This document shows, piece by piece, positions 1 through 59,142 of a stretch of 59,142 bases of DNA. The notes beneath the pieces were generated by a model. The model saw nothing but the letters and a program-made list of their open reading frames with translations, ran no database searches and was not told the DNA's origin. The position numbers and the translations under genes were made by a program. Within the stretch, counting starts at the first letter, position 1, and each line of letters starts with the position of its first letter. Source of the stretch: Gammaproteobacteria bacterium (lineage in GTDB: Bacteria > Pseudomonadota > Gammaproteobacteria > JAURND01); the NCBI GenBank assembly GCA_029266595.1, contig JAQSWO010000001.1:1-59142 (forward strand), given 5' to 3'.

Positions 1-593
1 GTCATGCTCAATTGAAAAGGCTCACGTGCAAACATACGTTTCGCATAATCTAATGCAGGTTTGCCACGCGCAGATAGCTTAATCCCCAAGCTGGGCAAAC
101 GCCATAGCAAGGGGATAATACAGCAATCCACCATCGTAAACTCATCACTTAGGAAATAGTGTGCATCAGCAAATACCGGCGCCAGCTTGGTTAAACTTTC
201 TTCTAATTCCTTACGAGCAGCGGCAGCTTGTGTGTCATTGCCTTGAAGAATGATATCCGCCAACGTGTACCAATCTTGTTCGATACGGTGCATCATCAAA
301 CGGCTCTTAGCTCTGGCAACTGGATAGACTGGCAGGAGCGGTGGATGAGGAAAACGCTCATCGAGATACTCCATAATGATATTAGATTGATATAACACAA
401 GATCGCGATCAACCAATGTAGGAAGGGTATGGTAGGGATTAATATCTAGGAAATCTTCAGGTGGATGCTCTTCATCAACATTGAGTATGTCAACCGTCAC
501 ACCTTTTTCAGCAAGAACAATTCTGACCCTGTGACTATGTAGGCTTGTAGCGCCAGAATAGAGGGTCATTACGGATCGTTTTAGACTAGTCAC
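1..593 (-). CDS. sspA: stringent starvation protein A (GST-like); C-terminus runs off the window edge
   Basis: Own translation from GTG at 593 (AGGAGA about 6 nt upstream): MTSLKRSVMTLYSGATSLHSHRVRIVLAEKGV...NIIMEYLDERFPHPPLLPVYPVARA. It is almost collinear with my recollection of E. coli SspA. It is absent from the ORF track because it is open at the edge. Confidence 0.85.
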   Translation of the reverse strand, partial: MTSLKRSVMTLYSGATSLHSHRVRIVLAEKGVTVDILNVDEEHPPEDFLDINPYHTLPTLVDRDLVLYQSNIIMEYLDERFPHPPLLPVYPVARAKSRLMMHRIEQDWYTLADIILQGNDTQAAAARKELEESLTKLAPVFADAHYFLSDEFTMVDCCIIPLLWRLPSLGIKLSARGKPALDYAKRMFAREPFQLSM

Positions 594-716
594 ACTACTT
601 CTCCTAGGCTTCGTTTCATTATTACGCGGCCTCACTAGTTACACTCCCTCCACTTCACTAAGTAGCTACTAATAGTGCTATCTAAGTGAAGAGTGGTCAC
701 GACTGCTTTATAGCTG

Positions 717-755
717 TAATAGATCAGTCAGGTCTAGTGAGAGGTGGGCTGTTAC
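717..755 (-). mobile_element. short internally deleted family-A MITE remnant, GTAACAG...GATCTATTAC read on the minus strand
   Basis: The minus strand reads gtaacagcccacctctcactagacctgactgatctattac. Both termini match the full-length copies at 3556, 40590 and 49498. It lies 2 nt from the 3' end of tRNA-Gln. Confidence 0.45.
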
Positions 756-757
756 AA

Positions 758-831
758 TGGCTGGGGAACCAGGATTCGAACCTGGGTTAACGGAGTCAGA
801 GTCCGTAGTCCTACCGCTAGACGATTCCCCA
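758..831 (-). tRNA. tRNA-Gln (anticodon CUG), CCA encoded
   Basis: The reverse complement TGGGGAATCGTCTAGCGGTAGGACTACGGACTCTGACTCCGTTAACCCAGGTTCGAATCCTGGTTCCCCAGCCA folds as a cloverleaf. The anticodon loop is CTCTGAC. It closely resembles E. coli tRNA-Gln. Confidence 0.9.
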
Positions 832-862
832 GAGAAACGCAGGCGGGGAGAGAGGGATCCCT

Positions 863-888
863 AAAAGAAAAAAGGGCGGCGCGCCCTC
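863..888 (-). terminator. rho-independent terminator downstream of rpsI
   Basis: The minus strand reads agagGGCGCGCCGCCCttttttctttt, a GC-rich stem followed by a T-run, about 60 nt after the rpsI stop. Confidence 0.65.
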
Positions 889-945
889 TCACTCAATAAA
901 ATAGAAAACTCGCGCCTGTTAAGCCCTTCCCAGATTTACCAAAAA

Positions 946-1386
946 TTATCGTTTGGAGAACTGTGGTGCTTTACGTGCTTTACGCAGACCAACTTTTTTT
1001 CGTTCAACCGAACGCGAGTCACGTGTTACAAAGCCTGCCTTTCTAAGCACACGCCGCCAAGAAAGCTCACTAGTTTCTCCATCCACAGCATCTTTTTCGT
1101 CATATTCAATAAGCGCACGCGCGATACCATGACGAATAGCACCTGCCTGTCCACTACTACCACCACCTTTAACGGTGACGTAAAAATCAAACTTGTTCGC
1201 AATATCTAATGCAGCGAGTGGCTGGCGAACCACCATACGAGAGGTTGGGCGACCAAAATACTCATCTAAGGTACGCTTATTAATAACAATTTTACCTGTT
1301 CCAGGCTTAATGAAGACACGGGCAGCAGCAGTTTTACGACGGCCTGTACCGTAATCATATGTGGCAGTAGCACTAGTCTTAGGCAT
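946..1386 (-). CDS. rpsI: 30S ribosomal protein S9, with an internal insertion relative to E. coli
   Basis: Contains [24 protein letters not shown]...[21 protein letters not shown]...[18 protein letters not shown]. The start overlaps the rplM stop. Confidence 0.95.
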
Positions 1387-1826
1387 TATGACGCCTCCTT
1401 AATTTCTAATAATGTAGGGGTTTGCGCACTATGAGGATGTTTCGCACCAGCATATACCTTTAGCTTCTTGAACATCTGTCTACCCAAAGGACCTTTAGGC
1501 ATCATGCCATATACTGCTTTTTCAAGAACATCTGCAGGTTTACGGGCGATCAGCTTCTCGAGGCTAATAGATTTAATACCACCAGGGTAACCAGTATGAT
1601 GATGGTAGATCTTTTTCTGTAGCTTCCCACCTGTCACGGCTATTTTTTCAACATTGATGACAATGATATAGTCACCTGTGTCGACATGCGGGGTATAAGT
1701 TGGTTTGTGTTTGCCACGCAGACGGCGCGCTATTTCGCTCGCCAGACGGCCCAACGTTTTGTTCTCCGCATCAACAAGATACCAGTTGTTTTCCGCCGTT
1801 GCAGCGGTTGCATTGTAGGTTCCCAT
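1386..1826 (-). CDS. rplM: 50S ribosomal protein L13
   Basis: Contains [48 protein letters not shown], collinear with E. coli L13. Confidence 0.95.
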
Positions 1827-2101
1827 AAACTGCTTGACTCCAGACTTGTAAATAAATAAATAAAAAGGCTGCGGATGTTACATGACTTGTTCGCCGGATA
1901 CAATATGTAGTGCGCTAACACCTCTCGCTATCAATAGGCTTCTTTCGAAACTTCGTCTTTTACCTAATGTTGCCTTATGTATCAGGCTTCCAATCCCATG
2001 CTCACTTACTAACCAAAAAAATGTAGCGCTTTTAACTTCGACACAAAAATGACATCATCCCGCCTTTAACTTTACTTACGCTCTTACAAGGAGGCACCCC
2101 C

Positions 2102-2278
2102 ATGAAGAACATCCTTTCATCAGCCATTGTAGCCATTGCACTTTCTTCTCTTATTGCTTGCAAGCCAGGCGTTTATTTATCGGCACGCCCAGGCCCCATC
2201 GGTGCAGGCAGCACAACGCAAAATCAAAACACAACAGTGATGGCAGCCCCTGTTCCCACGGCCTCTGAAGTCAAATAA
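2102..2278 (+). CDS. 58-aa putative lipoprotein, below the ORF-track size cutoff
   Basis: AAGGAGG lies 7 nt upstream of the ATG. Translation: MKNILSSAIVAIALSSLIACKPGVYLSARPGPIGAGSTTQNQNTTVMAAPVPTASEVK. It has a hydrophobic signal sequence and an L-I-A-C lipobox. Confidence 0.6.
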   Translation: MKNILSSAIVAIALSSLIACKPGVYLSARPGPIGAGSTTQNQNTTVMAAPVPTASEVK

Positions 2279-2288
2279 CTTATTCGCA

Positions 2289-2353
2289 GTAACAGGCCAG
2301 CCCCTATCAAGACCGGCAAAAGATGGTCGCTTCCGTCTAGGGGCTAACCTATT
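2289..2353 (+). mobile_element. family-A MITE, internally rearranged or short copy
   Basis: Sequence gtaacaggccagcccctat...caagaccggcaaaagatggtcgcttccgtctaggggctaacctattat. The two ends form the inverted repeat AGCCCCTA/TAGGGGCT. The right end overlaps the stop codon of the AI-2E transporter gene. Confidence 0.6.
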
Positions 2354-3425
2354 ATCCTTCCACTTCTGAAGAAGGGCTCCCTAGCAAATACCCCAACGGT
2401 TTCAACATATCAATTTGATCACTAATCACTTTGATAATAGCCAACACAGGGATAATCAATATTACTCCCATCATTCCAAACAACATACCACTGGCAAATA
2501 TCCCCACGATAATCACAAAGGGGTTAATGCTTACCCGTGTGCCTACGATATTGGGTGTAATAAAACTTCCCTCCAAAAACTGTACTGAGACAAACAATGC
2601 CACTACCCCAAGGGGATACCAGAGAGAATCCATGGTCGCTAATGCATATATGGTCGGAAGTAAAGCGCCGATCGTAATGCCGAGGTAGGGAATAATGATA
2701 AGCAGCGCCGCGAAGCAACCGAAGAATATAGCATGCTTAACACCGAGCGTTAGCAAGCCTAATGTGTTGAGCGTAGCAATGATTAAAATCACAAGAAAGA
2801 GGCCTCCTGCATATTGCCTTACGACATGCTCAACGTTATCCAATATTTTTTTGACGAAAGAATGATTTTTTGCCCTAACGATTTGATATAAAAGAGAAAC
2901 AAAAAAACTTCGGTAATAGATGAAAAAAAACAGCGCAATGACAAATAAAAAGAAAGCTGAAAAAAACCCTGCCGTTGTCGACAGCATTTTTTTATAAAAA
3001 GCCGTACTATTTTTCAAAAGTGTAGCTATGGCATTTTTTAGATAGATAATTTGATCAGGTGGTGCAATTCCAAACTGGGTCGACGCCCACTGCTGTAGCT
3101 CATCAAACACTGCATCAAAACTATCAATGACTGAATTAATATCGGAAGTAATTTCAGCAATCTGGAGAGAAAAAAAGAAAGATAGCCCGCCTAACAAAGC
3201 CAATATCAATACTAAAGAGAGTATTGTGCTAATCAGCCTAGGAATTTTCATTTTTTCCATGTGGTAGCATAAAGGTTTTACCTGAAGCGCTACAATAAAC
3301 GCCGCGAGTAATGGATTAAAAATAGACTGTCCTATCACAAGCACGTAGAAAGTCAGGATCAAACCCAATAAGATGACGCAGTATTTGACAGAGAAGGGCA
3401 GAGTGTTTCTTGTGCCAGAATTCAT
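2352..3425 (-). CDS. AI-2E family (PerM/YhhT-like) transporter
   Basis: A 357-aa multi-pass membrane protein with the characteristic C-terminal region FLEGSFITPNIVGTRVSINPFVIIV. Confidence 0.8.
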   Translation of the reverse strand: MNSGTRNTLPFSVKYCVILLGLILTFYVLVIGQSIFNPLLAAFIVALQVKPLCYHMEKMKIPRLISTILSLVLILALLGGLSFFFSLQIAEITSDINSVIDSFDAVFDELQQWASTQFGIAPPDQIIYLKNAIATLLKNSTAFYKKMLSTTAGFFSAFFLFVIALFFFIYYRSFFVSLLYQIVRAKNHSFVKKILDNVEHVVRQYAGGLFLVILIIATLNTLGLLTLGVKHAIFFGCFAALLIIIPYLGITIGALLPTIYALATMDSLWYPLGVVALFVSVQFLEGSFITPNIVGTRVSINPFVIIVGIFASGMLFGMMGVILIIPVLAIIKVISDQIDMLKPLGYLLGSPSSEVEG

Positions 3426-3555
3426 AATATGCCTCGGCGCTAATGGAGATGGGAAAAACGTGGATTCTGCCAGAAACTATTGGAGAAGGTAACTAGGGGC
3501 TGTTTGTTGACGTTGCTATGGCAAAGGAGAATCTGTTAGTTCCTGCTAGAATAAG

Positions 3556-3628
3556 GTAACAGGTCAGCTCCCTAGATAGAAACGGTCATCTTTTGCCAAT
3601 CTTGGCAGGGAGATGATCTATTCATTAC
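3556..3628 (+). mobile_element. family-A MITE, about 73 bp, full-length type copy
   Basis: Sequence gtaacaggtcagctccctagatagaaacggtcatcttttgccaatcttggcagggagatgatctattcattac. It has imperfect terminal inverted repeats, the internal palindrome TGCCAAtcTTGGCA and the stem CTCCCT/AGGGAG. Confidence 0.7.
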
Positions 3629-3720
3629 AGAATAAACTTTTGAGCGCCTTATCACATTTCCCCCTGGATTCCAGGATGATGAATTTTGGACGCAGACTTA
3701 AAAAATGAGGAGAATTTTTC

Positions 3721-4455
3721 ATGGATCTCAATACCATATCCAGCACTTTAATTAGCCTATTTACCCTAACCTCTCTTGAAATTGTCTTGGGCGTTGATAA
3801 CCTTATCTTCATTTCCATTGCCAGCAGCAGGCTTCCTCCAAACAAACAAAAATTAGCGCGCCGCATAGGGTTGCTTTTCGCTCTGGTTACACGCTTATTG
3901 CTTTTGGCTTCTGTGGTTTGGATTGTTGGTCTGACAAAACCCTGGGTTTCCTTCATGGACTTTTCATTTTCCGGACGAGATGTTTTCATGATATTAGGCG
4001 GGATGTTTTTATTATATAAAGGCACAATCGAAATTCATGCTGAGTTTGCAACGCATGACAAGCCTATTCATATGCGCAAGTTCGCTAAATTTATTCCTGT
4101 CATCACGCAAATCGCCATCTTCGATATTGTTTTTTCTTTAGATAGCATCTTAACAGCTGTTGGATTAACTCAGAATTTCACTATCATGGCCATAGCCATT
4201 ACCATCGCAGTTATTGTCATGATGATAGGTAGTGAACCATTGAGCCGCTTTGTGAATGCCTACCCGACCGTTCGCATGCTCGCCTTAAGCTTTCTATTAC
4301 TTATAGGAACCGTTCTAATAGCGGATGGATTTGGCTTTCATATACCACGTGGCTATATCTACTTTGCTGTCTGTTTCTCTGTATTCGTGGAAATTCTTAA
4401 CTCTTCGCTGAAAAAGAAAGGAGGAGCCGCTCGTAAGCATCAGGCCAAGGATTAG
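3721..4455 (+). CDS. TerC family integral membrane protein
   Basis: N-terminal motif LEIVLGVDNLIFISI and a second repeat IFDIVFSLDSILTAVG. 244 aa, multi-pass. Confidence 0.85.
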   Translation: MDLNTISSTLISLFTLTSLEIVLGVDNLIFISIASSRLPPNKQKLARRIGLLFALVTRLLLLASVVWIVGLTKPWVSFMDFSFSGRDVFMILGGMFLLYKGTIEIHAEFATHDKPIHMRKFAKFIPVITQIAIFDIVFSLDSILTAVGLTQNFTIMAIAITIAVIVMMIGSEPLSRFVNAYPTVRMLALSFLLLIGTVLIADGFGFHIPRGYIYFAVCFSVFVEILNSSLKKKGGAARKHQAKD

Positions 4456-4870
4456 TAATAGATCACCTCTCTGGCAAGATTGGCAGTAACAGCAGTGAAA
4501 GGAAAAGAGCCACAGGGATGTGTTGTTCATCCGTGTTGTAATAGCTCACCTCTTAGACACGATTGGCACAAATGGTCAGGTTTTAGACCCTCTTTGCGAG
4601 GAGCGCAGGACGTGGCAATCTAGAAAAAAATCTAAGGTCTCTTAGGACCCTTCGAGGATATATTTTCTGGATTGCTTCGCAAAAAAATGCTCGCAAAGAC
4701 GAGTTGGTTCTTAATTTGATGCCTATGCGGAAGACCAACAACATAGTTGATCTAAGACATAGTTGATCCAGAAAAAGCCCAGCATACACGTAGTGATGAG
4801 CACTCTGAGGACATTTTTCGTCCAAGATCGGCAAAAGATGGCCGTTTCTATCTAGGGGCTGAATTGTTAC
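4455..4870 (-). mobile_element. nested repeat mosaic: a family-A MITE split by family-B and family-C repeat fragments
   Basis: On the minus strand, 4870-4822 is the family-A left part (gtaacaattcagcccctagatagaaacggccatcttttgccgatcttgg). 4485-4455 is the family-A right part (tgccaatcttgccagagaggtgatctattac). Between them lie a family-B fragment (about 4483-4537), a second A-end fragment (about 4538-4550) and family-C (4671-4770). Confidence 0.6.
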
Positions 4871-4882
4871 GCAAAATTAAGC

Positions 4883-5890
4883 CTAATGTTCCCCAGGAAA
4901 TGCTATACCAAAATGCAGATACGCTTGTTGTGTGGCGATACGGCCTCTAGGCGTGCGTTGAATAAAACCTTGCTGAATTAAAAATGGTTCTAGCACATCT
5001 TCTATGGTGTCTGAAGGTTCGCCTATAGCAGCCGAAAGCGTATCTAAACCCACCGGCCCTCCTGCAAATTTCTCAATAATGCTCAGCAATAGCTTTCTGT
5101 CCATTAAATCAAACCCTTGTCTATCAATGTCTAACATATCTAATGCTTGCCCGGCGACAGCTTTTGTAATTTTTCCATCTGCTTTGACTTCTGCAAAATC
5201 ACGCACACGCCTCAGCAGGCGATTAACGATACGCGGCGTACCTCTAGATCGCTGAGCAATTTCACTTGCACCCTCCCTATCTATGCGAACATTCAGAATA
5301 TCGGCACTGCGCTGAACAATAGTGGTTAGATCATTCACGTCATAAAATTCTAACCTCTGTACAATACCAAACCTATCACGTAGCGGTGAGGTTAGGAGGC
5401 CTGCTCTCGTCGTAGCACCCACTAATGTAAAAGGCGGGAGATCGAGCTTGATCGACCTGGCGCTAGGGCCCTCACCTATCATGATGTCTAGCTGACAATC
5501 TTCCATGGCAGGATAAAGGATCTCCTCTATCATAGGGCTTAAACGATGGATTTCATCAATGAAAAGGATATCGTTATGTTGAAGATTAGTCAGTAATGCG
5601 GCGAGGTCTCCTGCCTTTTCAAGCACAGGTCCAGAAGTTTGTTTAAGGTTAACGCCCATTTCTGTCGCGATGATGCATGCCAGGGTCGTTTTGCCTAAAC
5701 CCGGAGGGCCGAAAATCAAAACGTGGTCCAGCGATTCAGCACGACCGCGCGCTGCACTGATAAAAATATCCATTTGTTCTCTGACGGCAGGTTGCCCTAC
5801 ATAATCCTTGAGAGATTTAGGGCGAATGGCACGATCAAGTTGGGTATCTTCGGTGAGATTATCTGGGGTGATGAGCCGGTCAGTGTGCAT
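4883..5890 (-). CDS. ruvB: Holliday junction branch migration helicase RuvB
   Basis: Walker [12 protein letters not shown], plus LFIDEIHRL, and collinear with RuvB over the full length. Confidence 0.97.
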
Positions 5891-5913
5891 TGATCAGATT
5901 CCTTATATTTTTT

Positions 5914-5963
5914 GTAACAGGCCAGTCTAGATAGAAACGGCCATCTTTTGGCGATCTTGAACG
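5914..5963 (+). mobile_element. family-A MITE, left part only
   Basis: Sequence gtaacaggccagtctagatagaaacggccatcttttggcgatcttgaacg lies in the ruvA-ruvB spacer. It is inverted relative to the copy at 4822-4870. Confidence 0.6.
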
Positions 5964-6069
5964 AAAAAAATTGTATTATCTCACCATTTCGCTCTTGTAA
6001 AGATGGAAAACTAGATTGTGCCTCGCTATTTCGTTACTCGCAACAACGGAATAAAGGAATACTACTAGA

Positions 6070-6678
6070 CTATGCTTTGCTCATCATATTTCGGAGTGCG
6101 CTTCGGATAAACGCTTCACTGGATTCACAGGTCTCTTTGATAAGCGAAATAGCTTTTTTAGCTTCTTGGGGTTTATAACCCAGTGCAATGAGCGCGCTGA
6201 TGGCTTCTTGTTTTGCGTTATCTAACACATTTTCGGCACAGATAGGCGCTGTTAATGCTGTTTCCGCTACTTGCCAATCATTCAATCGATCACGCATTTC
6301 AATTACCAATCGTTCAGCTGTTTTCTTACCAATTCCTGGAATGCGCACTAAACTGTCCGTGTCATTTTGCATCACACAACCAACGAAATGCTGCGCCTCC
6401 ATGCCAGACAAGATTGCTAAAGCCAATTTAGGACCTACTGCACTCACTTTAATAAGACTTCTAAATAGTGCGCGTTCATGCATATGCATAAACCCAAACA
6501 ACAGCTGCGCATCCTCACGTACAACAAGGTGGGTATGTAGAGTGGCTTGCTGACCAATATCCGGCAAGTGATAAAAAGTAAACATAGGCGCGCTGACTTC
6601 ATAGGCAACGCCACCGACATCAATTAGAAGGTGCGGGGGACATTTTTCTAGCAAAGTACCTCTTAGGCGACCGATCAT
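6070..6678 (-). CDS. ruvA: Holliday junction DNA-binding protein RuvA
   Basis: MIGRLRGTLLEK...VGGVAYEV...HLVVREDAQLLFGF...GIGKKTAERLVIEM. Confidence 0.95.
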   Translation of the reverse strand: MIGRLRGTLLEKCPPHLLIDVGGVAYEVSAPMFTFYHLPDIGQQATLHTHLVVREDAQLLFGFMHMHERALFRSLIKVSAVGPKLALAILSGMEAQHFVGCVMQNDTDSLVRIPGIGKKTAERLVIEMRDRLNDWQVAETALTAPICAENVLDNAKQEAISALIALGYKPQEAKKAISLIKETCESSEAFIRSALRNMMSKA

Positions 6679-7211
6679 AAAAACGTTTCTCTCATTCTAG
6701 TAGTGGATGGCTGTGCCTGAAGTAATGCATTCATCTGCCGGCTATGCGCATGGCAAATCGCCACCGCTAGCGCATCAGCCGCATCTGTTGTGGGTGTCTT
6801 TGTCAAATTTAGCAATAACTTCACCATTTGCTGAACCTGGGCTTTATCTGCTGCACCGTAACCTACCACTGCTTGCTTGACCGCACGCGCTGCATATTCT
6901 GCAACCGTTAACCCCTCATTCGCCATTGCCACAATCGCCGCACCTCTCGCCTGACCTAGCTTTAACGCCGCATTGGCATCCTTGGCCATAAATACTTGTT
7001 CTATGGCAGCTTCGTCAGGTCGGTAAGTTTGAGTAAGCGTTTGAATGCTACTGAAGATTTGAGCCAGCCTTGTAGTGATGTTATCACCCTTGGTGTTCAC
7101 CGTGCCGCTGGTGACATAGGTATGTTTTTGCCCGTTGCTTCTGATAATGCCATAGCCAGTAATGCGCGAACCAGGGTCTATGCCTAGTATAGTGATGATA
7201 TTGCTGCTCAT
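6675..7211 (-). CDS. ruvC: crossover junction endodeoxyribonuclease RuvC
   Basis: ILGIDPGSRITGYGII...IEQVF...ADALAVAICHA. It overlaps the ruvA start by 4 nt. Confidence 0.95.
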   Translation of the reverse strand: MSSNIITILGIDPGSRITGYGIIRSNGQKHTYVTSGTVNTKGDNITTRLAQIFSSIQTLTQTYRPDEAAIEQVFMAKDANAALKLGQARGAAIVAMANEGLTVAEYAARAVKQAVVGYGAADKAQVQQMVKLLLNLTKTPTTDAADALAVAICHAHSRQMNALLQAQPSTTRMRETFL

Positions 7212-7936
7212 CAGCTTGCAAAAATAGCGTTGGAGTAAACGTCTTGGACATCATCTAGATCTTCTAACATATCCTGCAACTTCTCCATCTTCGCTGTTTC
7301 TTCCTCATTTAATTCAACTTCAGTAGATGCCACCATCGTCACCTCGGCATTTTCTGGAATAAGCTTCGCTTCTGCCAAGGCCGTTTTAACCGCAATAAAA
7401 TCTGATGCCGTGGTATAAACATCAACGCTTTGGTCGTCATTGACGATAATATCTTCTGCGCCTGCCTCTAAGGCCGCTTCCATAATGGCGTTTTCATCGC
7501 TACCAGGGGCAAAGCTCAATATACCTCGCTCTGAAAACAGGTAGGCAACAGAGCCATCTGTCCCCAACTGACCTCCACACTTGCTAAAGGCATGTCTAAC
7601 TTCCGAAACGGTACGATTTTTGTTGTCAGTCATGCAATCAACCATCACTGCGACACCACTAGGGCCATAGCCTTCGTAACGAATCTCCATCAGCGCATCA
7701 CTCTCACTACTACCCTCTCCTTTTTTACGAGCGCGGTCAATAGCGTCTCTGGTCATGTTTTGACTCAGCGCCTTATCAATAGCAAGTCGTAGGCGCGGAT
7801 TGCTGTCAGGATCACCACCACCCATACGTGCTGCGCTGGTGATTTCACGAATAAGCTTGGTAAAGACTTTTCCACGCTTTGCGTCTTGGGCTCTTTTTCT
7901 GTGTTGGATGTTTGCCCATTTGCTATGACCTGCCAT
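7211..7936 (-). CDS. yebC: YebC/PmpR family DNA-binding transcriptional regulator
   Basis: [32 protein letters not shown] is the family signature. Confidence 0.93.
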
Positions 7937-9735
7937 TAGTTTTCCTTCTTTTCATTTTGAGTGTTACTTTTTTTTAGTATTAACCCGAGCTCCAACAATT
8001 GCGCAGTACTAACGGGACCTGGCGCATGCGTTAGTGGACAACTGGCACTTTGTGTTTTGGGAAAAGCAATTACATCTCGGATAGACGAAGAACCCGTCAT
8101 CAACATGGCAATTCTATCCAGTCCAAAAGCAATGCCTCCGTGCGGTGGACAGCCATATTTAAACGCAGATAGCAGATGGCCAAATTTTTCATCCGCTTCT
8201 GCATCATCAATGCCCAATATCTTGAAAACAGCTCGTTGCAAGGCGGCATCATGAATACGAATCGAACCGCCCCCCAATTCTGTGCCATTTAGCACCAAAT
8301 CATAAGCCCGGGAAATGGCTGCCCCTGGATTTTCAGCTAACAGTTCAGGATTATTGATAGAGGGTGCCGTGAAGGGATGGTGTAATGACTGCCAACGCTG
8401 TTCTCTTTCATCCCATTCAAACATGGGGAAGTCAACTACCCATACCAGCCGCCAATCATCCTTGTTGATGAGCTGCCTATCTTGACCCAACTTGATGCGC
8501 AACGCGCTCATCGCCTCATTTACAATTTTGGCTTTGTCCGCGCCAAAGAATATCAAGTCACCATTCTGCGCCTTAGTACGAATCAATATATCTTTAACCA
8601 CTGTATCTGGTAGGAATTTTAAAATGGGTGACTGCAATCCTTCTGCCCCAGCTTCCATATCATTGACTTTGATATAAGCCAAACCTTTAGCGCCATAAAG
8701 AGACACTAGCTGCGTATAGTCGTCAATTTCTTTCCTGGATAGTGTGCTACCTTGTGGCAGTTTCAGCGCCACAACTCGACTACCTGGATCTCTGGCTGGT
8801 GCGGCAAAAACTTTGAATTCGACGTCTTGTAGCAAGTCTGCAATATCAATCAACTCTAAGGGAATGCGCAAATCCGGACGATCACAACCAAAACGTTGGA
8901 TGGCCTCAGCATAAGTCATTCGGGGGAAAGGATTAGGCAATGCAATGTTGAGTAAGGTCATGAATAAGTGTCGCATCATGTCTTCGACAAGATTTTGAAT
9001 ATCTGTCTCATCCACAAAAGACATTTCCATATCCAACTGAGTAAATTCAGGCTGCCTATCTGCACGCAAATCTTCGTCTCTAAAACAACGTACGATTTGG
9101 TAGTATCGGTCCATGCCTGAAGCCATCAAAATCTGCTTAAATATTTGGGGCGATTGTGGTAGCGCATAAAAGTGGTTGATGTTTACTCGACTAGGAACGA
9201 GATAATCTCGTGCACCTTCAGGCGTAGATTTAGTTAAAAAAGGCGTTTCTATTTCTAAGAAATGTTGCTGAACCAGTACATCACGAATGATATGGTTCAT
9301 TCGAGACCGAAAACGCATACGATCTGCCATTTCTGGGCGGCGCAAATCTAAAAAACGATATTGTAAACGGATGTCTTCGCCAACCTCAGTGTACTCATCA
9401 ATGCGAAAAGGTTGGGGCTCAGCCACGTTCAAAACATGGAGTGTATCGGATATGACCTCTACACGGCCCGTCGGCAGCTTTTCATTGACTGTGCCTTCAG
9501 GGCGATGTTTAACCGTGCCATGTATCTGAATTACGTATTCGTTTCTCACCGTTTCAGCGATTTTGAAAGAAGCCGCATGTTCGGGATTAAATACCACTTG
9601 GACTTGCCCTTCTCTATCTCTTAAATCCAGAAAAATTAATCCGCCATGATCTCGGCGCCTATGCACCCATCCACATAAAATAATGGGTTGATCTATCAAT
9701 GATTCGTTGATGTGTCCGCAATAATGGGTTCGCAT
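7936..9735 (-). CDS. aspS: aspartate--tRNA ligase
   Basis: [13 protein letters not shown]...[22 protein letters not shown]...[18 protein letters not shown]...GGGSIRIH...GLDR. The track ORF begins at an upstream TTG (9768). I prefer the ATG at 9735, which matches the canonical N-terminus. Confidence 0.93.
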
Positions 9736-9814
9736 AGTTACTCTCTTGTTGGGTTGATGGAGGAGCAAGGCTATCTCACTAAGAACAGGCTGTCATAGAC
9801 CGTAGCGTGTTCGT

Positions 9815-10129
9815 TTATTCCTTCTTCGTTTCTTTTGACTCTGTAACAGCTGGTGGTGGTGTACTTGTGTCAGTGGATGCGGCACTTGTAGAGTCTGGGG
9901 CTGCCTTGCTTTCCGTACTTCCTGCACTTTCCTTTTTAATGGGCTTTTTATCTTTGAAGTCTGTCTCGTACCAACCTGTTCCTTTCAACTGAAAACCTGC
10001 AGCAGATACTTTTTTCTGTAAGGTTTCTTTTCCGCACTCAGGACAAAGTGTAAGAGGCGCTTCGCTTAGATTTTGTAATGCCTCCATGTTATGACCGCAA
10101 ACGGCGCAGTGGTATTCGTATATGGGCAT
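9815..10129 (-). CDS. FmdB-family zinc-ribbon protein with a low-complexity C-terminal tail
   Basis: MPIYEYHCAVCGH...LTLCPECG has two CxxC pairs. The tail is rich in Ser, Thr, Pro and Lys. Confidence 0.8.
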   Translation of the reverse strand: MPIYEYHCAVCGHNMEALQNLSEAPLTLCPECGKETLQKKVSAAGFQLKGTGWYETDFKDKKPIKKESAGSTESKAAPDSTSAASTDTSTPPPAVTESKETKKE

Positions 10130-10288
10130 GTGATGAAAACTCCTCGGTTAAAATGAGGAAATCTTATAGGAGAGGCGTAGGGATGGGAAGAACAATAGGA
10201 CATGCAATATGCTAGGTTGATTTCAAAAACGTGATTTATCGTCTATCAACATGGCGATCTCCGTCAAAGGCAGTTCGGTGAGCGCGAC

Positions 10289-11275
10289 TCATATCTCACA
10301 AATTAACCGATTAATCGCCAACAACTCCTGCTCCGCAAAGCAACGAGCGCCTAAGGCAGGATCAGGAAAAGGAACCATAATGATTTTTTCGTCCTTTAGA
10401 GCAATCATTTGCTGAGAATGCCCAGCTAAAAGATGTTTAACCGCATAATAACCCATTAATGCAGCCGTCTTCCTATCCTTCACTGTGGGCGCACCGCCAC
10501 GCTGGGCATGACCAAGTATGCAGGTTTTATAGGCAAGCCCACTGAGTGACATTATCTCTTCTGCTAATATCATACTTCGTCCTGGATGACCCGCTTCTGC
10601 TACCACAATAATAGACGCCAACTTTTCTCTCTTTCTATGCTGAAGCTGATGCACCAAAGACGCCGTAGTGATGGGCGCTTCAGGAATTAAAATAAACTCA
10701 GCACCTCCAGCAATCCCTACATCTACTGCTAAAAAACCTGCCGCTCGTCCCATTACTTCAACCAAAAAATGATTGTTTAAACTAAATGCGGTATCGCGAA
10801 GTCTGTCAATTGCCTCTAATGCTGTGTTTGATGCCGTATCAAAACCAATTGTGTATTCCGTCCCAATAATGTCGTTGTCTATCGTACAAGGGATCCCGAT
10901 GGTCCTGGGCCCACCCTCTGATTCCAACAAACTTGCACCTTTAAAACTACCATCTCCTCCTAGCACAACCATTGCGTCTATACCTAGCTTCTCCAAAGAT
11001 GCACGACAACGGTCTCTGGTTGCTTTTTCTTTAAATGCTTCATAACGTCCCGTCTTTAAAATAGTGCCACCACGCTGAAGACAATTAGCAACTTGCCTTG
11101 AAGAGAATGAAAAAAAATTTTCGTCAATCAGTCCTTGGTAGCCATTTTCGCAGGCAAACACTTCCAGTCCTTCTGAAAGCGCTGTGCGCAAAACGGCACG
11201 CAATGCTGCGTTCATGCCTGGGGCATCGCCGCCTGAGGTGATAATCAGCAGTTTTTTTAGCTTATTTTTTTTCAT
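10289..11275 (-). CDS. pfkA: ATP-dependent 6-phosphofructokinase
   Basis: ITSGGDAPGMNAALRAV, VVLGGDGS, PCTIDNDI, GHAQRGG. The ATG at 11275 forms an ATGA overlap with the ubiB stop. Confidence 0.88.
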   Translation of the reverse strand: MKKNKLKKLLIITSGGDAPGMNAALRAVLRTALSEGLEVFACENGYQGLIDENFFSFSSRQVANCLQRGGTILKTGRYEAFKEKATRDRCRASLEKLGIDAMVVLGGDGSFKGASLLESEGGPRTIGIPCTIDNDIIGTEYTIGFDTASNTALEAIDRLRDTAFSLNNHFLVEVMGRAAGFLAVDVGIAGGAEFILIPEAPITTASLVHQLQHRKREKLASIIVVAEAGHPGRSMILAEEIMSLSGLAYKTCILGHAQRGGAPTVKDRKTAALMGYYAVKHLLAGHSQQMIALKDEKIIMVPFPDPALGARCFAEQELLAINRLICEI

Positions 11276-12834
11276 GGCAACCACACTGCAGCTACACCAA
11301 CCATCATAACAACAGCGAAAACTACGCCCAAAAGAAAATACTTCAACCGACTATGTCCAGGATGTTTGTTACGGTCCTGCGTTTGCCAACTTTTAAACAT
11401 TCTAGTGGGTCTATACTCTTCCAACACACTCCTAAATACCCCTGGCAGCGCGGCTATATCTCCTACAAAATGTGGAGCCTGTTGCGAAAACTTTTTTAAC
11501 ATAGTTTTAGCGCTATAACGTTTTCGCATCCATTTTTCCAAAATAGGCTTTGCTGTTAGCCAAAGATTCAACTCGGGATAAATTTGTCTGCCCAAACTTT
11601 CTATATGTAACAAAGTTTTCTGCAATAAAAAAAGCTGAGGCTGTACTTCCATGTGAAATTTTGAGGCAGTTTGAAATAAGCTTAACAATAATTGTGCAAA
11701 AGAAATTTCACCTAATGGCCTTTCAAAAATAGGCTCGCAAACCGTTCGAATAGCCGATTCAAACGCTTCGACTCGCGTTTTTGCCGGCACCCATCCAGAT
11801 TCAATATGCAGAACCGCCACACGCCTATAATCGCGCTTAAAAAAAGCCAATAAGTTTTCTGATAAGTAATGTTGGTCTGTCGGACTGAGCGAACCCATAA
11901 TACCGAAATCAACCGCAATATATTGCGGATTTTGTGGATGTTGGCGTGAAACAAAAATATTACCAGGATGCATATCTGCATGGAAAAAATTATCACGAAA
12001 TACCTGAGTGAAAAATATTTCTACTCCCCTCTCTGCTAATGTTTTTAAATCAACACCTACGGCTTGAATGGCGTCACGCGCTGAAACAGGAATGCCTGAT
12101 ATTTTCTCCATTACAATAACTTTTTTATTCGTATACTCCCAAAAAACTTCAGGGACGTATAACAAGGGAGAATGTAAAAAATTTCTTCGTAATTGCGAAG
12201 CATTCGCCGCTTCTCGCATAAAATCTAATTCATTTGTAAGCGTTTGTTCAAACTCCCACACCAACTCACGCGGGCGCAGGCGCTTGCCATGTGACCAAAA
12301 TCTTTCTGTTAATCCTGCAACTCTATACAACAATTCTAAATCACGCTGTATGATTTTCTTTATATCGGGCCTCTGTATTTTAACCACTACACTTTTTTTA
12401 TTTTTTAGTATGGCGGAATGCACTTGTGCAATAGAAGCCGAGGCAAGCGGCTCAGGAGAAAAATCTGAAAATATAACGGATAGATCGCAACCATAATTTT
12501 TTTCTAGGATTTCCTGCGCCATCTCTCCAGGAAAAGGAGAGACTTGATCCTGTAATTTTTGCAGTTCTAGGATAATTTCTTCAGAAAATAAGTCATGTCT
12601 TACCGAAAGCGTTTGACCAAACTTTACAAAGACAGGACCTAACTCTTCGAGCGCTAGACGAATGGCTACACCAGGCGGCTTTCTATTTTTTCTCCGCCAA
12701 TTAAATGGATTAAGATAGGCTAAAAAACGCAAAGGAAAGAATAAGGGCGTGGAAAATACCACACGATCTATGCCATAACGTGCCAAGACATAGTTGATAT
12801 AAAACAATCTAAAAAACTGTGAGAGTGATTTCAT
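11272..12834 (-). CDS. ubiB: ubiquinone biosynthesis regulatory kinase-like protein UbiB
   Basis: ABC1/UbiB kinase-like fold: ASASIAQVH, VVVKIQRP, FFHADMHPGNIF. Two TM helices at the C-terminus. Lies in ubiE-ubiJ-ubiB synteny. Confidence 0.92.
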   Translation of the reverse strand: MKSLSQFFRLFYINYVLARYGIDRVVFSTPLFFPLRFLAYLNPFNWRRKNRKPPGVAIRLALEELGPVFVKFGQTLSVRHDLFSEEIILELQKLQDQVSPFPGEMAQEILEKNYGCDLSVIFSDFSPEPLASASIAQVHSAILKNKKSVVVKIQRPDIKKIIQRDLELLYRVAGLTERFWSHGKRLRPRELVWEFEQTLTNELDFMREAANASQLRRNFLHSPLLYVPEVFWEYTNKKVIVMEKISGIPVSARDAIQAVGVDLKTLAERGVEIFFTQVFRDNFFHADMHPGNIFVSRQHPQNPQYIAVDFGIMGSLSPTDQHYLSENLLAFFKRDYRRVAVLHIESGWVPAKTRVEAFESAIRTVCEPIFERPLGEISFAQLLLSLFQTASKFHMEVQPQLFLLQKTLLHIESLGRQIYPELNLWLTAKPILEKWMRKRYSAKTMLKKFSQQAPHFVGDIAALPGVFRSVLEEYRPTRMFKSWQTQDRNKHPGHSRLKYFLLGVVFAVVMMVGVAAVWLP

Positions 12835-12869
12835 TAAAATACTTCGATAGTGGGTTATCCTTAAAGGTA

Positions 12870-13457
12870 TTAGATTTTTTTCTGGATTGCTTCTAATCTC
12901 TCCACATCATTCCTAAGGCTATAAATATCTGAAAAAAAATCTTCCATTTCTTTACGCGATGGTACCAAGAGCGTTTCTTCTTGAAGATACTCAGTCATAT
13001 TTTCTTGTATATTACGTTTTATTTGCCCTTTTACATGGTCTAATTTTTCGAAGATATTCTTGACATAATGCGCAACATTATCATTAGTAAAAACAGCGAG
13101 TATTTCTTCCCAATCTATATGACTTTCTAACATAATGCGGTTGATTTTTTGTGCCAGCTCTATATCTCCTTCTACTTCAAGATCCTGCGGAAAAATGGCT
13201 GCATCACTTCCACTCAAACCTCTTTTTATAAAACTAGAGAGTATCCCTTTGATACTTATATCGGGGGCATTTTCATAAACACTCTGCAAACGGACCCCTT
13301 GTTTACAAGGAAATATATATAATTTAATACCCCAATCTTCAATATTAAACAATATTACCTTTCCAGAAAGAGCGATGAGCTTTTCTCGGGTTTCACTGTC
13401 AATCTGAAGATAACGCTGAACAACTCGCTCCAGCGCCATGGTCATCAATGTAATCAT
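12870..13457 (-). CDS. ubiJ: ubiquinone biosynthesis accessory factor UbiJ (SCP2-like)
   Basis: The position between ubiE and ubiB matches E. coli yigP/ubiJ. 195 aa, with an SCP2-like N-terminal half. The call rests mainly on synteny. Confidence 0.65.
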   Translation of the reverse strand: MITLMTMALERVVQRYLQIDSETREKLIALSGKVILFNIEDWGIKLYIFPCKQGVRLQSVYENAPDISIKGILSSFIKRGLSGSDAAIFPQDLEVEGDIELAQKINRIMLESHIDWEEILAVFTNDNVAHYVKNIFEKLDHVKGQIKRNIQENMTEYLQEETLLVPSRKEMEDFFSDIYSLRNDVERLEAIQKKI

Positions 13458-14224
13458 CAGTATTTATACCCTGTGTGTAGCGCAACAATGCCACCACTAA
13501 GATTTTCATATTTGCAATCTTCAAAACCAGCAGATGACATCATAGATTTAAGCGTTTCTTGGTCTGGGTGTTGGCGTATAGATTCTGCCAAGTAACGATA
13601 GCTATCTGAGTCGCCTGCAATGATTTTTCCCAACCGAGGAAGGACATTAAAAGAATAAATATCATAAATCTTCGAAAGCAACGGAAGTATCGGTTTAGAG
13701 AATTCGAGTACTAATAATTTTCCACCAGGTTTAAGTATTTGTTCCATCGCAGCTAACGCTTTTTCCTTACGCGTGACATTTCTCAGGCCGAAGGCAATGG
13801 TCACAAGATCAAAAGTATTATTAGGAAATGGCAGAGATTCTGCATCTGCTTGAAGATATAAGACATTCCCCACTACACCCCTGTCTGTTAAACGATCGCG
13901 ACCTTGTTTTAGCATACTGTCATTAATATCAGACATTACTACTAGGCCTTCATCACCCACTTGAGCAGCCAGTCTCATGGTGATATCACCTGTACCAGCC
14001 GCTAGATCTAATACGTATTGCCCTGGCCTAACACTGGCACATTCTGTAGCGTATCGCTTCCACAAACGATGCACGCCCAGAGACATTGCGTCATTCATAA
14101 GATCGTATTTTCCTGCTACCGAGTGAAATACCTGTGCTACTTTGCTTGCTTTTTCTGCGAAAGGTACGCGCTCAAAACCGAAGTCTGTGGTTTCTAGTGA
14201 TTTTTTTTTAGGTTCATGCTTCAT
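13457..14224 (-). CDS. ubiE: bifunctional demethylmenaquinone / 2-methoxy-6-polyprenyl-1,4-benzoquinol methyltransferase UbiE
   Basis: [43 protein letters not shown], with SAM motif [10 protein letters not shown]. Confidence 0.95.
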
Positions 14225-15006
14225 GGCTTCGTGCGCTCCTTAGGAATGACGAATATAAGATCAGCAACTTTGGTTAGTCCGGGTAGCTCCAAAGAGAGTT
14301 TATCTAGTCGAGTATATAGTTGAGTCGATCTCCCGCCGTCAAGGTTTAACGCGTTTACACAGTTTAGACCATTTTTTTCCTCTGGACGCTGCATGATTTC
14401 AGCTAATTCTTGCGTGGAAAGTAGCAGATTCTCAGTAGCAAGCAAGATGATTTTGTTAGAGGGCTGAATGCCCAAAGCCGTACGGTAGGAAACACCTGGC
14501 TTTAATTTAGGGATTTTGCCATTCACAACGAGTCTAGGACCTGCCTGAATAGCGAATTGAATCGCCGAATCTGGACGATAATTTTTATATGACACTACAT
14601 GCGCTTGGTTATGCTTAATATAAAAAATACCCCACCAGCTAGTGGATTTAATAGGGCTAAGTGAGCTCCCCTTACTCACCCTAAGACCTAACAATCCCAT
14701 TTCGGGACTAAAAAATCCGCCATTGGTGGCAATAACCGCATTCTGTTGTTGCATCAATCCAGTAATTGAGCGCGCGCCCGTTTGTATCGCATCCTTTCCT
14801 GTTACCACAACTTCAAAGTTATAGATGCTAGGATCAATCTGAAAGGCATGTATAGCACCATCAGAAAAGGAAACAAGGTTTTCGATTTTTTTATAGGAAA
14901 GACCGGACGCGATAGGCGTCCAATCTGAACTGGCAGCCAAAGCTGGAGATAATAATCCCATGTAAATGAGCATAGAAAATGCCCATCTGTAAATTTTTTG
15001 ATTCAT
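14221..15006 (-). CDS. secreted phosphodiester glycosidase family (DUF2233) protein
   Basis: Signal peptide [24 protein letters not shown] from the ATG at 15006 (the track begins at 15042). Motifs NGGFF and LNLDGGRST. The stop overlaps the ubiE start. Confidence 0.7.
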
Positions 15007-15066
15007 TTGGGCGCTGCTAATAGTGTGCGTTGTACATTTCACCTTTTAATGGTGAGCGCTATAAAA

Positions 15067-16749
15067 TTACTTGAACTCAAGATGCCAAGCCTGAGCAGCT
15101 TGTTTCCCTAACCACTCTTGATAATCGTTGAGTGATTCGTTGTTCCATTCCTCATACCCACATATTCTTTGGGAAATTAAAAAATCACTTTGTTTATAAA
15201 TCTCTTTTTTTTCTTTAAAAGAAAGACGGCTGGCATCTTTATTATCTAAATATTTAAGAAATACCATATTTCCTAATCTGCTAATGGCATCCTCCCAATT
15301 TTCACCAAAGCGACTTATCCAAGCGCCATCCGGATTTGTGGGCAGAATATGTTCAATGGTAACGCCTAAGTTCTTACTCATGCATTTCTTCGATAAATAA
15401 TCTTCAATTTCGGCCAGAATAAATTTTATTTTCTTTTTCGCTTCGATAAATGGCATTGTTTTATATTTAAAGGCTAAAATAAACGCTTCATCATCAGGAT
15501 ATAGTTTTTTAAATTCAAATGAATTTTTTATATGAGCTGCTCTTTTATATGCACCCAAAGCGATTTTTATGGCAATGTCATTATAAGATCTCTCTTGATC
15601 TTTTGTCAGTTTGTTACAAATAGTATTGTAACGAAGAGATAGAATTTTTATATAACGCAGTAATTTAATAAATTCTTTTGCATTAAAAGCTTTGAAAGCA
15701 GCAAGAAAAATATTATAGGGTTGGTTGATATTTAGTAATTCAAATGCTCTCAATTCTTCCGCACATTCTCTATATTGACCATGCTGTGCCTCACGCCATA
15801 ACTCATCATCAGGCCGAGAAAGCGCAGCATAAACTTCTACATTTTGTTCTATCCTTTCTAAATATTCGTAAGCATCGGCTCGAGATCTAACGAGCGATCT
15901 AATTTTTTTAAAGAGTTCATTTTTAGTTGCTGTTTTAAAGCGACTATTCCAATCAGTCCTTAAAAAATGTGAGAAATCATTTGACCCTAACTGAGCAACT
16001 ATCCCCTCCCACCTTTCATCCAGACGTTCTAATTCATCATCAGAAATATCGTCACCTTTATTGATGACTGAAAATAAATAATTTTTAAGTAGATCTGAGG
16101 TAGATAGTTGAACACCTCTAGCATTTAGCGTTTCAAATACCTTATAGGCATTTAGCTCATCAGTGACAATTATTTTTGTAAAGATTAGGCCTCTTGACAT
16201 TTTCTCTACATATTCCGCAATTTCTTTGCCTTTTTTCCCCTGCAGTTTATTATAGAAAAACTCAAAAGCATTGATCATCAGTTTATTCGTTTTTTTTTGT
16301 TTCCTAGTATGTAACCTCTTTAAAGCTGATAATTGTCTATAAGCTATATTGTTATTTCTATTCAACTCAAGCTTGTTATAGGTATTCAATGACACAGAAT
16401 CAAAAGAGCCAATATAGCTATTCCTAATAATTTCAGCTCTCTTTTGATTATCTACGTCACCCTCAGTTAATTCATTAAGACGTTTCAAAGCGGCAAGAAT
16501 AATGATTGATAGAGTAGTTAGCCTTTGCTGCCCATCAATAATCAATTCTCTCTCTCGCCCCGCTTGTAAAACCACATATCCTATATAATGCTGACCTTCC
16601 TCATCCAATGTTTCTATATCAACCCATAAATCTTCCCACTGCTCGTCTGACCACGAATAATCTCTTTGAAAACTAGGTACTTTATACTTGTGACCATTCC
16701 CCAACATGCTTTGAAGATTTTGGTTTTCTGTGTTCATTAAAATAGGCAT
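15067..16749 (-). CDS. GmrSD-like DUF262/DUF1524 nuclease, a type IV restriction-like single-gene defence candidate
   Basis: N-terminal DUF262 motifs: YKVPSFQRDYSW, IIDGQQRLTTL, FETLNARGVQLS. C-terminal DUF1524 His-Me-finger-like motif: TIEHILPTNP...RLGNMVFL. The gene is visibly more AT-rich than its neighbours. Confidence 0.8.
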   Translation of the reverse strand: MPILMNTENQNLQSMLGNGHKYKVPSFQRDYSWSDEQWEDLWVDIETLDEEGQHYIGYVVLQAGRERELIIDGQQRLTTLSIIILAALKRLNELTEGDVDNQKRAEIIRNSYIGSFDSVSLNTYNKLELNRNNNIAYRQLSALKRLHTRKQKKTNKLMINAFEFFYNKLQGKKGKEIAEYVEKMSRGLIFTKIIVTDELNAYKVFETLNARGVQLSTSDLLKNYLFSVINKGDDISDDELERLDERWEGIVAQLGSNDFSHFLRTDWNSRFKTATKNELFKKIRSLVRSRADAYEYLERIEQNVEVYAALSRPDDELWREAQHGQYRECAEELRAFELLNINQPYNIFLAAFKAFNAKEFIKLLRYIKILSLRYNTICNKLTKDQERSYNDIAIKIALGAYKRAAHIKNSFEFKKLYPDDEAFILAFKYKTMPFIEAKKKIKFILAEIEDYLSKKCMSKNLGVTIEHILPTNPDGAWISRFGENWEDAISRLGNMVFLKYLDNKDASRLSFKEKKEIYKQSDFLISQRICGYEEWNNESLNDYQEWLGKQAAQAWHLEFK

Positions 16750-16827
16750 AGAGCACCTTCTTTTCTACATGCAACACTAAAAGCCTGGACAATTTGTTAG
16801 CGTGAAATAGTAGAATTATTCAAGCTT

Positions 16828-17676
16828 CTAACTCTTCACTTCTGTAGCAGTACTGACGCTATCTTCTAACGATAGGGATGATGCTGCAGAAGAATCCTTA
16901 CTATCTTCTGCGGTTGCCGACGACGATCCTTCTTCAAAATCATCCCCAAACCCATCATGGTTGCCATGCGGATCCAAAACTCTTTCAATTTGTGATTGAC
17001 GCCGTTGCAGGTAGGCATCACGCACAAGCAGATATGGGTCAAATGCATCATCTATAAGTTTATCCGGGCCTAAGAGGGATGCCCTGTTATCCACGAATCG
17101 GACACCATATGCGGCCCAACCCCACCAATCGCTATCTATATAAGGCCATGGAGTCATAAAGAAATCTCCGCTGAAACCAATAATATCTCGTGGTGTCGAG
17201 GATGGAAGGAAGGGGATGATGAAGTAAGAGGATTTTCTATATCCCCATTTAGCCAGCGTTAAGCCAAAGTCTTGCTCATGTTTTTCAATACCAATTTTTG
17301 TGGCAACGTCAAAGAGACCGCCTATACCTAAGGTCGTATTGATCAGTAAGCGTCCTATATCAGATACTAGCCACTCACCGTTAGCCTGTAATAGGTCATT
17401 ACCAATAATGGGGAGTTGATTGATATTAGCAAAGAAGTTTCTTACGCCTTTACGGGCAAAGCTAGGCATAACGTAATCATAAGTTTTTGCCACAGGCCGA
17501 TAGATAAACCTATCAATCTGGCGATTAAACGCAAAAACTTTTCTATTGTAACCCTCGTATGGATCTTCTGGGCTTTGGCCGCTTGCACAGCCGGTCAACG
17601 CTAGCACTAGAAACAAAGCTAATATGGTAGGTATATAACTCCGAATACGATAAAGCTTTGTTTTTGTGCTTTCCAT
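16828..17676 (-). CDS. mlaA: MlaA/VacJ family outer-membrane lipoprotein with an acidic, Ser-rich C-terminal tail
   Basis: Lipobox LALTGC. YEGYNRKVFAFNRQIDRFIYRPVAKTYDYVMP...VRNFFANI. I prefer the ATG at 17676 to the upstream TTG at 17724. Confidence 0.88.
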   Translation of the reverse strand: MESTKTKLYRIRSYIPTILALFLVLALTGCASGQSPEDPYEGYNRKVFAFNRQIDRFIYRPVAKTYDYVMPSFARKGVRNFFANINQLPIIGNDLLQANGEWLVSDIGRLLINTTLGIGGLFDVATKIGIEKHEQDFGLTLAKWGYRKSSYFIIPFLPSSTPRDIIGFSGDFFMTPWPYIDSDWWGWAAYGVRFVDNRASLLGPDKLIDDAFDPYLLVRDAYLQRRQSQIERVLDPHGNHDGFGDDFEEGSSSATAEDSKDSSAASSLSLEDSVSTATEVKS

Positions 17677-17727
17677 ATTATTCTCTCTTATGAATGTTTG
17701 TGCGTTGACCGTTGGAATGGGCAAGCA

Positions 17728-18957
17728 TCAAATCCCCAATAATAACCGGCTGGGATCTTCCAACAGCTGCTTGATAGTTAAAAGAAATGTCACCGAATCA
17801 CGTCCATCAATCAAACGATGGTCATAAGACATCGCCAAATACATAATCGGACGTATCACTATTTGATCATTTTCTACCACGGGACGTTTTACAATATTAT
17901 GCATACCCAAAATAGCAGATTGGGGAGAATTTAGTATAGGGGTGGAAAGCATAGAGCCAAACGTGCCGCCATTGGTAATTGTGAATGTGCCACCCGTCAT
18001 ATCTTCCATCGTAAGCTTAGCATCACGTGCTTTTTCTGCGTAGGCAACAATGCTTTTCTCTATATCCGCCATGCTTAATGCATCTGCATCTCTGATCACA
18101 GGAACAACTAAGCCTCTGGGTGTGGAAACAGCAATACCAATATCGTAATAACCATGATAGACGATATCGGAGCCATCAATAGATGCATTGATTACAGGAA
18201 AACGCTTAAGCGCTTCCACTACTGCTTTTACAAAGAAAGACATAAAGCCCAGCTTCACGCCGTGATTTTTCTGGAAAGCTTCCTGATGACGTGCACGTAA
18301 ATCCATCACAGGTTTCATATCTACTTCATTAAAGGTGGTTAACATAGCCGTATTTTGCTGAACTTCCATCAGTCTTTCAGCAACACGCGCACGAAGACGT
18401 GACATGGGAACGCGTTTTTCCGTGCGATCTCCCGAAACTTCTAAACTAGATGTTGCCGCCTCTGCAGATGCAGACTTTGCTAGTTGGCTGCCGCCGCTCA
18501 TATGCGCTAAAACATCTTCTTTATTAATACGCCCTGCCTTGCCTGTACCAGTGATTTTTGTCACATCTAAATTATTTTCCGTCACCATACGCCTTACAGC
18601 AGGACTGAGATCGGCTTGTGCTGCAGCTGGTTGACTAGCGGTAGTCGTATCAGAGGGAGGCGATGCTTCGGCTGATTTTTCTGGCGCAGATGTATGCGCT
18701 GAAGTGGATGCAGCATCAGCCCCTTCTTTCAAGGTGGCAAGTACTTCATTCGGTGTCACCACCGTGCCAACCTGTTTCAGTATGTCGCCCAGTATGCCAT
18801 CTTGCGGAGCAGGCACTTCTAACATGACTTTGTCTGTCTCAAGATCCAGCAATGGCTCGTCGCGTTTAACGGCATCCCCTGGCTGTTTGTGCCAGACAGC
18901 AACGGTAGCGTCTGAAACGGATTCAGGTAAGGCAGGTACTTTTATGTCGATGGTCAT
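17728..18957 (-). CDS. sucB: 2-oxoglutarate dehydrogenase E2, dihydrolipoyllysine-residue succinyltransferase
   Basis: Lipoyl domain [24 protein letters not shown]...[10 protein letters not shown]. Ala/Pro/Ser linker. Catalytic motif [12 protein letters not shown] at 18957 with a GAGGAAAAAAGA leader. Confidence 0.95.
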
Positions 18958-19082
18958 TCTTTTTTCCTCAACTTTCCTCGTTCCCACACAGGCGTGGGAA
19001 TGCATATTATTAACTAGCAGTGTGACTGGCACTCTGCCCTTTTTATCCTAAATCTTACGCTCTACTGCGCGGGGACGGAGAA

Positions 19083-21935
19083 CTAAGGTGCTAGCGCTGC
19101 GTCAACCAAGGCCTTCTGCGTCTGAAGATGCAGCTTCATATAGCCTGCTGCTGGCGATGCAGAAGCTGCACGTCCTACATAGCGTAGCATTTGATCTTTA
19201 CCCAATGCGCTAGCTATGGCATCTCTTAGTACATACCACGATCCTTGATTTTCAGGCTCTTCTTGGCACCAAACAATATCTTTCACCTGCTTATATTTGG
19301 CTAATTCTGCCGCTAATGCTTTGACAGGGAAGGGATATAATTGTTCCACACGAATCAATGCAACATGTTCTAGCTGTTGTTCTCGACGCTGGACCAGCAA
19401 GTCGTAATAGACTTTCCCACTACATAAGACGACGCGCGTTATCTTCTTGCTCGTTAACTTATCAATTTCGGGGATAACTAATTGGAAGCCACCATGGCTC
19501 AATTCTTCTAAGGAAGAAACAGCTAACTTGTTACGTAAAAGACTTTTAGGCGTCATAACAACCAGAGGAATACGGCAAGGTCTTATCACTTGTCGCCTAA
19601 GGAGATGAAAAATCTGCGCTGGTGTCGTCGGCATACAAACTTGCATATTGCCTTGTGCACAAAGCTGCAGATACCGCTCTAATCTCGCAGAAGTATGCTC
19701 CGGACCAGCGCCTTCATAGCCATGCGGCAACAATAGCGTCAATCCACTTAAGGTACCCCATTTTTGCCAAGCAGAGCTCATAAATTGATCCACTATCACT
19801 TGGGCTCCATTGGCAAAATCACCATACTGCGCTTCCCAAATGGTGAGCGTCTTAGGCTCTGTACTAGCATAACCGTACTCAAACCCCATACTACCTGCTT
19901 CAGATAATAATGAATTATAAATTTGAAAAGGAGCCTGATGCTTGCTGATATTTGCTAATGGCGTGTATGTCTCCCCCGTTTGCTGATCATGCAATACCGC
20001 ATGTCTATGAGCAAAAGTTCCGCGTTGGCAGTCTTGACCAGACATACGCACCGCATAACCTTGGTCTACCAAACTAGCATAAGCCATGGTTTCAGCATAA
20101 CCCCAATCCATAGGCTGTTCGCCCTGTCCCATTTTTATGCGTGCCTGCAAGGTATGGCTCACTTGCCGTTGAACTTCAAAGCCTTCTGGTAGTTTCCGCA
20201 AACGTTCAGCCAATTCAATAAGCTTATTCTGCGGAACAGTGGTATCGGCTAATTGCATGCAATCCTGATGAGTATAAGGCAACCAGTCAGCGCCATACTC
20301 TTTGGCGCGGCCTTTATGATGTACCTCTACGACGGGCTTACCTGAGTCTAGCCTGTTTCTATAGTCTTCTACTAATGCATTCACTTCATCATCTGTGCAC
20401 ACCTTCTCGGCCACTAATTTTTGAGCATAGAGTTCGCGCGTTGTTGGGTGCTGACGTATGAAACGATACATAGCGGGTTGTGTGGCCGCAGGTTCATCCG
20501 CTTCGTTATGTCCTAAGCGGCGATAACAAACTAGATCGACGAAAATATCTTTATGGAATTTCTGTCGATAGTCCGCCGCCAGACGTGCTGCGCGGACCAC
20601 TGCTTCAGGGTCATCCCCGTTCACATGTATGACTGGCGCGTCTATCATTTTGGCAATATCGGTACAATAAGTGCTAGAACGTGACTCGCTGGCCTTGCTA
20701 GTGGTAAAACCAACTTGGTTGTTGATAACGATATGCACAACACCACCAATATTATAGGCGTCGGTTTGAGACATGCTTAGCGTTTCCATCACAATGCCTT
20801 GTCCTGCCATCGCGGCATCGCCATGCACGACCACGCCCATGACACCTTCTACACAACCTGCAGCTTGTCTTTGCTGCCTAGCGCGTACCGAGCCCATAAT
20901 CACGGGCGCTATGATTTCAAGGTGAGAGGGATTGAAAGCCAAAGCAAGATGTAAGGGTCCTGATGGCGTATCTATATCAGAAGCATGACCCAAGTGGTAT
21001 TTCACATCCGAGGAAAGATCGCCGTAATCTTTACGGCCTTCAAACTGTTCAAATAATGATTGTGGGGGATGCCCAAAGATGTTGATGAGCACACTCAAGC
21101 GGCCACGATGCGCCATACCAACGACTACTTCTTTTACATCTCTAGCAGCTGCTTGCTCATTAAGCATATGTATAAATGGGATAAAACTTTCACCACCTTC
21201 TAAAGAGAAACGCTTCTGCCCAACATATTTGGAGGCCAGATAACGCTCCATACCTTCAGCAGCGGTCAGCAGTTTAAGCGTAGCAAGTTTTTCATCCGTG
21301 GAAAGTGCTTGTCCGTGTCCTCCTTGTTCGAAGTGATGGCGCCACCAAGCACGTTCATCTTCATCACGGATATGCATGTACTCGATGCCTGTAGTACCAC
21401 AATAGGACTGGGCAAGTTTTTCAAGAATTTCTTTAAGCCTTCCTTTCCCACCCGGCAATAAGCCTTCCGCTTCAAACACTTGAGATTGATCGATTGACGC
21501 TAAAACGGGATAAGATGCCAAGCTTAGCTGAGATGGCGGAGGCTGCTTGTTATCTGAAGGGAGTGGATTGATATTCGAGGCTAAATGGCCGTTGGCACGG
21601 TAGGCATCTATCAGCTCCTTAACAGCGACCTGTTTGCGTAACTGGAGCGCATCCACCGGTCCTGATGCCGCCACCGCTGCCCGCCTAGCAAAGGGCTTTT
21701 GTGCTAGATCTATGAATTGCTGCCGCACATCGGCGTGCGAAATTGCCTGAGAAGATGCCTGAGAAGATGCTCCATTAGGAAGCATACTCTTAAAATATGT
21801 TTGCCACTCTCCATCGACAGAAGAAGGATCTTTTAAATAATCTTCATATAGATCTTCAAGGTAAGCAGCATTATTGCCAGAAAGGTAGGAAGTAGCGCGC
21901 AAGCGCTGTATTTTTGAGTCGTTTAAGTCAGACAT
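19083..21935 (-). CDS. sucA: 2-oxoglutarate dehydrogenase E1 component
   Basis: 950 aa, collinear with SucA: GMAHRGRLSVL, HGDAAMAGQG, transketolase-like C-terminal half. Confidence 0.96.
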   Translation of the reverse strand: MSDLNDSKIQRLRATSYLSGNNAAYLEDLYEDYLKDPSSVDGEWQTYFKSMLPNGASSQASSQAISHADVRQQFIDLAQKPFARRAAVAASGPVDALQLRKQVAVKELIDAYRANGHLASNINPLPSDNKQPPPSQLSLASYPVLASIDQSQVFEAEGLLPGGKGRLKEILEKLAQSYCGTTGIEYMHIRDEDERAWWRHHFEQGGHGQALSTDEKLATLKLLTAAEGMERYLASKYVGQKRFSLEGGESFIPFIHMLNEQAAARDVKEVVVGMAHRGRLSVLINIFGHPPQSLFEQFEGRKDYGDLSSDVKYHLGHASDIDTPSGPLHLALAFNPSHLEIIAPVIMGSVRARQQRQAAGCVEGVMGVVVHGDAAMAGQGIVMETLSMSQTDAYNIGGVVHIVINNQVGFTTSKASESRSSTYCTDIAKMIDAPVIHVNGDDPEAVVRAARLAADYRQKFHKDIFVDLVCYRRLGHNEADEPAATQPAMYRFIRQHPTTRELYAQKLVAEKVCTDDEVNALVEDYRNRLDSGKPVVEVHHKGRAKEYGADWLPYTHQDCMQLADTTVPQNKLIELAERLRKLPEGFEVQRQVSHTLQARIKMGQGEQPMDWGYAETMAYASLVDQGYAVRMSGQDCQRGTFAHRHAVLHDQQTGETYTPLANISKHQAPFQIYNSLLSEAGSMGFEYGYASTEPKTLTIWEAQYGDFANGAQVIVDQFMSSAWQKWGTLSGLTLLLPHGYEGAGPEHTSARLERYLQLCAQGNMQVCMPTTPAQIFHLLRRQVIRPCRIPLVVMTPKSLLRNKLAVSSLEELSHGGFQLVIPEIDKLTSKKITRVVLCSGKVYYDLLVQRREQQLEHVALIRVEQLYPFPVKALAAELAKYKQVKDIVWCQEEPENQGSWYVLRDAIASALGKDQMLRYVGRAASASPAAGYMKLHLQTQKALVDAALAP

Positions 21936-22102
21936 GTAGCCCTCAATATTAGGTATGAGCGTGGTAGTAGGCTCTGTTTATAATTCTGTTATGCTAAGTG
22001 TATACGCTGATTTTCTGTGAGGCTTAGCTTAGCGAATTGTAAACAGGCCTTAATTTTTTCTATTTTATTTCTCGTCATAGCATGCAAAGTGAGCTGAGTA
22101 TA

Positions 22103-22861
22103 CTAACTCGTATCCTTCAACATTTCGTCTCTCAAATGGGCAATAGCCTTGGTCGGATTGAGCCCTTTGGGGCAGACATCTACACAATTCATAATGGTAC
22201 GACAACGAAACATGCTGAAGGGGTCTTCCAATGCTTCTAAACGTTCAGCCTTCTGTGTATCGCGACTATCTGCGACAAAGCGATACGCCCACAGCAATGC
22301 AGCTGGTCCCATAAACTTGTCGGGATTCCACCAAAAAGATGGACAAGATGTTGTGCAACACGCACATAAAATACATTCATATAAGCCATCCAGTTTGTTG
22401 CGCTCTTCTATCGATTGGAGACGCTCTCTGACTGGCGGATCATTCTTGTTTTGTAAAAAGGGTTTAGCCTTTTCATATTGCTTGTAGAATTGCGTCATGT
22501 CGACGATTAAATCTCGAACGACAGGTAAACCCGGCAGCGGTCTAATCGTAATATGATTACTGAAATCGAGATAAGAAGTCACACAAGCCAAACGGTTTTT
22601 GCCATTGATATTCATGCCATCAGAACCACACACGCCCTCACTACAAGAGCGCCTAAAGCCCAAGGTTGGATCCTTAATCTTTAGCGCTTCCAGCAAATCC
22701 AGCATCATCACGCCCTGAAACTCAGAGGTATGAATATCATAGTCCTGTGTATAAGGTTTTTTATCAACATCAGGATTGTAGCGATAAATGGATACTGTTA
22801 ACTGCCTGTCTTCAGGCATACCCGCATTAGAAGATGTTAGTGTAACGTTTGTCTTTGCCAT
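22103..22861 (-). CDS. sdhB: succinate dehydrogenase iron-sulfur subunit
   Basis: Three Cys clusters: CSEGVCGSDGMNING, CILCACCTTSCP, CRTIMNCVDVCP. Confidence 0.96.
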   Translation of the reverse strand: MAKTNVTLTSSNAGMPEDRQLTVSIYRYNPDVDKKPYTQDYDIHTSEFQGVMMLDLLEALKIKDPTLGFRRSCSEGVCGSDGMNINGKNRLACVTSYLDFSNHITIRPLPGLPVVRDLIVDMTQFYKQYEKAKPFLQNKNDPPVRERLQSIEERNKLDGLYECILCACCTTSCPSFWWNPDKFMGPAALLWAYRFVADSRDTQKAERLEALEDPFSMFRCRTIMNCVDVCPKGLNPTKAIAHLRDEMLKDTS

Positions 22862-24621
22862 TAATGTTCCCTCAGTTGTAATTCAATAGGGGCTGTTTCT
22901 TTTGTCTTCTGGCTGACTTGTCTTTCTCCTACGCGCCCATCTCCAAAATATAGTGAATGCTTTAACCAATGCGCATCATCTCGATCAGGGAAGTCTATGC
23001 GAGAGTGTCCGCCTCGACTTTCCTTCCTTCGCTCAGCAGAAACTGCAGTCGATAGCGCAACCTCCATCATATTGTCCAGCTCAAGCGCCTCAATACGCGC
23101 CGTATTAAAGGTTAAACTCTTATCCTGAAGAACTGCGTGGGCTAAACGTTCTTTTAGCGCTTGCAGTTTCTTTAAGCCATCATTCATCGTATCGCCATCA
23201 CGGAACACACCAAAGTCTTTCTGCATGATCATCTTCATTTCTGTACGAATGACATGCATGTCTTCGCCTTTTTGAGAGAAGTTCCAACGATTTAAGCGAG
23301 ACATAGCTTCTTCCAGCTCTGCTGTACCAACCTGTGGCATCTCAATCCCACTTTGCAATGCTGCTTCAAGATGCAAGCCGGCTGCTCGACCAAACACAAC
23401 GATGTCCAACAGAGAATTCGCTCCCAAACGATTAGCGCCATGTACCGATACAGAGGCACATTCTCCTGCACCATAAAGACCTGGAACGATTTGGTCTTTA
23501 CCCAGTTTGTTCACAGTCAGTACTTCACCATTGATATTCGTGGGCATACCACCCATTAGGTAATGGCAAGTTGGGGTCACTGGAATAGGGGCCTTAGTAA
23601 TATCTACACCTGCAAATGTTTTAGCGAGAGTCATTACCGTCGGCAACCTTTCCTTCAATACTTCTTCGCCCAAATGATCTAGCTTTAACAATACATAATC
23701 GCCTTTAGGACCCAAACCTCGGCCTTCTCTAATTTCTATCATGGAGGAACGTGACACCACATCACGGCAGGAAAGGTCCTTTAAATGCGGCGCATAGCGC
23801 TCCATAAAACGTTCGCCGTTTTTATTGAGCAGATAGCCCCCTTCACCACGGCAACCTTCTGTAACCAACACACCCACACCGGCGATACCTGTTGGATGAA
23901 ATTGCCACATTTCCATATCTTGTAAGGGAAGCCCTGCACGCAGCACTAAGCCTAAACCATCCCCTGTACATGTATGAGCATTGGTAGTGGTTTGGAATAT
24001 ACGACCTGCACCACCTGTCGCCAAAATAGTCGCGCGACTCTTAAGAAACACAACTTCACCAGTTTCTATGCAAAGCGCAATCACCCCAGCAATACCGCCA
24101 TTGACTGACTTGACCAAATCAACAGCATACCATTCGTTGTAACAATGCGTACGCGCTTCTACATTTTTCTGATAGAGCGTATGCAACATAGCATGACCTG
24201 TACGATCTGCCGCTGCGCATGTACGATGTGCCAAATCACCACCGAAATTTAGCGTTTGGCCACCAAAAGCACGCTGGTAGATTTTACCTTGCTCGTTACG
24301 AGAGAAAGGCAGACCCATATGCTCTAATTCAATAATCGTATCCGGCGCATGCTTACACATATATTCGATCGCATCCTGGTCGCCTAAAAAATCTGCGCCC
24401 ATGACCGTATCATACATGTGCCAACGCCAGTTATCTGGCCCGCTATTCCCTAAAGCAGCATTGATACCACCTTGTGCGGCTACTGTATGGGATCGGGTGG
24501 GAAATACTTTAGATACCATCGCTACTTTTTTCCCCGACTGCGCCAATTGCAAGGCAGCACGCTGACCAGCTCCGCCTGCACCAATAATCACGGCATCAAA
24601 TACATGTTCCGATAAACTCAT
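22861..24621 (-). CDS. sdhA: succinate dehydrogenase flavoprotein subunit
   Basis: [17 protein letters not shown], the covalent FAD histidine context [10 protein letters not shown], and HGANRLG. The ATG at 24621 forms an ATGA overlap with the sdhD stop. The 44-aa N-terminal extension in the track is rejected. Confidence 0.95.
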
Positions 24622-24968
24622 CTCAGCCCCCATACAATGGCAACAGCCCATGCCAGATAACTGAACAGGGACAAAACAATGACAATGACTAGCAACAAAC
24701 GAAAACGGGGACAGTTGATATAGTCTGTCAACACCGTCCACATTCCTACCCACGTGTGATATACCATACTAAGCAGCGCTAAAAAGGTAAAAATTCGCAT
24801 AAAACCATTTTGGAATAAAGCTGTCCACAGTCCAAAACTCATAGGCTGATTGAGCATAAAGAAACCCACAAGAAAAATAACATATCCAGCCAACACAATG
24901 GCTGTTATGCGTTGAACCAGCCAATCACGTAAGCCGCTTCTTGTGAGACTTGTGACACTTCTTAGCAT
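24618..24968 (-). CDS. sdhD: succinate dehydrogenase hydrophobic membrane anchor subunit
   Basis: About 116 aa with three TM helices. Lies between sdhC and sdhA. The ATG at 24968 overlaps the sdhC stop. Confidence 0.85.
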
Positions 24969-25336
24969 AACCAAACTCCCAAAGAGATCGCTAATATGGC
25001 AGAAATAATCAATGTAAAATAAGAAGCCATCCGCGCACAAGGCAATGACTCACAAACCCCCAAATCCATAATGAGATGTCGGATACCTGCCACTAAATGA
25101 TAAGCCAGCGCACTTAAGGCTACCCAAAGCAATAACTTAAAGCCCCAAAAACTCAGCGATTTTTGTAGCGCGTTAAAGGAGAACTCCGAACCTAAAGATT
25201 CAGATAACATCCAAATGAACAGTGGGAGCAACAGAAATAAAATGACGCCAGAAATTCGATGCAAAATAGATGCAATTGCAGGAACAGGTTGTCTAATTGT
25301 CAGCAAATTAAGGTTAATGGGCCTTTTCTGTTTCAT
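24962..25336 (-). CDS. sdhC: succinate dehydrogenase cytochrome b556 subunit
   Basis: MKQKRPINLNL...PAIASILHRISGV is a typical SdhC N-terminus. The track start at 25360 is a TTG, and I prefer the ATG at 25336. Confidence 0.88.
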   Translation of the reverse strand: MKQKRPINLNLLTIRQPVPAIASILHRISGVILFLLLPLFIWMLSESLGSEFSFNALQKSLSFWGFKLLLWVALSALAYHLVAGIRHLIMDLGVCESLPCARMASYFTLIISAILAISLGVWLC

Positions 25337-25597
25337 GGGTTTAATCCTAGTTATGAACAATTGTCTTCACAAAGCAGGAAGCGCCTCCTTTTTCTGAGCT
25401 TGGCGCTATGAGACCGCCGCCTATTGCGGCGGATTATAGACCCAAATAATGAAGAACTTAAACCACTTTAGCCGGCATTTCTACGAAAATCACTATACGT
25501 TATCAGCAATGATAGATCATCCTTGCAATTTTCTTAACCAAGTGCCATATACTGCAAACGCTAGCCTAATTTTTAACGATATATAGGGAGAAGGAAA

Positions 25598-26086
25598 ATG
25601 AAACACAAATTTACCGAAAAACATGACTTTATGGCCGTCACGGGCTCAAACAAAGTGATTAACCTGCTCAATCAGTCTTTAGCCAATGCCATTGCCCTAA
25701 AACTGCAAGCCAAACAGGCTCATTGGAATGTGAAGGGCCCTAATTTTATCGCTCTGCATGAGTTATTCGACAAAGTATCAGGTGAGGTCGATGGATATGC
25801 CGATATGCTGGCGGAACGTGCCGTCCAACTGGGTGGGTTAGCAGAGGGGACATTACAACATATAGGGGCAGCGAATTCTTTGGATCTCTACCCTGCAGAT
25901 ACACAAGATGAACAGGAACATATTAAAGCTTTGAGCAGAAGTATCTTTAAGTTCGCAGATGGCACCCGTCAGTTGATTAAGCAAGCAGCAGAAGCCAATG
26001 ATGATGTAACCGCAGACGTTTGTACTGAGGTCACTAGGGGAATGGATATGCTATATTGGTTTGTCTCTGCGCATTTAGCAACTTAA
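25598..26086 (+). CDS. dps: Dps family DNA starvation/stationary-phase protection protein
   Basis: AHWNVKGPNFIALHELFD ferroxidase-site motif. RBS GGGAGAAGGA upstream. Confidence 0.9.
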   Translation: MKHKFTEKHDFMAVTGSNKVINLLNQSLANAIALKLQAKQAHWNVKGPNFIALHELFDKVSGEVDGYADMLAERAVQLGGLAEGTLQHIGAANSLDLYPADTQDEQEHIKALSRSIFKFADGTRQLIKQAAEANDDVTADVCTEVTRGMDMLYWFVSAHLAT

Positions 26087-26235
26087 GGCTATCCCAACTT
26101 TCTCGAGTAGTGGTAAGAAAAAACCATATTTTTTACGCGGTGGGGTTGGTTAAGGCAGATAAATAAAGAAAAAGTAATAACTTACCCCCTACTGGGCTTG
26201 ACATAAATGGGTAGATTTTAGCGCATCGTTCCTAG

Positions 26236-28305
26236 TCAATCACTGTTAGGCCTTATCAATAGCAATTTCCCATCCCAATCTACTTTTTGCACAACCAGCG
26301 GCTGGTCCTCATAACTGACATGTATAACTTTAAACATAAACGATGAACTCAAAGACTTTAGGAAATTTTTAGCCGCGCTATCATACAGAGCGCGAACTTT
26401 TTGAGCAGGTAGCTTGATTCGGTTTTCATGCGAAACATAGGCATACAGACTGCCCAGCCAAAATGCTTTAGCTGTGGTAGGATTATTTTCCAGCGTCGCA
26501 AATGACCTCCATAGTATCAAAGTGATTTGCTGACCTTGATCGTCTAATCGTGTAAACAACCTCACGGGTGTCTCATTGTGATAACGGACAGGCAATATGG
26601 GAAGATGGGCTGAATGGCTGCTCACAGATAACCTGTGCAAAACACTAGACAATCGAAAATCGATGGCATGATTCACCCAACCGCCCTTCAACATCGCAGT
26701 CGTGATGTCGTCCAATCCCCCCGCCCATTGCACATTTAATACCTCTTTGAGATGCCCCAGTCCTGAAGTGGTGAACAACGGAATTTCTTCATTTCTGATA
26801 TTACTCTCCCACCAACTATCCTGATCAATGGTAATATTTGGCCAGTACAAAGTGTAATCATGCTGCGCCATCCTGAAGTGCGTCACGCCGTAAATCGATC
26901 CCACCACTAATACCGCACTTAAAGAAATGCCTGCCAAAGCGCCCGGCTGAGCTGATCGCATAGGACGTCTCACATAAAATAGAACGCCTAACAAAACAAA
27001 AATCAGTCCAAGGAATATGCCGGCCAGCACATCTGTCAGCCAGTGCGCGCCCAAATAAAGACGAGACAAACTCACTAAGCCAATCACAATCCCCGCAATG
27101 CTATAAATAAAACCACGCCTACTAGGCGTGACGGCAGAAGCAATTAAAAAGGCAAGGAATCCGTAGAAAATCATGGACAAGCTTGCATGTCCGCTGGGGA
27201 AAGATGAATCAAGGGCTACGTTGAGTATCCCCTGGGGCCTAGGCGAAAAGTACACATATTTCGCTAAGTATCCCGCACCAGCGCCTAGTACAACCGTGCT
27301 CAACCAAATATAACCAATCCGAATATTGCGCCGCCATATTAACCAGAGACCAACCAACAATGCCGCCGGCAATAGTATTTTTTTATCGCCCAAGAAGGTG
27401 ATAGCAATCGCAACATTGTCTAGAGGAAGATGGCGAAGGTACCGGAATAGCGAATATACGGGAGTATTTCCCCATGTTAGTACTCCTTGCGAATACACGC
27501 TAATCCAAAGCCATATAAAGATCAGGCCACACAAAAAGATGGCAATCATTCTAGTCAGCTGTTGATGTGGATGCGTTTGATAGGGGTGGTTAAAGAAGTC
27601 GGTGATTACCGTCATACGGGAAGATTGAAACCACGCAGTCCACGCCTTTTCTATCAAACGATCGATGAGTTGTAAGGCTCGCTTAAAACAGATATGCATT
27701 CCCACAAAAATAAGCCAACCAAAGGCAACTGCACACAATGTCAAAAGTATAAACTTAGTGGCAGCAGCCGGTGGCAACTCAAGCGAAAGCGCGCCTACCA
27801 AGATGCCTGGAAGAATATAAATAACTACCCAAATGGTTGCTGATGGCAGGGCTGCCATAATAAAACGCCCCGTACGCATATGCATCATTCCCGCGATCAA
27901 GGGTACGGCACTTCTAATAGGACCAAAAAAGCGTCCGAAGACTACGCTCTTTCCTCCATGCTTACGAAAAAAATCTTCCCCTAATGTCAGCCAGCGTGGA
28001 TTTTTATTTAAAGGCCAGATAGATCTCAAGCGCTGGTTATAACGTGCTCCTACCCAATAGCTAAAGAAATCCCCAACAAAAGCTCCTAGCGTCGCGCAAA
28101 TCAGCGTTGGCGTGGCAGGCAAAATACCCCCACCAATTAATGCACCAATTGCTGTCATGGTGACCGAACCAGGGATTATAGTACCGATAATGGGGAGAGA
28201 TTCTGCAAAGGCGACAGCAAATGCAACAAGATAAGCTGTATGAGGATGGGTATGGAGGTAACCGATTAGGCCAGCCATCAGGTGGTGTATATATGCGAAG
28301 TCCAT
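26236..28305 (-). CDS. three-part fusion protein: DedA/VTT domain, PAP2 phosphatase and an unassigned C-terminal domain of about 230 aa
   Basis: N-terminal DedA-like region (FAESLPIIGTIIPG...FGRFFGPIRSAVPLIAG). Central PAP2 motifs (KYVYFSPRP, SFPSGHAS, SRLYLGAHWLTDV). The soluble-looking C-terminal region was not recognised by eye. Confidence 0.8.
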   Translation of the reverse strand: MDFAYIHHLMAGLIGYLHTHPHTAYLVAFAVAFAESLPIIGTIIPGSVTMTAIGALIGGGILPATPTLICATLGAFVGDFFSYWVGARYNQRLRSIWPLNKNPRWLTLGEDFFRKHGGKSVVFGRFFGPIRSAVPLIAGMMHMRTGRFIMAALPSATIWVVIYILPGILVGALSLELPPAAATKFILLTLCAVAFGWLIFVGMHICFKRALQLIDRLIEKAWTAWFQSSRMTVITDFFNHPYQTHPHQQLTRMIAIFLCGLIFIWLWISVYSQGVLTWGNTPVYSLFRYLRHLPLDNVAIAITFLGDKKILLPAALLVGLWLIWRRNIRIGYIWLSTVVLGAGAGYLAKYVYFSPRPQGILNVALDSSFPSGHASLSMIFYGFLAFLIASAVTPSRRGFIYSIAGIVIGLVSLSRLYLGAHWLTDVLAGIFLGLIFVLLGVLFYVRRPMRSAQPGALAGISLSAVLVVGSIYGVTHFRMAQHDYTLYWPNITIDQDSWWESNIRNEEIPLFTTSGLGHLKEVLNVQWAGGLDDITTAMLKGGWVNHAIDFRLSSVLHRLSVSSHSAHLPILPVRYHNETPVRLFTRLDDQGQQITLILWRSFATLENNPTTAKAFWLGSLYAYVSHENRIKLPAQKVRALYDSAAKNFLKSLSSSFMFKVIHVSYEDQPLVVQKVDWDGKLLLIRPNSD

Positions 28306-28415
28306 TCTTCAAACCCTTTCTTGCTAAGCTTAGTTTTACCCTGGCTTTTAATTTCTGGATCCCAAATATTAACTTTTACAAGTGCTAAAAAGTAGCGCGA
28401 GGCGAAAGTAAACCC

Positions 28416-28572
28416 CGTAATAGGCCAGCCCCACCGCCATCAAGTTAAGAGATCTTGGTCATTTGTTGAGGCAGTAACAACAGGCATAACGGCAAACACG
28501 CATGATCACATCCGTGTGGCTCTTTGCCTTTCAATCCTGTTACTGCCTCAACTTAGTGAGAGTTAATGGCCG
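28416..28572 (+). mobile_element. family-B MITE (long hairpin) inserted just after a family-A terminus fragment
   Basis: gtaataggccagcccc (an A-type end) is followed by ccgccatcaagttaagagatc. The long stem is GTTGAGGCAGTAACAACAGG (28464-28483) with CCTGTTACTGCCTCAAC (28535-28551). The right end is cttagtgagagttaatggccg. Confidence 0.6.
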
Positions 28573-28609
28573 TGCAGGTCAGCCTCTACTCAGTCTCCTT
28601 ACCATTAAG

Positions 28610-29572
28610 TTACTCCGAAGTAGCCAGTGCCTGCCCTTGATCAGCATGGTAAGAAGAACGAACCAACGGACCACTTGCCACATGTACAAATCCAATACCT
28701 TCCGCAAACACACGTAACATCTCAAACTCCTGAGGTGTGACATAACGGGCGACGGGCATATGATGACGACTAGGTTGCAAATATTGGCCTAACGTCAGCA
28801 TATCCACTTGATGATCACGCAAATCTTGTAGCGTCTGCTTCACCTCATCTATCGTTTCCCCCAGGCCCATCATCAAGCCTGATTTAGTGGGCGTACTTGG
28901 AAAGCGAGCTTTATAGGCCTGTAATAAATCCAATGACCAGTCATAGTCCGATCCTGGCCTCGCTTGCTTATACAATCTCGGGACAGTTTCTATGTTGTGA
29001 TTGAAGACTTCTACCGGCGCCTTTTCGAGCTCAGCTAAGGCTCTTTCTACACGACCCTTTCCTCTAAAATCCGGTACAAGTACTTCAATTTTCAATCCTG
29101 GATTCTTTTCACGCGCCGCTTTAATACAAGCCGCAAAGTGGCTAGCACCCCCATCCCTCAAATCATCTCTATCAACCGATGTAATCACAACGTACTTTAG
29201 TCGCATCAGACGAACAGTCTCAGCTAGGTTTGCCGGTTCGTTGGGGTCTAGCAGGTCGGGACGGCCATGCGCGACATCGCAAAAGCTACAACGACGGGTA
29301 CACTTGTTACCCATAATCATAAAGGTCGCTGTTCCGTGTGAAAAACACTCAGATAGGTTGGGACAAGATGCTTCTTCGCAAACCGTCACCATATGGTGGC
29401 CGCGGAGTAATTCTTTCAGTTCTGACACTTTATTCGTGGTAGGCAGCTTGATGCGGATCCAATCAGGCTTAGGGAGCATTTGCTCTGTAGGAGCAATCTT
29501 AATGGGAATACGCGCAAGTTTATCAGCCGCTCTTTGACCAGCTTCTAGGCTGGCACTTTGTTGTTGTGTCAT
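28610..29572 (-). CDS. lipA: lipoyl synthase
   Basis: Radical-SAM [10 protein letters not shown] plus the auxiliary cluster [12 protein letters not shown]. Confidence 0.96.
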
Positions 29573-29584
29573 GGTTCTTCCTCT

Positions 29585-30208
29585 TTATTTTACGCTTATG
29601 GCTGCAGCGTGCCGCGCCGCCAATGTTTGCCCAAACTTCTCCCCTACTTCCTGAACTGTTGCCGTTACAAAATCACGCAACTGCGTCATTTGTAAGTCTT
29701 TAAAACCGCAGGGATTAATGCGAGAGAACGGCGTCAAGTCCATATCTATATTGAAGGCAATGCCATGGTATGAACACCCCTTACGAACCCGTAGGCCAAT
29801 AGAACAGATTTTCGCTCCTTCAATATAAACACCTGGCGCCTCACATTTAGACTCAGCAGAAACACCATAGCTCGCCAAAACATCTATCACACAGGATTCT
29901 AATGTCTGCACCAATTGTCGAGATCCCATGTTCAATCGTTGAAGGTCAAAAAGCGTGTAAGCTACCAGTTGACCAGGACCGTGGTAAGTTACTTGCCCAC
30001 CACGATCAGTACAAATCAACGGGATATCACCTAGATTTAGCACGTGCTCGGGTTTTCCTGCTAACCCTTGCGTAAACACGGGTGGGTGTTCTAATAGCCA
30101 AACCTCATCGGGGGTATTCGCATCACGTTGGTCTACAAAAACCTTCATTTTGTCCCACGTGGTTTGGTAATCACAGGTGCCCAGCTGTCGAATAATTAAA
30201 TTTTGCAC
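29585..30208 (-). CDS. lipB: octanoyltransferase (lipoate-protein ligase B)
   Basis: [32 protein letters not shown]. Confidence 0.94.
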
Positions 30209-30220
30209 GAGTCATTCTTC

Positions 30221-30493
30221 CTAAAGCACCATCAATATGTGCTGGTTAGAGGATAAATCCCTATAGATGGCATCCAACTGTTCTTGACTCTGCGCATCTA
30301 TGGTCACTGTCAGGGAAAGATATTTATTTCCTTTGCTATAGGCCATATTAATGGCAGATTCGGGCAGAGAGGTAAAGTATTTGCGAAAAATAGCCATAAC
30401 TTCACCTTGAAATTCAAGATCAGCCTTACCGACTATTTTGATGGGAAACTCACAGGGAAACACTAAGGAAGAGGTTTTATCGGTGTTTGACAT
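30221..30493 (-). CDS. ybeD: YbeD family (DUF493) protein
   Basis: 90 aa, with FPCEFPIKIVGK as the family N-terminal signature. Conserved position upstream of lipB. Confidence 0.85.
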   Translation of the reverse strand: MSNTDKTSSLVFPCEFPIKIVGKADLEFQGEVMAIFRKYFTSLPESAINMAYSKGNKYLSLTVTIDAQSQEQLDAIYRDLSSNQHILMVL

Positions 30494-30593
30494 AGTTAGA
30501 GCCTGTTTAGGTCGCTAAGGTAAGATGGAATTTGTTTCATTGAGCAGCTGTGATTACAGCATACGTATCGCTTAGCTCAAATGCACTAACTCG

Positions 30594-30807
30594 CCACTGG
30601 TAACGGTCACTGCCATTAAGTTAAGAGATCTCGGCCATTTGTTGAGGTAGTAATAGGCGTCACGGTAAACACGCATGAGCACATCCGTGTAGCTCTATGG
30701 TGACATCCCTGTCACCAAAGGTTTGCCTTTCAATCCTGTTACTAACTCAACTTAGTGAGAGCGTAATTGGAATATCCCATTGACTAAATGGCAGTGCCGG
30801 TAATGGG
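30594..30807 (+). mobile_element. family-B MITE, second copy, carrying a 26-nt hairpin insertion
   Basis: Outer inverted repeat ggtcactgccatt / aatggcagtgccgg. Core is homologous to 28433-28572 (gttgaggtagtaata...cctgttactaactcaac). The extra segment at about 30697-30722 contains the palindrome GGTGACAtcccTGTCACC. Confidence 0.6.
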
Positions 30808-30865
30808 AACAGTAAAGAAACCGGCGGCACATCCAGAAAAAAATTTAGCACTTCTTAGACTTACA

Positions 30866-30949
30866 ATTGCTTCGCAAAAAAATGCTCGCAAAGACGAGTT
30901 GGTTCTTAATTTGATGCCTATGCGGAAGACCAACAACATAGTTGATCCA
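30866..30949 (+). repeat. family-C repeat, apparently identical by eye to 4671-4752
   Basis: attgcttcgcaaaaaaatgctcgcaaagacgagttggttcttaatttgatgcctatgcggaagaccaacaacatagttgatc occurs at both loci. It contains the hairpin GTTGGTTCTT...AAGACCAAC. About 40 nt of weaker similarity extends upstream. Confidence 0.7.
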
Positions 30950-30970
30950 GGATAATAAAATAAACAGGCC

Positions 30971-31840
30971 CTAGAAGAGGGGAAGTGCGTTTTTATAAGC
31001 CTTATAGAGATCCATCATCCGCAACCATACCTTGCCCACGCACCCGTCGCCAACCACATGGTCGTTAATTCTGACGATAGGAAGGATTTCCTTGGTCGCA
31101 CTGGTAACCCAAACTTCATCAGCATCCCATAAAGCTATCTCAGAAATCTCTGTTTCTCGGCAAGGAATATTATTTTGCGCCGCCAAATCTAAAACAATTT
31201 CTCGGGTGATGCCGCCTAAGATACCGATACTAAGACGAGGCGTGAGTATCTCCCCATCCTTCACCACAAACACATTGCTACTCGCACCTTCCGTAATCAT
31301 ACCGTCACGCACTAAAATAGCCTCTTTAGCGGCAGCCTCTTTTGCTTTTTGTGTAGACAGTACGTTGGGGAGTAACGATGTAGACTTAATATGACACCAT
31401 TCCCACCGCAAATCTTCTGCCGTCACAGCGACCATACCCTGCTTAATCACATCAAAACTAGGCATATCAACAGCAGTCGTTTGCACAAAAATAGTAGGGG
31501 TAATGGAATCAGAAGGGAAGAAGTGGGCGCGGGTGTCTGATACGCCTCTAGTGATTTGCAAATAGACTGTACGGTTATCCCCTTGATCGGGATTGCGGGC
31601 TAACAACGTTTTAAAAATATCAATGAAGAAGCTATTCTCAAATACATAAGGCAAAGAGATACCTGACAAGCTTCTTCGCAAACGATTGAGATGGCCTTCA
31701 AGACCAACTAAGTGCCTATCCAAAAATGGCACTACTTCGTAAACACTATCTGCAAACAAAAATCCCCTATCCATCACTGAGATTTTGGCTTGATCTACAG
31801 GAAGAAATTCTCCATTTAAATAAACAATTCTCGTGGACAT
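30971..31840 (-). CDS. class IV (D-amino-acid / branched-chain) aminotransferase, probably D-alanine aminotransferase
   Basis: VYLNGEFLPVDQAKISVMDRGFLFADSVYEV, the catalytic Lys context HIKSTSLLPNV, and ITEGASSNVF. Confidence 0.8.
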   Translation of the reverse strand: MSTRIVYLNGEFLPVDQAKISVMDRGFLFADSVYEVVPFLDRHLVGLEGHLNRLRRSLSGISLPYVFENSFFIDIFKTLLARNPDQGDNRTVYLQITRGVSDTRAHFFPSDSITPTIFVQTTAVDMPSFDVIKQGMVAVTAEDLRWEWCHIKSTSLLPNVLSTQKAKEAAAKEAILVRDGMITEGASSNVFVVKDGEILTPRLSIGILGGITREIVLDLAAQNNIPCRETEISEIALWDADEVWVTSATKEILPIVRINDHVVGDGCVGKVWLRMMDLYKAYKNALPLF

Positions 31841-33165
31841 TAGCCAATCCCAATGAGATTACTAATAAATAGTTTGACCCTATCGAAAGTTCTAGAAATA
31901 AATCCAGCCTCAGGATTGTCCTCTAATGCAATCAGCGGTTGAGCAGAAACCACCTCTTCTCCCAACATTACTTTAATTTCGCCATATGCTTGGCCCTTAA
32001 CAATGGGCGCTTCCAATGACGGGTCTACGGAAATCGTCGCTTTCAATTTATCAAAACTGCCAACAGGAACAGTCACGTAAAAACTTTGCTGGACGCCCAG
32101 TGCAATGTTAGGCTCCTTACCAAACCAAACTGGAAGTGTTTTTAGGGTCGTGCCGCCCTCATAAAGTTTGCTAGTTTTATAAAAACGAAAACCGTAATTC
32201 AAGAGCGCTTGAACATCTTTAGATCTCTGCTGCGTACTAGGAGAACCCATGACGATAGCAATCAAGCGCATATCTTCGCGCTTGGCAGATGCCACTAAAC
32301 AGTAACCTGCATCATCAGTAAAACCTGTCTTTAAGCCATCCACACTAGGATCGCGCCATAATAACAAGTTACGATTAGGCTGTTTGATATTGTTATAGAC
32401 GATCTCTTTTTGCTTATACCAACTGTAATCTTGTGGGTAATGCTGAATGATGGCTCGGGTCAGGATGGACTGATCGCGGGGAGTTGTATAATTATCAGGA
32501 TCAGGCAAACCTGTAGAATCAGAATAGTGTGTCCCTGTCATACCTAAATGCTGCGCAGCTTGGTTCATTAGCCCAACAAAGCTTTCTTCGGATCCTGCCA
32601 CATGTTCTGACATGGCAACACAAGCGTCGTTGCCAGACGCAACAATAATTCCATTCACCAAGTCTTTCACCGGCACATGCGTGCCTACTTGAATAAACAT
32701 ACGCGACCCGCCTGTACGCCAGGCTTTTTCGCTCACTAATACTTGATCGTCTAAACTGATGCGCTTTGTATTTAGCATCCCTGAGATAACGTACATGGTC
32801 ATTAGCTTAGTTAAGCTTGCTGGTGCCGCCCGTTCATCTGCATTATTTTCAGCAATAACATAGCCACTATCGGCATCTAAAAGGATGTAGCCTTTGCCTT
32901 GAACTTCAGGAGGCGCAGGTGCAACCATAGGCTTGGTGTCATTTACAGAGGGTTTGGGCACAATCGCCGTGCCAACCGCGCTACCATAGGTTGGCGCAGA
33001 GGGAAGAACTTGTTTGGAAAGATTAGGTGCAGCAGGCAGGTCACTTACTTTGGCTGCAGGCTCATTAGACGCTACAGGTTTTTCCGCAGCTAAACTAGGT
33101 ATGGTAAATAATCCAAGCAAAAGGACGCTGGCAAAAAACCCGAGGAGCTTAGAGTATGTTTTCAT
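31840..33165 (-). CDS. dacA: D-alanyl-D-alanine carboxypeptidase (PBP5/6 class)
   Basis: Signal peptide, SxxK motif (PASLTKLMT), SGN motif (ASGNDA), KTG motif (LKTGFT). ATG at 33165, with an alternative TTG at 33177. Confidence 0.9.
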   Translation of the reverse strand: MKTYSKLLGFFASVLLLGLFTIPSLAAEKPVASNEPAAKVSDLPAAPNLSKQVLPSAPTYGSAVGTAIVPKPSVNDTKPMVAPAPPEVQGKGYILLDADSGYVIAENNADERAAPASLTKLMTMYVISGMLNTKRISLDDQVLVSEKAWRTGGSRMFIQVGTHVPVKDLVNGIIVASGNDACVAMSEHVAGSEESFVGLMNQAAQHLGMTGTHYSDSTGLPDPDNYTTPRDQSILTRAIIQHYPQDYSWYKQKEIVYNNIKQPNRNLLLWRDPSVDGLKTGFTDDAGYCLVASAKREDMRLIAIVMGSPSTQQRSKDVQALLNYGFRFYKTSKLYEGGTTLKTLPVWFGKEPNIALGVQQSFYVTVPVGSFDKLKATISVDPSLEAPIVKGQAYGEIKVMLGEEVVSAQPLIALEDNPEAGFISRTFDRVKLFISNLIGIG

Positions 33166-33188
33166 ATATACACTCAAGAAATCTATTA

Positions 33189-33221
33189 CAAAAAGATTTG
33201 CCGGGTGAAGTACCCGGCAAG
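33189..33221 (-). terminator. rho-independent terminator or attenuator after rlpA
   Basis: The minus strand reads TTGCCGGGTacttcACCCGGCAAatcttttt, a perfect 9-bp stem followed by a T-rich tail. Confidence 0.6.
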
Positions 33222-33302
33222 GGAGAAAGGATTCAGTGGTTCACGATAATGGGGCAGTAGCCAATTCAAGCCTGAACGGCATGAAGCAAAAGGCTTTCTA
33301 TT

Positions 33303-34388
33303 CTATCCGCCCACTTCAAAAGGTTTTTCAAATCCATTCTGCGCAAGAACAGCCTGAAGTTTTGTCGACATCTTTTCATCAATAGGGCCTAAGTTCACCA
33401 AATAAATAGGTTCCTTACCACCGCTAGTTTCGGAAGTTTTAACAGATGCTGCCACGTTTGTCAGTGTGGAAACCTCCTTGCTTAGGTTAATAGCCCTATC
33501 CTTTGCTTTAAACGCGCCAACTTGTAAGTAGGTGGAGCGCACCACGTCCTGAGCCAACTGCATCTTCTCTGCATTCTGAGCCACAGTTTTTTCTGGCATA
33601 ATTTTTTCCGGCTCTGGCATCTTCACAGTAACAGTGTTTTTCGCCAACTGGGTAGTCTTTGCACTTTTGAGCATGATTTTCTGTGATGCCATTTTCTCTG
33701 GTTTTGGTATCGCCACTGAATTTTCTGCTAGCTGTATTGCTGGCATATCGGAAGTCTTCCCTACGTAAGCTTTAATACTATCTTCATGCTTTTGTCGAGA
33801 GGCTAACATGGTCTTTTCATCACGCGTGTCTATAGCCGTTACTTTAACTTTTGCCGTACCATGGTTGAGGTAGTCTAATTTTTTAGCAGCCGCATAGGAA
33901 AGGTCTATGATACGGTTTGATTTAAATGGGCCTCTGTCGTTTACTTTAACAATCACGCTACGGCCGTTACTAAGATTAGTCACATGAACATAGGAGGGAA
34001 TAGGTAGCGTGGGGCTTGCTGCCGTCATACTATGCATATCATAGGGTTCGCGGCTTGAAGTCAAACGGCCATGGAATTTTGTACCATACCACGAGGCCAT
34101 ACCCGTCTTCTCATAGCTCGCAGTCGATTTGAGGACGTGATACCGATTGCCCGCGACAACGTAGGAATTGGGGTTACCATAACGGCTCAACTGTTCTGCC
34201 TTGGGTATGGCATCTGGGATATCGTTCTTAGCAGATAGTTTAGGCGGTAGCTCATTCTGATTGGGGGGTGAAGCACAGCCAACAAGTAGTGTAATAGAGG
34301 CAGAAAACAGCACAACTGCAGTGCGCTTAGTATAAAAAGATAGACGTTCTCTTAGGCCTTCTGAAATAAAAAATTTTGGTATTTGCAT
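33303..34388 (-). CDS. rlpA: septal ring lytic transglycosylase RlpA (DPBB plus SPOR domains)
   Basis: Lipobox LLVGC. DPBB core ASWYGTKFHGRLTSSREPYD...VKVNDRGPF. SPOR-like C-terminus YLQVGAFKAKDRA. Confidence 0.9.
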   Translation of the reverse strand: MQIPKFFISEGLRERLSFYTKRTAVVLFSASITLLVGCASPPNQNELPPKLSAKNDIPDAIPKAEQLSRYGNPNSYVVAGNRYHVLKSTASYEKTGMASWYGTKFHGRLTSSREPYDMHSMTAASPTLPIPSYVHVTNLSNGRSVIVKVNDRGPFKSNRIIDLSYAAAKKLDYLNHGTAKVKVTAIDTRDEKTMLASRQKHEDSIKAYVGKTSDMPAIQLAENSVAIPKPEKMASQKIMLKSAKTTQLAKNTVTVKMPEPEKIMPEKTVAQNAEKMQLAQDVVRSTYLQVGAFKAKDRAINLSKEVSTLTNVAASVKTSETSGGKEPIYLVNLGPIDEKMSTKLQAVLAQNGFEKPFEVGG

Positions 34389-34823
34389 TACGTATTCTCC
34401 TTAATCTCCCCCTCATCCTGGGGGCTTCAATAGTCTTACTCAATGGAGACACCATAAGCCACTCTCCTCGCAAAGGTCAAGCCAATCATCGTTCTAACAC
34501 CTATAATCACCCATTTTTTCGGATTAAAGATCTGATAAAGATCATCATTTTTTATCGGTTCGCCAGCTTCGGATCAATTATAATTGATGAAATTTGGAGT
34601 ATTTTTTTGCGTTTTAACTTTAAAAAATTCCATCAACATGTTAAAAAGATCATTTCACTCATCATCCATCGCAAACATGTCTTTTCGAAGGTTTGACTCT
34701 GATGTGAGTAACGATTTTTTATATAAATCTTAAATTTATCTTTCTCCCAATAGTCTCCTAATTTACTTTTCGAAGCACACAAGCGATGCTTATACCTGAT
34801 CGACTATATGAGAGACGCTATAA

Positions 34824-35567
34824 ATGCCTCAGACATTACCCTTAAGCGGTATTACCTGTGCGATTACTCGCCCTGCTCACCAAGCTAAACATCTTTCTCA
34901 ATTACTCAGCGAGGCAGGCGCACGGTGTATTTTGTTTCCGACTATAGAAATCAAACCACTCATACAATACCCCCTTCTATCATTGGCCTACGCAGAAAAA
35001 GTCATTTTTGTCAGTGCTAACGCCGTCATTCCTAATCTTACGCTAAATAAAAACACCGTGGTGTTCGCTATTGGGGAAGGCACAAAAAATGCCTTAGCAG
35101 CACATGGTATAGATGCAATAACGCCAGAGCACGGCCAATTTAATAGCGAGAGCTTACTAAGGCATCCCATGCTGCAATCTGTTGAACACCAGTATATTGT
35201 GATTTTTTCTGGAAAAGGAGGACGTAGATTATTATTTGACACACTCAAGCAAAAGGGCGCCTATGTGCAGCAGGTCCCTATCTATGAACGCGTAAGACCC
35301 CAGACGGATCTGAACAGGCTGGTTCAGGAGCCCATTGATTGGATTATTAGCACTAGTAATGAGAGCCTAGAAAATTTATGGGAAATGGCAGGGTCATCCA
35401 ACCAGCCGTGGCTAATGAAACAACAGCTATTAGTTATCAGCGAAGGAATGAGGAAACTGGCAGGTGAGCTGGGATTCTTGCATTCGGCAGTGGTCGCTAA
35501 TAGCGTTTCTGATACAGCTATTTTTGAGGCATTGTTGTTAGGGCTCGCTTGCCATTCGTCCGAATGA
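34824..35567 (+). CDS. hemD: uroporphyrinogen-III synthase
   Basis: LSGITCAITRPAHQAKHLSQLLSEAGARCILFPTIEI is a typical HemD N-terminus. 247 aa. Confidence 0.8.
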   Translation: MPQTLPLSGITCAITRPAHQAKHLSQLLSEAGARCILFPTIEIKPLIQYPLLSLAYAEKVIFVSANAVIPNLTLNKNTVVFAIGEGTKNALAAHGIDAITPEHGQFNSESLLRHPMLQSVEHQYIVIFSGKGGRRLLFDTLKQKGAYVQQVPIYERVRPQTDLNRLVQEPIDWIISTSNESLENLWEMAGSSNQPWLMKQQLLVISEGMRKLAGELGFLHSAVVANSVSDTAIFEALLLGLACHSSE

Positions 35568-35608
35568 CCGCAAACTTTGGGCAAGGCCTGTTATTATATT
35601 AATCATAC

Positions 35609-36340
35609 CTAGAGTAGGTGCTCTAACCCATAAACTAAAGTTTTTAGGCTGGGGACTTTTTTACAAGCGAGGCAGATACCTGGCATAAAGGCGCCTCTAT
35701 GTAGGGTGTTGTGGGTTAAGGTTAACGTCTCGCCTTCACCACCAAAAATTACTTCCTGATTAGCAATGACACCGGGTATTCTGATGGAGTGCACCCTAAT
35801 ATCCTTATAAAGCCCTCCTCGCGCACCGCTAAGTACTTCTTTTTTCGTAGGGTCTTCTGGCACGCGCGCCCTTACTTCAGCAATCATTTCCGCTGTACGC
35901 ATGGCTGTTCCAGACGGTGCGTCTATCTTCTGGTTATGGTGATATTCTATGATTTCAACGTCCGAAAAGTATTTGGCTGCTTCTGAGGCATAACGCATCA
36001 TTAGTACTGCGCCAATCGAAAAATTTGGTGCCACAAGACCGCCTAAACCTTTCGCTTTGCAAGTCTCAGCAAAATGAGCAACGTCGTCTAATGATAAACC
36101 TGAGGTAACAATCACAGGATGTGCGTTGGATGCGATGATTGTTTGGGTGTTTTGAAAAACGTCTGATGCCGTTGTCAGGTCAACCACGACCTCTGCTTGC
36201 ATCGCTTCTATCATATGTGCGAGATCACTATCTCTATGTGCCTCTCCTGCGAGCACAAGGTCGGGATCTTTGTTGATAGCTTTAACAGCTTCTTGGCCCA
36301 TTTTTCCGTGGGCGCCATTTACGAGTACACGAATAGGCAT
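35609..36340 (-). CDS. dapB: 4-hydroxy-tetrahydrodipicolinate reductase
   Basis: IRVLVNGAHGKMG NAD(P) motif. EIIEYHHNQKIDAPSGTA active-site motif. ATG at 36340; the track extension to 36385 is rejected. Confidence 0.93.
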   Translation of the reverse strand: MPIRVLVNGAHGKMGQEAVKAINKDPDLVLAGEAHRDSDLAHMIEAMQAEVVVDLTTASDVFQNTQTIIASNAHPVIVTSGLSLDDVAHFAETCKAKGLGGLVAPNFSIGAVLMMRYASEAAKYFSDVEIIEYHHNQKIDAPSGTAMRTAEMIAEVRARVPEDPTKKEVLSGARGGLYKDIRVHSIRIPGVIANQEVIFGGEGETLTLTHNTLHRGAFMPGICLACKKVPSLKTLVYGLEHLL

Positions 36341-36344
36341 CACT

Positions 36345-36626
36345 TCACTCAGAAAGGTGTTGTTCAAACAATTGTACAATGTCATGGTTTTGGTGTAACG
36401 CCGCTATATCTAACGGGGTCAAACCGTCCACGGTTTTTGCGTGGATGTTTGCGCCAGCATTGATCAACGCTTGTGCGCAGTCAAATGCATTATTCTGCGC
36501 AGCAAAATGTAAGGGTGTGATTTTTGCATCATCCTGACAAGCATTAACGAGGCTGTCATTCTGGGACAAAAAAACTTGAACTTCTACGACATTATTCTTG
36601 ATAACGGCGTCAATAAACTGATCCAT
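36345..36626 (-). CDS. small ankyrin-repeat protein, about 93 aa from the ATG at 36626
   Basis: Two ANK repeats: ITPLHFAAQNNAFDCAQALINAGANIHAKTVDGLTPLDIAALHQNHDIVQLF. The track start at 36689 is a TTG. The stop lies 4 nt from the dapB start. Confidence 0.75.
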   Translation of the reverse strand: MDQFIDAVIKNNVVEVQVFLSQNDSLVNACQDDAKITPLHFAAQNNAFDCAQALINAGANIHAKTVDGLTPLDIAALHQNHDIVQLFEQHLSE

Positions 36627-36692
36627 AGTTTGGCTCTTATTGTTGTTTATGTGGTTGTCATCCTGACAATTGATGCGAAAATAATTCAATTT

Positions 36693-36989
36693 CTAAATTT
36701 TCAAGACTTTTGGGGATTTTGGTGTAGCGGGTAGAATTGTACGATATTCAGAAGTATGAGCACAATAAGGGTAGGCAAAAACAAGCTTTAACAAATCAGT
36801 ATAGAAATTCTTTAAGAAACCCATATTTTGTTCAAATGCAAGGCCTGCTATAGGGCCCGCAGTGTAATACTTGGTTGCTGGTTGTAATGAGCGCGAACAC
36901 TGTAAGTATGAGCATAGAGCTGCATTTTTGAAAAAGACGGAAGTTTCGAAAGAAGTCAAATGGACACATACCGCCTTGACAGGCTCCAT
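36693..36989 (-). CDS. hypothetical Cys/His-containing 98-aa protein, coding status uncertain
   Basis: An ATG-initiated ORF whose stop lies 3 nt from the TTG start of the ankyrin ORF. No recognisable motif. Confidence 0.3.
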   Translation of the reverse strand: MEPVKAVCVHLTSFETSVFFKNAALCSYLQCSRSLQPATKYYTAGPIAGLAFEQNMGFLKNFYTDLLKLVFAYPYCAHTSEYRTILPATPKSPKVLKI

Positions 36990-37025
36990 GTATGCTCATA
37001 GAATCGCGCCTCTGTCTTTTCGGTC

Positions 37026-37101
<76 letters not shown>

Positions 37102-37133
37102 ACGCGTAAGGTAGAAAAGACATTTCCTGACAT

Positions 37134-37209
37134 GTCCCCATCGTCTAGAGGCCTAGGACACTGCCCTTTCACGGCGGCAACAGGGGTTCGAATCCCCTTG
37201 GGGACGCCA
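37134..37209 (+). tRNA. tRNA-Glu (anticodon UUC)
   Basis: GTCCCCATCGTCTAGAGGCCTAGGACACTGCCCTTTCACGGCGGCAACAGGGGTTCGAATCCCCTTGGGGACGCCA. Confidence 0.95.
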
Positions 37210-37374
37210 TCTTTTTATAGCGTCTAATCAGATCAAAATCTTATCGCGACATACAAAAAAGCACAATAATACCGTGTTTTTCATGAAAAACCCAAATATT
37301 ACCCACAAATTCCAAATAAATGCTAGTATTATGAGTTGAGTTATTACATAATCTGCAGCCTTAGGAGAACCAAA

Positions 37375-37383
37375 TGTTATAAT
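37375..37383 (+). promoter_or_regulatory. extended -10 promoter element (TGtTATAAT) upstream of the cold-shock gene
   Basis: aaaTGTTATAATagc lies about 125 nt upstream of the csp ATG. This implies a long 5' UTR, as is usual for cspA-type genes. Confidence 0.4.
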
Positions 37384-37507
37384 AGCTTGAGCCCTCATCA
37401 TTCTTTTTGGGACGTTAAAGTGGATTTTTTCTCCTATGACACGTTTAGCAGCTTATTTAATGAAACTTCTACCCGTGTTTTATTTTCATCATTTTTAAGA
37501 GGTTTTT

Positions 37508-37726
37508 ATGTCAGATAATCGTGAAATCGGTACAGTTAAGTGGTTCAATAATGCAAAAGGTTATGGTTTTATTGAACGAGAGAAAGGTGGCGATGTTTTT
37601 GTTCATTTTAGTGTTATTCGGGCTGAAGGGCATAGATCCCTCACAGAAGGCCAACGTGTTGAATTCAGCGTAATTACTGGTCAAAAAGGTCTTCAAGCGG
37701 AAGACGTTGTTGTCATCGGAGAGTAA
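37508..37726 (+). CDS. CspA-family cold-shock protein
   Basis: [28 protein letters not shown] contains the RNP1 and RNP2 motifs. Confidence 0.95.
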
Positions 37727-37745
37727 TTTTACTGTTTGTTCGAGA

Positions 37746-37772
37746 AAGGCGCCCCTTACCGGCGCCTTTTTT
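37746..37772 (+). terminator. rho-independent terminator after the csp gene
   Basis: aaGGCGCCccttaccGGCGCCtttttt. Confidence 0.8.
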
Positions 37773-37820
37773 ATGTGCTCCGAATTTAATAGAGCTATTT
37801 TGTCATGGAAGGTCCACACA

Positions 37821-38354
37821 ATGAAACGCGCTCAAGCTCTCTTTAATCTCTTCTTTTTGATGTTCCTAATCAGCATCACACTGCCTTCCGTAGCACAATC
37901 ATCAAATGATCGATCCAAACTTGTCCAAGAGCTTAACCAGCATAATAGTGGCGTCCAGGTGATAGCGCACAGAGATACATTAAGAATTATAATGAGTGTC
38001 GACAGATTTTTTAAATTTCCAAGCGACAACAGAATATACCTTCCCAAAAATGCCAGCTTAGATAAGATAGCCATGCTGGTGCGCACTTATGGAAACAGGC
38101 CCATTATTGTGAGCGGGCATACTGATCATGTTGGATCAGATGAATGGAAATTGGAAAGATCAAGAGAACAAGCGGAAACGGTCGCAGGTTATTTGTGGTC
38201 TAATGGCGTTGGCTTAAACAACTTATTGATTCTCGGCTGCGCAGACACTGAACCTGTCTCAAGCAATACTACCGCAAGAGGAAGTGGAGATAATCGGCGC
38301 ATAGAAATAACGATTGGCCTGCGACCGGACCGTATTTATACTACGCGCATTTGA
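37821..38354 (+). CDS. secreted OmpA-family (peptidoglycan-associated C-terminal domain) protein
   Basis: Signal peptide MKRAQALFNLFFLMFLISITLPSVAQS from the ATG at 37821. OmpA_C-like region IIVSGHTDHVGSDEWKLERSREQAETVAGYL...NRRIEITI. The track start at 37707 lies within the csp gene and is rejected. Confidence 0.8.
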   Translation: MKRAQALFNLFFLMFLISITLPSVAQSSNDRSKLVQELNQHNSGVQVIAHRDTLRIIMSVDRFFKFPSDNRIYLPKNASLDKIAMLVRTYGNRPIIVSGHTDHVGSDEWKLERSREQAETVAGYLWSNGVGLNNLLILGCADTEPVSSNTTARGSGDNRRIEITIGLRPDRIYTTRI

Positions 38355-38406
38355 AATTTGTTCTAACAAATATCACCTCAACAAATTTCTTGTGGCTAAT
38401 TTAAGT

Positions 38407-40161
38407 TTAAGGTGGATTTATGGTTTGAGGCTCCATCATTTCCACCTCTATTGGTTTTTGTGGCACATCAGGCGACATAGGAATCAGACTATTTAAGTCT
38501 TCTCTTAATTTAATTTTCTCCAAAGTAGACAATAATAATTCTTGTAGCGCAAGAGGATAATTATGCCGTCCATGCAGCCAACCATGAAGAGCTTGTAGTT
38601 TTAAGTGATTATCAAAAATCATGATATTTTTTTGCACCCATGCGAGCATTGGATTTATTGGTTCACTTTTCCCGAAAAAAGAAACAGCTAGGGGAGGACA
38701 GGCAAGCTCAGCTAATGCTCCTAATATTTTAGCTGGGATTTTTATTAGTGCATTTTGTAATTCCTTTGGCAATTGATCATAGGATTTTGTCCAATCCAAA
38801 ATTTGTCCTATATGCTGTTGACATAATTCACGATATTGTTCGGTATATCGGTACTCAAAAATTAGGGCACCCAAATCTTTTTTTAAACATGGAAATACGG
38901 GAGAATCTTCAATTATTTTATGATTATGAATTACCTGGGGATTGGCGCCATAGGCCAAAAGCAGTGCTACACCCCATTCAATGTTTTGGTAAGCAAAAGA
39001 GAGTAGTAAAGGAACGCCATCTTCGTCCTGTATGTCAGGATCAACTCCCATAGCCAACATACGTTGTGCAATTGCCGTGTTGCCACGACACATTGCCCAG
39101 CGCAATCGTGCATTTTTCTGCGCCGTATTCATTCCGCTTGTAAGGAATTCTCTTCCCTGGCGAATGTTGAGCTCCCCTTTCTCTTTTTCTTCTTCATCCT
39201 CTGATTCGATTTTCTCACGTGTATTCAGTTGACTCAAAATATATATGATTTGATCTGGGATTACGGCCTCAACATAATGAAGTGTTTTTTGTGCGGCAGC
39301 TACAAGTGCAAAAAATTCTAAACCGTTTTTACAAACGCTTATTTTGTTTTTTATCAGTGAGAGGGCTTCTTTTTGCCCTTCCTTGATTTTATTGCTCCAT
39401 ATAAAACCAATTGCCTCTATCGCTTCTGAGAGCTCGCTCAGCAATTTTATTTTGTCTTCCTTAGAAAACACGATGCCACTATATGTATTTTGTTGTTCAT
39501 GAAGAGCATTTACGAATTCATACTCAAAAATAAGTTCTATTTTTTTTCTTAATTTATATTTATTCAACATCCTATGATAAAGATTTTTTATACGATCGTC
39601 GGTTCTGTATTCTAAAAGAAGTCTAACTGCCAAGACACGGTGGTTTCGGCAAGTAGAATCAACCGCAATCTGTAGGAGAAAATTTTCATAATCGTTAGAT
39701 GAAGAGGTACGTGCTCCATATTCCAAGATCATTGTGGCAGTTTTTAGATCAGCCTGTAATATCGCCCGCCGTAATGCATTGATAATAGGGATATTTTCTT
39801 GTGCAGGGTCCAGTCCAACTTTATGTTGCAAAAAAATCTGAACTATATTACGCCTTTTTTCTCGATTTGAGATTCCGATTGAGTCATATAAATAATTCCC
39901 TGGCAGAGGGAATGTTACGTGTTTTAAAATAGATGCTATTTTGTTCTCGTCCTCACGCTTAAAAGCTTCGGTTAATCCATTATTCAACATTTCTGGCGTT
40001 ATTATTTTATGTTGGCATAAAATAAAAATTTCTTTTGAATGCAAATTTTTCAATGCCCAATTTAGTGAATTTTCATCAAAAACATGACCCTGATTAAGTA
40101 TTTTATTTTGGATCATTTGTAGTAGAGGGGAAGGGGCTATAAAATTTTTTTCTTCCTGCAT
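38407..40161 (-). CDS. 584-aa ankyrin-repeat protein, a candidate secreted (Dot/Icm-type) effector
   Basis: ANK-like repeats include INALRRAILQADLKTATMILEYGARTS and MCRGNTAIAQRMLAMGVDPDIQDEDGVPLLLSFAYQNIEWGVALLLAYGANPQV. The C-terminal 30 aa are acidic (PIEVEMMEPQ). RBS AGGAGTGG. Strongly AT-rich. Confidence 0.75.
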   Translation of the reverse strand: MQEEKNFIAPSPLLQMIQNKILNQGHVFDENSLNWALKNLHSKEIFILCQHKIITPEMLNNGLTEAFKREDENKIASILKHVTFPLPGNYLYDSIGISNREKRRNIVQIFLQHKVGLDPAQENIPIINALRRAILQADLKTATMILEYGARTSSSNDYENFLLQIAVDSTCRNHRVLAVRLLLEYRTDDRIKNLYHRMLNKYKLRKKIELIFEYEFVNALHEQQNTYSGIVFSKEDKIKLLSELSEAIEAIGFIWSNKIKEGQKEALSLIKNKISVCKNGLEFFALVAAAQKTLHYVEAVIPDQIIYILSQLNTREKIESEDEEEKEKGELNIRQGREFLTSGMNTAQKNARLRWAMCRGNTAIAQRMLAMGVDPDIQDEDGVPLLLSFAYQNIEWGVALLLAYGANPQVIHNHKIIEDSPVFPCLKKDLGALIFEYRYTEQYRELCQQHIGQILDWTKSYDQLPKELQNALIKIPAKILGALAELACPPLAVSFFGKSEPINPMLAWVQKNIMIFDNHLKLQALHGWLHGRHNYPLALQELLLSTLEKIKLREDLNSLIPMSPDVPQKPIEVEMMEPQTINPP

Positions 40162-40589
40162 ACTTTTCCACTCCTATTAATTATTTTTATGGGGAGGATG
40201 GCGCTTATTTTATTGCGCCATTTCGCAGCGAAATAGAGATTAGTTTTTCAAAATACTAAGAACTTAAATATAGACCAAAATTCCTCCAGAATATTTAATT
40301 GATGGAAATATTTTTATGGACAGCAAGCAGGTGTTTCAGGAGCTACTTGCCATTATTAGAGATAAGTAACTTCCGTAACATTCTACCTTTTACGCACTCA
40401 TCAGCTGATGAGAAGGTGAGGGAAGCTCGCTAAATTCAGTCCCTCAACAAAGATAAGGATACTTATGACAGCTCTTATATGCTGTCCAAAAAGATGATTT
40501 GGGTTTTCGGCCACTTCCACTCTTCTAAAAAAGTGCCAGCTTTTGCCTGCATCAGGATGTTATTACTAAGAAGTTAGGATTGATTATCC

Positions 40590-40658
40590 GTAACAGGCCA
40601 GCCCCTAGATAGAAATGGCGATCTTTTGCCGATTTTATGGTAGAGAGTAAACTATTAC
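40590..40658 (+). mobile_element. family-A MITE, full-length
   Basis: gtaacaggccagcccctagatagaaatggcgatcttttgccgattttatggtagagagtaaactattac. Confidence 0.7.
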
Positions 40659-40715
40659 ATTGGTTATAGGGGAGAATTTTAGTAACAATTTTTGGAAGAA
40701 AAGTCTGGACTTAAA

Positions 40716-40792
40716 TGGTGGCTATGGGTGGGCTCGAACCACCGACCTCAGCATTATGAATGCCGCGCTCTAACCAACTGAGCTACATAGCC
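40716..40792 (-). tRNA. tRNA-Met (anticodon CAU, elongator-like; tRNA-Ile2/lysidine not excluded)
   Basis: The reverse complement is GGCTATGTAGCTCAGTTGGTTAGAGCGCGGCATTCATAATGCTGAGGTCGGTGGTTCGAGCCCACCCATAGCCACCA. It lacks the initiator features (1:72 mismatch, GGG/CCC anticodon stem). Confidence 0.88.
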
Positions 40793-40873
40793 GAAAGAAT
40801 AGGGGCGGGGATTTTCGCGAGTCTTCGTCTACTTGTCAACTCCCCCCGCTCAGAGCGAAGTCAAACAATCTTC

Positions 40874-42127
40874 TTATGTTACCGTAGGCTCTGGTGGGAA
40901 CGCCATTTTCTTATCCACCACTTTAGCCACACAAGCATCAGACCACACGTTCAGTGAAGTCTCAATCATGTCTATTACTGCGTAAAATGGAAGAATAATG
41001 CCCAATAAGACAATCGGCACATCCATTCCTGCAAGCAGACTTGCACTTAAAAAGAAACAGCCCATTGGCACGCCCGCATTCCCTACAGCAGCGATCGTCG
41101 CAATGCCTATCCAAACCAGCATAGTCGCCAAGGTAATATCAACCCCATTGTTCTGCATCAGATAAATCACTGTTGTAAAAATAAACGCTGCACAACCATT
41201 CATATTAATCGTTGTACATAGAGGCAAAACGAACCGACTCACCTTGGGATGAACCTTCAAGTTTCTTTCAGCATTTTCTATGGTGATGGGCAACGTACCC
41301 GCAGAAGACTTTGAAAAAAACGCAATAGACAATGCCGGAGACATGCCGCGCATGGTTGCTATAGGCTTAATGCCGTGCATCTTTAGCCACAGGGGCAAAA
41401 TAATAAGGCCTTGCGTTAAATTGGCAAGAACGATAACCAGCAAGTATTCCCCGATTCCCGCAAAATTTGCACCACTTTTCAGTTCCACAATTGCAGTGGT
41501 AACAAATCCGAAAAGTGCGATAGGGACAATGGCGACCACCCAAGTTGTAATGGTAAGAAAAAGCCCGTGCGCACCTTTGAAGAAGCTTTCGATGGTATTA
41601 CGTGATGCGGTGTCATGAATATAATGGATGGCAATGCCCAGCACGACACTGATTAAAAGTACGCTGATGACACGATGTTCCACAAATGGTAAGAATATAT
41701 TAGATGGTACAACGCTAGACAGGTAAGCCAAATATCCGTTATGCGCGATCGTACTTGTATCTGCGGGCTGCACCTGCCCCAATGCGGTCATATTCACATT
41801 AGGCGGACTGATCAGTAGATAAATGACACATGCCACCGCAGCAGCAACTACCGTTGTGCCAATAGTATAAAATAAGGTGCGCTGCCATATCCTATGCATG
41901 CCTCCTTTAGCGCTATGCTGGGAGAGCACAACGATAATAGAGAGCGCAATAATCGGTAAACTAATGCATTTAAAGATTTTAATGAAAATATCAGAGATTA
42001 ATAGGCCCGTGTTGTGCAGTAATCCAATATCTGACATGCCACTAAAAATACCTAACAAAATGGCGATGGCGTAAAGGATGGGCGTGCGAATTTTTTTATT
42101 TCGACTTATAGTGGTTTGTGCGCACAT
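40874..42127 (-). CDS. dicarboxylate/amino acid:cation symporter (DAACS family)
   Basis: FFSKSSAGTLPITIE and TTINMNGCAAF motifs. Multi-pass membrane protein. ATG at 42127 with an AGGAG RBS. The 48-aa extension in the track is rejected. Confidence 0.82.
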   Translation of the reverse strand: MCAQTTISRNKKIRTPILYAIAILLGIFSGMSDIGLLHNTGLLISDIFIKIFKCISLPIIALSIIVVLSQHSAKGGMHRIWQRTLFYTIGTTVVAAAVACVIYLLISPPNVNMTALGQVQPADTSTIAHNGYLAYLSSVVPSNIFLPFVEHRVISVLLISVVLGIAIHYIHDTASRNTIESFFKGAHGLFLTITTWVVAIVPIALFGFVTTAIVELKSGANFAGIGEYLLVIVLANLTQGLIILPLWLKMHGIKPIATMRGMSPALSIAFFSKSSAGTLPITIENAERNLKVHPKVSRFVLPLCTTINMNGCAAFIFTTVIYLMQNNGVDITLATMLVWIGIATIAAVGNAGVPMGCFFLSASLLAGMDVPIVLLGIILPFYAVIDMIETSLNVWSDACVAKVVDKKMAFPPEPTVT

Positions 42128-42393
42128 GTGTGCTCCTAATATAGATTGAGAGCTGAAACGTATCAGCATAAGACCAAAGCGCAGCAGTCTAAACCAGCAT
42201 TTTGAATGTAAGCAAGACAATTTGACTGCCTCCTTATGCTGCTGTACTAATTTACAGCTATTAGAAAACACATATACCTGTTCAACTAAATTTTATGTGA
42301 TAGACTTTTGGACATGGGCAATGATTGCTCAAACCGGAAACGGTGTTACATACCAGGATCATGCATGATCCTAAGCCCAAGGAGAGGGACGTT

Positions 42394-42609
42394 ATGGCAC
42401 ATTTGGCATTGAGCGATTTAGAAACAGCGCTGATAAAATTAACAGAACGCTACCGAGTGTTAGAGGCGGAGAATCGAATTTTGCGAGAGCAGGTGATGAA
42501 GCTAGAGCATAGGCGTAGATTTCTAATGGAGAAAAACGACAAGGCGGTGGTCAAGGTTGAGCATATTATTTCCCAACTAAGAGATGAGCTTAATGAGCGA
42601 ATTACATAA
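42394..42609 (+). CDS. small coiled-coil protein upstream of zapA (ZapB-like / TIGR02449-like)
   Basis: The ATG at 42394 is preceded by AAGGAGAGGG. Heptad-rich sequence LETALIKLTERYRVLEAENRILREQVMKLEHRRRFL. The family call is from memory of synteny in other gammaproteobacteria. Confidence 0.55.
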   Translation: MAHLALSDLETALIKLTERYRVLEAENRILREQVMKLEHRRRFLMEKNDKAVVKVEHIISQLRDELNERIT

Positions 42610-42916
42610 CCAGCATCAAAATGCAGTTTCCCTGAATATTCTAGGCAAGAGCTATCAGGTGAATTGCCCTGTAGAAAAAGTGTCAGAGCTGCGTGAATCT
42701 GCCCAGTATTTAGAAAGTAAGATGCTAGGTGTAGGCAAATCAGGCAAAGCGATGGGGTCTGATCGCATTGCTATTATTGCAGCACTGAACATTGTCCACG
42801 AATTCCTTGCACAAAAGAGGCAGGTGAATACCTATGTCGAAGCAATGGGTGAGCGTATCAGTGATTTGCACGCGAAAATTGTTGAGACGCTAGCATCTGT
42901 TGAAGGAGAAGAGTAA
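42584..42916 (+). CDS. zapA: cell division protein ZapA
   Basis: VSLNILGKSYQVNCPVEKVSELRESAQYLESKM...DRIAIIAALNIVHEF. Conserved position immediately upstream of 6S RNA. Confidence 0.85.
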   Translation: MSLMSELHNQHQNAVSLNILGKSYQVNCPVEKVSELRESAQYLESKMLGVGKSGKAMGSDRIAIIAALNIVHEFLAQKRQVNTYVEAMGERISDLHAKIVETLASVEGEE

Positions 42917-42919
42917 GAT

Positions 42920-43108
42920 TCGTGCACCTCTGCGGTGCAAGCTAGCAGGCGCATTATTTTTGAACCTTATACGTAAATATAGGGATAGCTTTTGGTTGAG
43001 TTGTTGTTGTGCCCGCTGGCGTATGCCAATGAGCCTGATACGACCACCTTATCCCACCTGAACCAAAGGGTTCAGACTTCGCCCTGCTGGCGGTATCTCG
43101 GAGGCTTT
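42920..43108 (+). ncRNA. ssrS: 6S RNA (ssrS); ends approximate
   Basis: The 3' half, cacctgaaccaaagggttcagacttcgccctgctggcggtatctcggaggc, parallels E. coli 6S (CACCUUGAACCAAGGGUUCAAGGG...CUGCGGCGGCAUCUCGGAGA). It lies in zapA-ssrS-5-FCL synteny. Confidence 0.8.
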
Positions 43109-43184
43109 TCTTATTTTATAAGATCGGTATAAGAGTCTATTTTTTATAGCCACTTCATCTCTATGTTGGTAAGGTTGATTCTCC

Positions 43185-43805
43185 TTGCTTAACCGTCAAT
43201 TACTTCGATCTGCCCTTAGGCAGCAACGCGCTAATCTTCCTTTTTCCATCCAGGGTAGCGCTGCTCGAGCAATTGCTTCTTTCATTGAAGGGAAGCAGTG
43301 GTTTAAACGATCCTCTCATTTAGCCTTCTACGCTGCCGTTCGGGGCGAAATTGATCCTTTTCTATTATTAGCGCGCGCATGGGAACTAGATAAAACCTGT
43401 TATTTACCCGCCCAACTTCCCCCCGAAAATGGCCACCAACTCCACTTCATTCCATATTTTCCCTCTGACCCACTTATCATGAATGATTACGGTATTTTGG
43501 AGCCTGATTTGAGTATACGATCTCCTTGCAAAAGCAATCTATTGGACTGTGTTTTTGTGCCCCTGGTTGCATTTGATAGCATGGGTAATCGTTTAGGGTC
43601 TGGGAAGGGCTATTATGATAAAACGTTTGCGTACTTGCTGGATTTTCCTGCACAACGTTCGACGCAGTTAGTTGGGTTGAGCTATGATTTTCAGCAAGTA
43701 TCGATGCTTAACGCAGAAAGCTGGGATGTACCCCTGGATAGAGTAGTAGTGTTTGATACTTTGAATAATGCCGTGGATGAAATAGTATTTGCGAACGATA
43801 AATAG
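43185..43805 (+). CDS. 5-formyltetrahydrofolate cyclo-ligase
   Basis: VPLVAFDSMGNRLGSGKGYYDKTF motif. TTG start. Conserved position downstream of ssrS. Confidence 0.85.
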   Translation: MLNRQLLRSALRQQRANLPFSIQGSAARAIASFIEGKQWFKRSSHLAFYAAVRGEIDPFLLLARAWELDKTCYLPAQLPPENGHQLHFIPYFPSDPLIMNDYGILEPDLSIRSPCKSNLLDCVFVPLVAFDSMGNRLGSGKGYYDKTFAYLLDFPAQRSTQLVGLSYDFQQVSMLNAESWDVPLDRVVVFDTLNNAVDEIVFANDK

Positions 43806-43841
43806 ATCATCAACCTATCTCAACGAAGGAAAACCTAGAAC

Positions 43842-44330
43842 ATGCCTTACTCAAAGCGCACATTAAATATCTTAGGTTTTTTAGCCGTTACTGCACTGTT
43901 GTTGATGGGATTCTACCTAGAGTACGTAGAAGGTATGTTACCGTGCCCACTTTGTATGGTGCAGCGATTGTTTTTCTTTCTGATCGGTGTTGTTTTTCTA
44001 GTCGCTGTTTTACGCAAATTGGGGAAAATCGGTCAGAGGGTCTGTGGTGGAGCGATCTTTATTTTTGCATTAGGCGGCGCATCGGCTGCCATAAGACAAT
44101 TGTGGGTGCAGACTCATAGTCAAACATTGTCGGAAATTTGTATGCCGGGCATTCAATATATGATGACAAACTTCCCATTTGAGCGAGCACTCGGACTTCT
44201 TTTGAGCGGATTGGGAGACTGTTCTGAGGTGAGTTGGAGATTTCTGGGGCTTAGTTTAGCGGGTTGGGCACTTATTGCATTTATTAGTTTTGCTTTTCTG
44301 GGGCTTTATCAGATGCTTTTCGCTAAGTAA
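43842..44330 (+). CDS. dsbB: disulfide bond formation protein B
   Basis: Four TM helices, first-loop CPLCMVQR, and a second Cys pair in the periplasmic loop. Confidence 0.85.
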   Translation: MPYSKRTLNILGFLAVTALLLMGFYLEYVEGMLPCPLCMVQRLFFFLIGVVFLVAVLRKLGKIGQRVCGGAIFIFALGGASAAIRQLWVQTHSQTLSEICMPGIQYMMTNFPFERALGLLLSGLGDCSEVSWRFLGLSLAGWALIAFISFAFLGLYQMLFAK

Positions 44331-44340
44331 GTAATGGGTT

Positions 44341-44391
44341 GGGGGTGACCATCCGGCCTATCGGCCACCTTCTCCCACAAAGGAGAGAAGG
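44341..44391. repeat. REP-like palindromic unit between convergent dsbB and uspA
   Basis: CCGGCCtatCGGCC followed by CCTTCTCCcacaaaGGAGAGAAGG. There is no T-run on either strand, so it is not a canonical terminator. Confidence 0.4.
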
Positions 44392-44444
44392 AACTTAACA
44401 GTGGCTTTTTAAGCAGCGGCCTATAACTTTCACTTTCATAAGCT

Positions 44445-44909
44445 TTATTTTTTTTCACCATCGACAATTCTAACAGCCAACACATCGCACTTAGCTCCGT
44501 GTATAACTGCATTTGCCGTAGACCCCAACAGCAAACGAATACCATGCCGACCATGACTACCCACAACAATCAGATCTACCTTCAATTCCTCAGCTTCTGC
44601 CAAAATCACTAACTTTGCGGGACCCATTTTTATGATGCGATGGCTTTCAGGAACTCCTAATTTATCTCCCAGCTCATCCATTGCTTTTTGCGCATTTTCT
44701 ATGAGCATTTCTTCGACATCAGCACCCACTGCAATACCATAAGCAGCACCATAGCTACTCATATGTTCAACTGCATGAACCAGCGTCACTTTAGCATCGA
44801 GCACCTTACTAAGCGCCAACGCCCTTTTAACAGCAATATTGTCGCACGTTGGGTCTAATTCTACTGCAACCAGAATGTGCTTGTATTTGACCATTATCAT
44901 CATCTCCAT
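44445..44909 (-). CDS. universal stress protein (UspA family)
   Basis: YKHILVAVELD...VTLVHAV...DLIVVGSHGRHG...GSTANAVIHGAKCDVLAV. Confidence 0.9.
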   Translation of the reverse strand: MEMMIMVKYKHILVAVELDPTCDNIAVKRALALSKVLDAKVTLVHAVEHMSSYGAAYGIAVGADVEEMLIENAQKAMDELGDKLGVPESHRIIKMGPAKLVILAEAEELKVDLIVVGSHGRHGIRLLLGSTANAVIHGAKCDVLAVRIVDGEKK

Positions 44910-45050
44910 TTAACTAAGTAAAATCGGTATGCCTATTCGAAGTGTAGCATACAAAAAAGTAAAGAAAAGATAAGCGCTATATACTCTTTCCTTTGAAGAT
45001 CTTGGATCTAAAAAAATGCTTTTTCTGTGCTTGGTGGCAAAGGAAGGCGG

Positions 45051-45214
45051 TGTGAATAAGTTCGGTAAAACATTGGGAAAACTTGGGATAAATCTGTGGA
45101 TAAATTTATTCACATAGTTATCCACAAGAAATAGACAGGTATTACCACAGATTGTTTTTTGCATAATTCATAGTTAACTTTATGAAAATGAAAGATTATT
45201 TTATGATATCCACA
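45051..45214. promoter_or_regulatory. cluster of five DnaA boxes (TTATNCACA)
   Basis: 45051-45059 (minus, TTATTCACA), 45095-45103 (minus, TTATCCACA), 45106-45114 (plus, TTATTCACA), 45118-45126 (plus, TTATCCACA), 45206-45214 (plus, aTATCCACA, one mismatch). A weaker ATTACCACA lies at 45141-45149. Confidence 0.7.
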
Positions 45215-45215
45215 G

Positions 45216-45288
45216 AATTAAACACACATAATAGAAACAAAAAAAGATATATATATAAAATATTACTTTTTATTTAGATTAGATTTTT
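45216..45288. other. AT-rich tract adjacent to the DnaA boxes, a possible DNA-unwinding element
   Basis: gaattaaacacacataatagaaacaaaaaaagatatatatataaaatattactttttatttagattagattttt has very few G or C and contains short repeated TAGAT/ATATA units. Confidence 0.45.
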
Positions 45289-45365
45289 GGGCAAACGCCC
45301 TCCCTTTACCTCAGCCAAAAGAATCGGGTATGATCGCCAGCAGTGAAAATCAATGAGATCAATCT

Positions 45366-45689
45366 GTGATGCAAAAATTTACTACTACCATCTTGTTTAC
45401 TTTATTTGTTTTGTTAACGGCATGTTCATTAACAACGCCTTACCAACCGAACATACAGCAAGGCAATCTTATCTCAGAGCATATGGTTTCACAGTTGAAG
45501 GTTGGAATGAGTAAGGAGCAGGTTATACATATCCTTGGCGCGCCTATACTGTCTAATGCATTCGACAACAGCCATTGGGCGTATGCTTATACGTTTCAAC
45601 AAAAAGGTGGTCCTATTACCAAAAAGCATTTAGATCTGTATTTTCAAGGGAATCAATTGACACGTATAGGTGGAAATTATACACCTTGA
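45366..45689 (+). CDS. bamE: outer membrane protein assembly factor BamE (SmpA/OmlA)
   Basis: Lipobox LLTAC. IQQGNLISEHMVSQLKVGMSKEQVIHILGAPIL...HWAYAY. GTG at 45366 or ATG at 45369. Confidence 0.88.
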   Translation: MMQKFTTTILFTLFVLLTACSLTTPYQPNIQQGNLISEHMVSQLKVGMSKEQVIHILGAPILSNAFDNSHWAYAYTFQQKGGPITKKHLDLYFQGNQLTRIGGNYTP

Positions 45690-45842
45690 AGTTTTTCGCT
45701 TTAGAAGAATTTTTTCTGAAACCCAGTTAACTCCACAAACCAGCCCTCCTGAAAGCAGAGATTCAAATAACTCATCCTCCCTCTGCTTCTTCGGCTTGAG
45801 GTAACACACCCCTTTTTTTACACCTGCTTAGGAACTCATCAA

Positions 45843-46199
45843 ATGGTCAAAAAAACAACACTAGCTGTCGTCGTTCTCACGGTACCTTTCTTACTATCTG
45901 GTTGCATAGCTGCAGCTGTTGGCGCAGGTGCAGCTGCTGGTGGATATGTATTGGCAAAAGATAAAGGGAGTGCGGGCACTTATGCAGATGACTCCATCAT
46001 CACTAGCAAAATTAAGAGCCGGTATATCGCTGACATCAACTTAAAGTCCTATAACATCAGCGTAAGCACCTATGAAGGTGTAGTTGTTCTGACAGGGAGC
46101 GTGCCTAATGAAGGAATGCGTCAAAAGGCCATCGAAATCGCTCGAAATACAGCCAACGTTAGATCAGTGAATGTTACTAACTTTGCGGTGGTGCCTTGA
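45843..46199 (+). CDS. BON-domain lipoprotein (OsmY-like)
   Basis: Lipobox LLSGC. BON domain ITSKIKSRYIADINLKSYNISVSTYEGVVVLTGSVPNEGMRQKAIEIARNTANVRSV. Confidence 0.82.
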   Translation: MVKKTTLAVVVLTVPFLLSGCIAAAVGAGAAAGGYVLAKDKGSAGTYADDSIITSKIKSRYIADINLKSYNISVSTYEGVVVLTGSVPNEGMRQKAIEIARNTANVRSVNVTNFAVVP

Positions 46200-46882
46200 T
46201 GGTCATCGGTATTATTGCAGCTTTAGATGAAGAAGTTTCTTACGTCAAAGAAAGTATGATCGTTCAGCGGCAAGAGAAAAAAGCGGGTTTCAATTTTTAT
46301 TTTGGCACGTTGGTCAGTAAACCAGTTGTTCTATGTCAATCAGGTGTCGGAAAAGTTAATGCTGCAATTTGTACAACTTTATTGATTGAGGTATTTAGTT
46401 GTGGCGTCATTATCAACACAGGAGCCGCTGCTGGCTTATCCTCCGACATGGCCACGGGCGATGTGGTGGTTTCCGACAGCGTGATGCATCATGATGTAGA
46501 TGTCACTGCATTTGGTTATGAGTTAGGCCAGGTGCCTGGTATGCCATTAGCCTATGAAGCAGATAAAGCACTGATTGATATCATGCGTCATTTTTCGGAC
46601 CCTCATTTCACACATCACATGCATATAGGTTCTGTTATTGCTGCTGATGCCTTTGTTTGTAATACCACATTCGTTAAAGATAAATTTCCCATAGCTATTG
46701 CGCTTGATATGGAATCAAACGGCATTGCTCAAACTTGTCACCGCTTCAGTATTCCTTTTATAGTCATTCGGTCAATTTCTGATGATGGCGGCGAGGAGGC
46801 AAAAACAACACATGAAATGTTTTTGCAAATTGCAGGAGAAAACTCCGCCATGTTGGCAAGATTTTTGGTAGGGAAGTTGTAG
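46199..46882 (+). CDS. mtnN: 5'-methylthioadenosine/S-adenosylhomocysteine nucleosidase
   Basis: IGIIAALDEE, CQSGVGKVNAA, LDMESNGIAQ, IRSISD. The ATG at 46199 overlaps the BON gene stop. Confidence 0.9.
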   Translation: MVIGIIAALDEEVSYVKESMIVQRQEKKAGFNFYFGTLVSKPVVLCQSGVGKVNAAICTTLLIEVFSCGVIINTGAAAGLSSDMATGDVVVSDSVMHHDVDVTAFGYELGQVPGMPLAYEADKALIDIMRHFSDPHFTHHMHIGSVIAADAFVCNTTFVKDKFPIAIALDMESNGIAQTCHRFSIPFIVIRSISDDGGEEAKTTHEMFLQIAGENSAMLARFLVGKL

Positions 46883-46922
46883 GCAATAGAAGCTAACATC
46901 TTGGTAAGGGGTAATCTATTAC

Positions 46923-48074
46923 TTACTTTCTTCTTCCAATATATCCAGACTCAAACGCCACACGCAGCAAAATACCCACCACAAAACAATTCACCAATAG
47001 ACTCGTGCCTCCGTAACTCATCAATGGCAGCGTCAAGCCTTTTGTGGGCAAAAGACCGATATTTACCCCTATATTAATCATTGCCTGTAACCCTAAACAC
47101 AACGCTAACCCCCATCCTAAATACGCACTGAATAATTGCCCTTTGGTATAAGAACGCAAACTCAATAACATCGTTCGCATGATTAACACACCAAATAAAA
47201 GCACGACGGATATTTGTCCTATCAAGCCTAACTCTTCACCGAGCACTGCAAATAGAAAGTCAGTATGTGCTTCAGGGAGGTAAAACAATTTTTGCACGCT
47301 ACCTCCTAGACCTAGCCCAAAAACACCTCCCCGACCAAAAGCAATCAGCGATTGTGTGAGCTGATAACCTGTGTCATAAGGATTTTCCCAAGGGTGCAAA
47401 AAAGTGGTTAACCTTAAGAGACGATAAGGCTCGGAAATAGCAACCACCGCCAATACAGCAGCTGCAACAATCAACAGACAAATAAACTGCCATAAGCGCA
47501 CCCCCCCCAGAAACAGCATAGCCAACATGGTAGCTGTTAGCACTGCCGTTGCACCAAAGTCTGGTTGTAATAGAAACAAAAAGGCAATGCCTGCCAAAAT
47601 AAGCAAGGGCTTGATAAAACCACGAATGCGTGTCTTCACTTCATCCTGCTGCCTTACCATATAGCCAGCTAAATAAATCACCATAAACACCTTCGCTAAC
47701 TCAGATACCTGTAAAGAAAAAGGCCCTAAAGCTAGCCATCGGACACTACCATTTACTTCTCGGCCCAACCCAGGAATCAGCAACACTAGCAGTAAGATAA
47801 AACTGATGATGACGAGGTATCCTCCTACTTGCATCCAAAATTTCAGTGGAATACGTGTTGCCACCAAAGCAAAAAAACAGCCTAAAGATAAAAAAATAGC
47901 TTGCCTGGTTACATAGTAGAAGCCATGGCCATGTTGTTGATCAGATATCACTACCGAAGATGAGGCCACCATAATAAGGCCTAAACCAATCAGAGAAACC
48001 GCGCTAAATAAAATCCAAGGATCATAAGAGAAGGTGACGACTTTCTTGGTCTGTTTTTTGTGAGATCGACTCAT
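46923..48074 (-). CDS. ftsW: SEDS-family peptidoglycan glycosyltransferase FtsW
   Basis: A 10-TM SEDS protein (LQPDFGA, PEAHTDFLFAV, LPTKGLTLPLMSYGG). It lies directly downstream of murD with a 4-nt overlap, which favours FtsW over RodA. Confidence 0.85.
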   Translation of the reverse strand: MSRSHKKQTKKVVTFSYDPWILFSAVSLIGLGLIMVASSSVVISDQQHGHGFYYVTRQAIFLSLGCFFALVATRIPLKFWMQVGGYLVIISFILLLVLLIPGLGREVNGSVRWLALGPFSLQVSELAKVFMVIYLAGYMVRQQDEVKTRIRGFIKPLLILAGIAFLFLLQPDFGATAVLTATMLAMLFLGGVRLWQFICLLIVAAAVLAVVAISEPYRLLRLTTFLHPWENPYDTGYQLTQSLIAFGRGGVFGLGLGGSVQKLFYLPEAHTDFLFAVLGEELGLIGQISVVLLFGVLIMRTMLLSLRSYTKGQLFSAYLGWGLALCLGLQAMINIGVNIGLLPTKGLTLPLMSYGGTSLLVNCFVVGILLRVAFESGYIGRRK

Positions 48075-49423
48075 ACCAACCCCTCCACATATTTGATAAA
48101 AGTGTCTCCTCTATCTTCAAAATTCTTGAACATATCGAAACTGGCACATGCGGGGGCCAATACAACGGAATCTCCGAATGCTGCTGTCTGATGAGCGATC
48201 ATCACTGCCTCCTCAAGGCTATCTGCACGTTTAATGGGCACAACTCTAACCACAGCCGTTTCTATTAGATCGGCATCTTCACCAATCAAAACCAACTGCT
48301 TCACATGCTGAGCCATCACTTTTTTTAATGGTGAAAAATCTGCGCCTTTTCCTTGTCCACCAGCAATGACGATCAACTTTCTATCCCCATCATGACTTAA
48401 ACCTTCTATCGCTGCTTGTGCTGCACCCACGTTAGTGGCCTTAGAATCGTTATACCAATCGGCACCATTAATATTGGCAATCCATTGGCAGCGGTGCCTC
48501 AAACCTGGAAAAATGCGTAAAGTTTGCAGCATAGGTGTCAATGGTAAGCCCATCACTGTCCCTAATGCTAAAGCTGCCAAGGCATTGGCTACGTTTGGCT
48601 TACCTCTCATTTTCATTTCACTAACAGGCATTAAGCATTGCTCACCTTTTGCAAAATACGTGATATTTTGCTGGGTGATTAAACCAAAATCGCTTTCTGT
48701 TTCTGGAGCAGGAAATCCAAAACGCAAAGGTGCTTGCAATGATAATCCTTCCCAAGTTACGGGATCATCTCTATTGATCAGGGGATGCTGGCAATCATGA
48801 TAAATCCGCTGTTTGGCATGCAAATAATCTGCCATGCTGTCGTATCTATCCATATGGTCTTCACATAAATTTAAAATCACAGCACTGAGTGGGTGTAAAG
48901 AGAAAGTAGTTTCGAGCTGAAAACTAGAAAGCTCTAAGGCGTAGGTGTGTGGCGTAGGATACTGCAATAGATCAAGCACAGGTTCTCCTAAATTTCCGCC
49001 GATGCATACATCTATGTTCGCGGTTTTGCCCATCTCGCCCAACAAAGTGGTCACAGTACTTTTACCATTTGATCCAGTGATACCCACGATAGGCGCTTTG
49101 GCTAACAAAGCAAATAATTCTACATCGCCCACAACCGGAATACCGGCTGTAACGGCCTCGGCAATGACTGGCTCATGCAGCGATACACCTGGGCTGAGGA
49201 TAATGCGTGCGGCTTGTAGGCATAGCGTTCTATCAAAGCCCCCCAAAAAAAGTTGAACGGTGGGAAATTGTGCTTTGATGTCCTCCAAGCCTGGAGGACA
49301 AGTGCGACTGTCGGTGGCAGCAACATTAAACCCGTTTTCCAATAGATATCGGATACAAGATAGTCCCGTTTTGCCTAAACCAACAACAACTTGCGGGGGA
49401 GAGGTGTGATCGATAGAATTCAT
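48071..49423 (-). CDS. murD: UDP-N-acetylmuramoylalanine--D-glutamate ligase
   Basis: VVVGLGKTGLSC, GITGSNGKSTV, NDSKATNV. ATG at 49423 with an AAGGAAG RBS. The track extension to 49486 is rejected. Confidence 0.92.
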   Translation of the reverse strand: MNSIDHTSPPQVVVGLGKTGLSCIRYLLENGFNVAATDSRTCPPGLEDIKAQFPTVQLFLGGFDRTLCLQAARIILSPGVSLHEPVIAEAVTAGIPVVGDVELFALLAKAPIVGITGSNGKSTVTTLLGEMGKTANIDVCIGGNLGEPVLDLLQYPTPHTYALELSSFQLETTFSLHPLSAVILNLCEDHMDRYDSMADYLHAKQRIYHDCQHPLINRDDPVTWEGLSLQAPLRFGFPAPETESDFGLITQQNITYFAKGEQCLMPVSEMKMRGKPNVANALAALALGTVMGLPLTPMLQTLRIFPGLRHRCQWIANINGADWYNDSKATNVGAAQAAIEGLSHDGDRKLIVIAGGQGKGADFSPLKKVMAQHVKQLVLIGEDADLIETAVVRVVPIKRADSLEEAVMIAHQTAAFGDSVVLAPACASFDMFKNFEDRGDTFIKYVEGLV

Positions 49424-49497
49424 GCGAAGCTTCCTTCTTAATTGTTGTTCATTTTTTGTAGGGTCTGGTCTGTTTACATTGAGCACAGAAAATCGGC

Positions 49498-49566
49498 GTA
49501 ACAGGTCAGCTCCTAGATAGAAACGGCCATCTTTTGCTAATCTTGGCAGGGAGGGTGAGCTATTAC
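49498..49566 (+). mobile_element. family-A MITE, full-length
   Basis: gtaacaggtcagctcctagatagaaacggccatcttttgctaatcttggcagggagggtgagctattac is very close to the copy at 3556. Confidence 0.7.
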
Positions 49567-49651
49567 AAATTGGCAGATTGTGCTCAGTATAGGAAGCTGA
49601 ATAGACCTAAGATAATTCTCACCATAATTCGCCCAGCAAAGAGGAAAACAA

Positions 49652-50482
49652 ATGTTCGTATTTAGCAACCATCCGCAAAGCATCTGGCGTATTATGGCTG
49701 ATGCCTTAAACCTGTATCGCGATAGCATATCAAAAATATGGTACTGGCAAATTATTTTCATATTACCCACTATACCGTTGGCTATACTAAATGTACGCAT
49801 CAACCCTGATCCTTCACTACCATTCACTCCTTCCTATATCAGCTTTTTGATAGCTGCTGGTTTAATTATGCTATTTGTTTTATTGCTGGGACACTGTTTC
49901 GTCTATGCTCGCATGCATGCTATAGGGACAGGAGGAGATGCCCGCATCAAAACATGCCTACGTATTGCCGCTAAAAAAGCACCTATGGTATTTATGGCTA
50001 CAATGGCACTTGCCTTGGCAATATCTATCATCGTTGTGCCCACGCTTTCTCTGCTTTTAAAAACGAACAACGCAGCAATAGCCTTCTTTGGGATAACTAT
50101 CGCTTATTTCTTTACGTTAATCGTCGGTATTCTGGCTATCCTTTATCCGCTCTTTATTCTAATAAACAACGAGACAATTCTTGGCTCACTAAAAAGCAGT
50201 ATCACCCATATGTGGCAAAATTTTTGGCGCGCTTTGACACTGTTTATGTTTCTTTCGCTTATTTGTGCAATATTGATGTTGATAGTATTAGTACTACCAT
50301 CGAACCTCATTAATCTTGCGGAGTCTCCTGAGGCATTAGTAACAGGATTGCTTGGCCTACTGCTTGTTTATGCTTGCACGTATATTTTTATTCCACCTGT
50401 TTTTAATGCCATATTATTGACACTTTACCAGGACGTAAGGATCAGAAAAACTCATCCCTCATCTCCGGATATCATTACCTAA
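49652..50482 (+). CDS. multi-pass membrane protein of unknown function, possibly UPF0259/YciC-like
   Basis: 276 aa with about 6 hydrophobic helices. The N-terminal LYRDSISKIWYWQ and the overall architecture loosely recall E. coli YciC. The family call is weak. Confidence 0.55.
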   Translation: MFVFSNHPQSIWRIMADALNLYRDSISKIWYWQIIFILPTIPLAILNVRINPDPSLPFTPSYISFLIAAGLIMLFVLLLGHCFVYARMHAIGTGGDARIKTCLRIAAKKAPMVFMATMALALAISIIVVPTLSLLLKTNNAAIAFFGITIAYFFTLIVGILAILYPLFILINNETILGSLKSSITHMWQNFWRALTLFMFLSLICAILMLIVLVLPSNLINLAESPEALVTGLLGLLLVYACTYIFIPPVFNAILLTLYQDVRIRKTHPSSPDIIT

Positions 50483-50498
50483 CACGGGAGCGTTCACC

Positions 50499-51272
50499 TT
50501 GAACCTATCTTTTTACGATCGTGCAGCCCAAACCACTAATCCAACGGCAAAAGCGCTGTTGCAATTGATGGATACCAAAAAAACTAATTTGTGTCTCTCA
50601 GCCGATCTTTCTTGTGCTGGGGATGTGTTAGCATTAGCCGATAAACTGGGTCCCCAGATATGTGTTTTCAAAACACATGTGGATATCATTCAGGATTTCA
50701 CCCGGTCTTTTGCTTCTGAACTAACCAATCTCTCTGAAAAGCATAACTTCATCATTTTTGAGGATAGAAAATTTGCCGATATTGGTCACACTGTTAAGGA
50801 ACAATATGGCAAAGGGCTATATTCCATCGCAGATTGGGCGCCTATTACTAACGCACATATTTTGCCGGGGGAAGGAATTATCGATGGGTTAAAATCAATC
50901 GGACTTAACAAAGGAAATGGCTTACTACTCCTTGCGCAAATGAGCTCGAAAGGGAACCTATTCAATGAGGCTTATACTGCATCGGCCGTTGAAATGGCTA
51001 AAGCCCATCGAGATTTTGTTATAGGCTTTATCACGCAACATCGTTTAACCGAAGATCCTGCCTTTATCAGCTTCACCCCCGGGATCAGCAGTACCGATCA
51101 AGGCGACGCGCTTGGCCAGCAATATGTCACCCCTAGACAAGCGATTTTAGAAAACCATACTGACGTTATTATTGTGGGTCGTGGTATTTATGGCGCAACG
51201 GACCCTATTGCGGCAGCAGAGGCTTACCGTGCAGAAGCTTGGCAAGCTTATACCGATCGCCTTTGCCTATAA
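50499..51272 (+). CDS. pyrF: orotidine 5'-phosphate decarboxylase, eukaryotic URA3-like type
   Basis: KTNLCLSADL, CVFKTHVDII, IIFEDRKFADIGHTV, WAPITNAH, DFVIGFI, GDALGQQY, IIVGRGI. It is collinear end to end with yeast URA3 as I recall it. TTG start. Confidence 0.9.
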   Translation: MNLSFYDRAAQTTNPTAKALLQLMDTKKTNLCLSADLSCAGDVLALADKLGPQICVFKTHVDIIQDFTRSFASELTNLSEKHNFIIFEDRKFADIGHTVKEQYGKGLYSIADWAPITNAHILPGEGIIDGLKSIGLNKGNGLLLLAQMSSKGNLFNEAYTASAVEMAKAHRDFVIGFITQHRLTEDPAFISFTPGISSTDQGDALGQQYVTPRQAILENHTDVIIVGRGIYGATDPIAAAEAYRAEAWQAYTDRLCL

Positions 51273-51845
51273 ATGGTTGAGGCAACACCAAGAACGATGA
51301 AAATTATACTCCTCACACTAGCCATACTCTTCCTCAGTACCCAGTCGCTTTCTGCTGAAAAAAATGTCTATGCCAAAACACAGGCAGAAGCCGCCTTCAA
51401 GCTTTGGACAGAAACCTGCCTTTATCATCGAGGAAATTATCAGACACTGACCCTCTGGGCACGAGCTAACAATCTGCATCGTACAGATCCAAGCCTTTCT
51501 CAAGAAATCTTACAAGGAGAAAAAGGTGAAGTTTGGCAGCCATCTAAAAGATCAAGCAATCTACTGCTAATACTCAATGCAGATGACCAATGTGCAGTTT
51601 GGGCAACGCGTGCAGATGCAACAGACATCAATAATAGGTTTGAGCGAAGCATGGCAAACATGAAAGACCAGCCCAAGCTGGCGGGAGATAAAACTGTGAA
51701 GGGACAAGATGGAGAATATCGGCAAATCGCTTACTATGTGCGCACTAAAAGCAGCCCCCATGGCTGGGCTTTTATTGCCACCACCTCTGACTCAGATAAC
51801 GCGGCCATACATGTTAGATTAACTGTAAGTCCGGCAGGGAAGTAA
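51273..51845 (+). CDS. hypothetical secreted protein
   Basis: A signal-peptide-like MKIILLTLAILFLSTQSLSA begins at the second Met (51297). No recognised domain. Confidence 0.55.
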   Translation: MVEATPRTMKIILLTLAILFLSTQSLSAEKNVYAKTQAEAAFKLWTETCLYHRGNYQTLTLWARANNLHRTDPSLSQEILQGEKGEVWQPSKRSSNLLLILNADDQCAVWATRADATDINNRFERSMANMKDQPKLAGDKTVKGQDGEYRQIAYYVRTKSSPHGWAFIATTSDSDNAAIHVRLTVSPAGK

Positions 51846-51859
51846 AAATAAAAGAATGT

Positions 51860-53479
51860 TTAACGAGGTGCTTGCCTCAATAATGTCCTTTTCGTATTGT
51901 CAGCCTTATTCGGATAGTCTTCCCGGTAATGCCCACCCCTACTCTCACAACGCTGTAATGCTGAACGAACGATAAGCTCAGCAACCAGAATAATATTTCG
52001 CAATTCTAGTAAATCCTGCGTGACCACATGCTGCCAGTAATATTCTTCCACCATTTGTTGACGTAATAGGATCAATTGATGGAGATCTTTCAAACCCGCT
52101 TCTGTCCGGACGATTCCCGCATAAGACGTCATTTCTCCACGTAATCCCCGCCAATGTGCATTGATCTGGCTGGCGCGTCTTAAATCGGTCACGCCTCCTG
52201 AATCCCAACCTGCCGACATTTGCTCGTGACTCAGTGGCTGGTCCAGCCAAACCAAACAATCTTCTGCTGCGTTTGTCGCCATCACTCCCGCTTCTAACAA
52301 GGAATTACTGGCTAGGCGGTTAGCACCATGCAGTCCAGTGCAAGCCACCTCCCCAATCGCATATAATCTATTTGCCTGTGTTCTACCTGAAATATCAGTC
52401 AGCACTCCCCCACACATATAATGCGCTGCCGGAACAACGGGGATCATATCTTGCGACATATCTATTCCCAGGCGCATCAATGTATCATTAATCGTAGGGA
52501 AATGTTGTTTCAGAAAAGCTTTAGATTTATGTGTGATGTCCAAATAAACGTATTGGTCGTTGCTATGTTCAGTTTCGGTAAAAATCGCTCTTGCCACAAT
52601 ATCACGGGTGGCCAATTCCATTTGCTTAGGCGCATAACGCCTCATAAATCGCTCACCTGTCTCAGGCAGACGCAAGTAAGCACCTTCGCCTCTAATTGCC
52701 TCTGATATTAAGAAATTAGGATAATTTCGCTGATAAAGCAGAGTGGGATGAAACTGGTAGAACTCCATATTACTTATAGGCACGCCCGCACGATACGCCA
52801 TGGCAACGCCATCGCCAGTCGCAATGTCAGGGTTAGTGGTATATCTATAAGTCTTACCTGCACCGCCCGTCGCGAGCACAACGACGTTGCATAGAAAGGT
52901 ATCAATCAATCCACTTTTTGTGTCTAGCACATATACTCCAGAAATATCTTCGCTTGGTCTATCTTTCTGGCGTAAGAGTTTAACGGCCATATGCGATTCA
53001 AAGAGATAGATATTGGACTGTTGCTGGATATGAGGGATCAGTGCATCGATCATAGCGCGGCCTGTGTGGTCACCCGCATGAAAAATGCGTCGTTTGCTAT
53101 GACCGCCTTCTTTGGCTAAATCGGGGAGAGATTGATCGTTCTGATCAAATACAACACCTTGCTGTTGTAGGAAAGCTATGTAGCTCAGCGATTGAGATAA
53201 GATCGCTTTTGCCGCCAATGGACTAACTAGGCCATCACCCGCTGCAAGCGTATCAACCAAATGCTGCTGGACGGAGTCATCAACACCCGCTGCTGCCGCT
53301 ATACCGCCTTGTGCCCAATAGCTATTAGAATCAGAAAGTGCTTGTTTGCTAACTAAGGCAATGCGCGTGTGCGGTCTACGCGCGATTAATGTAAGGCAAA
53401 AGGTGAGGCCTGCTAAACCACTACCAATTACAACCACGTCAAAGGATTTTCTATCGCCACGTTGAGAGAGTGAATTCAT
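51860..53479 (-). CDS. nadB: L-aspartate oxidase
   Basis: FDVVVIGSGLAGL, AQGGIAA, HGANRLASNSLLE, RGGHYRED. Confidence 0.94.
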   Translation of the reverse strand: MNSLSQRGDRKSFDVVVIGSGLAGLTFCLTLIARRPHTRIALVSKQALSDSNSYWAQGGIAAAAGVDDSVQQHLVDTLAAGDGLVSPLAAKAILSQSLSYIAFLQQQGVVFDQNDQSLPDLAKEGGHSKRRIFHAGDHTGRAMIDALIPHIQQQSNIYLFESHMAVKLLRQKDRPSEDISGVYVLDTKSGLIDTFLCNVVVLATGGAGKTYRYTTNPDIATGDGVAMAYRAGVPISNMEFYQFHPTLLYQRNYPNFLISEAIRGEGAYLRLPETGERFMRRYAPKQMELATRDIVARAIFTETEHSNDQYVYLDITHKSKAFLKQHFPTINDTLMRLGIDMSQDMIPVVPAAHYMCGGVLTDISGRTQANRLYAIGEVACTGLHGANRLASNSLLEAGVMATNAAEDCLVWLDQPLSHEQMSAGWDSGGVTDLRRASQINAHWRGLRGEMTSYAGIVRTEAGLKDLHQLILLRQQMVEEYYWQHVVTQDLLELRNIILVAELIVRSALQRCESRGGHYREDYPNKADNTKRTLLRQAPR

Positions 53480-53730
53480 GTGATCTCGTCAAAAACATCT
53501 GCCAACGTCTCAGCACTCAATATTTTTTCAGCCCAATTAGATAAAGTATATGTATTTGCGCTCGATATGCGTTTTACATATATAGAGGGCAAATCGCCAA
53601 AGCGTATCTTAAGTAAGCGCTGCAACAATGCCGCTCCTTCTTCTTGCCTGCCCTCCTGCCTACCTTCCTGCCTACCTTCTTGCCTACCTTGCTGGCGGCC
53701 TTGCTCTGTAAAATGTTCTGCGAGAGTCAT
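53476..53730 (-). CDS. stand-alone duplicate of the Rpn C-terminal module (RpnS-like small protein, 84 aa)
   Basis: MTLAEHFTEQ(GRQQ)(GRQE)x4 EGAALLQRLLKIRFGDLPSIYVKRIS... is about 90% identical by eye to the last 86 aa or so of the upstream Rpn gene. It has its own AAGGAAAAA RBS. Its stop forms an ATGA overlap with the nadB start. Confidence 0.55.
   Translation of the reverse strand: MTLAEHFTEQGRQQGRQEGRQEGRQEGRQEEGAALLQRLLKIRFGDLPSIYVKRISSANTYTLSNWAEKILSAETLADVFDEIT
53643..53694 (-). repeat. 12-bp tandem repeat encoding GRQ[E/Q], 5 units
   Basis: The plus strand reads cttgcctgccctcctgcctaccttcctgcctaccttcttgcctaccttgctg. Confidence 0.85.
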
Positions 53731-53739
53731 GATTTTTCC

Positions 53740-54735
53740 TTAGTCAAAAACATCTGCCAATGCTTCAGCACTTAACATTTTTTCAGCCCAATTAGATAGA
53801 GTATGTGTATCTGCGCTCAATATGCGTTTTATATATATAGAGGGCAAATCGCCAAAGCGTATCTTAAGTAAGCGCTGCAACAATGCCGCTCCTTCTTCTT
53901 GCCTACCCTCCTGCCTACCTTCCTGCCTACCTTCCTGCCTACCTTCCTGCCTACCTTGCTGGCGGCCTTGCTCTGTAAAATGTTCTGCGAGGGTCATAAT
54001 ATTTTTCTCCAATTTTGGTGATAGCTGGTCATGAATGAGCGCTTGCAAAGATGCTGCGTTATGTATTTGACCAGCAAGAAAAAAGTAGTGAAATACTGTC
54101 CGCACATACTCAGCCCCACCTTCTCGTTCGATTTGCTTAATGAGATCCAAAACATTTTCTATGAACGGAATCAGATCTCGCTCAGAAATATGTTTTAAGG
54201 ATAGCTCCATCATACCTGACCAAATTTGCTGCTTCAAATCTTCGTCCGGTATCTGTGAGAGGTCCAGTAAGTCAAATGGCTCTAACAACGTTCTTTCAGC
54301 CAAGTTTTTATGTTCCCCAAATAAGTCAAATAAATTAGTGGAGTATGGATATTTTCGCTTACCATGATAAATCACCAACGTATAAACAAGGGGTAGTTCT
54401 TTGTGCTCTTTATAATGCTGGTCCATAATCTTGATTGAATACTGTAGTTTTCTAAATGGCATCAGGCGGTCAGCATTGCGTTGATGTTCTAGTAGCGTGT
54501 ACAAATACCCTAATTTCCCATTAGCCCATTTCAATGAGAAGAGCACATCAGAAAGATGTAGCTGCAAAGTTTCATCCACAAAAGTACCTTGGCACATCTT
54601 CAATGTTTTTAAATCAACTAATGCCTTAATATCCGTTGGCAAATGCGTTTCCATAAATTCTTTAGCAACCCGTGGATCACTTAAAGACCCGCGAAAGAAA
54701 CGATCATGTGGATTTGGCACGATATTTTTTGTCAT
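53740..54735 (-). CDS. Rpn family (YhgA-like, PD-(D/E)XK) recombination-promoting nuclease / putative transposase
   Basis: MTKNIVPNPHDRFFRGSLSDPRVAKEFMETHLP is the family N-terminal signature. Nuclease-core context DVLFSLKW...LYTLLEHQ. The ATG at 54735 forms an ATGA overlap with the nadC stop. Confidence 0.85.
   Translation of the reverse strand: MTKNIVPNPHDRFFRGSLSDPRVAKEFMETHLPTDIKALVDLKTLKMCQGTFVDETLQLHLSDVLFSLKWANGKLGYLYTLLEHQRNADRLMPFRKLQYSIKIMDQHYKEHKELPLVYTLVIYHGKRKYPYSTNLFDLFGEHKNLAERTLLEPFDLLDLSQIPDEDLKQQIWSGMMELSLKHISERDLIPFIENVLDLIKQIEREGGAEYVRTVFHYFFLAGQIHNAASLQALIHDQLSPKLEKNIMTLAEHFTEQGRQQGRQEGRQEGRQEGRQEGRQEEGAALLQRLLKIRFGDLPSIYIKRILSADTHTLSNWAEKMLSAEALADVFD
53898..53961 (-). 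repeat. 12-bp tandem repeat encoding GRQ[E/Q], 6 units
   Basis: The plus strand reads cttgcctaccctc(ctgcctaccttc)x3ctgcctaccttgctg, one unit longer than the copy at 53643. Confidence 0.85.
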
Positions 54736-55601
54736 ACAGATTCCTGCCAAGCCTTCATCGATAAATCAACATGGCCTGCGCCATAGGTGAGTTCCCCCAC
54801 CGACGCATAGTTCACACCTGTTTTTGCAATATCTACAATACGATCCAAGCGGATATTTCCTGACGCTTCCGTTTCGAAAATGCCTTGGCACGCTTTGACA
54901 CAAGCCGACATATCTTCTAAGGACATATTGTCTAGCAGGACGCGATGTACCTTCGCTTGTCCATGTTCTAATACGATGTGTAACTCTTCTTGTGATCGTA
55001 CCTCAACGATAACAGGCAAAGTATGTTGGTTTAAACAAGGAAGCTCGATAAGCGTTTTTTCCATGTCACCCAATAAATCAACGTGCGTATCTTTAATCAT
55101 TACCGCATCATATAGGCCCATACGATGATTCATCCCACCGCCACAGTGTACGGCATACTTTTCTAACAGACGAAATCCTGGCGTTGTTTTTCGCGTATCT
55201 AAGATTTTCAAATCATACATTGAGATTTTATCCACGTATTTTTTGGTTAATGTAGAGATAGCACATAAATGCCTTAAAAAATTTAAAGCTGTGCGCTCCC
55301 CCTTGAGTAACGTTTTCGCATCTGCTGTAACAGACAACAATCTTTCTCCAGGCATCAAAAGATCGCCATCAGAGCGATCCGATTCTATACGAGCATCTTC
55401 GGATAGCTTGGAAAATAAAAAGCGTGTCCACTCAATGCCACAGACGACAATAGGTTCATGGTGCTTTGAAATAATATGTGCCGTGCCCTGTATTTTATCC
55501 TTTGGAAATAATAAATCTGTGGTGATATCGCAGAAATTTTCACCCAAGTCCTCTTGTAGTGAAATATTTAATAATGTTTCGTTGAGTTCCGTGATTTTCA
55601 T
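54732..55601 (-). CDS. nadC: nicotinate-nucleotide diphosphorylase (quinolinate phosphoribosyltransferase)
   Basis: ERTALNFLRHLCAISTLT, ILDTRKTTPGFR, GGGMNHRMGLYDAVMIKDTH, and a C-terminal SVGELTY. Confidence 0.92.
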   Translation of the reverse strand: MKITELNETLLNISLQEDLGENFCDITTDLLFPKDKIQGTAHIISKHHEPIVVCGIEWTRFLFSKLSEDARIESDRSDGDLLMPGERLLSVTADAKTLLKGERTALNFLRHLCAISTLTKKYVDKISMYDLKILDTRKTTPGFRLLEKYAVHCGGGMNHRMGLYDAVMIKDTHVDLLGDMEKTLIELPCLNQHTLPVIVEVRSQEELHIVLEHGQAKVHRVLLDNMSLEDMSACVKACQGIFETEASGNIRLDRIVDIAKTGVNYASVGELTYGAGHVDLSMKAWQESV

Positions 55602-56899
55602 TTAGGGTCCTTATGAGAAAGTAGTGGTTTTTCAGAAGCACATTGATAGAAGAATAAAGCTAAAAACAGCACGTAGAAATTTCCTGTCACCGTTGTATAC
55701 AAAAATGCGTTATAACAAGCTCCCAGCATAAAGGAAAAGACGAGCGCCTGAGCAATAGGCCAGTCAGGAATACTTTTCAATGTCATCTTCCATTGCACGT
55801 AAAAAAAACACAAGAATAACGCTAACCCAATCAAGCCAAAATGTATCAGTGTTAATAGATATTCATTATGAGGATGCCCCCAACCTGGGATACCTGTGAT
55901 TTTTTCAAATGCCTTAGGAAAGCTTCCTGGCCCCATGCCTATGATAGGATGCTCTTTAATCATCATCATACTGGCCCGAATAAAATCAATCCTATATTCC
56001 ACAGAGAGCTGATAGGTATTTTTCACTTCAACAGAGGAGTGCTCTATCAGGTCTCCCACAGAAGTCTGAACTTTTTCTGATGACGCATAAAGCGATAGGC
56101 CCAAAAAAATTGATGCGAGCACACCAATCGTTATGCCTTTAAAAAGGGCTATATAGGCCTGTTTGGGATTATGCTGGAGCGATTGCCTTAAAAAAAATTG
56201 TACAAAAAAGAGGGTAACTAGGCACAGATACACCACCCAGCCTGTTCTCCCATCATTGATAAAGAATTCCTGCCAGGTGAATAATAGAAATAAAATGAAA
56301 TATAGCCATCGAAAGCGAACACCATAAATCGCGCGGTAAATAAATATATAAGCGGAAAAAGCCACAAAATAGCTGGTTTCAATATGGCTATGAAAAATCC
56401 ATGTCGCATCACTAGGATATCTTCCATATCCTATTCCTGCATATCGTGTTAGAAGTGAAAGACAAACAGTTAACGTCATCGCGACTAAAAAAGCTTGAAT
56501 GGCTGCATTACGCGCTCTAGAACCTAGGTGTTTGTCGTCGTTATCCATGCAAAGTGGGATGAGAAAAATAAAATAAAGTAGCTTGTCATATTTATGCAAG
56601 GCACGCAGTCTTTCACCCCAAGATGCCTCTCCCCATAAAATAGTCATAGCCGCAAATATAAAAATGAATAAGATGCTCCAGACAAGCGGATTTTTTTTAA
56701 CTTCGCCAAATTTTTTAAAAAACTGCCCTGATAAAACACTGCAGGCAAGGGCAGTAGACATAGAGAGATTCATGCCTGTGATGGAAAGTGGTGCAAAGAA
56801 ACCAGCGGCAGGAAGACAAAAAAGTCCGAATAAATAGAGCCCGTGCTGAAATTTGATCAGAACATTTTTTGTGGGAATGGAACATGTAGTTGCGGGCAT
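55598..56899 (-). CDS. O-antigen ligase family (Wzy_C domain) membrane protein
   Basis: 433 aa with about 10-12 TM helices. Periplasmic loop motif GMGPGSF...GHPHNEYLLTLIHFGLIGL. Confidence 0.7.
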   Translation of the reverse strand: MPATTCSIPTKNVLIKFQHGLYLFGLFCLPAAGFFAPLSITGMNLSMSTALACSVLSGQFFKKFGEVKKNPLVWSILFIFIFAAMTILWGEASWGERLRALHKYDKLLYFIFLIPLCMDNDDKHLGSRARNAAIQAFLVAMTLTVCLSLLTRYAGIGYGRYPSDATWIFHSHIETSYFVAFSAYIFIYRAIYGVRFRWLYFILFLLFTWQEFFINDGRTGWVVYLCLVTLFFVQFFLRQSLQHNPKQAYIALFKGITIGVLASIFLGLSLYASSEKVQTSVGDLIEHSSVEVKNTYQLSVEYRIDFIRASMMMIKEHPIIGMGPGSFPKAFEKITGIPGWGHPHNEYLLTLIHFGLIGLALFLCFFYVQWKMTLKSIPDWPIAQALVFSFMLGACYNAFLYTTVTGNFYVLFLALFFYQCASEKPLLSHKDPK

Positions 56900-56901
56900 G
56901 A

Positions 56902-57669
56902 TTATGCCCTACTTGCAGATAAAGCAAATTCAACATGTAATGGCGCATGATCAGACAATTTACTCCAAGGCATTTGATGAAGGCGATCGCATCCGACAAC
57001 ATCTACACCTCTAAAATACACACGGTCGACCTGCAACGTAGGGCGCCAAATAGGAAAAGACCTTGCGTGTTTGCCTGTAAGGACTTTGAATGCTTCTTGC
57101 AAACAGAGATGCGATTCCATATAACGCTCGGCGCGTTGAGTCCAGTCATTAAAATCGCCAGCAATAATTAAAGGTGCATACTCAGGGACATGAGATTGAA
57201 TGCGATCACAAAGCGTGGCGAGTTGTTTGTCACGCTCAATAGTGAATAATCCCAAGTGTACGCACACCACGTGTATTTCGGGCTGGCCTGGAATATGAAT
57301 AACCCCGTGCAACAAACTGCGACTGGCTTTTTTGTGAAAAGAAACATCAATATTTTCCCAAATAATAAAGGGAAATTTACTTAAGATGGCATTGCCATGA
57401 TGCCCATGATCATAAATTGCATTTTTACCATATACGAAATGTTCCCAAACACCGTTGGCGAGAAATTCAGCCTGATGCTCTTTTACCCAGTTTTTGTGTT
57501 TTTTTGCGCGTTTGACATGTTCGCCTTGTATCTCTTGTAGAAAAAGAATATGAGGATTAAGGTGATCAATGCTTTCCTTAATTTGATGTAAAACATAACG
57601 TATGCCGGTAGAGCTAAAGCCTTTATGTATGTTGTAAGTCAGTATGTTAAAAGTATTTTTTTTAGACAT
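56902..57669 (-). CDS. endonuclease/exonuclease/phosphatase (EEP) family protein, YbhP-like
   Basis: ILTYNIHKG, ILFLQEI, IAGDFND, LSDHAPL. It lies directly downstream of a ClsB-like gene, as in E. coli ybhO-ybhP. Confidence 0.8.
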   Translation of the reverse strand: MSKKNTFNILTYNIHKGFSSTGIRYVLHQIKESIDHLNPHILFLQEIQGEHVKRAKKHKNWVKEHQAEFLANGVWEHFVYGKNAIYDHGHHGNAILSKFPFIIWENIDVSFHKKASRSLLHGVIHIPGQPEIHVVCVHLGLFTIERDKQLATLCDRIQSHVPEYAPLIIAGDFNDWTQRAERYMESHLCLQEAFKVLTGKHARSFPIWRPTLQVDRVYFRGVDVVGCDRLHQMPWSKLSDHAPLHVEFALSASRA

Positions 57670-57688
57670 AATCGATTTCGCTTTTGTT

Positions 57689-58804
57689 CTAAATCCAATA
57701 TTTCAAATAAAGAAATAAACGACCTATGTTTTTCTTTATCCATCCACGTTTAAGCCAGCTATCCAGGCTGATTTCCTTCGATAGAGCAACATCTTTTAAG
57801 AATTGCTCCTCTATCTTTAATTTAGTCTCTTTCTGCTGAATATTCACATCTACTTCTAAGTCATGTAACAAGCTACGATGATTTAAGTTGCTTGAACCTA
57901 CCATAACCCAATCATCTAATTGCAGAGACTTCGCATGCAGCATACTAGGTGTATACTCCAAAATTTTAACGCCAGCTTCGAGCAAGGATGCATAAAAGGC
58001 CGAAGATGCCCATGGCATAATCAGCAAATCAGCCTTTTCTGGCAAAAGAATTCTGACATCTACGCCCATACGCGCTCGGTCTTTAAGAATGTGTAACAAA
58101 AAATTATCTGGCACAAAATAAGAATTGACGATCCAGATGCGTTTTTGACACCGGGCCATATGCTGCAGTAATTGCTTATAGAGTAGCCGCCGCTTTCGTC
58201 GAGTATTATTAAGCCTAATAGGGTTGTGCAAGTTGATTTTCCGGGCTCTTTTTTTGACCGTCTCATGGGACCAACACGCATTAAATGCAGTGGTTAATTC
58301 GCGCAGGTCAATGTCTTCTAGCCGAACAATAGTATCTCGCCAACCTTTCCCTTCCTGAGAAGCAGACAAATGACATATGCTGATGTTCGCACTACCGACA
58401 TAGCCAATCTTTTGATCGATAACACAAACTTTTCGATGATTTCGCTTATTGGCATTATAAAAAAAGTAAAAGGCCTTGAGTAGGAAGTGTATGCGTATGA
58501 TGCCATATCTTAATTGCCAGAATCGCCATAGAAATGGATGATAAACACGCACTTCTACCCCCCCTGCCCTCAAATTGTCAAAGAATGGTATTTTTTGCCA
58601 GCCCGTACCCGCGCCATCTACCAACAGGCGCACGTGTACACCGCGCTTGGCAGCCGCTATGAGATGCTGCGACAAGCGCTCTCCTAATGCGTCCGCGGCA
58701 AAAATATAGGTTTCAATATCTATACATTTTTCTGCTTGATCAATATCCTCAAAAAGAGCATTAAAATAAGCATCACCGCTGAAAAATATGTCTTCTTTAG
58801 GCAT
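57689..58804 (-). CDS. phospholipase D family protein, ClsB-like cardiolipin synthase
   Basis: Two HKD motifs: HRKVCVIDQKIGYVGSANI and HAKSLQLDDWVMVGSSNLNHRS. No N-terminal TM helices. Confidence 0.8.
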   Translation of the reverse strand: MPKEDIFFSGDAYFNALFEDIDQAEKCIDIETYIFAADALGERLSQHLIAAAKRGVHVRLLVDGAGTGWQKIPFFDNLRAGGVEVRVYHPFLWRFWQLRYGIIRIHFLLKAFYFFYNANKRNHRKVCVIDQKIGYVGSANISICHLSASQEGKGWRDTIVRLEDIDLRELTTAFNACWSHETVKKRARKINLHNPIRLNNTRRKRRLLYKQLLQHMARCQKRIWIVNSYFVPDNFLLHILKDRARMGVDVRILLPEKADLLIMPWASSAFYASLLEAGVKILEYTPSMLHAKSLQLDDWVMVGSSNLNHRSLLHDLEVDVNIQQKETKLKIEEQFLKDVALSKEISLDSWLKRGWIKKNIGRLFLYLKYWI

Positions 58805-58874
58805 ATAAGGGACCCCATTTCAAAGCTAAGGATTTAAGGATGTAATACCGTTCCTCTTTATGATTTGCTTGATT

Positions 58875-59142
58875 TCATTTTTGCGAAAATTCGTATTTTG
58901 AAAGATAGGTATAAATATAATCAACCGCTTCCTCCGGAGAATCTGTGACTAAGAGGCCCTCCACATCCGCAGAAGAAATCGTGCCTTGCTCTAGCAATGT
59001 AGCGCGCATAAAAGTTATCAGCGGCTGCCAAAATGACTTTCCCATAAGCACCAAGGGAAAACCCCTCATCTTTTTAGTTTGAATCAATGTCATCATTTCA
59101 AACATTTCATCCAACGTGCCAAGTCCGCCAGGCATAATGATA
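58875..59142 (-). CDS. LOG family (TIGR00730) Rossmann-fold protein; N-terminus outside the window
   Basis: PGGLGTLDEMFEMMTLIQTKK is the LOG signature. The frame stays open to the window edge. Confidence 0.8.
   Translation of the reverse strand, partial: IIMPGGLGTLDEMFEMMTLIQTKKMRGFPLVLMGKSFWQPLITFMRATLLEQGTISSADVEGLLVTDSPEEAVDYIYTYLSKYEFSQK

Follow-up and report, generated by a model that had tools for sequence, protein, structure and literature searches.

The window, by which we mean the whole stretch of 59,142 nucleotides that was analysed, contains a 456 bp spacer flanked by uspA and bamE. The JGI gene caller places no gene between these two genes, an Rfam search of the spacer returned no RNA family at E <= 1, and a promoter and terminator scan of the spacer found nothing above shuffled sequences. 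The first-pass annotation had expressed doubt about an 84-aa open reading frame at 44910-45164, and this doubt was justified: the frame has no Pfam match and no JGI gene call, and we have discarded it as a protein-coding gene. The features of the locus are the following.

44445-44909, minus strand: uspA, the gene accompanying the module across the family; transcribed away from the spacer
44910-45365, no strand: whole uspA–bamE spacer, 456 bp, an oriC-like element by motif-by-motif alignment with 32 related loci
45051-45059, minus strand: perfect DnaA box TTATTCACA, the last box before uspA, R4-like and facing inward
45095-45103, minus strand: perfect DnaA box TTATCCACA, the first box in the opposite orientation
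45106-45114, plus strand: perfect DnaA box TTATTCACA (consensus TTATNCACA)
45118-45126, plus strand: perfect DnaA box TTATCCACA (consensus TTATNCACA)
45141-45149, plus strand: weak box-like site ATTACCACA with three mismatches, alone not above chance
45175-45187, minus strand: IHF-like 13-mer TTTCATAAAGTTA, two mismatches to WATCAANNNNTTR, exactly 18 nt from the R1-type box
45206-45214, plus strand: R1-equivalent box ATATCCACA with one mismatch (TGTGGATAT in the uspA frame), adjoining the AT tract
45216-45288, no strand: AT-rich tract, candidate DNA-unwinding element, aligning with the conserved ATAATAATATATATATTTAA-type tract of the relatives
45223-45240, minus strand: T-periodic run TTGTTTCTATTATGTGTG, a degenerate counterpart of the TAGTAGTTGTTATTATAG run of the relatives (33-locus alignment, trio scoring)
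45369-45689, plus strand: bamE, a lineage-specific neighbour on the AT-tract side, where 29 relatives have rpmH; transcribed away from the spacer

The four perfect boxes are present at the coordinates and on the strands given in the first-pass annotation, and the two further sites that it had called a one-mismatch box (45206-45214) and a weaker box (45141-45149) read as described, the latter with the three mismatches listed above. The perfect matches to TTATNCACA fall inside 76 bp and, counted together with the one-mismatch box, there are five boxes inside 164 bp; elsewhere in the 59-kb window there is a single perfect box, at 22746. Under a Markov model with the composition of the spacer 0.03 boxes are expected per 456 bp, which gives a Poisson probability of 3e-8 for four or more, and in 150 simulated windows no stretch of 100 bp held more than two boxes. 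The boxes form two orientation groups, those at 45206-45214, 45118-45126 and 45106-45114 pointing one way and those at 45095-45103 and 45051-45059 the other. At 45095-45114 two of them make up the near-palindrome TGTGGATAA-AT-TTATTCACA, with the TTAT ends inward and a gap of 2 bp, and after another 3 bp comes the third box. Such a tight triple is peculiar to the window; most relatives lack it.

The tract next to the boxes had been described as almost free of G or C. Its extreme AT-richness (87.7%) stands and it includes the most AT-rich 70-mer of the window, but the tract does contain nine G or C. Thus a cluster of consensus DnaA boxes lies in non-coding DNA and is adjoined by a candidate AT-rich unwinding element.

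On the bamE side the gene order is bamE, a BON lipoprotein gene, mtnN, a murD-ftsW fragment, pyrF, nadB, an Rpn-family nuclease gene, nadC, a gene for a Wzy-type protein and a cardiolipin synthase gene. Looked up with a GTG start, bamE gave no record, and the version with an ATG start was matched. On the other side of the spacer we noted a full-length match to 6S/SsrS RNA (RF00013) at 42924-43108 on the plus strand, which with 34.1 bits stays below the gathering score of 46.4 (E 1.3e-4) and which is placed canonically between zapA and the 5-formyltetrahydrofolate cyclo-ligase gene. Further away there are ankyrin-repeat proteins at 38407-40161 (minus strand) and at about 36.3-36.7 kb. The Pfam match in the window is weak, and the JGI annotation of the identical contig has unmarked Ank_2 and Ank_5 matches in a small neighbouring open reading frame. 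Ankyrin-repeat proteins are typical of host-associated Legionellales and Coxiellaceae, and together with the identity of the relatives described below they place the organism among the Coxiellaceae-like Legionellales.

The module upstream of uspA in related genomes

An alignment of UspA homologues yielded 74 loci from species-representative genomes. About 35 of these, from Coxiellaceae and Legionellales, share an ordered module in the 640 bp upstream of uspA, which is composed of an AT-rich tract, a T-periodic run of TAG, TTG or TTA triplets, an R1-type box, an 18-nt gap, an IHF-like site, further boxes and an inward-facing last box, after which uspA follows. Measured from the uspA start of the relatives, the AT tract lies 300-380 bp, at least one TGTGGATAA box 130-240 bp and the last TTATCCACA box 80-125 bp upstream; the corresponding box of the window at 45051-45059 is found about 150 bp upstream of the uspA start.

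We aligned the core of the module from 33 loci, the window included, with MAFFT. The consensus consists of ATAATAATATATATATTTAA, TTATTGTTGTTATTAG, a spacer of 12-15 nt that is G/C-rich at its start, the box TGTGnATAA and, after another 17-18 nt, WATCAANNNNTTR. The last element corresponds to the IHF consensus and is perfect in 8 of the 33 aligned loci and has at most one mismatch in 16 of them, mostly at the gap of 17-18 nt. The IHF-like site TTTCATAAAGTTA of the window keeps the gap of exactly 18 nt, yet it differs from WATCAANNNNTTR at two positions. The box at 45206-45214 has the position and the orientation of the TGTGnATAA box of the relatives and of R1 in E. coli. The T-periodic run is strong at four of the loci (L016, L035, L044 and L046) and weak in the window; in several relatives it is rich in TAG, as for example TAGTAATAGTAGTAGTAG in L016, and it resembles DnaA-trios, with the orientation published for these (PMC8287927). 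Most relatives have fewer perfect boxes than the window, whose AT tract is intact. By position as well as by architecture the element is orthologous to the predicted origins of the relatives.

Locus L044 also drew our attention for other reasons. At 9400-9900 the unwinding module (AT tract, TAGTAGTAGTTATTATAG and box) is duplicated in tandem, and at 1478-2969, which is 7-8.5 kb left of its origin, there is a separate group of six perfect DnaA boxes.

On the far side of the AT tract the relatives have a characteristic gene string. In 29 of them rpmH-rnpA-yidD-yidC-mnmE leads away from the tract, often followed by mnmG, gidB and parA, and in the complete genomes of Ca. Coxiella mudrowiae and Ca. 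Paracoxiella cheracis this string was confirmed with Pfam. The hallmark neighbourhood of an origin (rpmH, rnpA, yidC, mnmE/G, parAB, dnaA) is thus present in 29 relatives and missing from the window, where tblastn found none of rpmH, rnpA, yidC, mnmE, mnmG, dnaA and dnaN. The earlier remark that no dnaA, dnaN, gidA or rpmH is nearby and that the context is non-canonical was therefore borne out, and this context is the one unusual point of the element. Synteny between the flanks of the window and those of the relatives is limited to uspA and an OmpA-family gene.

We then compared the strand composition around the module. In 23 of 27 relatives, measured over flanks of 8-10 kb, the GC skew changes sign at the module, from negative values on its left (mean -0.044) to positive values on its right (mean +0.045), and this switch holds even where the genes on the right-hand side are on the opposite strand. 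As controls served loci with a UspA homologue and no box cluster upstream, of which 1 of 14 shows the pattern (binomial P 8e-11 for 23/27). Averaged over 24 loci, the cumulative G-C curve forms a V whose lowest point falls 0-500 bp upstream of uspA; about 4 of the 27 relatives have no clean V-shaped profile. Where uspA and the cluster are separated, as in L024 with the cluster 3.8 kb upstream of uspA beside rpmH and in L020, L029 and L034 with the cluster 0.8-1.0 kb upstream, the skew minimum stays with the cluster.

Since the skew minimum is at the module in 23 of 27 relatives and in 1 of 14 controls and since it follows the cluster, the module upstream of uspA is the predicted oriC across the family. 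We also considered that the boxes might be there solely for regulation of the uspA promoter. This was rejected, because the uspA genes that are distant from the origin (L012, L024 and L056) have no boxes upstream and the skew minimum tracks the cluster. The locus L012 (12830, plus strand), from a fairly close relative with 70% UspA identity, is the only one at which dnaA was seen within 10 kb, here 2.4 kb downstream of uspA; there are no boxes upstream of this uspA and the skew rises strongly across the locus.

Strand composition, gene order and assembly around the element

The skew minimum and strand switch that we find at the module in 23 of 27 relatives are missing from the window. To the left as well as to the right of the element the GC skew is negative, the bamE-side flank being 14 kb in this analysis; read in the uspA frame the flanks have +0.084 (left) and -0.011 (right), and at the element the cumulative curve passes through no minimum. 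The skew at third codon positions (GC3), which largely removes the effect of the coding strand, is -0.12, -0.14 and -0.04 on the plus strand over 1-45 kb and -0.105 over 45.3-59 kb, with genes on either strand behaving alike. The gene ftsW has a leading-strand signature and yet points toward the element. The first-pass annotation had put forward the strand bias as half support for an origin at this position. This argument has to be abandoned, as neither GC nor GC3 skew changes sign across the element and most of the genes to its right are on the minus strand as well.

We consider that the uspA–bamE spacer is probably the oriC of an uncultured Coxiellaceae-like gammaproteobacterium and that its bamE-side flank was probably relocated recently. 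The missing switch would be a consequence of this relocation. Gene order in the clade changes fast, so that a stale skew signal at the window is explicable. The four closest UspA relatives have each a different left flank. In relatives with 83% FtsW identity the neighbours of murD-ftsW differ, one having murD-ftsW-proS and another a 621-aa gene between murD and ftsW, while a relative with a 1.71-Mb genome retains murD-ftsW-murG. Different neighbours in such close relatives point to recent shuffling. The local skew at murD-ftsW of the 1.71-Mb relative is itself mixed, so no inference on the type of rearrangement was drawn from it. The gene pyrF is found at 19973 on the minus strand in the closest relative (L003/L007), 10 kb right of uspA, and in the window at 50499-51272 on the plus strand, 5.5 kb left of the element in the uspA frame, its strand relative to uspA being unchanged. 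This arrangement, together with the wrong-sign skew that we see, would result from a non-inverting transfer out of the right replichore; as it concerns one gene, this is only a hint.

Two further observations concern the same flank. In the window murD-ftsW (46923-49486, minus strand) forms an isolated fragment of the division and cell-wall cluster, the loci compared including L082 and a contig of GCA_041443065.1. Between nadB and nadC there is a gene for an Rpn-family recombination-promoting nuclease or ISNCY-like putative transposase (53740-54750, minus strand), which may be what drives the shuffling of genes at this locus.

The absence of the switch could also be read in another way. The element would then descend from the oriC of the family, replication would start elsewhere with forks running leftward through the whole window, and the boxes would serve for datA-like titration or for control of the divergent uspA and bamE promoters by DnaA. 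The uniform polarity of skew and GC3 skew across the element is what one would expect in this case. The missing rpmH, gidA and dnaA fit as well, and L044 is an example of additional box clusters and duplicated modules within the family. The relatives that likewise have no clean V-shaped profile (about 4 of 27) are in keeping with a displaced origin, too. However, a copy that no longer fires should lose its AT tract and its ordered geometry, whereas in the window no part is missing and perfect boxes are more numerous than in most relatives, unlike what a decaying relic would show. Moreover, no second origin is known for this organism, boxes are absent from uspA loci that lie apart from an origin, and the fast change of gene order can explain the stale skew signal. 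The chromosome needs an origin and the origin of the family is this module, and we therefore favour an active origin and rate the displacement as rather unlikely. We also think it unlikely that the element is a fully preserved oriC which is either no longer used as start site or is one of two origins, and which is retained as a site for DnaA titration or promoter control.

A more trivial possibility is that the element is an oriC but that its context on the bamE side is an artefact of the assembly, in the form of a chimeric join or a minority structural variant; in that case the skew anomaly would have no biological cause. We compared the window with contigs of the JGI metagenome 3300045996. 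A first contig ends at window position 44941 and has two mismatches over 10.5 kb. A second one of 3,493 bp covers 44815-48307 and runs unbroken from the 5' end of uspA through all boxes, the AT tract and bamE to ftsW, with six mismatches that are all located beyond 46.4 kb. The adjacency of uspA, the element and bamE is thus seen twice, in the window and in an independent JGI contig. There are breaks between the JGI contigs at 44815-44941, where they overlap by 127 bp, and near 48.3 kb, so that the 3.5-kb piece with origin, bamE, BON, mtnN and ftsW is bounded by branches of the assembly graph. These branches on both sides are in favour of an artefact, but the spanning contig with its few and distant differences is not, and within 43.5-50 kb we found no repeat that could explain the contig breaks or a mis-join. 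We conclude that an assembly artefact is quite improbable. The contig breaks and the differences beyond 46.4 kb suggest heterogeneity of strains or of structure; an exact 32-mer search for sister strains gave no match in the metagenome contigs.

Comparison with known origins and DnaA-binding loci

We read the oriC of E. coli from the genome record (NC_000913, 3925744-3925975), where R1 is TGTGGATAA, R4 is TTATCCACA and the gap from R1 to the IHF site is 18 nt. The order of the module is the same: an AT-rich region, the R1 box, 18 nt, the IHF site, boxes pointing the same way and terminal boxes in the opposite orientation. In both cases the flanking genes are transcribed outward, and the DnaA-dependent mechanism would be shared by analogy. 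The window differs in having no GATC clusters or 13-mer repeats, in its degenerate IHF-like site and in the three perfect boxes packed at 2-3 bp. Its neighbours are uspA and bamE, whereas those of the E. coli origin are mnmG and mioC.

The closest counterpart is the rpmH-uspA module of the Coxiellaceae, as in Ca. Coxiella mudrowiae CRt (NZ_CP011126.1, at about 23 kb) and Ca. Paracoxiella cheracis (NZ_CP186485.1, at about 33 kb). The neighbouring uspA, the ordered motifs and the orientations of the boxes are the same; in the window, however, bamE-BON-mtnN-ftsW-murD replaces rpmH-rnpA-yidC-mnmE-mnmG, and the switch in skew is absent. In C. burnetii, Suhan and co-workers are said to have described in 1994 an autonomously replicating sequence (ARS) beside rpmH/rnpA, a fragment of 403 bp that carries two DnaA boxes, AT-rich 21-mers and a rightward promoter, which would be the homologous rpmH-side module of the Coxiellaceae. 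Two-dimensional gels of this rpmH-side ARS reportedly gave no initiation intermediates, and we count this against the oriC reading. In the collection of papers searched on the Coxiella origin we found none that pairs oriC with uspA.

In Legionella pneumophila the origin is located at the rpmH-dnaA junction (DoriC ORI10010024), with a predicted unwinding module at 3397741..12 (PMC8287927 supplement). Common to these rpmH-dnaA origins and to the ancestral Coxiellaceae arrangement are rpmH beside the origin and unwinding modules of the box-plus-trio type. The right-hand neighbour in Coxiellaceae, in contrast, is uspA and not dnaA, and dnaA is found elsewhere.

The basal unwinding system (BUS) comprises a DnaA box, a spacer and DnaA-trios (PMC8287927, PMC6669920), the rule being that three or more NAN trios follow one another within 16 bp of a DnaA box that has at most two mismatches (PMC8287927). 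Beside the box at 45206-45214 of the window there are at most two consecutive NAN triplets (TAT TAT), fewer than this rule requires. In the relatives runs such as TAGTAATAGTAGTAGTAG are followed by a G/C-rich spacer and then by a box, in the published orientation. The periodic base of these runs, however, is T at triplet position 1 as opposed to A at position 2, and the run of the window, TTGTTTCTATTATGTGTG, is degenerate.

The first-pass annotation had also named the DnaA-reactivating (DARS) and the DnaA-titrating (datA) loci as possible types. As a DARS the tight triple at 45095-45126 would promote the release of ADP from DnaA. In the DARS core boxes I and II are opposed with the CACA ends inward and a gap of 5 bp, and boxes II and III are in tandem with a gap of 3 bp (PMC6868365); the core of E. 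coli DARS1, as read from the genome, is TTATCCACT, 5 bp, TGTGGATAA, 3 bp and TGTGTATTA. The triple of the window is TGTGGATAA, 2 bp, TTATTCACA, 3 bp and TTATCCACA, and although it likewise has three adjacent boxes, one of them inverted, its opposed pair has TTAT ends inward and a 2-bp gap, so that only the 3-bp tandem gap matches and a DARS is rejected on core geometry; considering also the AT tract, the further boxes and the orthology to origins, this role has next to no likelihood. DARS1, DARS2 and datA resemble the element as clusters of DnaA boxes in non-coding DNA, with IHF being involved in datA and DARS2, but neither type has an unwinding tract or the position at the skew minimum in relatives. 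A datA locus, in which a box cluster with an IHF site stimulates the hydrolysis of DnaA-ATP and does no unwinding, has no sequence signature that would set it apart from half of an origin. Such a role is disfavoured, as the unwinding-type AT tract and the orthology to the putative origins at the skew minimum speak against it.

The spacer as a probable replication origin

Of the proposal in the first-pass annotation that the spacer is a candidate oriC, the box cluster and the AT tract hold and the comparative orthology adds to them, while its own strand-bias argument does not. The oriC reading is supported because position and internal order are orthologous to a module with which the skew minimum coincides in 23 of 27 relatives. 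We count against it that there is no skew switch and that the hallmark genes are missing, as well as the two mismatches of the IHF-like site and the degenerate trio-like run.

We infer the binding of DnaA and IHF, the unwinding and the firing in this organism by analogy with oriC of E. coli. DnaA would occupy the high-affinity boxes of both orientation groups. A bend of the IHF type 18 nt from the R1-type box would put the DnaA oligomer onto the T-periodic, AT-rich tract, the tract at 45216-45288 would melt and the helicase would be loaded there. The genes uspA and bamE would be transcribed outward on either side of the origin.

Most likely the element is of an ordinary kind, a chromosomal oriC, in a shuffled neighbourhood that lacks the usual switch in strand composition. 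The genome of an uncultured Coxiella-like bacterium thereby has an origin annotation that can be put to use. This helps to rotate and check assemblies of metagenome-derived genomes and could aid the construction of shuttle replicons and coverage-based estimates of growth rate in a poorly tractable group. The missing switch is a reminder that local skew alone can mislead in fast-rearranging genomes. If the origin were truly displaced, the window would present a natural experiment in origin relocation in a fast-rearranging, host-associated lineage of the Coxiellaceae. For the family as a whole the comparison reveals a module of E. coli-like order, with AT tract, R1-type box, 18 nt and IHF-like site, which moves with uspA across the Coxiellaceae and whose ancestral place is between rpmH and uspA.

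Follow-up and report, generated by a model that had tools for sequence, protein, structure and literature searches.

The window, i.e. the whole 59,142-nt stretch of DNA analysed here, comes from an uncultured gammaproteobacterium. The best relative of the SucA protein encoded on the contig is 71% identical, and ‘Gammaproteobacteria bacterium’ MAGs supply the one organism name among the matches listed. Between its nadC and nadB genes, and on the same strand as both, lie a long open reading frame of the YhgA/Rpn type (rpnL), a putative gene initiated within the 3′ part of that frame (rpnS) and, immediately downstream, a small separate gene that repeats the same part (rpnSs). The features are collected in Table 1. 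The start of rpnL was set at ATG 54735 because the N-termini of homologues and the gene call on an independent contig (see below) agree on it.

Table 1. Features of the rpn locus and its flanking genes, in window coordinates.
Feature	Position	Strand	Remarks
nadC (quinolinate phosphoribosyltransferase), upstream flank	54732-55601	minus	TGA stop overlaps rpnL ATG (ATGA 54735-54732)
rpnL, full-length Rpn (YhgA-like) nuclease ORF	53740-54735	minus	331 aa from ATG; stop TAA 53742-53740
PD-(D/E)XK / Transposase_31 nuclease domain of rpnL	54124-54714	minus	residues 8-204
GGAG Shine-Dalgarno-like element	54007-54010	minus	9 nt spacer to internal ATG 53997-53995
rpnS, predicted, intragenic	53740-53997	minus	85 aa from ATG 53997-53995; frame and stop shared with rpnL
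Six 12-nt repeats, (GRQQ)(GRQE)5, in rpnL/rpnS	53896-53967	minus	
AAGGA Shine-Dalgarno of rpnSs	53737-53741	minus	overlaps rpnL TAA stop; 6 nt before ATG 53730
rpnSs, separately encoded RpnS copy, DUF4351	53476-53730	minus	84 aa; starts at Met equivalent to internal Met
Five 12-nt repeats, (GRQQ)(GRQE)4, in rpnSs	53641-53700	minus	
nadB (L-aspartate oxidase), downstream flank	51860-53479	minus	ATG overlaps rpnSs TGA stop (ATGA 53479-53476)

A first-pass annotation, made from the letters alone, had placed the long ORF in the YhgA/Rpn family, and the profile searches bear this out. RpnL matches PF04754 with E=2.5e-58 (197.4 bits, cutoff 21) and scores above the cutoff of TIGR01784 (81.3 bits, cutoff 52.1), while residues 275-329 of its tail match DUF4351 (33.8 bits against a gathering cutoff of 25). 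This DUF4351 tail stands in place of the HTH-like tail found in the nearest relatives of the N-terminal domain. The RpnA and PRK09956 equivalog models score below their cutoffs; RpnL is thus not an orthologue of any specific E. coli Rpn. Its residues D11, D63, E83, Q85, R95 and D164 align with D11, D63, E82, Q84, R94 and D165 of RpnA, whose activity is lost in the D11A, D63A, E82A and Q84K mutants (PMC5350276). RpnL is a predicted PD-(D/E)XK nuclease of the Rpn family, in which every residue required for RpnA activity is kept. Two further searches were uninformative: the PDB sequence search with RpnL returned only low-complexity matches to ribosomal protein S10, and PADLOC v2 matched neither RpnL nor RpnSs, its 2023 library appearing to hold no Rpn model. 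The weak DrmC matches that PADLOC gave for a neighbouring PLD protein reflect generic PLD-domain similarity.

The internal in-frame Met noted in the first pass, with a GGAG about 10 nt upstream, is Met247 of RpnL, and the spacer is 9 nt. Met247 is invariant in the homologue alignment and pairs with M244 of RpnA, a proven internal start whose mutation abolishes RpnA_S (PMC10400941). Both rpnA and rpnE of E. coli have an (A)GGAG element 6-10 nt before the Met of an MT[LI]AE motif, as do the metagenomic loci L001, L004, L008, L009, L011 and L019. Judged from these alignments, Met247 and its Shine-Dalgarno element are homologous to the validated RpnA/RpnE internal start, and rpnS would be translated from it. 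The small form carries 4-aa GRQQ/GRQE units, six in rpnL/rpnS (TRF: 53895-53961, period 12, 5.6 copies, 92% matches), which begin at its residue 11 and thus within the range of 8-20 residues after the internal Met that is published for the RpnS repeats (Zhong et al. 2023, PMC10400941).

The downstream ORF starts at the equivalent Met and has its own ribosome-binding site, both as first noted, and its ATG sits 9 nt past the rpnL stop. It repeats the last 85 codons of rpnL in tandem, differing from them at 13 of the 243 aligned nucleotides (94.7% identity, ungapped) and by one 12-nt indel. With gaps counted, BLAST gives 90.1% over 263 nt, so the earlier estimate by eye, ~90% over ~255 bp, was fair and slightly low. 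At the protein level, 75 of the 81 aligned residues are equal (92.6%), and RpnSs ends in three extra codons (EIT). The 255-nt tandem unit has a TRF score of 834, which is far beyond chance. There are five repeat units in rpnSs (TRF: 53640-53694, period 12, 4.6 copies) against six in the rpnL copy, which agrees with the earlier count. RpnSs matches PF14261 (DUF4351) with E=1.4e-10 (41.5 bits, gathering cutoff 25), and its AF2 model (pLDDT 86) places the repeats on one long helix (residues 3-44), with three short helices besides. A Foldseek search of the PDB with this model gave no significant match, and the RpnA_S crystal structure 7TH0, a small helical bundle with a long first helix, was absent from the results. 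In a search of 5.8 billion proteins, the closest sequence to RpnSs among the best 120 of 1,410 matches is 59% identical, as against the 94.7% nucleotide identity to the adjacent tail, which indicates that rpnSs arose locally from its own rpnL. By sequence comparison, then, rpnSs is a duplicated RpnS module derived from the adjacent rpnL tail.

Two other readings are barely credible: an artefact of assembly as the source of the duplication, and an IS-type transposase, duplicated at its ends, in place of a toxin-antitoxin. Repeats can confuse assemblers, and two contigs of an unrelated metagenome (L009 and L010) break at just such a repeat. The copies here, however, are 5% diverged and carry an in-frame indel. 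The same structure is moreover found on an independent JGI metagenome contig (L005, 10,382 bp), which is 99.98% identical to window positions 48181-58562, has neither of its 2 mismatches inside the rpn locus and includes rpnSs among its gene calls as an 84-aa gene. An artefact is therefore unlikely, and we rejected it. A transposase is suggested by names, i.e. Transposase_31 in Pfam and ‘ISNCY family transposase’ for the best NCBIfam equivalog-type match, but both equivalog matches lie far under cutoff (165 and 156 bits vs. 583) and the Rpn subfamily model passes. In addition, published analysis found rpn genes to be without terminal inverted repeats or target-site duplications, and the homology of RpnL to its nearest relative begins exactly at the ATG and stops within the repeat tract, ends that are not IS-like. 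The transposase reading was rejected as well.

In the closest relatives of the nadB gene, nadC lies directly upstream with no rpn in between; the rpn cassette is an insertion between these two genes. It appears to be co-transcribed with both of them: an ATGA overlap marks each junction, and no terminator-like site was found inside the cassette. The promoter scan returned fewer sigma-70-like sites than shuffled sequences did, and the minus-strand sites at 54237-54209 and 53760-53732 are both weak; hence, we claim no internal promoter. The locus lies outside any defence island, and its neighbours are housekeeping genes, a setting that counts against the toxin-antitoxin reading given below.

The first-pass annotation held the arrangement to be undescribed. 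The 2023 Rpn work that it referred to, Zhong et al. 2023 (PMC10400941), itself describes downstream RpnS genes, namely: ypaA (= rpnESs) after rpnE, and rpnCSs (rpnC_Ss) after rpnC, the latter present in some E. coli strains. According to the same paper, the rpnSs genes have DUF4351 annotation in some species, stem from independent duplications of the tail upstream of them and are readily lost, and the YpaA protein was detected in E. coli by SPA tag. A commentary by Koonin (PMC10400984) likewise mentions separately encoded RpnS copies, while a literature search for Rpn follow-ups after 2023 found nothing relevant. Thus, the gene-within-a-gene reading stood as regards the Rpn nuclease, the internal start, the repeats and the duplicated RpnS module, but not as regards novelty, and the locus is a real but ordinary example of a published arrangement.

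The likeness to E. coli rpnE-ypaA is close. In both cases, the full-length rpn gene contains a Shine-Dalgarno element and Met (MTIAE in rpnE) within its frame and is followed by a same-strand tandem copy of its tail, which begins at the duplicated SD/ATG past a short spacer (12 nt in E. coli, 9 nt here), and exactly one 12-nt / 4-aa repeat separates the two copies. In the alignment of the K-12 pair it is YpaA that has one repeat more than RpnE_S, whereas the downstream copy here has one fewer. Furthermore, the tail is HTH-like in rpnE-ypaA and of the DUF4351 type here, the annotation has K-12 RpnE as inactive whereas the catalytic set of RpnL is complete, and the E. coli pair has no translational fusion to a flanking operon. 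RefSeq annotates K-12 ypaA as a pseudogene.

The second precedent, rpnC-rpnC_Ss, also joins an active-type Rpn to a small downstream homologue from its own tail, with unequal repeat numbers in S and Ss (7 vs. 4 and 6 vs. 3 in the aligned pairs). In addition, rpnC lies in a cofactor-biosynthesis cluster (panD / rpnC / panC-panB) comparable to nadC / rpn / nadB. The two differ in that the spacer is 68 nt long instead of 9 nt, that RpnC_Ss is extended at its N-terminus and diverged in its repeat sequence, and that rpnC is on the strand opposite to the pan genes, whereas the cassette here is co-directional with the nad genes; the copies here are also much more alike than the rpnC tail and rpnC_Ss. 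RpnA and RpnP2 share with RpnL the N-terminal PD-(D/E)XK domain and its essential residues, the homologous internal Met with its Shine-Dalgarno element, and a first helix of S that carries 4-aa repeats. The profile of DUF4351 small proteins aligns with that of RpnA_S-type tails (hhalign probability 98.7%, partly driven by the low-complexity repeat), but the Foldseek search gave no confirmation that the DUF4351 tail has the 7TH0 fold. K-12 RpnA, on the other hand, has neither a downstream copy nor repeats.

Of the changes between the rpnL tail and rpnSs, 7 are synonymous and 6 non-synonymous (dN/dS 0.21, dS ~0.15). Neutrality of both copies is rejected (P=0.01), while an average omega of 0.5, i.e. 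one copy neutral and one constrained, is not (P=0.13). The latter result would suit a downstream gene that is a functionless by-product of tandem duplication, intact for want of time, with only the intragenic RpnS of any consequence. Tandem duplications are frequent at rpn loci, and the ready loss of rpnSs genes and the pseudogene status of K-12 ypaA fit the same idea. So does the count of downstream copies in the other Rpn loci examined, 0/10 (6 from a viral-contig scan plus L001-L004), by which the copy is dispensable for the family. We nevertheless consider a by-product unlikely. With a dS of this size the copy is not very young, and yet its ORF is intact, its Shine-Dalgarno element is good and at optimal spacing, its sole indel is in frame and the overall dN/dS is low; the E. 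coli counterpart YpaA is, as mentioned, made as a protein. The rpnSs stop, moreover, has been recruited to overlap the start of nadB (ATGA), so that translation of rpnSs probably matters, at least for nadB.

The difference of five repeats against six, which the first pass had pointed out, has precedent in the E. coli pairs above. Its consequence is less plain. In E. coli RpnC, a mismatch of one additional repeat abolished the antitoxin activity of RpnC_S (PMC10400941), and by analogy the 5-repeat RpnSs may fail to neutralise the 6-repeat RpnL. RpnSs could then be, as the first pass suggested, a specificity-shifted antitoxin which has lost its pairing with the resident RpnL. Its target might be a phage trigger, for which it would be a decoy, or another Rpn encoded elsewhere in the genome, which it would neutralise; or it might pair with S into inactive heterodimers and so tune the level of free S. 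The unequal repeat numbers of the examined E. coli S/Ss pairs are in keeping with such a shift; they also suggest that a mismatch is tolerated, or even typical. We regard the shift as distinctly unlikely, given that there is no second rpn gene within the 59-kb contig, that beyond the repeat tract the rpnL tail and RpnSs differ at only 6 residues, and that no experimental role for any Ss is reported in the Rpn literature searched.

Taken together, these results lead us to read the locus, with a probability of about 80%, as an RpnLS gene-within-a-gene toxin-antitoxin that has a second antitoxin gene, rpnSs, tandemly duplicated downstream of it. As an RpnLS locus it is presumably antiphage. By what is known of the family, RpnL would be a toxic DNA endonuclease, and RpnS, made from the internal start, would bind RpnL via its repeat-containing first helix and block it. 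rpnSs would also be translated, probably by re-initiation 9 nt past the common rpnL/rpnS stop, and RpnSs would add to the supply of S-type protein. In the nadC-nadB setting, a second antitoxin gene whose Shine-Dalgarno element is stronger could help to keep the S:L ratio high, a role to which we give even odds because the one-repeat mismatch may weaken the binding of RpnSs to RpnL.

It is very unlikely that the 6-repeat rpnL/rpnS and the 5-repeat rpnSs go beyond simple redundancy and form a working two-state cassette. If they did, specificity could change with no toxic L/S mismatch on the way, and the non-cognate RpnSs would meanwhile serve as a decoy or buffer. The same reading adds that the seamless coupling to nadC and nadB could tie the toxin:antitoxin ratio to the expression of NAD biosynthesis genes.

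Under the toxin-antitoxin reading with a duplicated antitoxin gene, the locus offers a clean rpnLS plus rpnSs example outside Enterobacteria. The host is an uncultured gammaproteobacterium, the tail is of the DUF4351 type and the nuclease is apparently active. The locus lends support to the idea that local tandem duplication has given rise to downstream antitoxin copies time and again, and that the repeat number of such copies drifts from the parental one. Small proteins of this kind are abundant in the protein search: all of the best 120 of 1,410 matches have ~80-140 aa, (GRQE)n repeats and DUF4351 at the C-terminus. Among the metagenomic contigs, L009/L010 carry a DUF4351-type L-tail and Ss in tandem, L008 is split into two genes that overlap at an ATGA, and L012 has a stand-alone DUF4351 gene with no rpn nearby, i.e. 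a true orphan. The position of an rpn gene inside an operon is a modest curiosity, which could serve as a natural test of a housekeeping promoter driving an Rpn cassette.

The first-pass annotation had correctly identified the rpn locus as an Rpn gene-within-gene system with an extragenic antitoxin-like copy: the long ORF, rpnL, matches Pfam and NCBIfam models, an internal Met is preceded by a Shine-Dalgarno (SD) sequence, and a copy of the gene's tail follows as a second ORF, rpnSs. As also proposed there, rpnL belongs with the Rpn/YhgA models. Residues 8-204 match Transposase_31/YhgA-like PF04754 (E=2.5e-58) and residues 275-329 match DUF4351 (PF14261), while the NCBIfam Rpn subfamily model TIGR01784 gives 81.3 bits, above its cutoff of 52.1. 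The equivalog models of specific E. coli Rpn proteins (NCBIfam) score rpnL far under their cutoffs. On these profile scores, rpnL is a member of the Rpn family but no orthologue of RpnA-E.

Features of the rpn locus and its flanking genes
Feature	Coordinates	Strand	Description	Basis
nadC	54732-55601	-	5' flank of cassette	gene neighbourhood
rpnL	ATG 54735 to TAA 53742-53740	-	long ORF, 331 aa	ORF reading
GGAG	54010-54007	-	before internal Met, 9-nt spacer	DNA reading
Internal start	ATG 53997-53995	-	in-frame Met, residue 247 of rpnL	ORF reading
AAGGA	53741-53737	-	overlaps rpnL stop codon, 6 nt before rpnSs ATG	DNA reading
rpnSs	53730-53476	-	second ORF, 84 aa, begins 9 nt past rpnL stop	ORF reading
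nadB	51860-53479	-	3' flank of cassette	gene neighbourhood

The rpnL product was placed in an alignment that also holds RpnA and RpnE of E. coli and five relatives from metagenomes. Its D11, D63, E83, Q85, R95 and D164 align with RpnA D11, D63, E82, Q84, R94 and D165, respectively. The RpnA substitutions D11A, D63A, E82A and Q84K lead to the loss of all phenotypes (Kingston et al., PMC5350276). Because residues aligned to the essential D11, D63, E82 and Q84 are present, the RpnL nuclease is predicted to be catalytically competent.

The Met247 column is invariant in the same alignment and corresponds to RpnA M244, whose mutation along with the RBS abolishes RpnA_S, the intragenic small form (PMC10400941). 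At the loci whose DNA was inspected, namely E. coli rpnA and rpnE as well as L001, L004, L008, L009, L011 and L019 from other contigs, (A)GGAG is found 6-10 nt before the Met of MT[LI]AE. In addition, the predicted small form has its 4-aa repeats from residue 11 onwards, within the published window for repeat onset in RpnS, residues 8-20 (Zhong et al. 2023, PMC10400941). Translation from Met247 is predicted, with good support from homology. Two distant Rpn homologues carry the internal-start motif in a unit that is itself repeated in tandem: L002 has four 57-nt units (6730-6900), whose first residues are MTLADRLREEGR in three and MNLADRLREEGR in the fourth, and L003 has two MTLA(Q/K)... units (6733-6850). 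Such units would mean several nested internal starts within one gene.

rpnSs opens with the same MTLAEHFTEQGRQ... sequence as the internal-start form. It differs from the rpnL tail at 13 of 243 nt (94.7% identity, with the single 12-nt indel left out; 90.1% over 263 nt by BLAST, gaps counted), has five GRQx units versus six in rpnL, and is longer by three C-terminal codons, EIT. TRF recovers matching 12-nt arrays in both copies as well as a 255-nt tandem unit (score 834). An exact-protein look-up retrieved an independent JGI metagenome contig (L005, 10,382 bp) that matches window 48181-58562 at 99.98% identity; its two mismatches lie outside the rpn locus, and both rpnL and rpnSs are called as genes. 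Since L005 independently carries the locus without a mismatch there, the duplication is real and a one-off assembly artefact is unlikely. The tandem 3'-end copy with its own start and RBS, and five versus six repeats, is therefore confirmed.

By the Nei-Gojobori method, the two copies show 7 synonymous and 6 non-synonymous differences (dS 0.149, dN 0.032, dN/dS 0.21). Neutral evolution of both the rpnL tail and rpnSs is rejected (P=0.01); a constrained rpnL tail with a neutral rpnSs (average omega 0.5) is not (P=0.13). The intact ORF, the in-frame position of the sole indel, the good SD and a stop codon within the ATGA overlap with nadB are only suggestive of a functional rpnSs. The AF2 model of its product (48-sequence alignment, pLDDT 86) has a long helix (residues 3-44) that bears the repeats and, after it, three short helices, and is compatible with the long first helix and compact bundle described for RpnA_S. 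Foldseek of this model against the PDB gave no significant match; 7TH0 (RpnA_S) is present in the PDB sequence set. When the profile of DUF4351 small proteins was compared with that of RpnA_S-type (HTH-like) tails, the probability was 98.7% (E=3e-16, 54 columns), a score inflated by the common low-complexity repeat.

The arrangement had been taken to be undescribed, which is wrong: Zhong et al. 2023 (PMC10400941) report ypaA as a second copy 3' of rpnE (rpnESs), with its product seen by SPA tagging, and rpnCSs 3' of rpnC in some strains. According to the same study, downstream Ss copies arose independently, each from its own upstream gene, and can be lost via deletion or fusion; a commentary by Koonin makes the same point on separate Ss copies (PMC10400984). 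Our own check of the K-12 locus shows that the duplication begins at a common SD/ATG (AGGAGAGATTAATG) past a 12-nt spacer and that YpaA has exactly one 12-nt/4-aa repeat more than RpnE_S. In two E. coli strains with rpnCSs, the S versus Ss repeats number 7 versus 4 and 6 versus 3. Thus, the architecture, short spacer, separate RBS and repeat-number mismatch of the window locus are all precedented, in published or directly verifiable form, and the role of Ss copies is a family-wide question not peculiar to this locus. ypaA (5817-6002 of the K-12 locus, L006) is a RefSeq pseudogene, yet its product was detected by Zhong et al., and the rpnC_Ss genes of L100 and L101 are annotated 'hypothetical protein'; under-annotation of Ss genes is thus systematic.

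With the 84-aa rpnSs protein as query, a search returned 1,410 matches, the best 120 of which are all small (about 80-140 aa), nearly all annotated PF14261, and at most 59% identical. A best outside identity of only 59% shows that the window copy arose in place from its own rpnL. L009/L010 have this tandem layout too, likewise with a DUF4351 tail: there, an Rpn tail ending ...AEVFEQA* is followed by 16 nt including GAAGGAG and then by a slightly diverged MTLAERFDQ...EVFEHA* gene. In L008 (2288-4306) Rpn is split between a Transposase_31 gene and a DUF4351 gene, the stop of the first and the start of the second overlapping in ATGA; this conventional two-gene layout is followed by another, apparently disrupted rpn copy whose tail differs in repeat number. 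A DUF4351 gene lies within an rpn array in L011, and L012 has a true orphan. Ten further Rpn loci, namely L001-L004 plus six from IMG/VR, lack a downstream tail copy. Given these varied tandem, split and orphan loci versus ten loci without a copy, the arrangement is recurrent, though not the rule.

The closest relative of the window rpn gene, in L001 (1215-2198; 76% aa identity), shares DNA similarity that begins exactly at the ATG, runs at about 0.65-0.85 up to about 53960, and is lost within the 12-nt repeat tract. The tails past this point are of the DUF4351 type in the window and HTH-like in L001. All six closest N-domain relatives whose sequences were inspected (P0001-P0006, 55-76% identity) have HTH-like tails, and DUF4351-like tails are a minority among the best 120 Rpn homologues. 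The difference is in line with a C-terminus known to be modular in Rpn proteins. GRQE-type repeats are present in both tail classes, and the sequence comparison points to the GRQE-coding repeat tract as the tail-exchange junction.

The cassette is joined to its flanking genes by 4-nt ATGA stop/start overlaps (nadC/rpnL at 54735-54732, rpnSs/nadB at 53479-53476), and no terminator-like site was found inside it. In the two closest nadB relatives with upstream sequence retained, nadC lies directly 5' of nadB without rpn: L013 (nadB 68% identity) has the two genes 175 nt apart and has also retained wzy, and in L015 (60%) the spacer is 2 nt. Because nadC adjoins nadB in these relatives, the cassette must have inserted into a cluster of the form wzy-nadC-nadB. 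E. coli rpnC, between panD and panC, is a loose precedent, although it is on the opposite strand, unlike the window cassette. The cassette is probably co-transcribed with the nad genes and translationally coupled in the order nadC, rpnL, rpnSs, nadB; if a housekeeping promoter drives the toxin gene, a second well-translated antitoxin gene could help to keep S in excess. We regard it as improbable that the locus is a functional two-state recombination cassette or that it provides a non-cognate decoy, perhaps with a link to expression of the NAD operon. It is unusual for a toxin-antitoxin cassette to be stitched translationally into an operon for NAD biosynthesis.

The genes around the cassette have housekeeping roles (wzy-like ligase, PLD, pyrF, murD and ftsW), and it is not in a defence island. 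Two ORFs on the plus strand, 51273-51845 (190 aa) and 49652-50482 (276 aa), have no Pfam or PADLOC match; they flank pyrF and are both also called on the independent L005. Finally, the 371-aa protein encoded at 57689-58804 (minus strand) has two PLD domains and weak PADLOC matches to DISARM DrmC (best E=1.8e-13), most likely generic PLD-domain similarity of a housekeeping phospholipase or cardiolipin-synthase-like gene.
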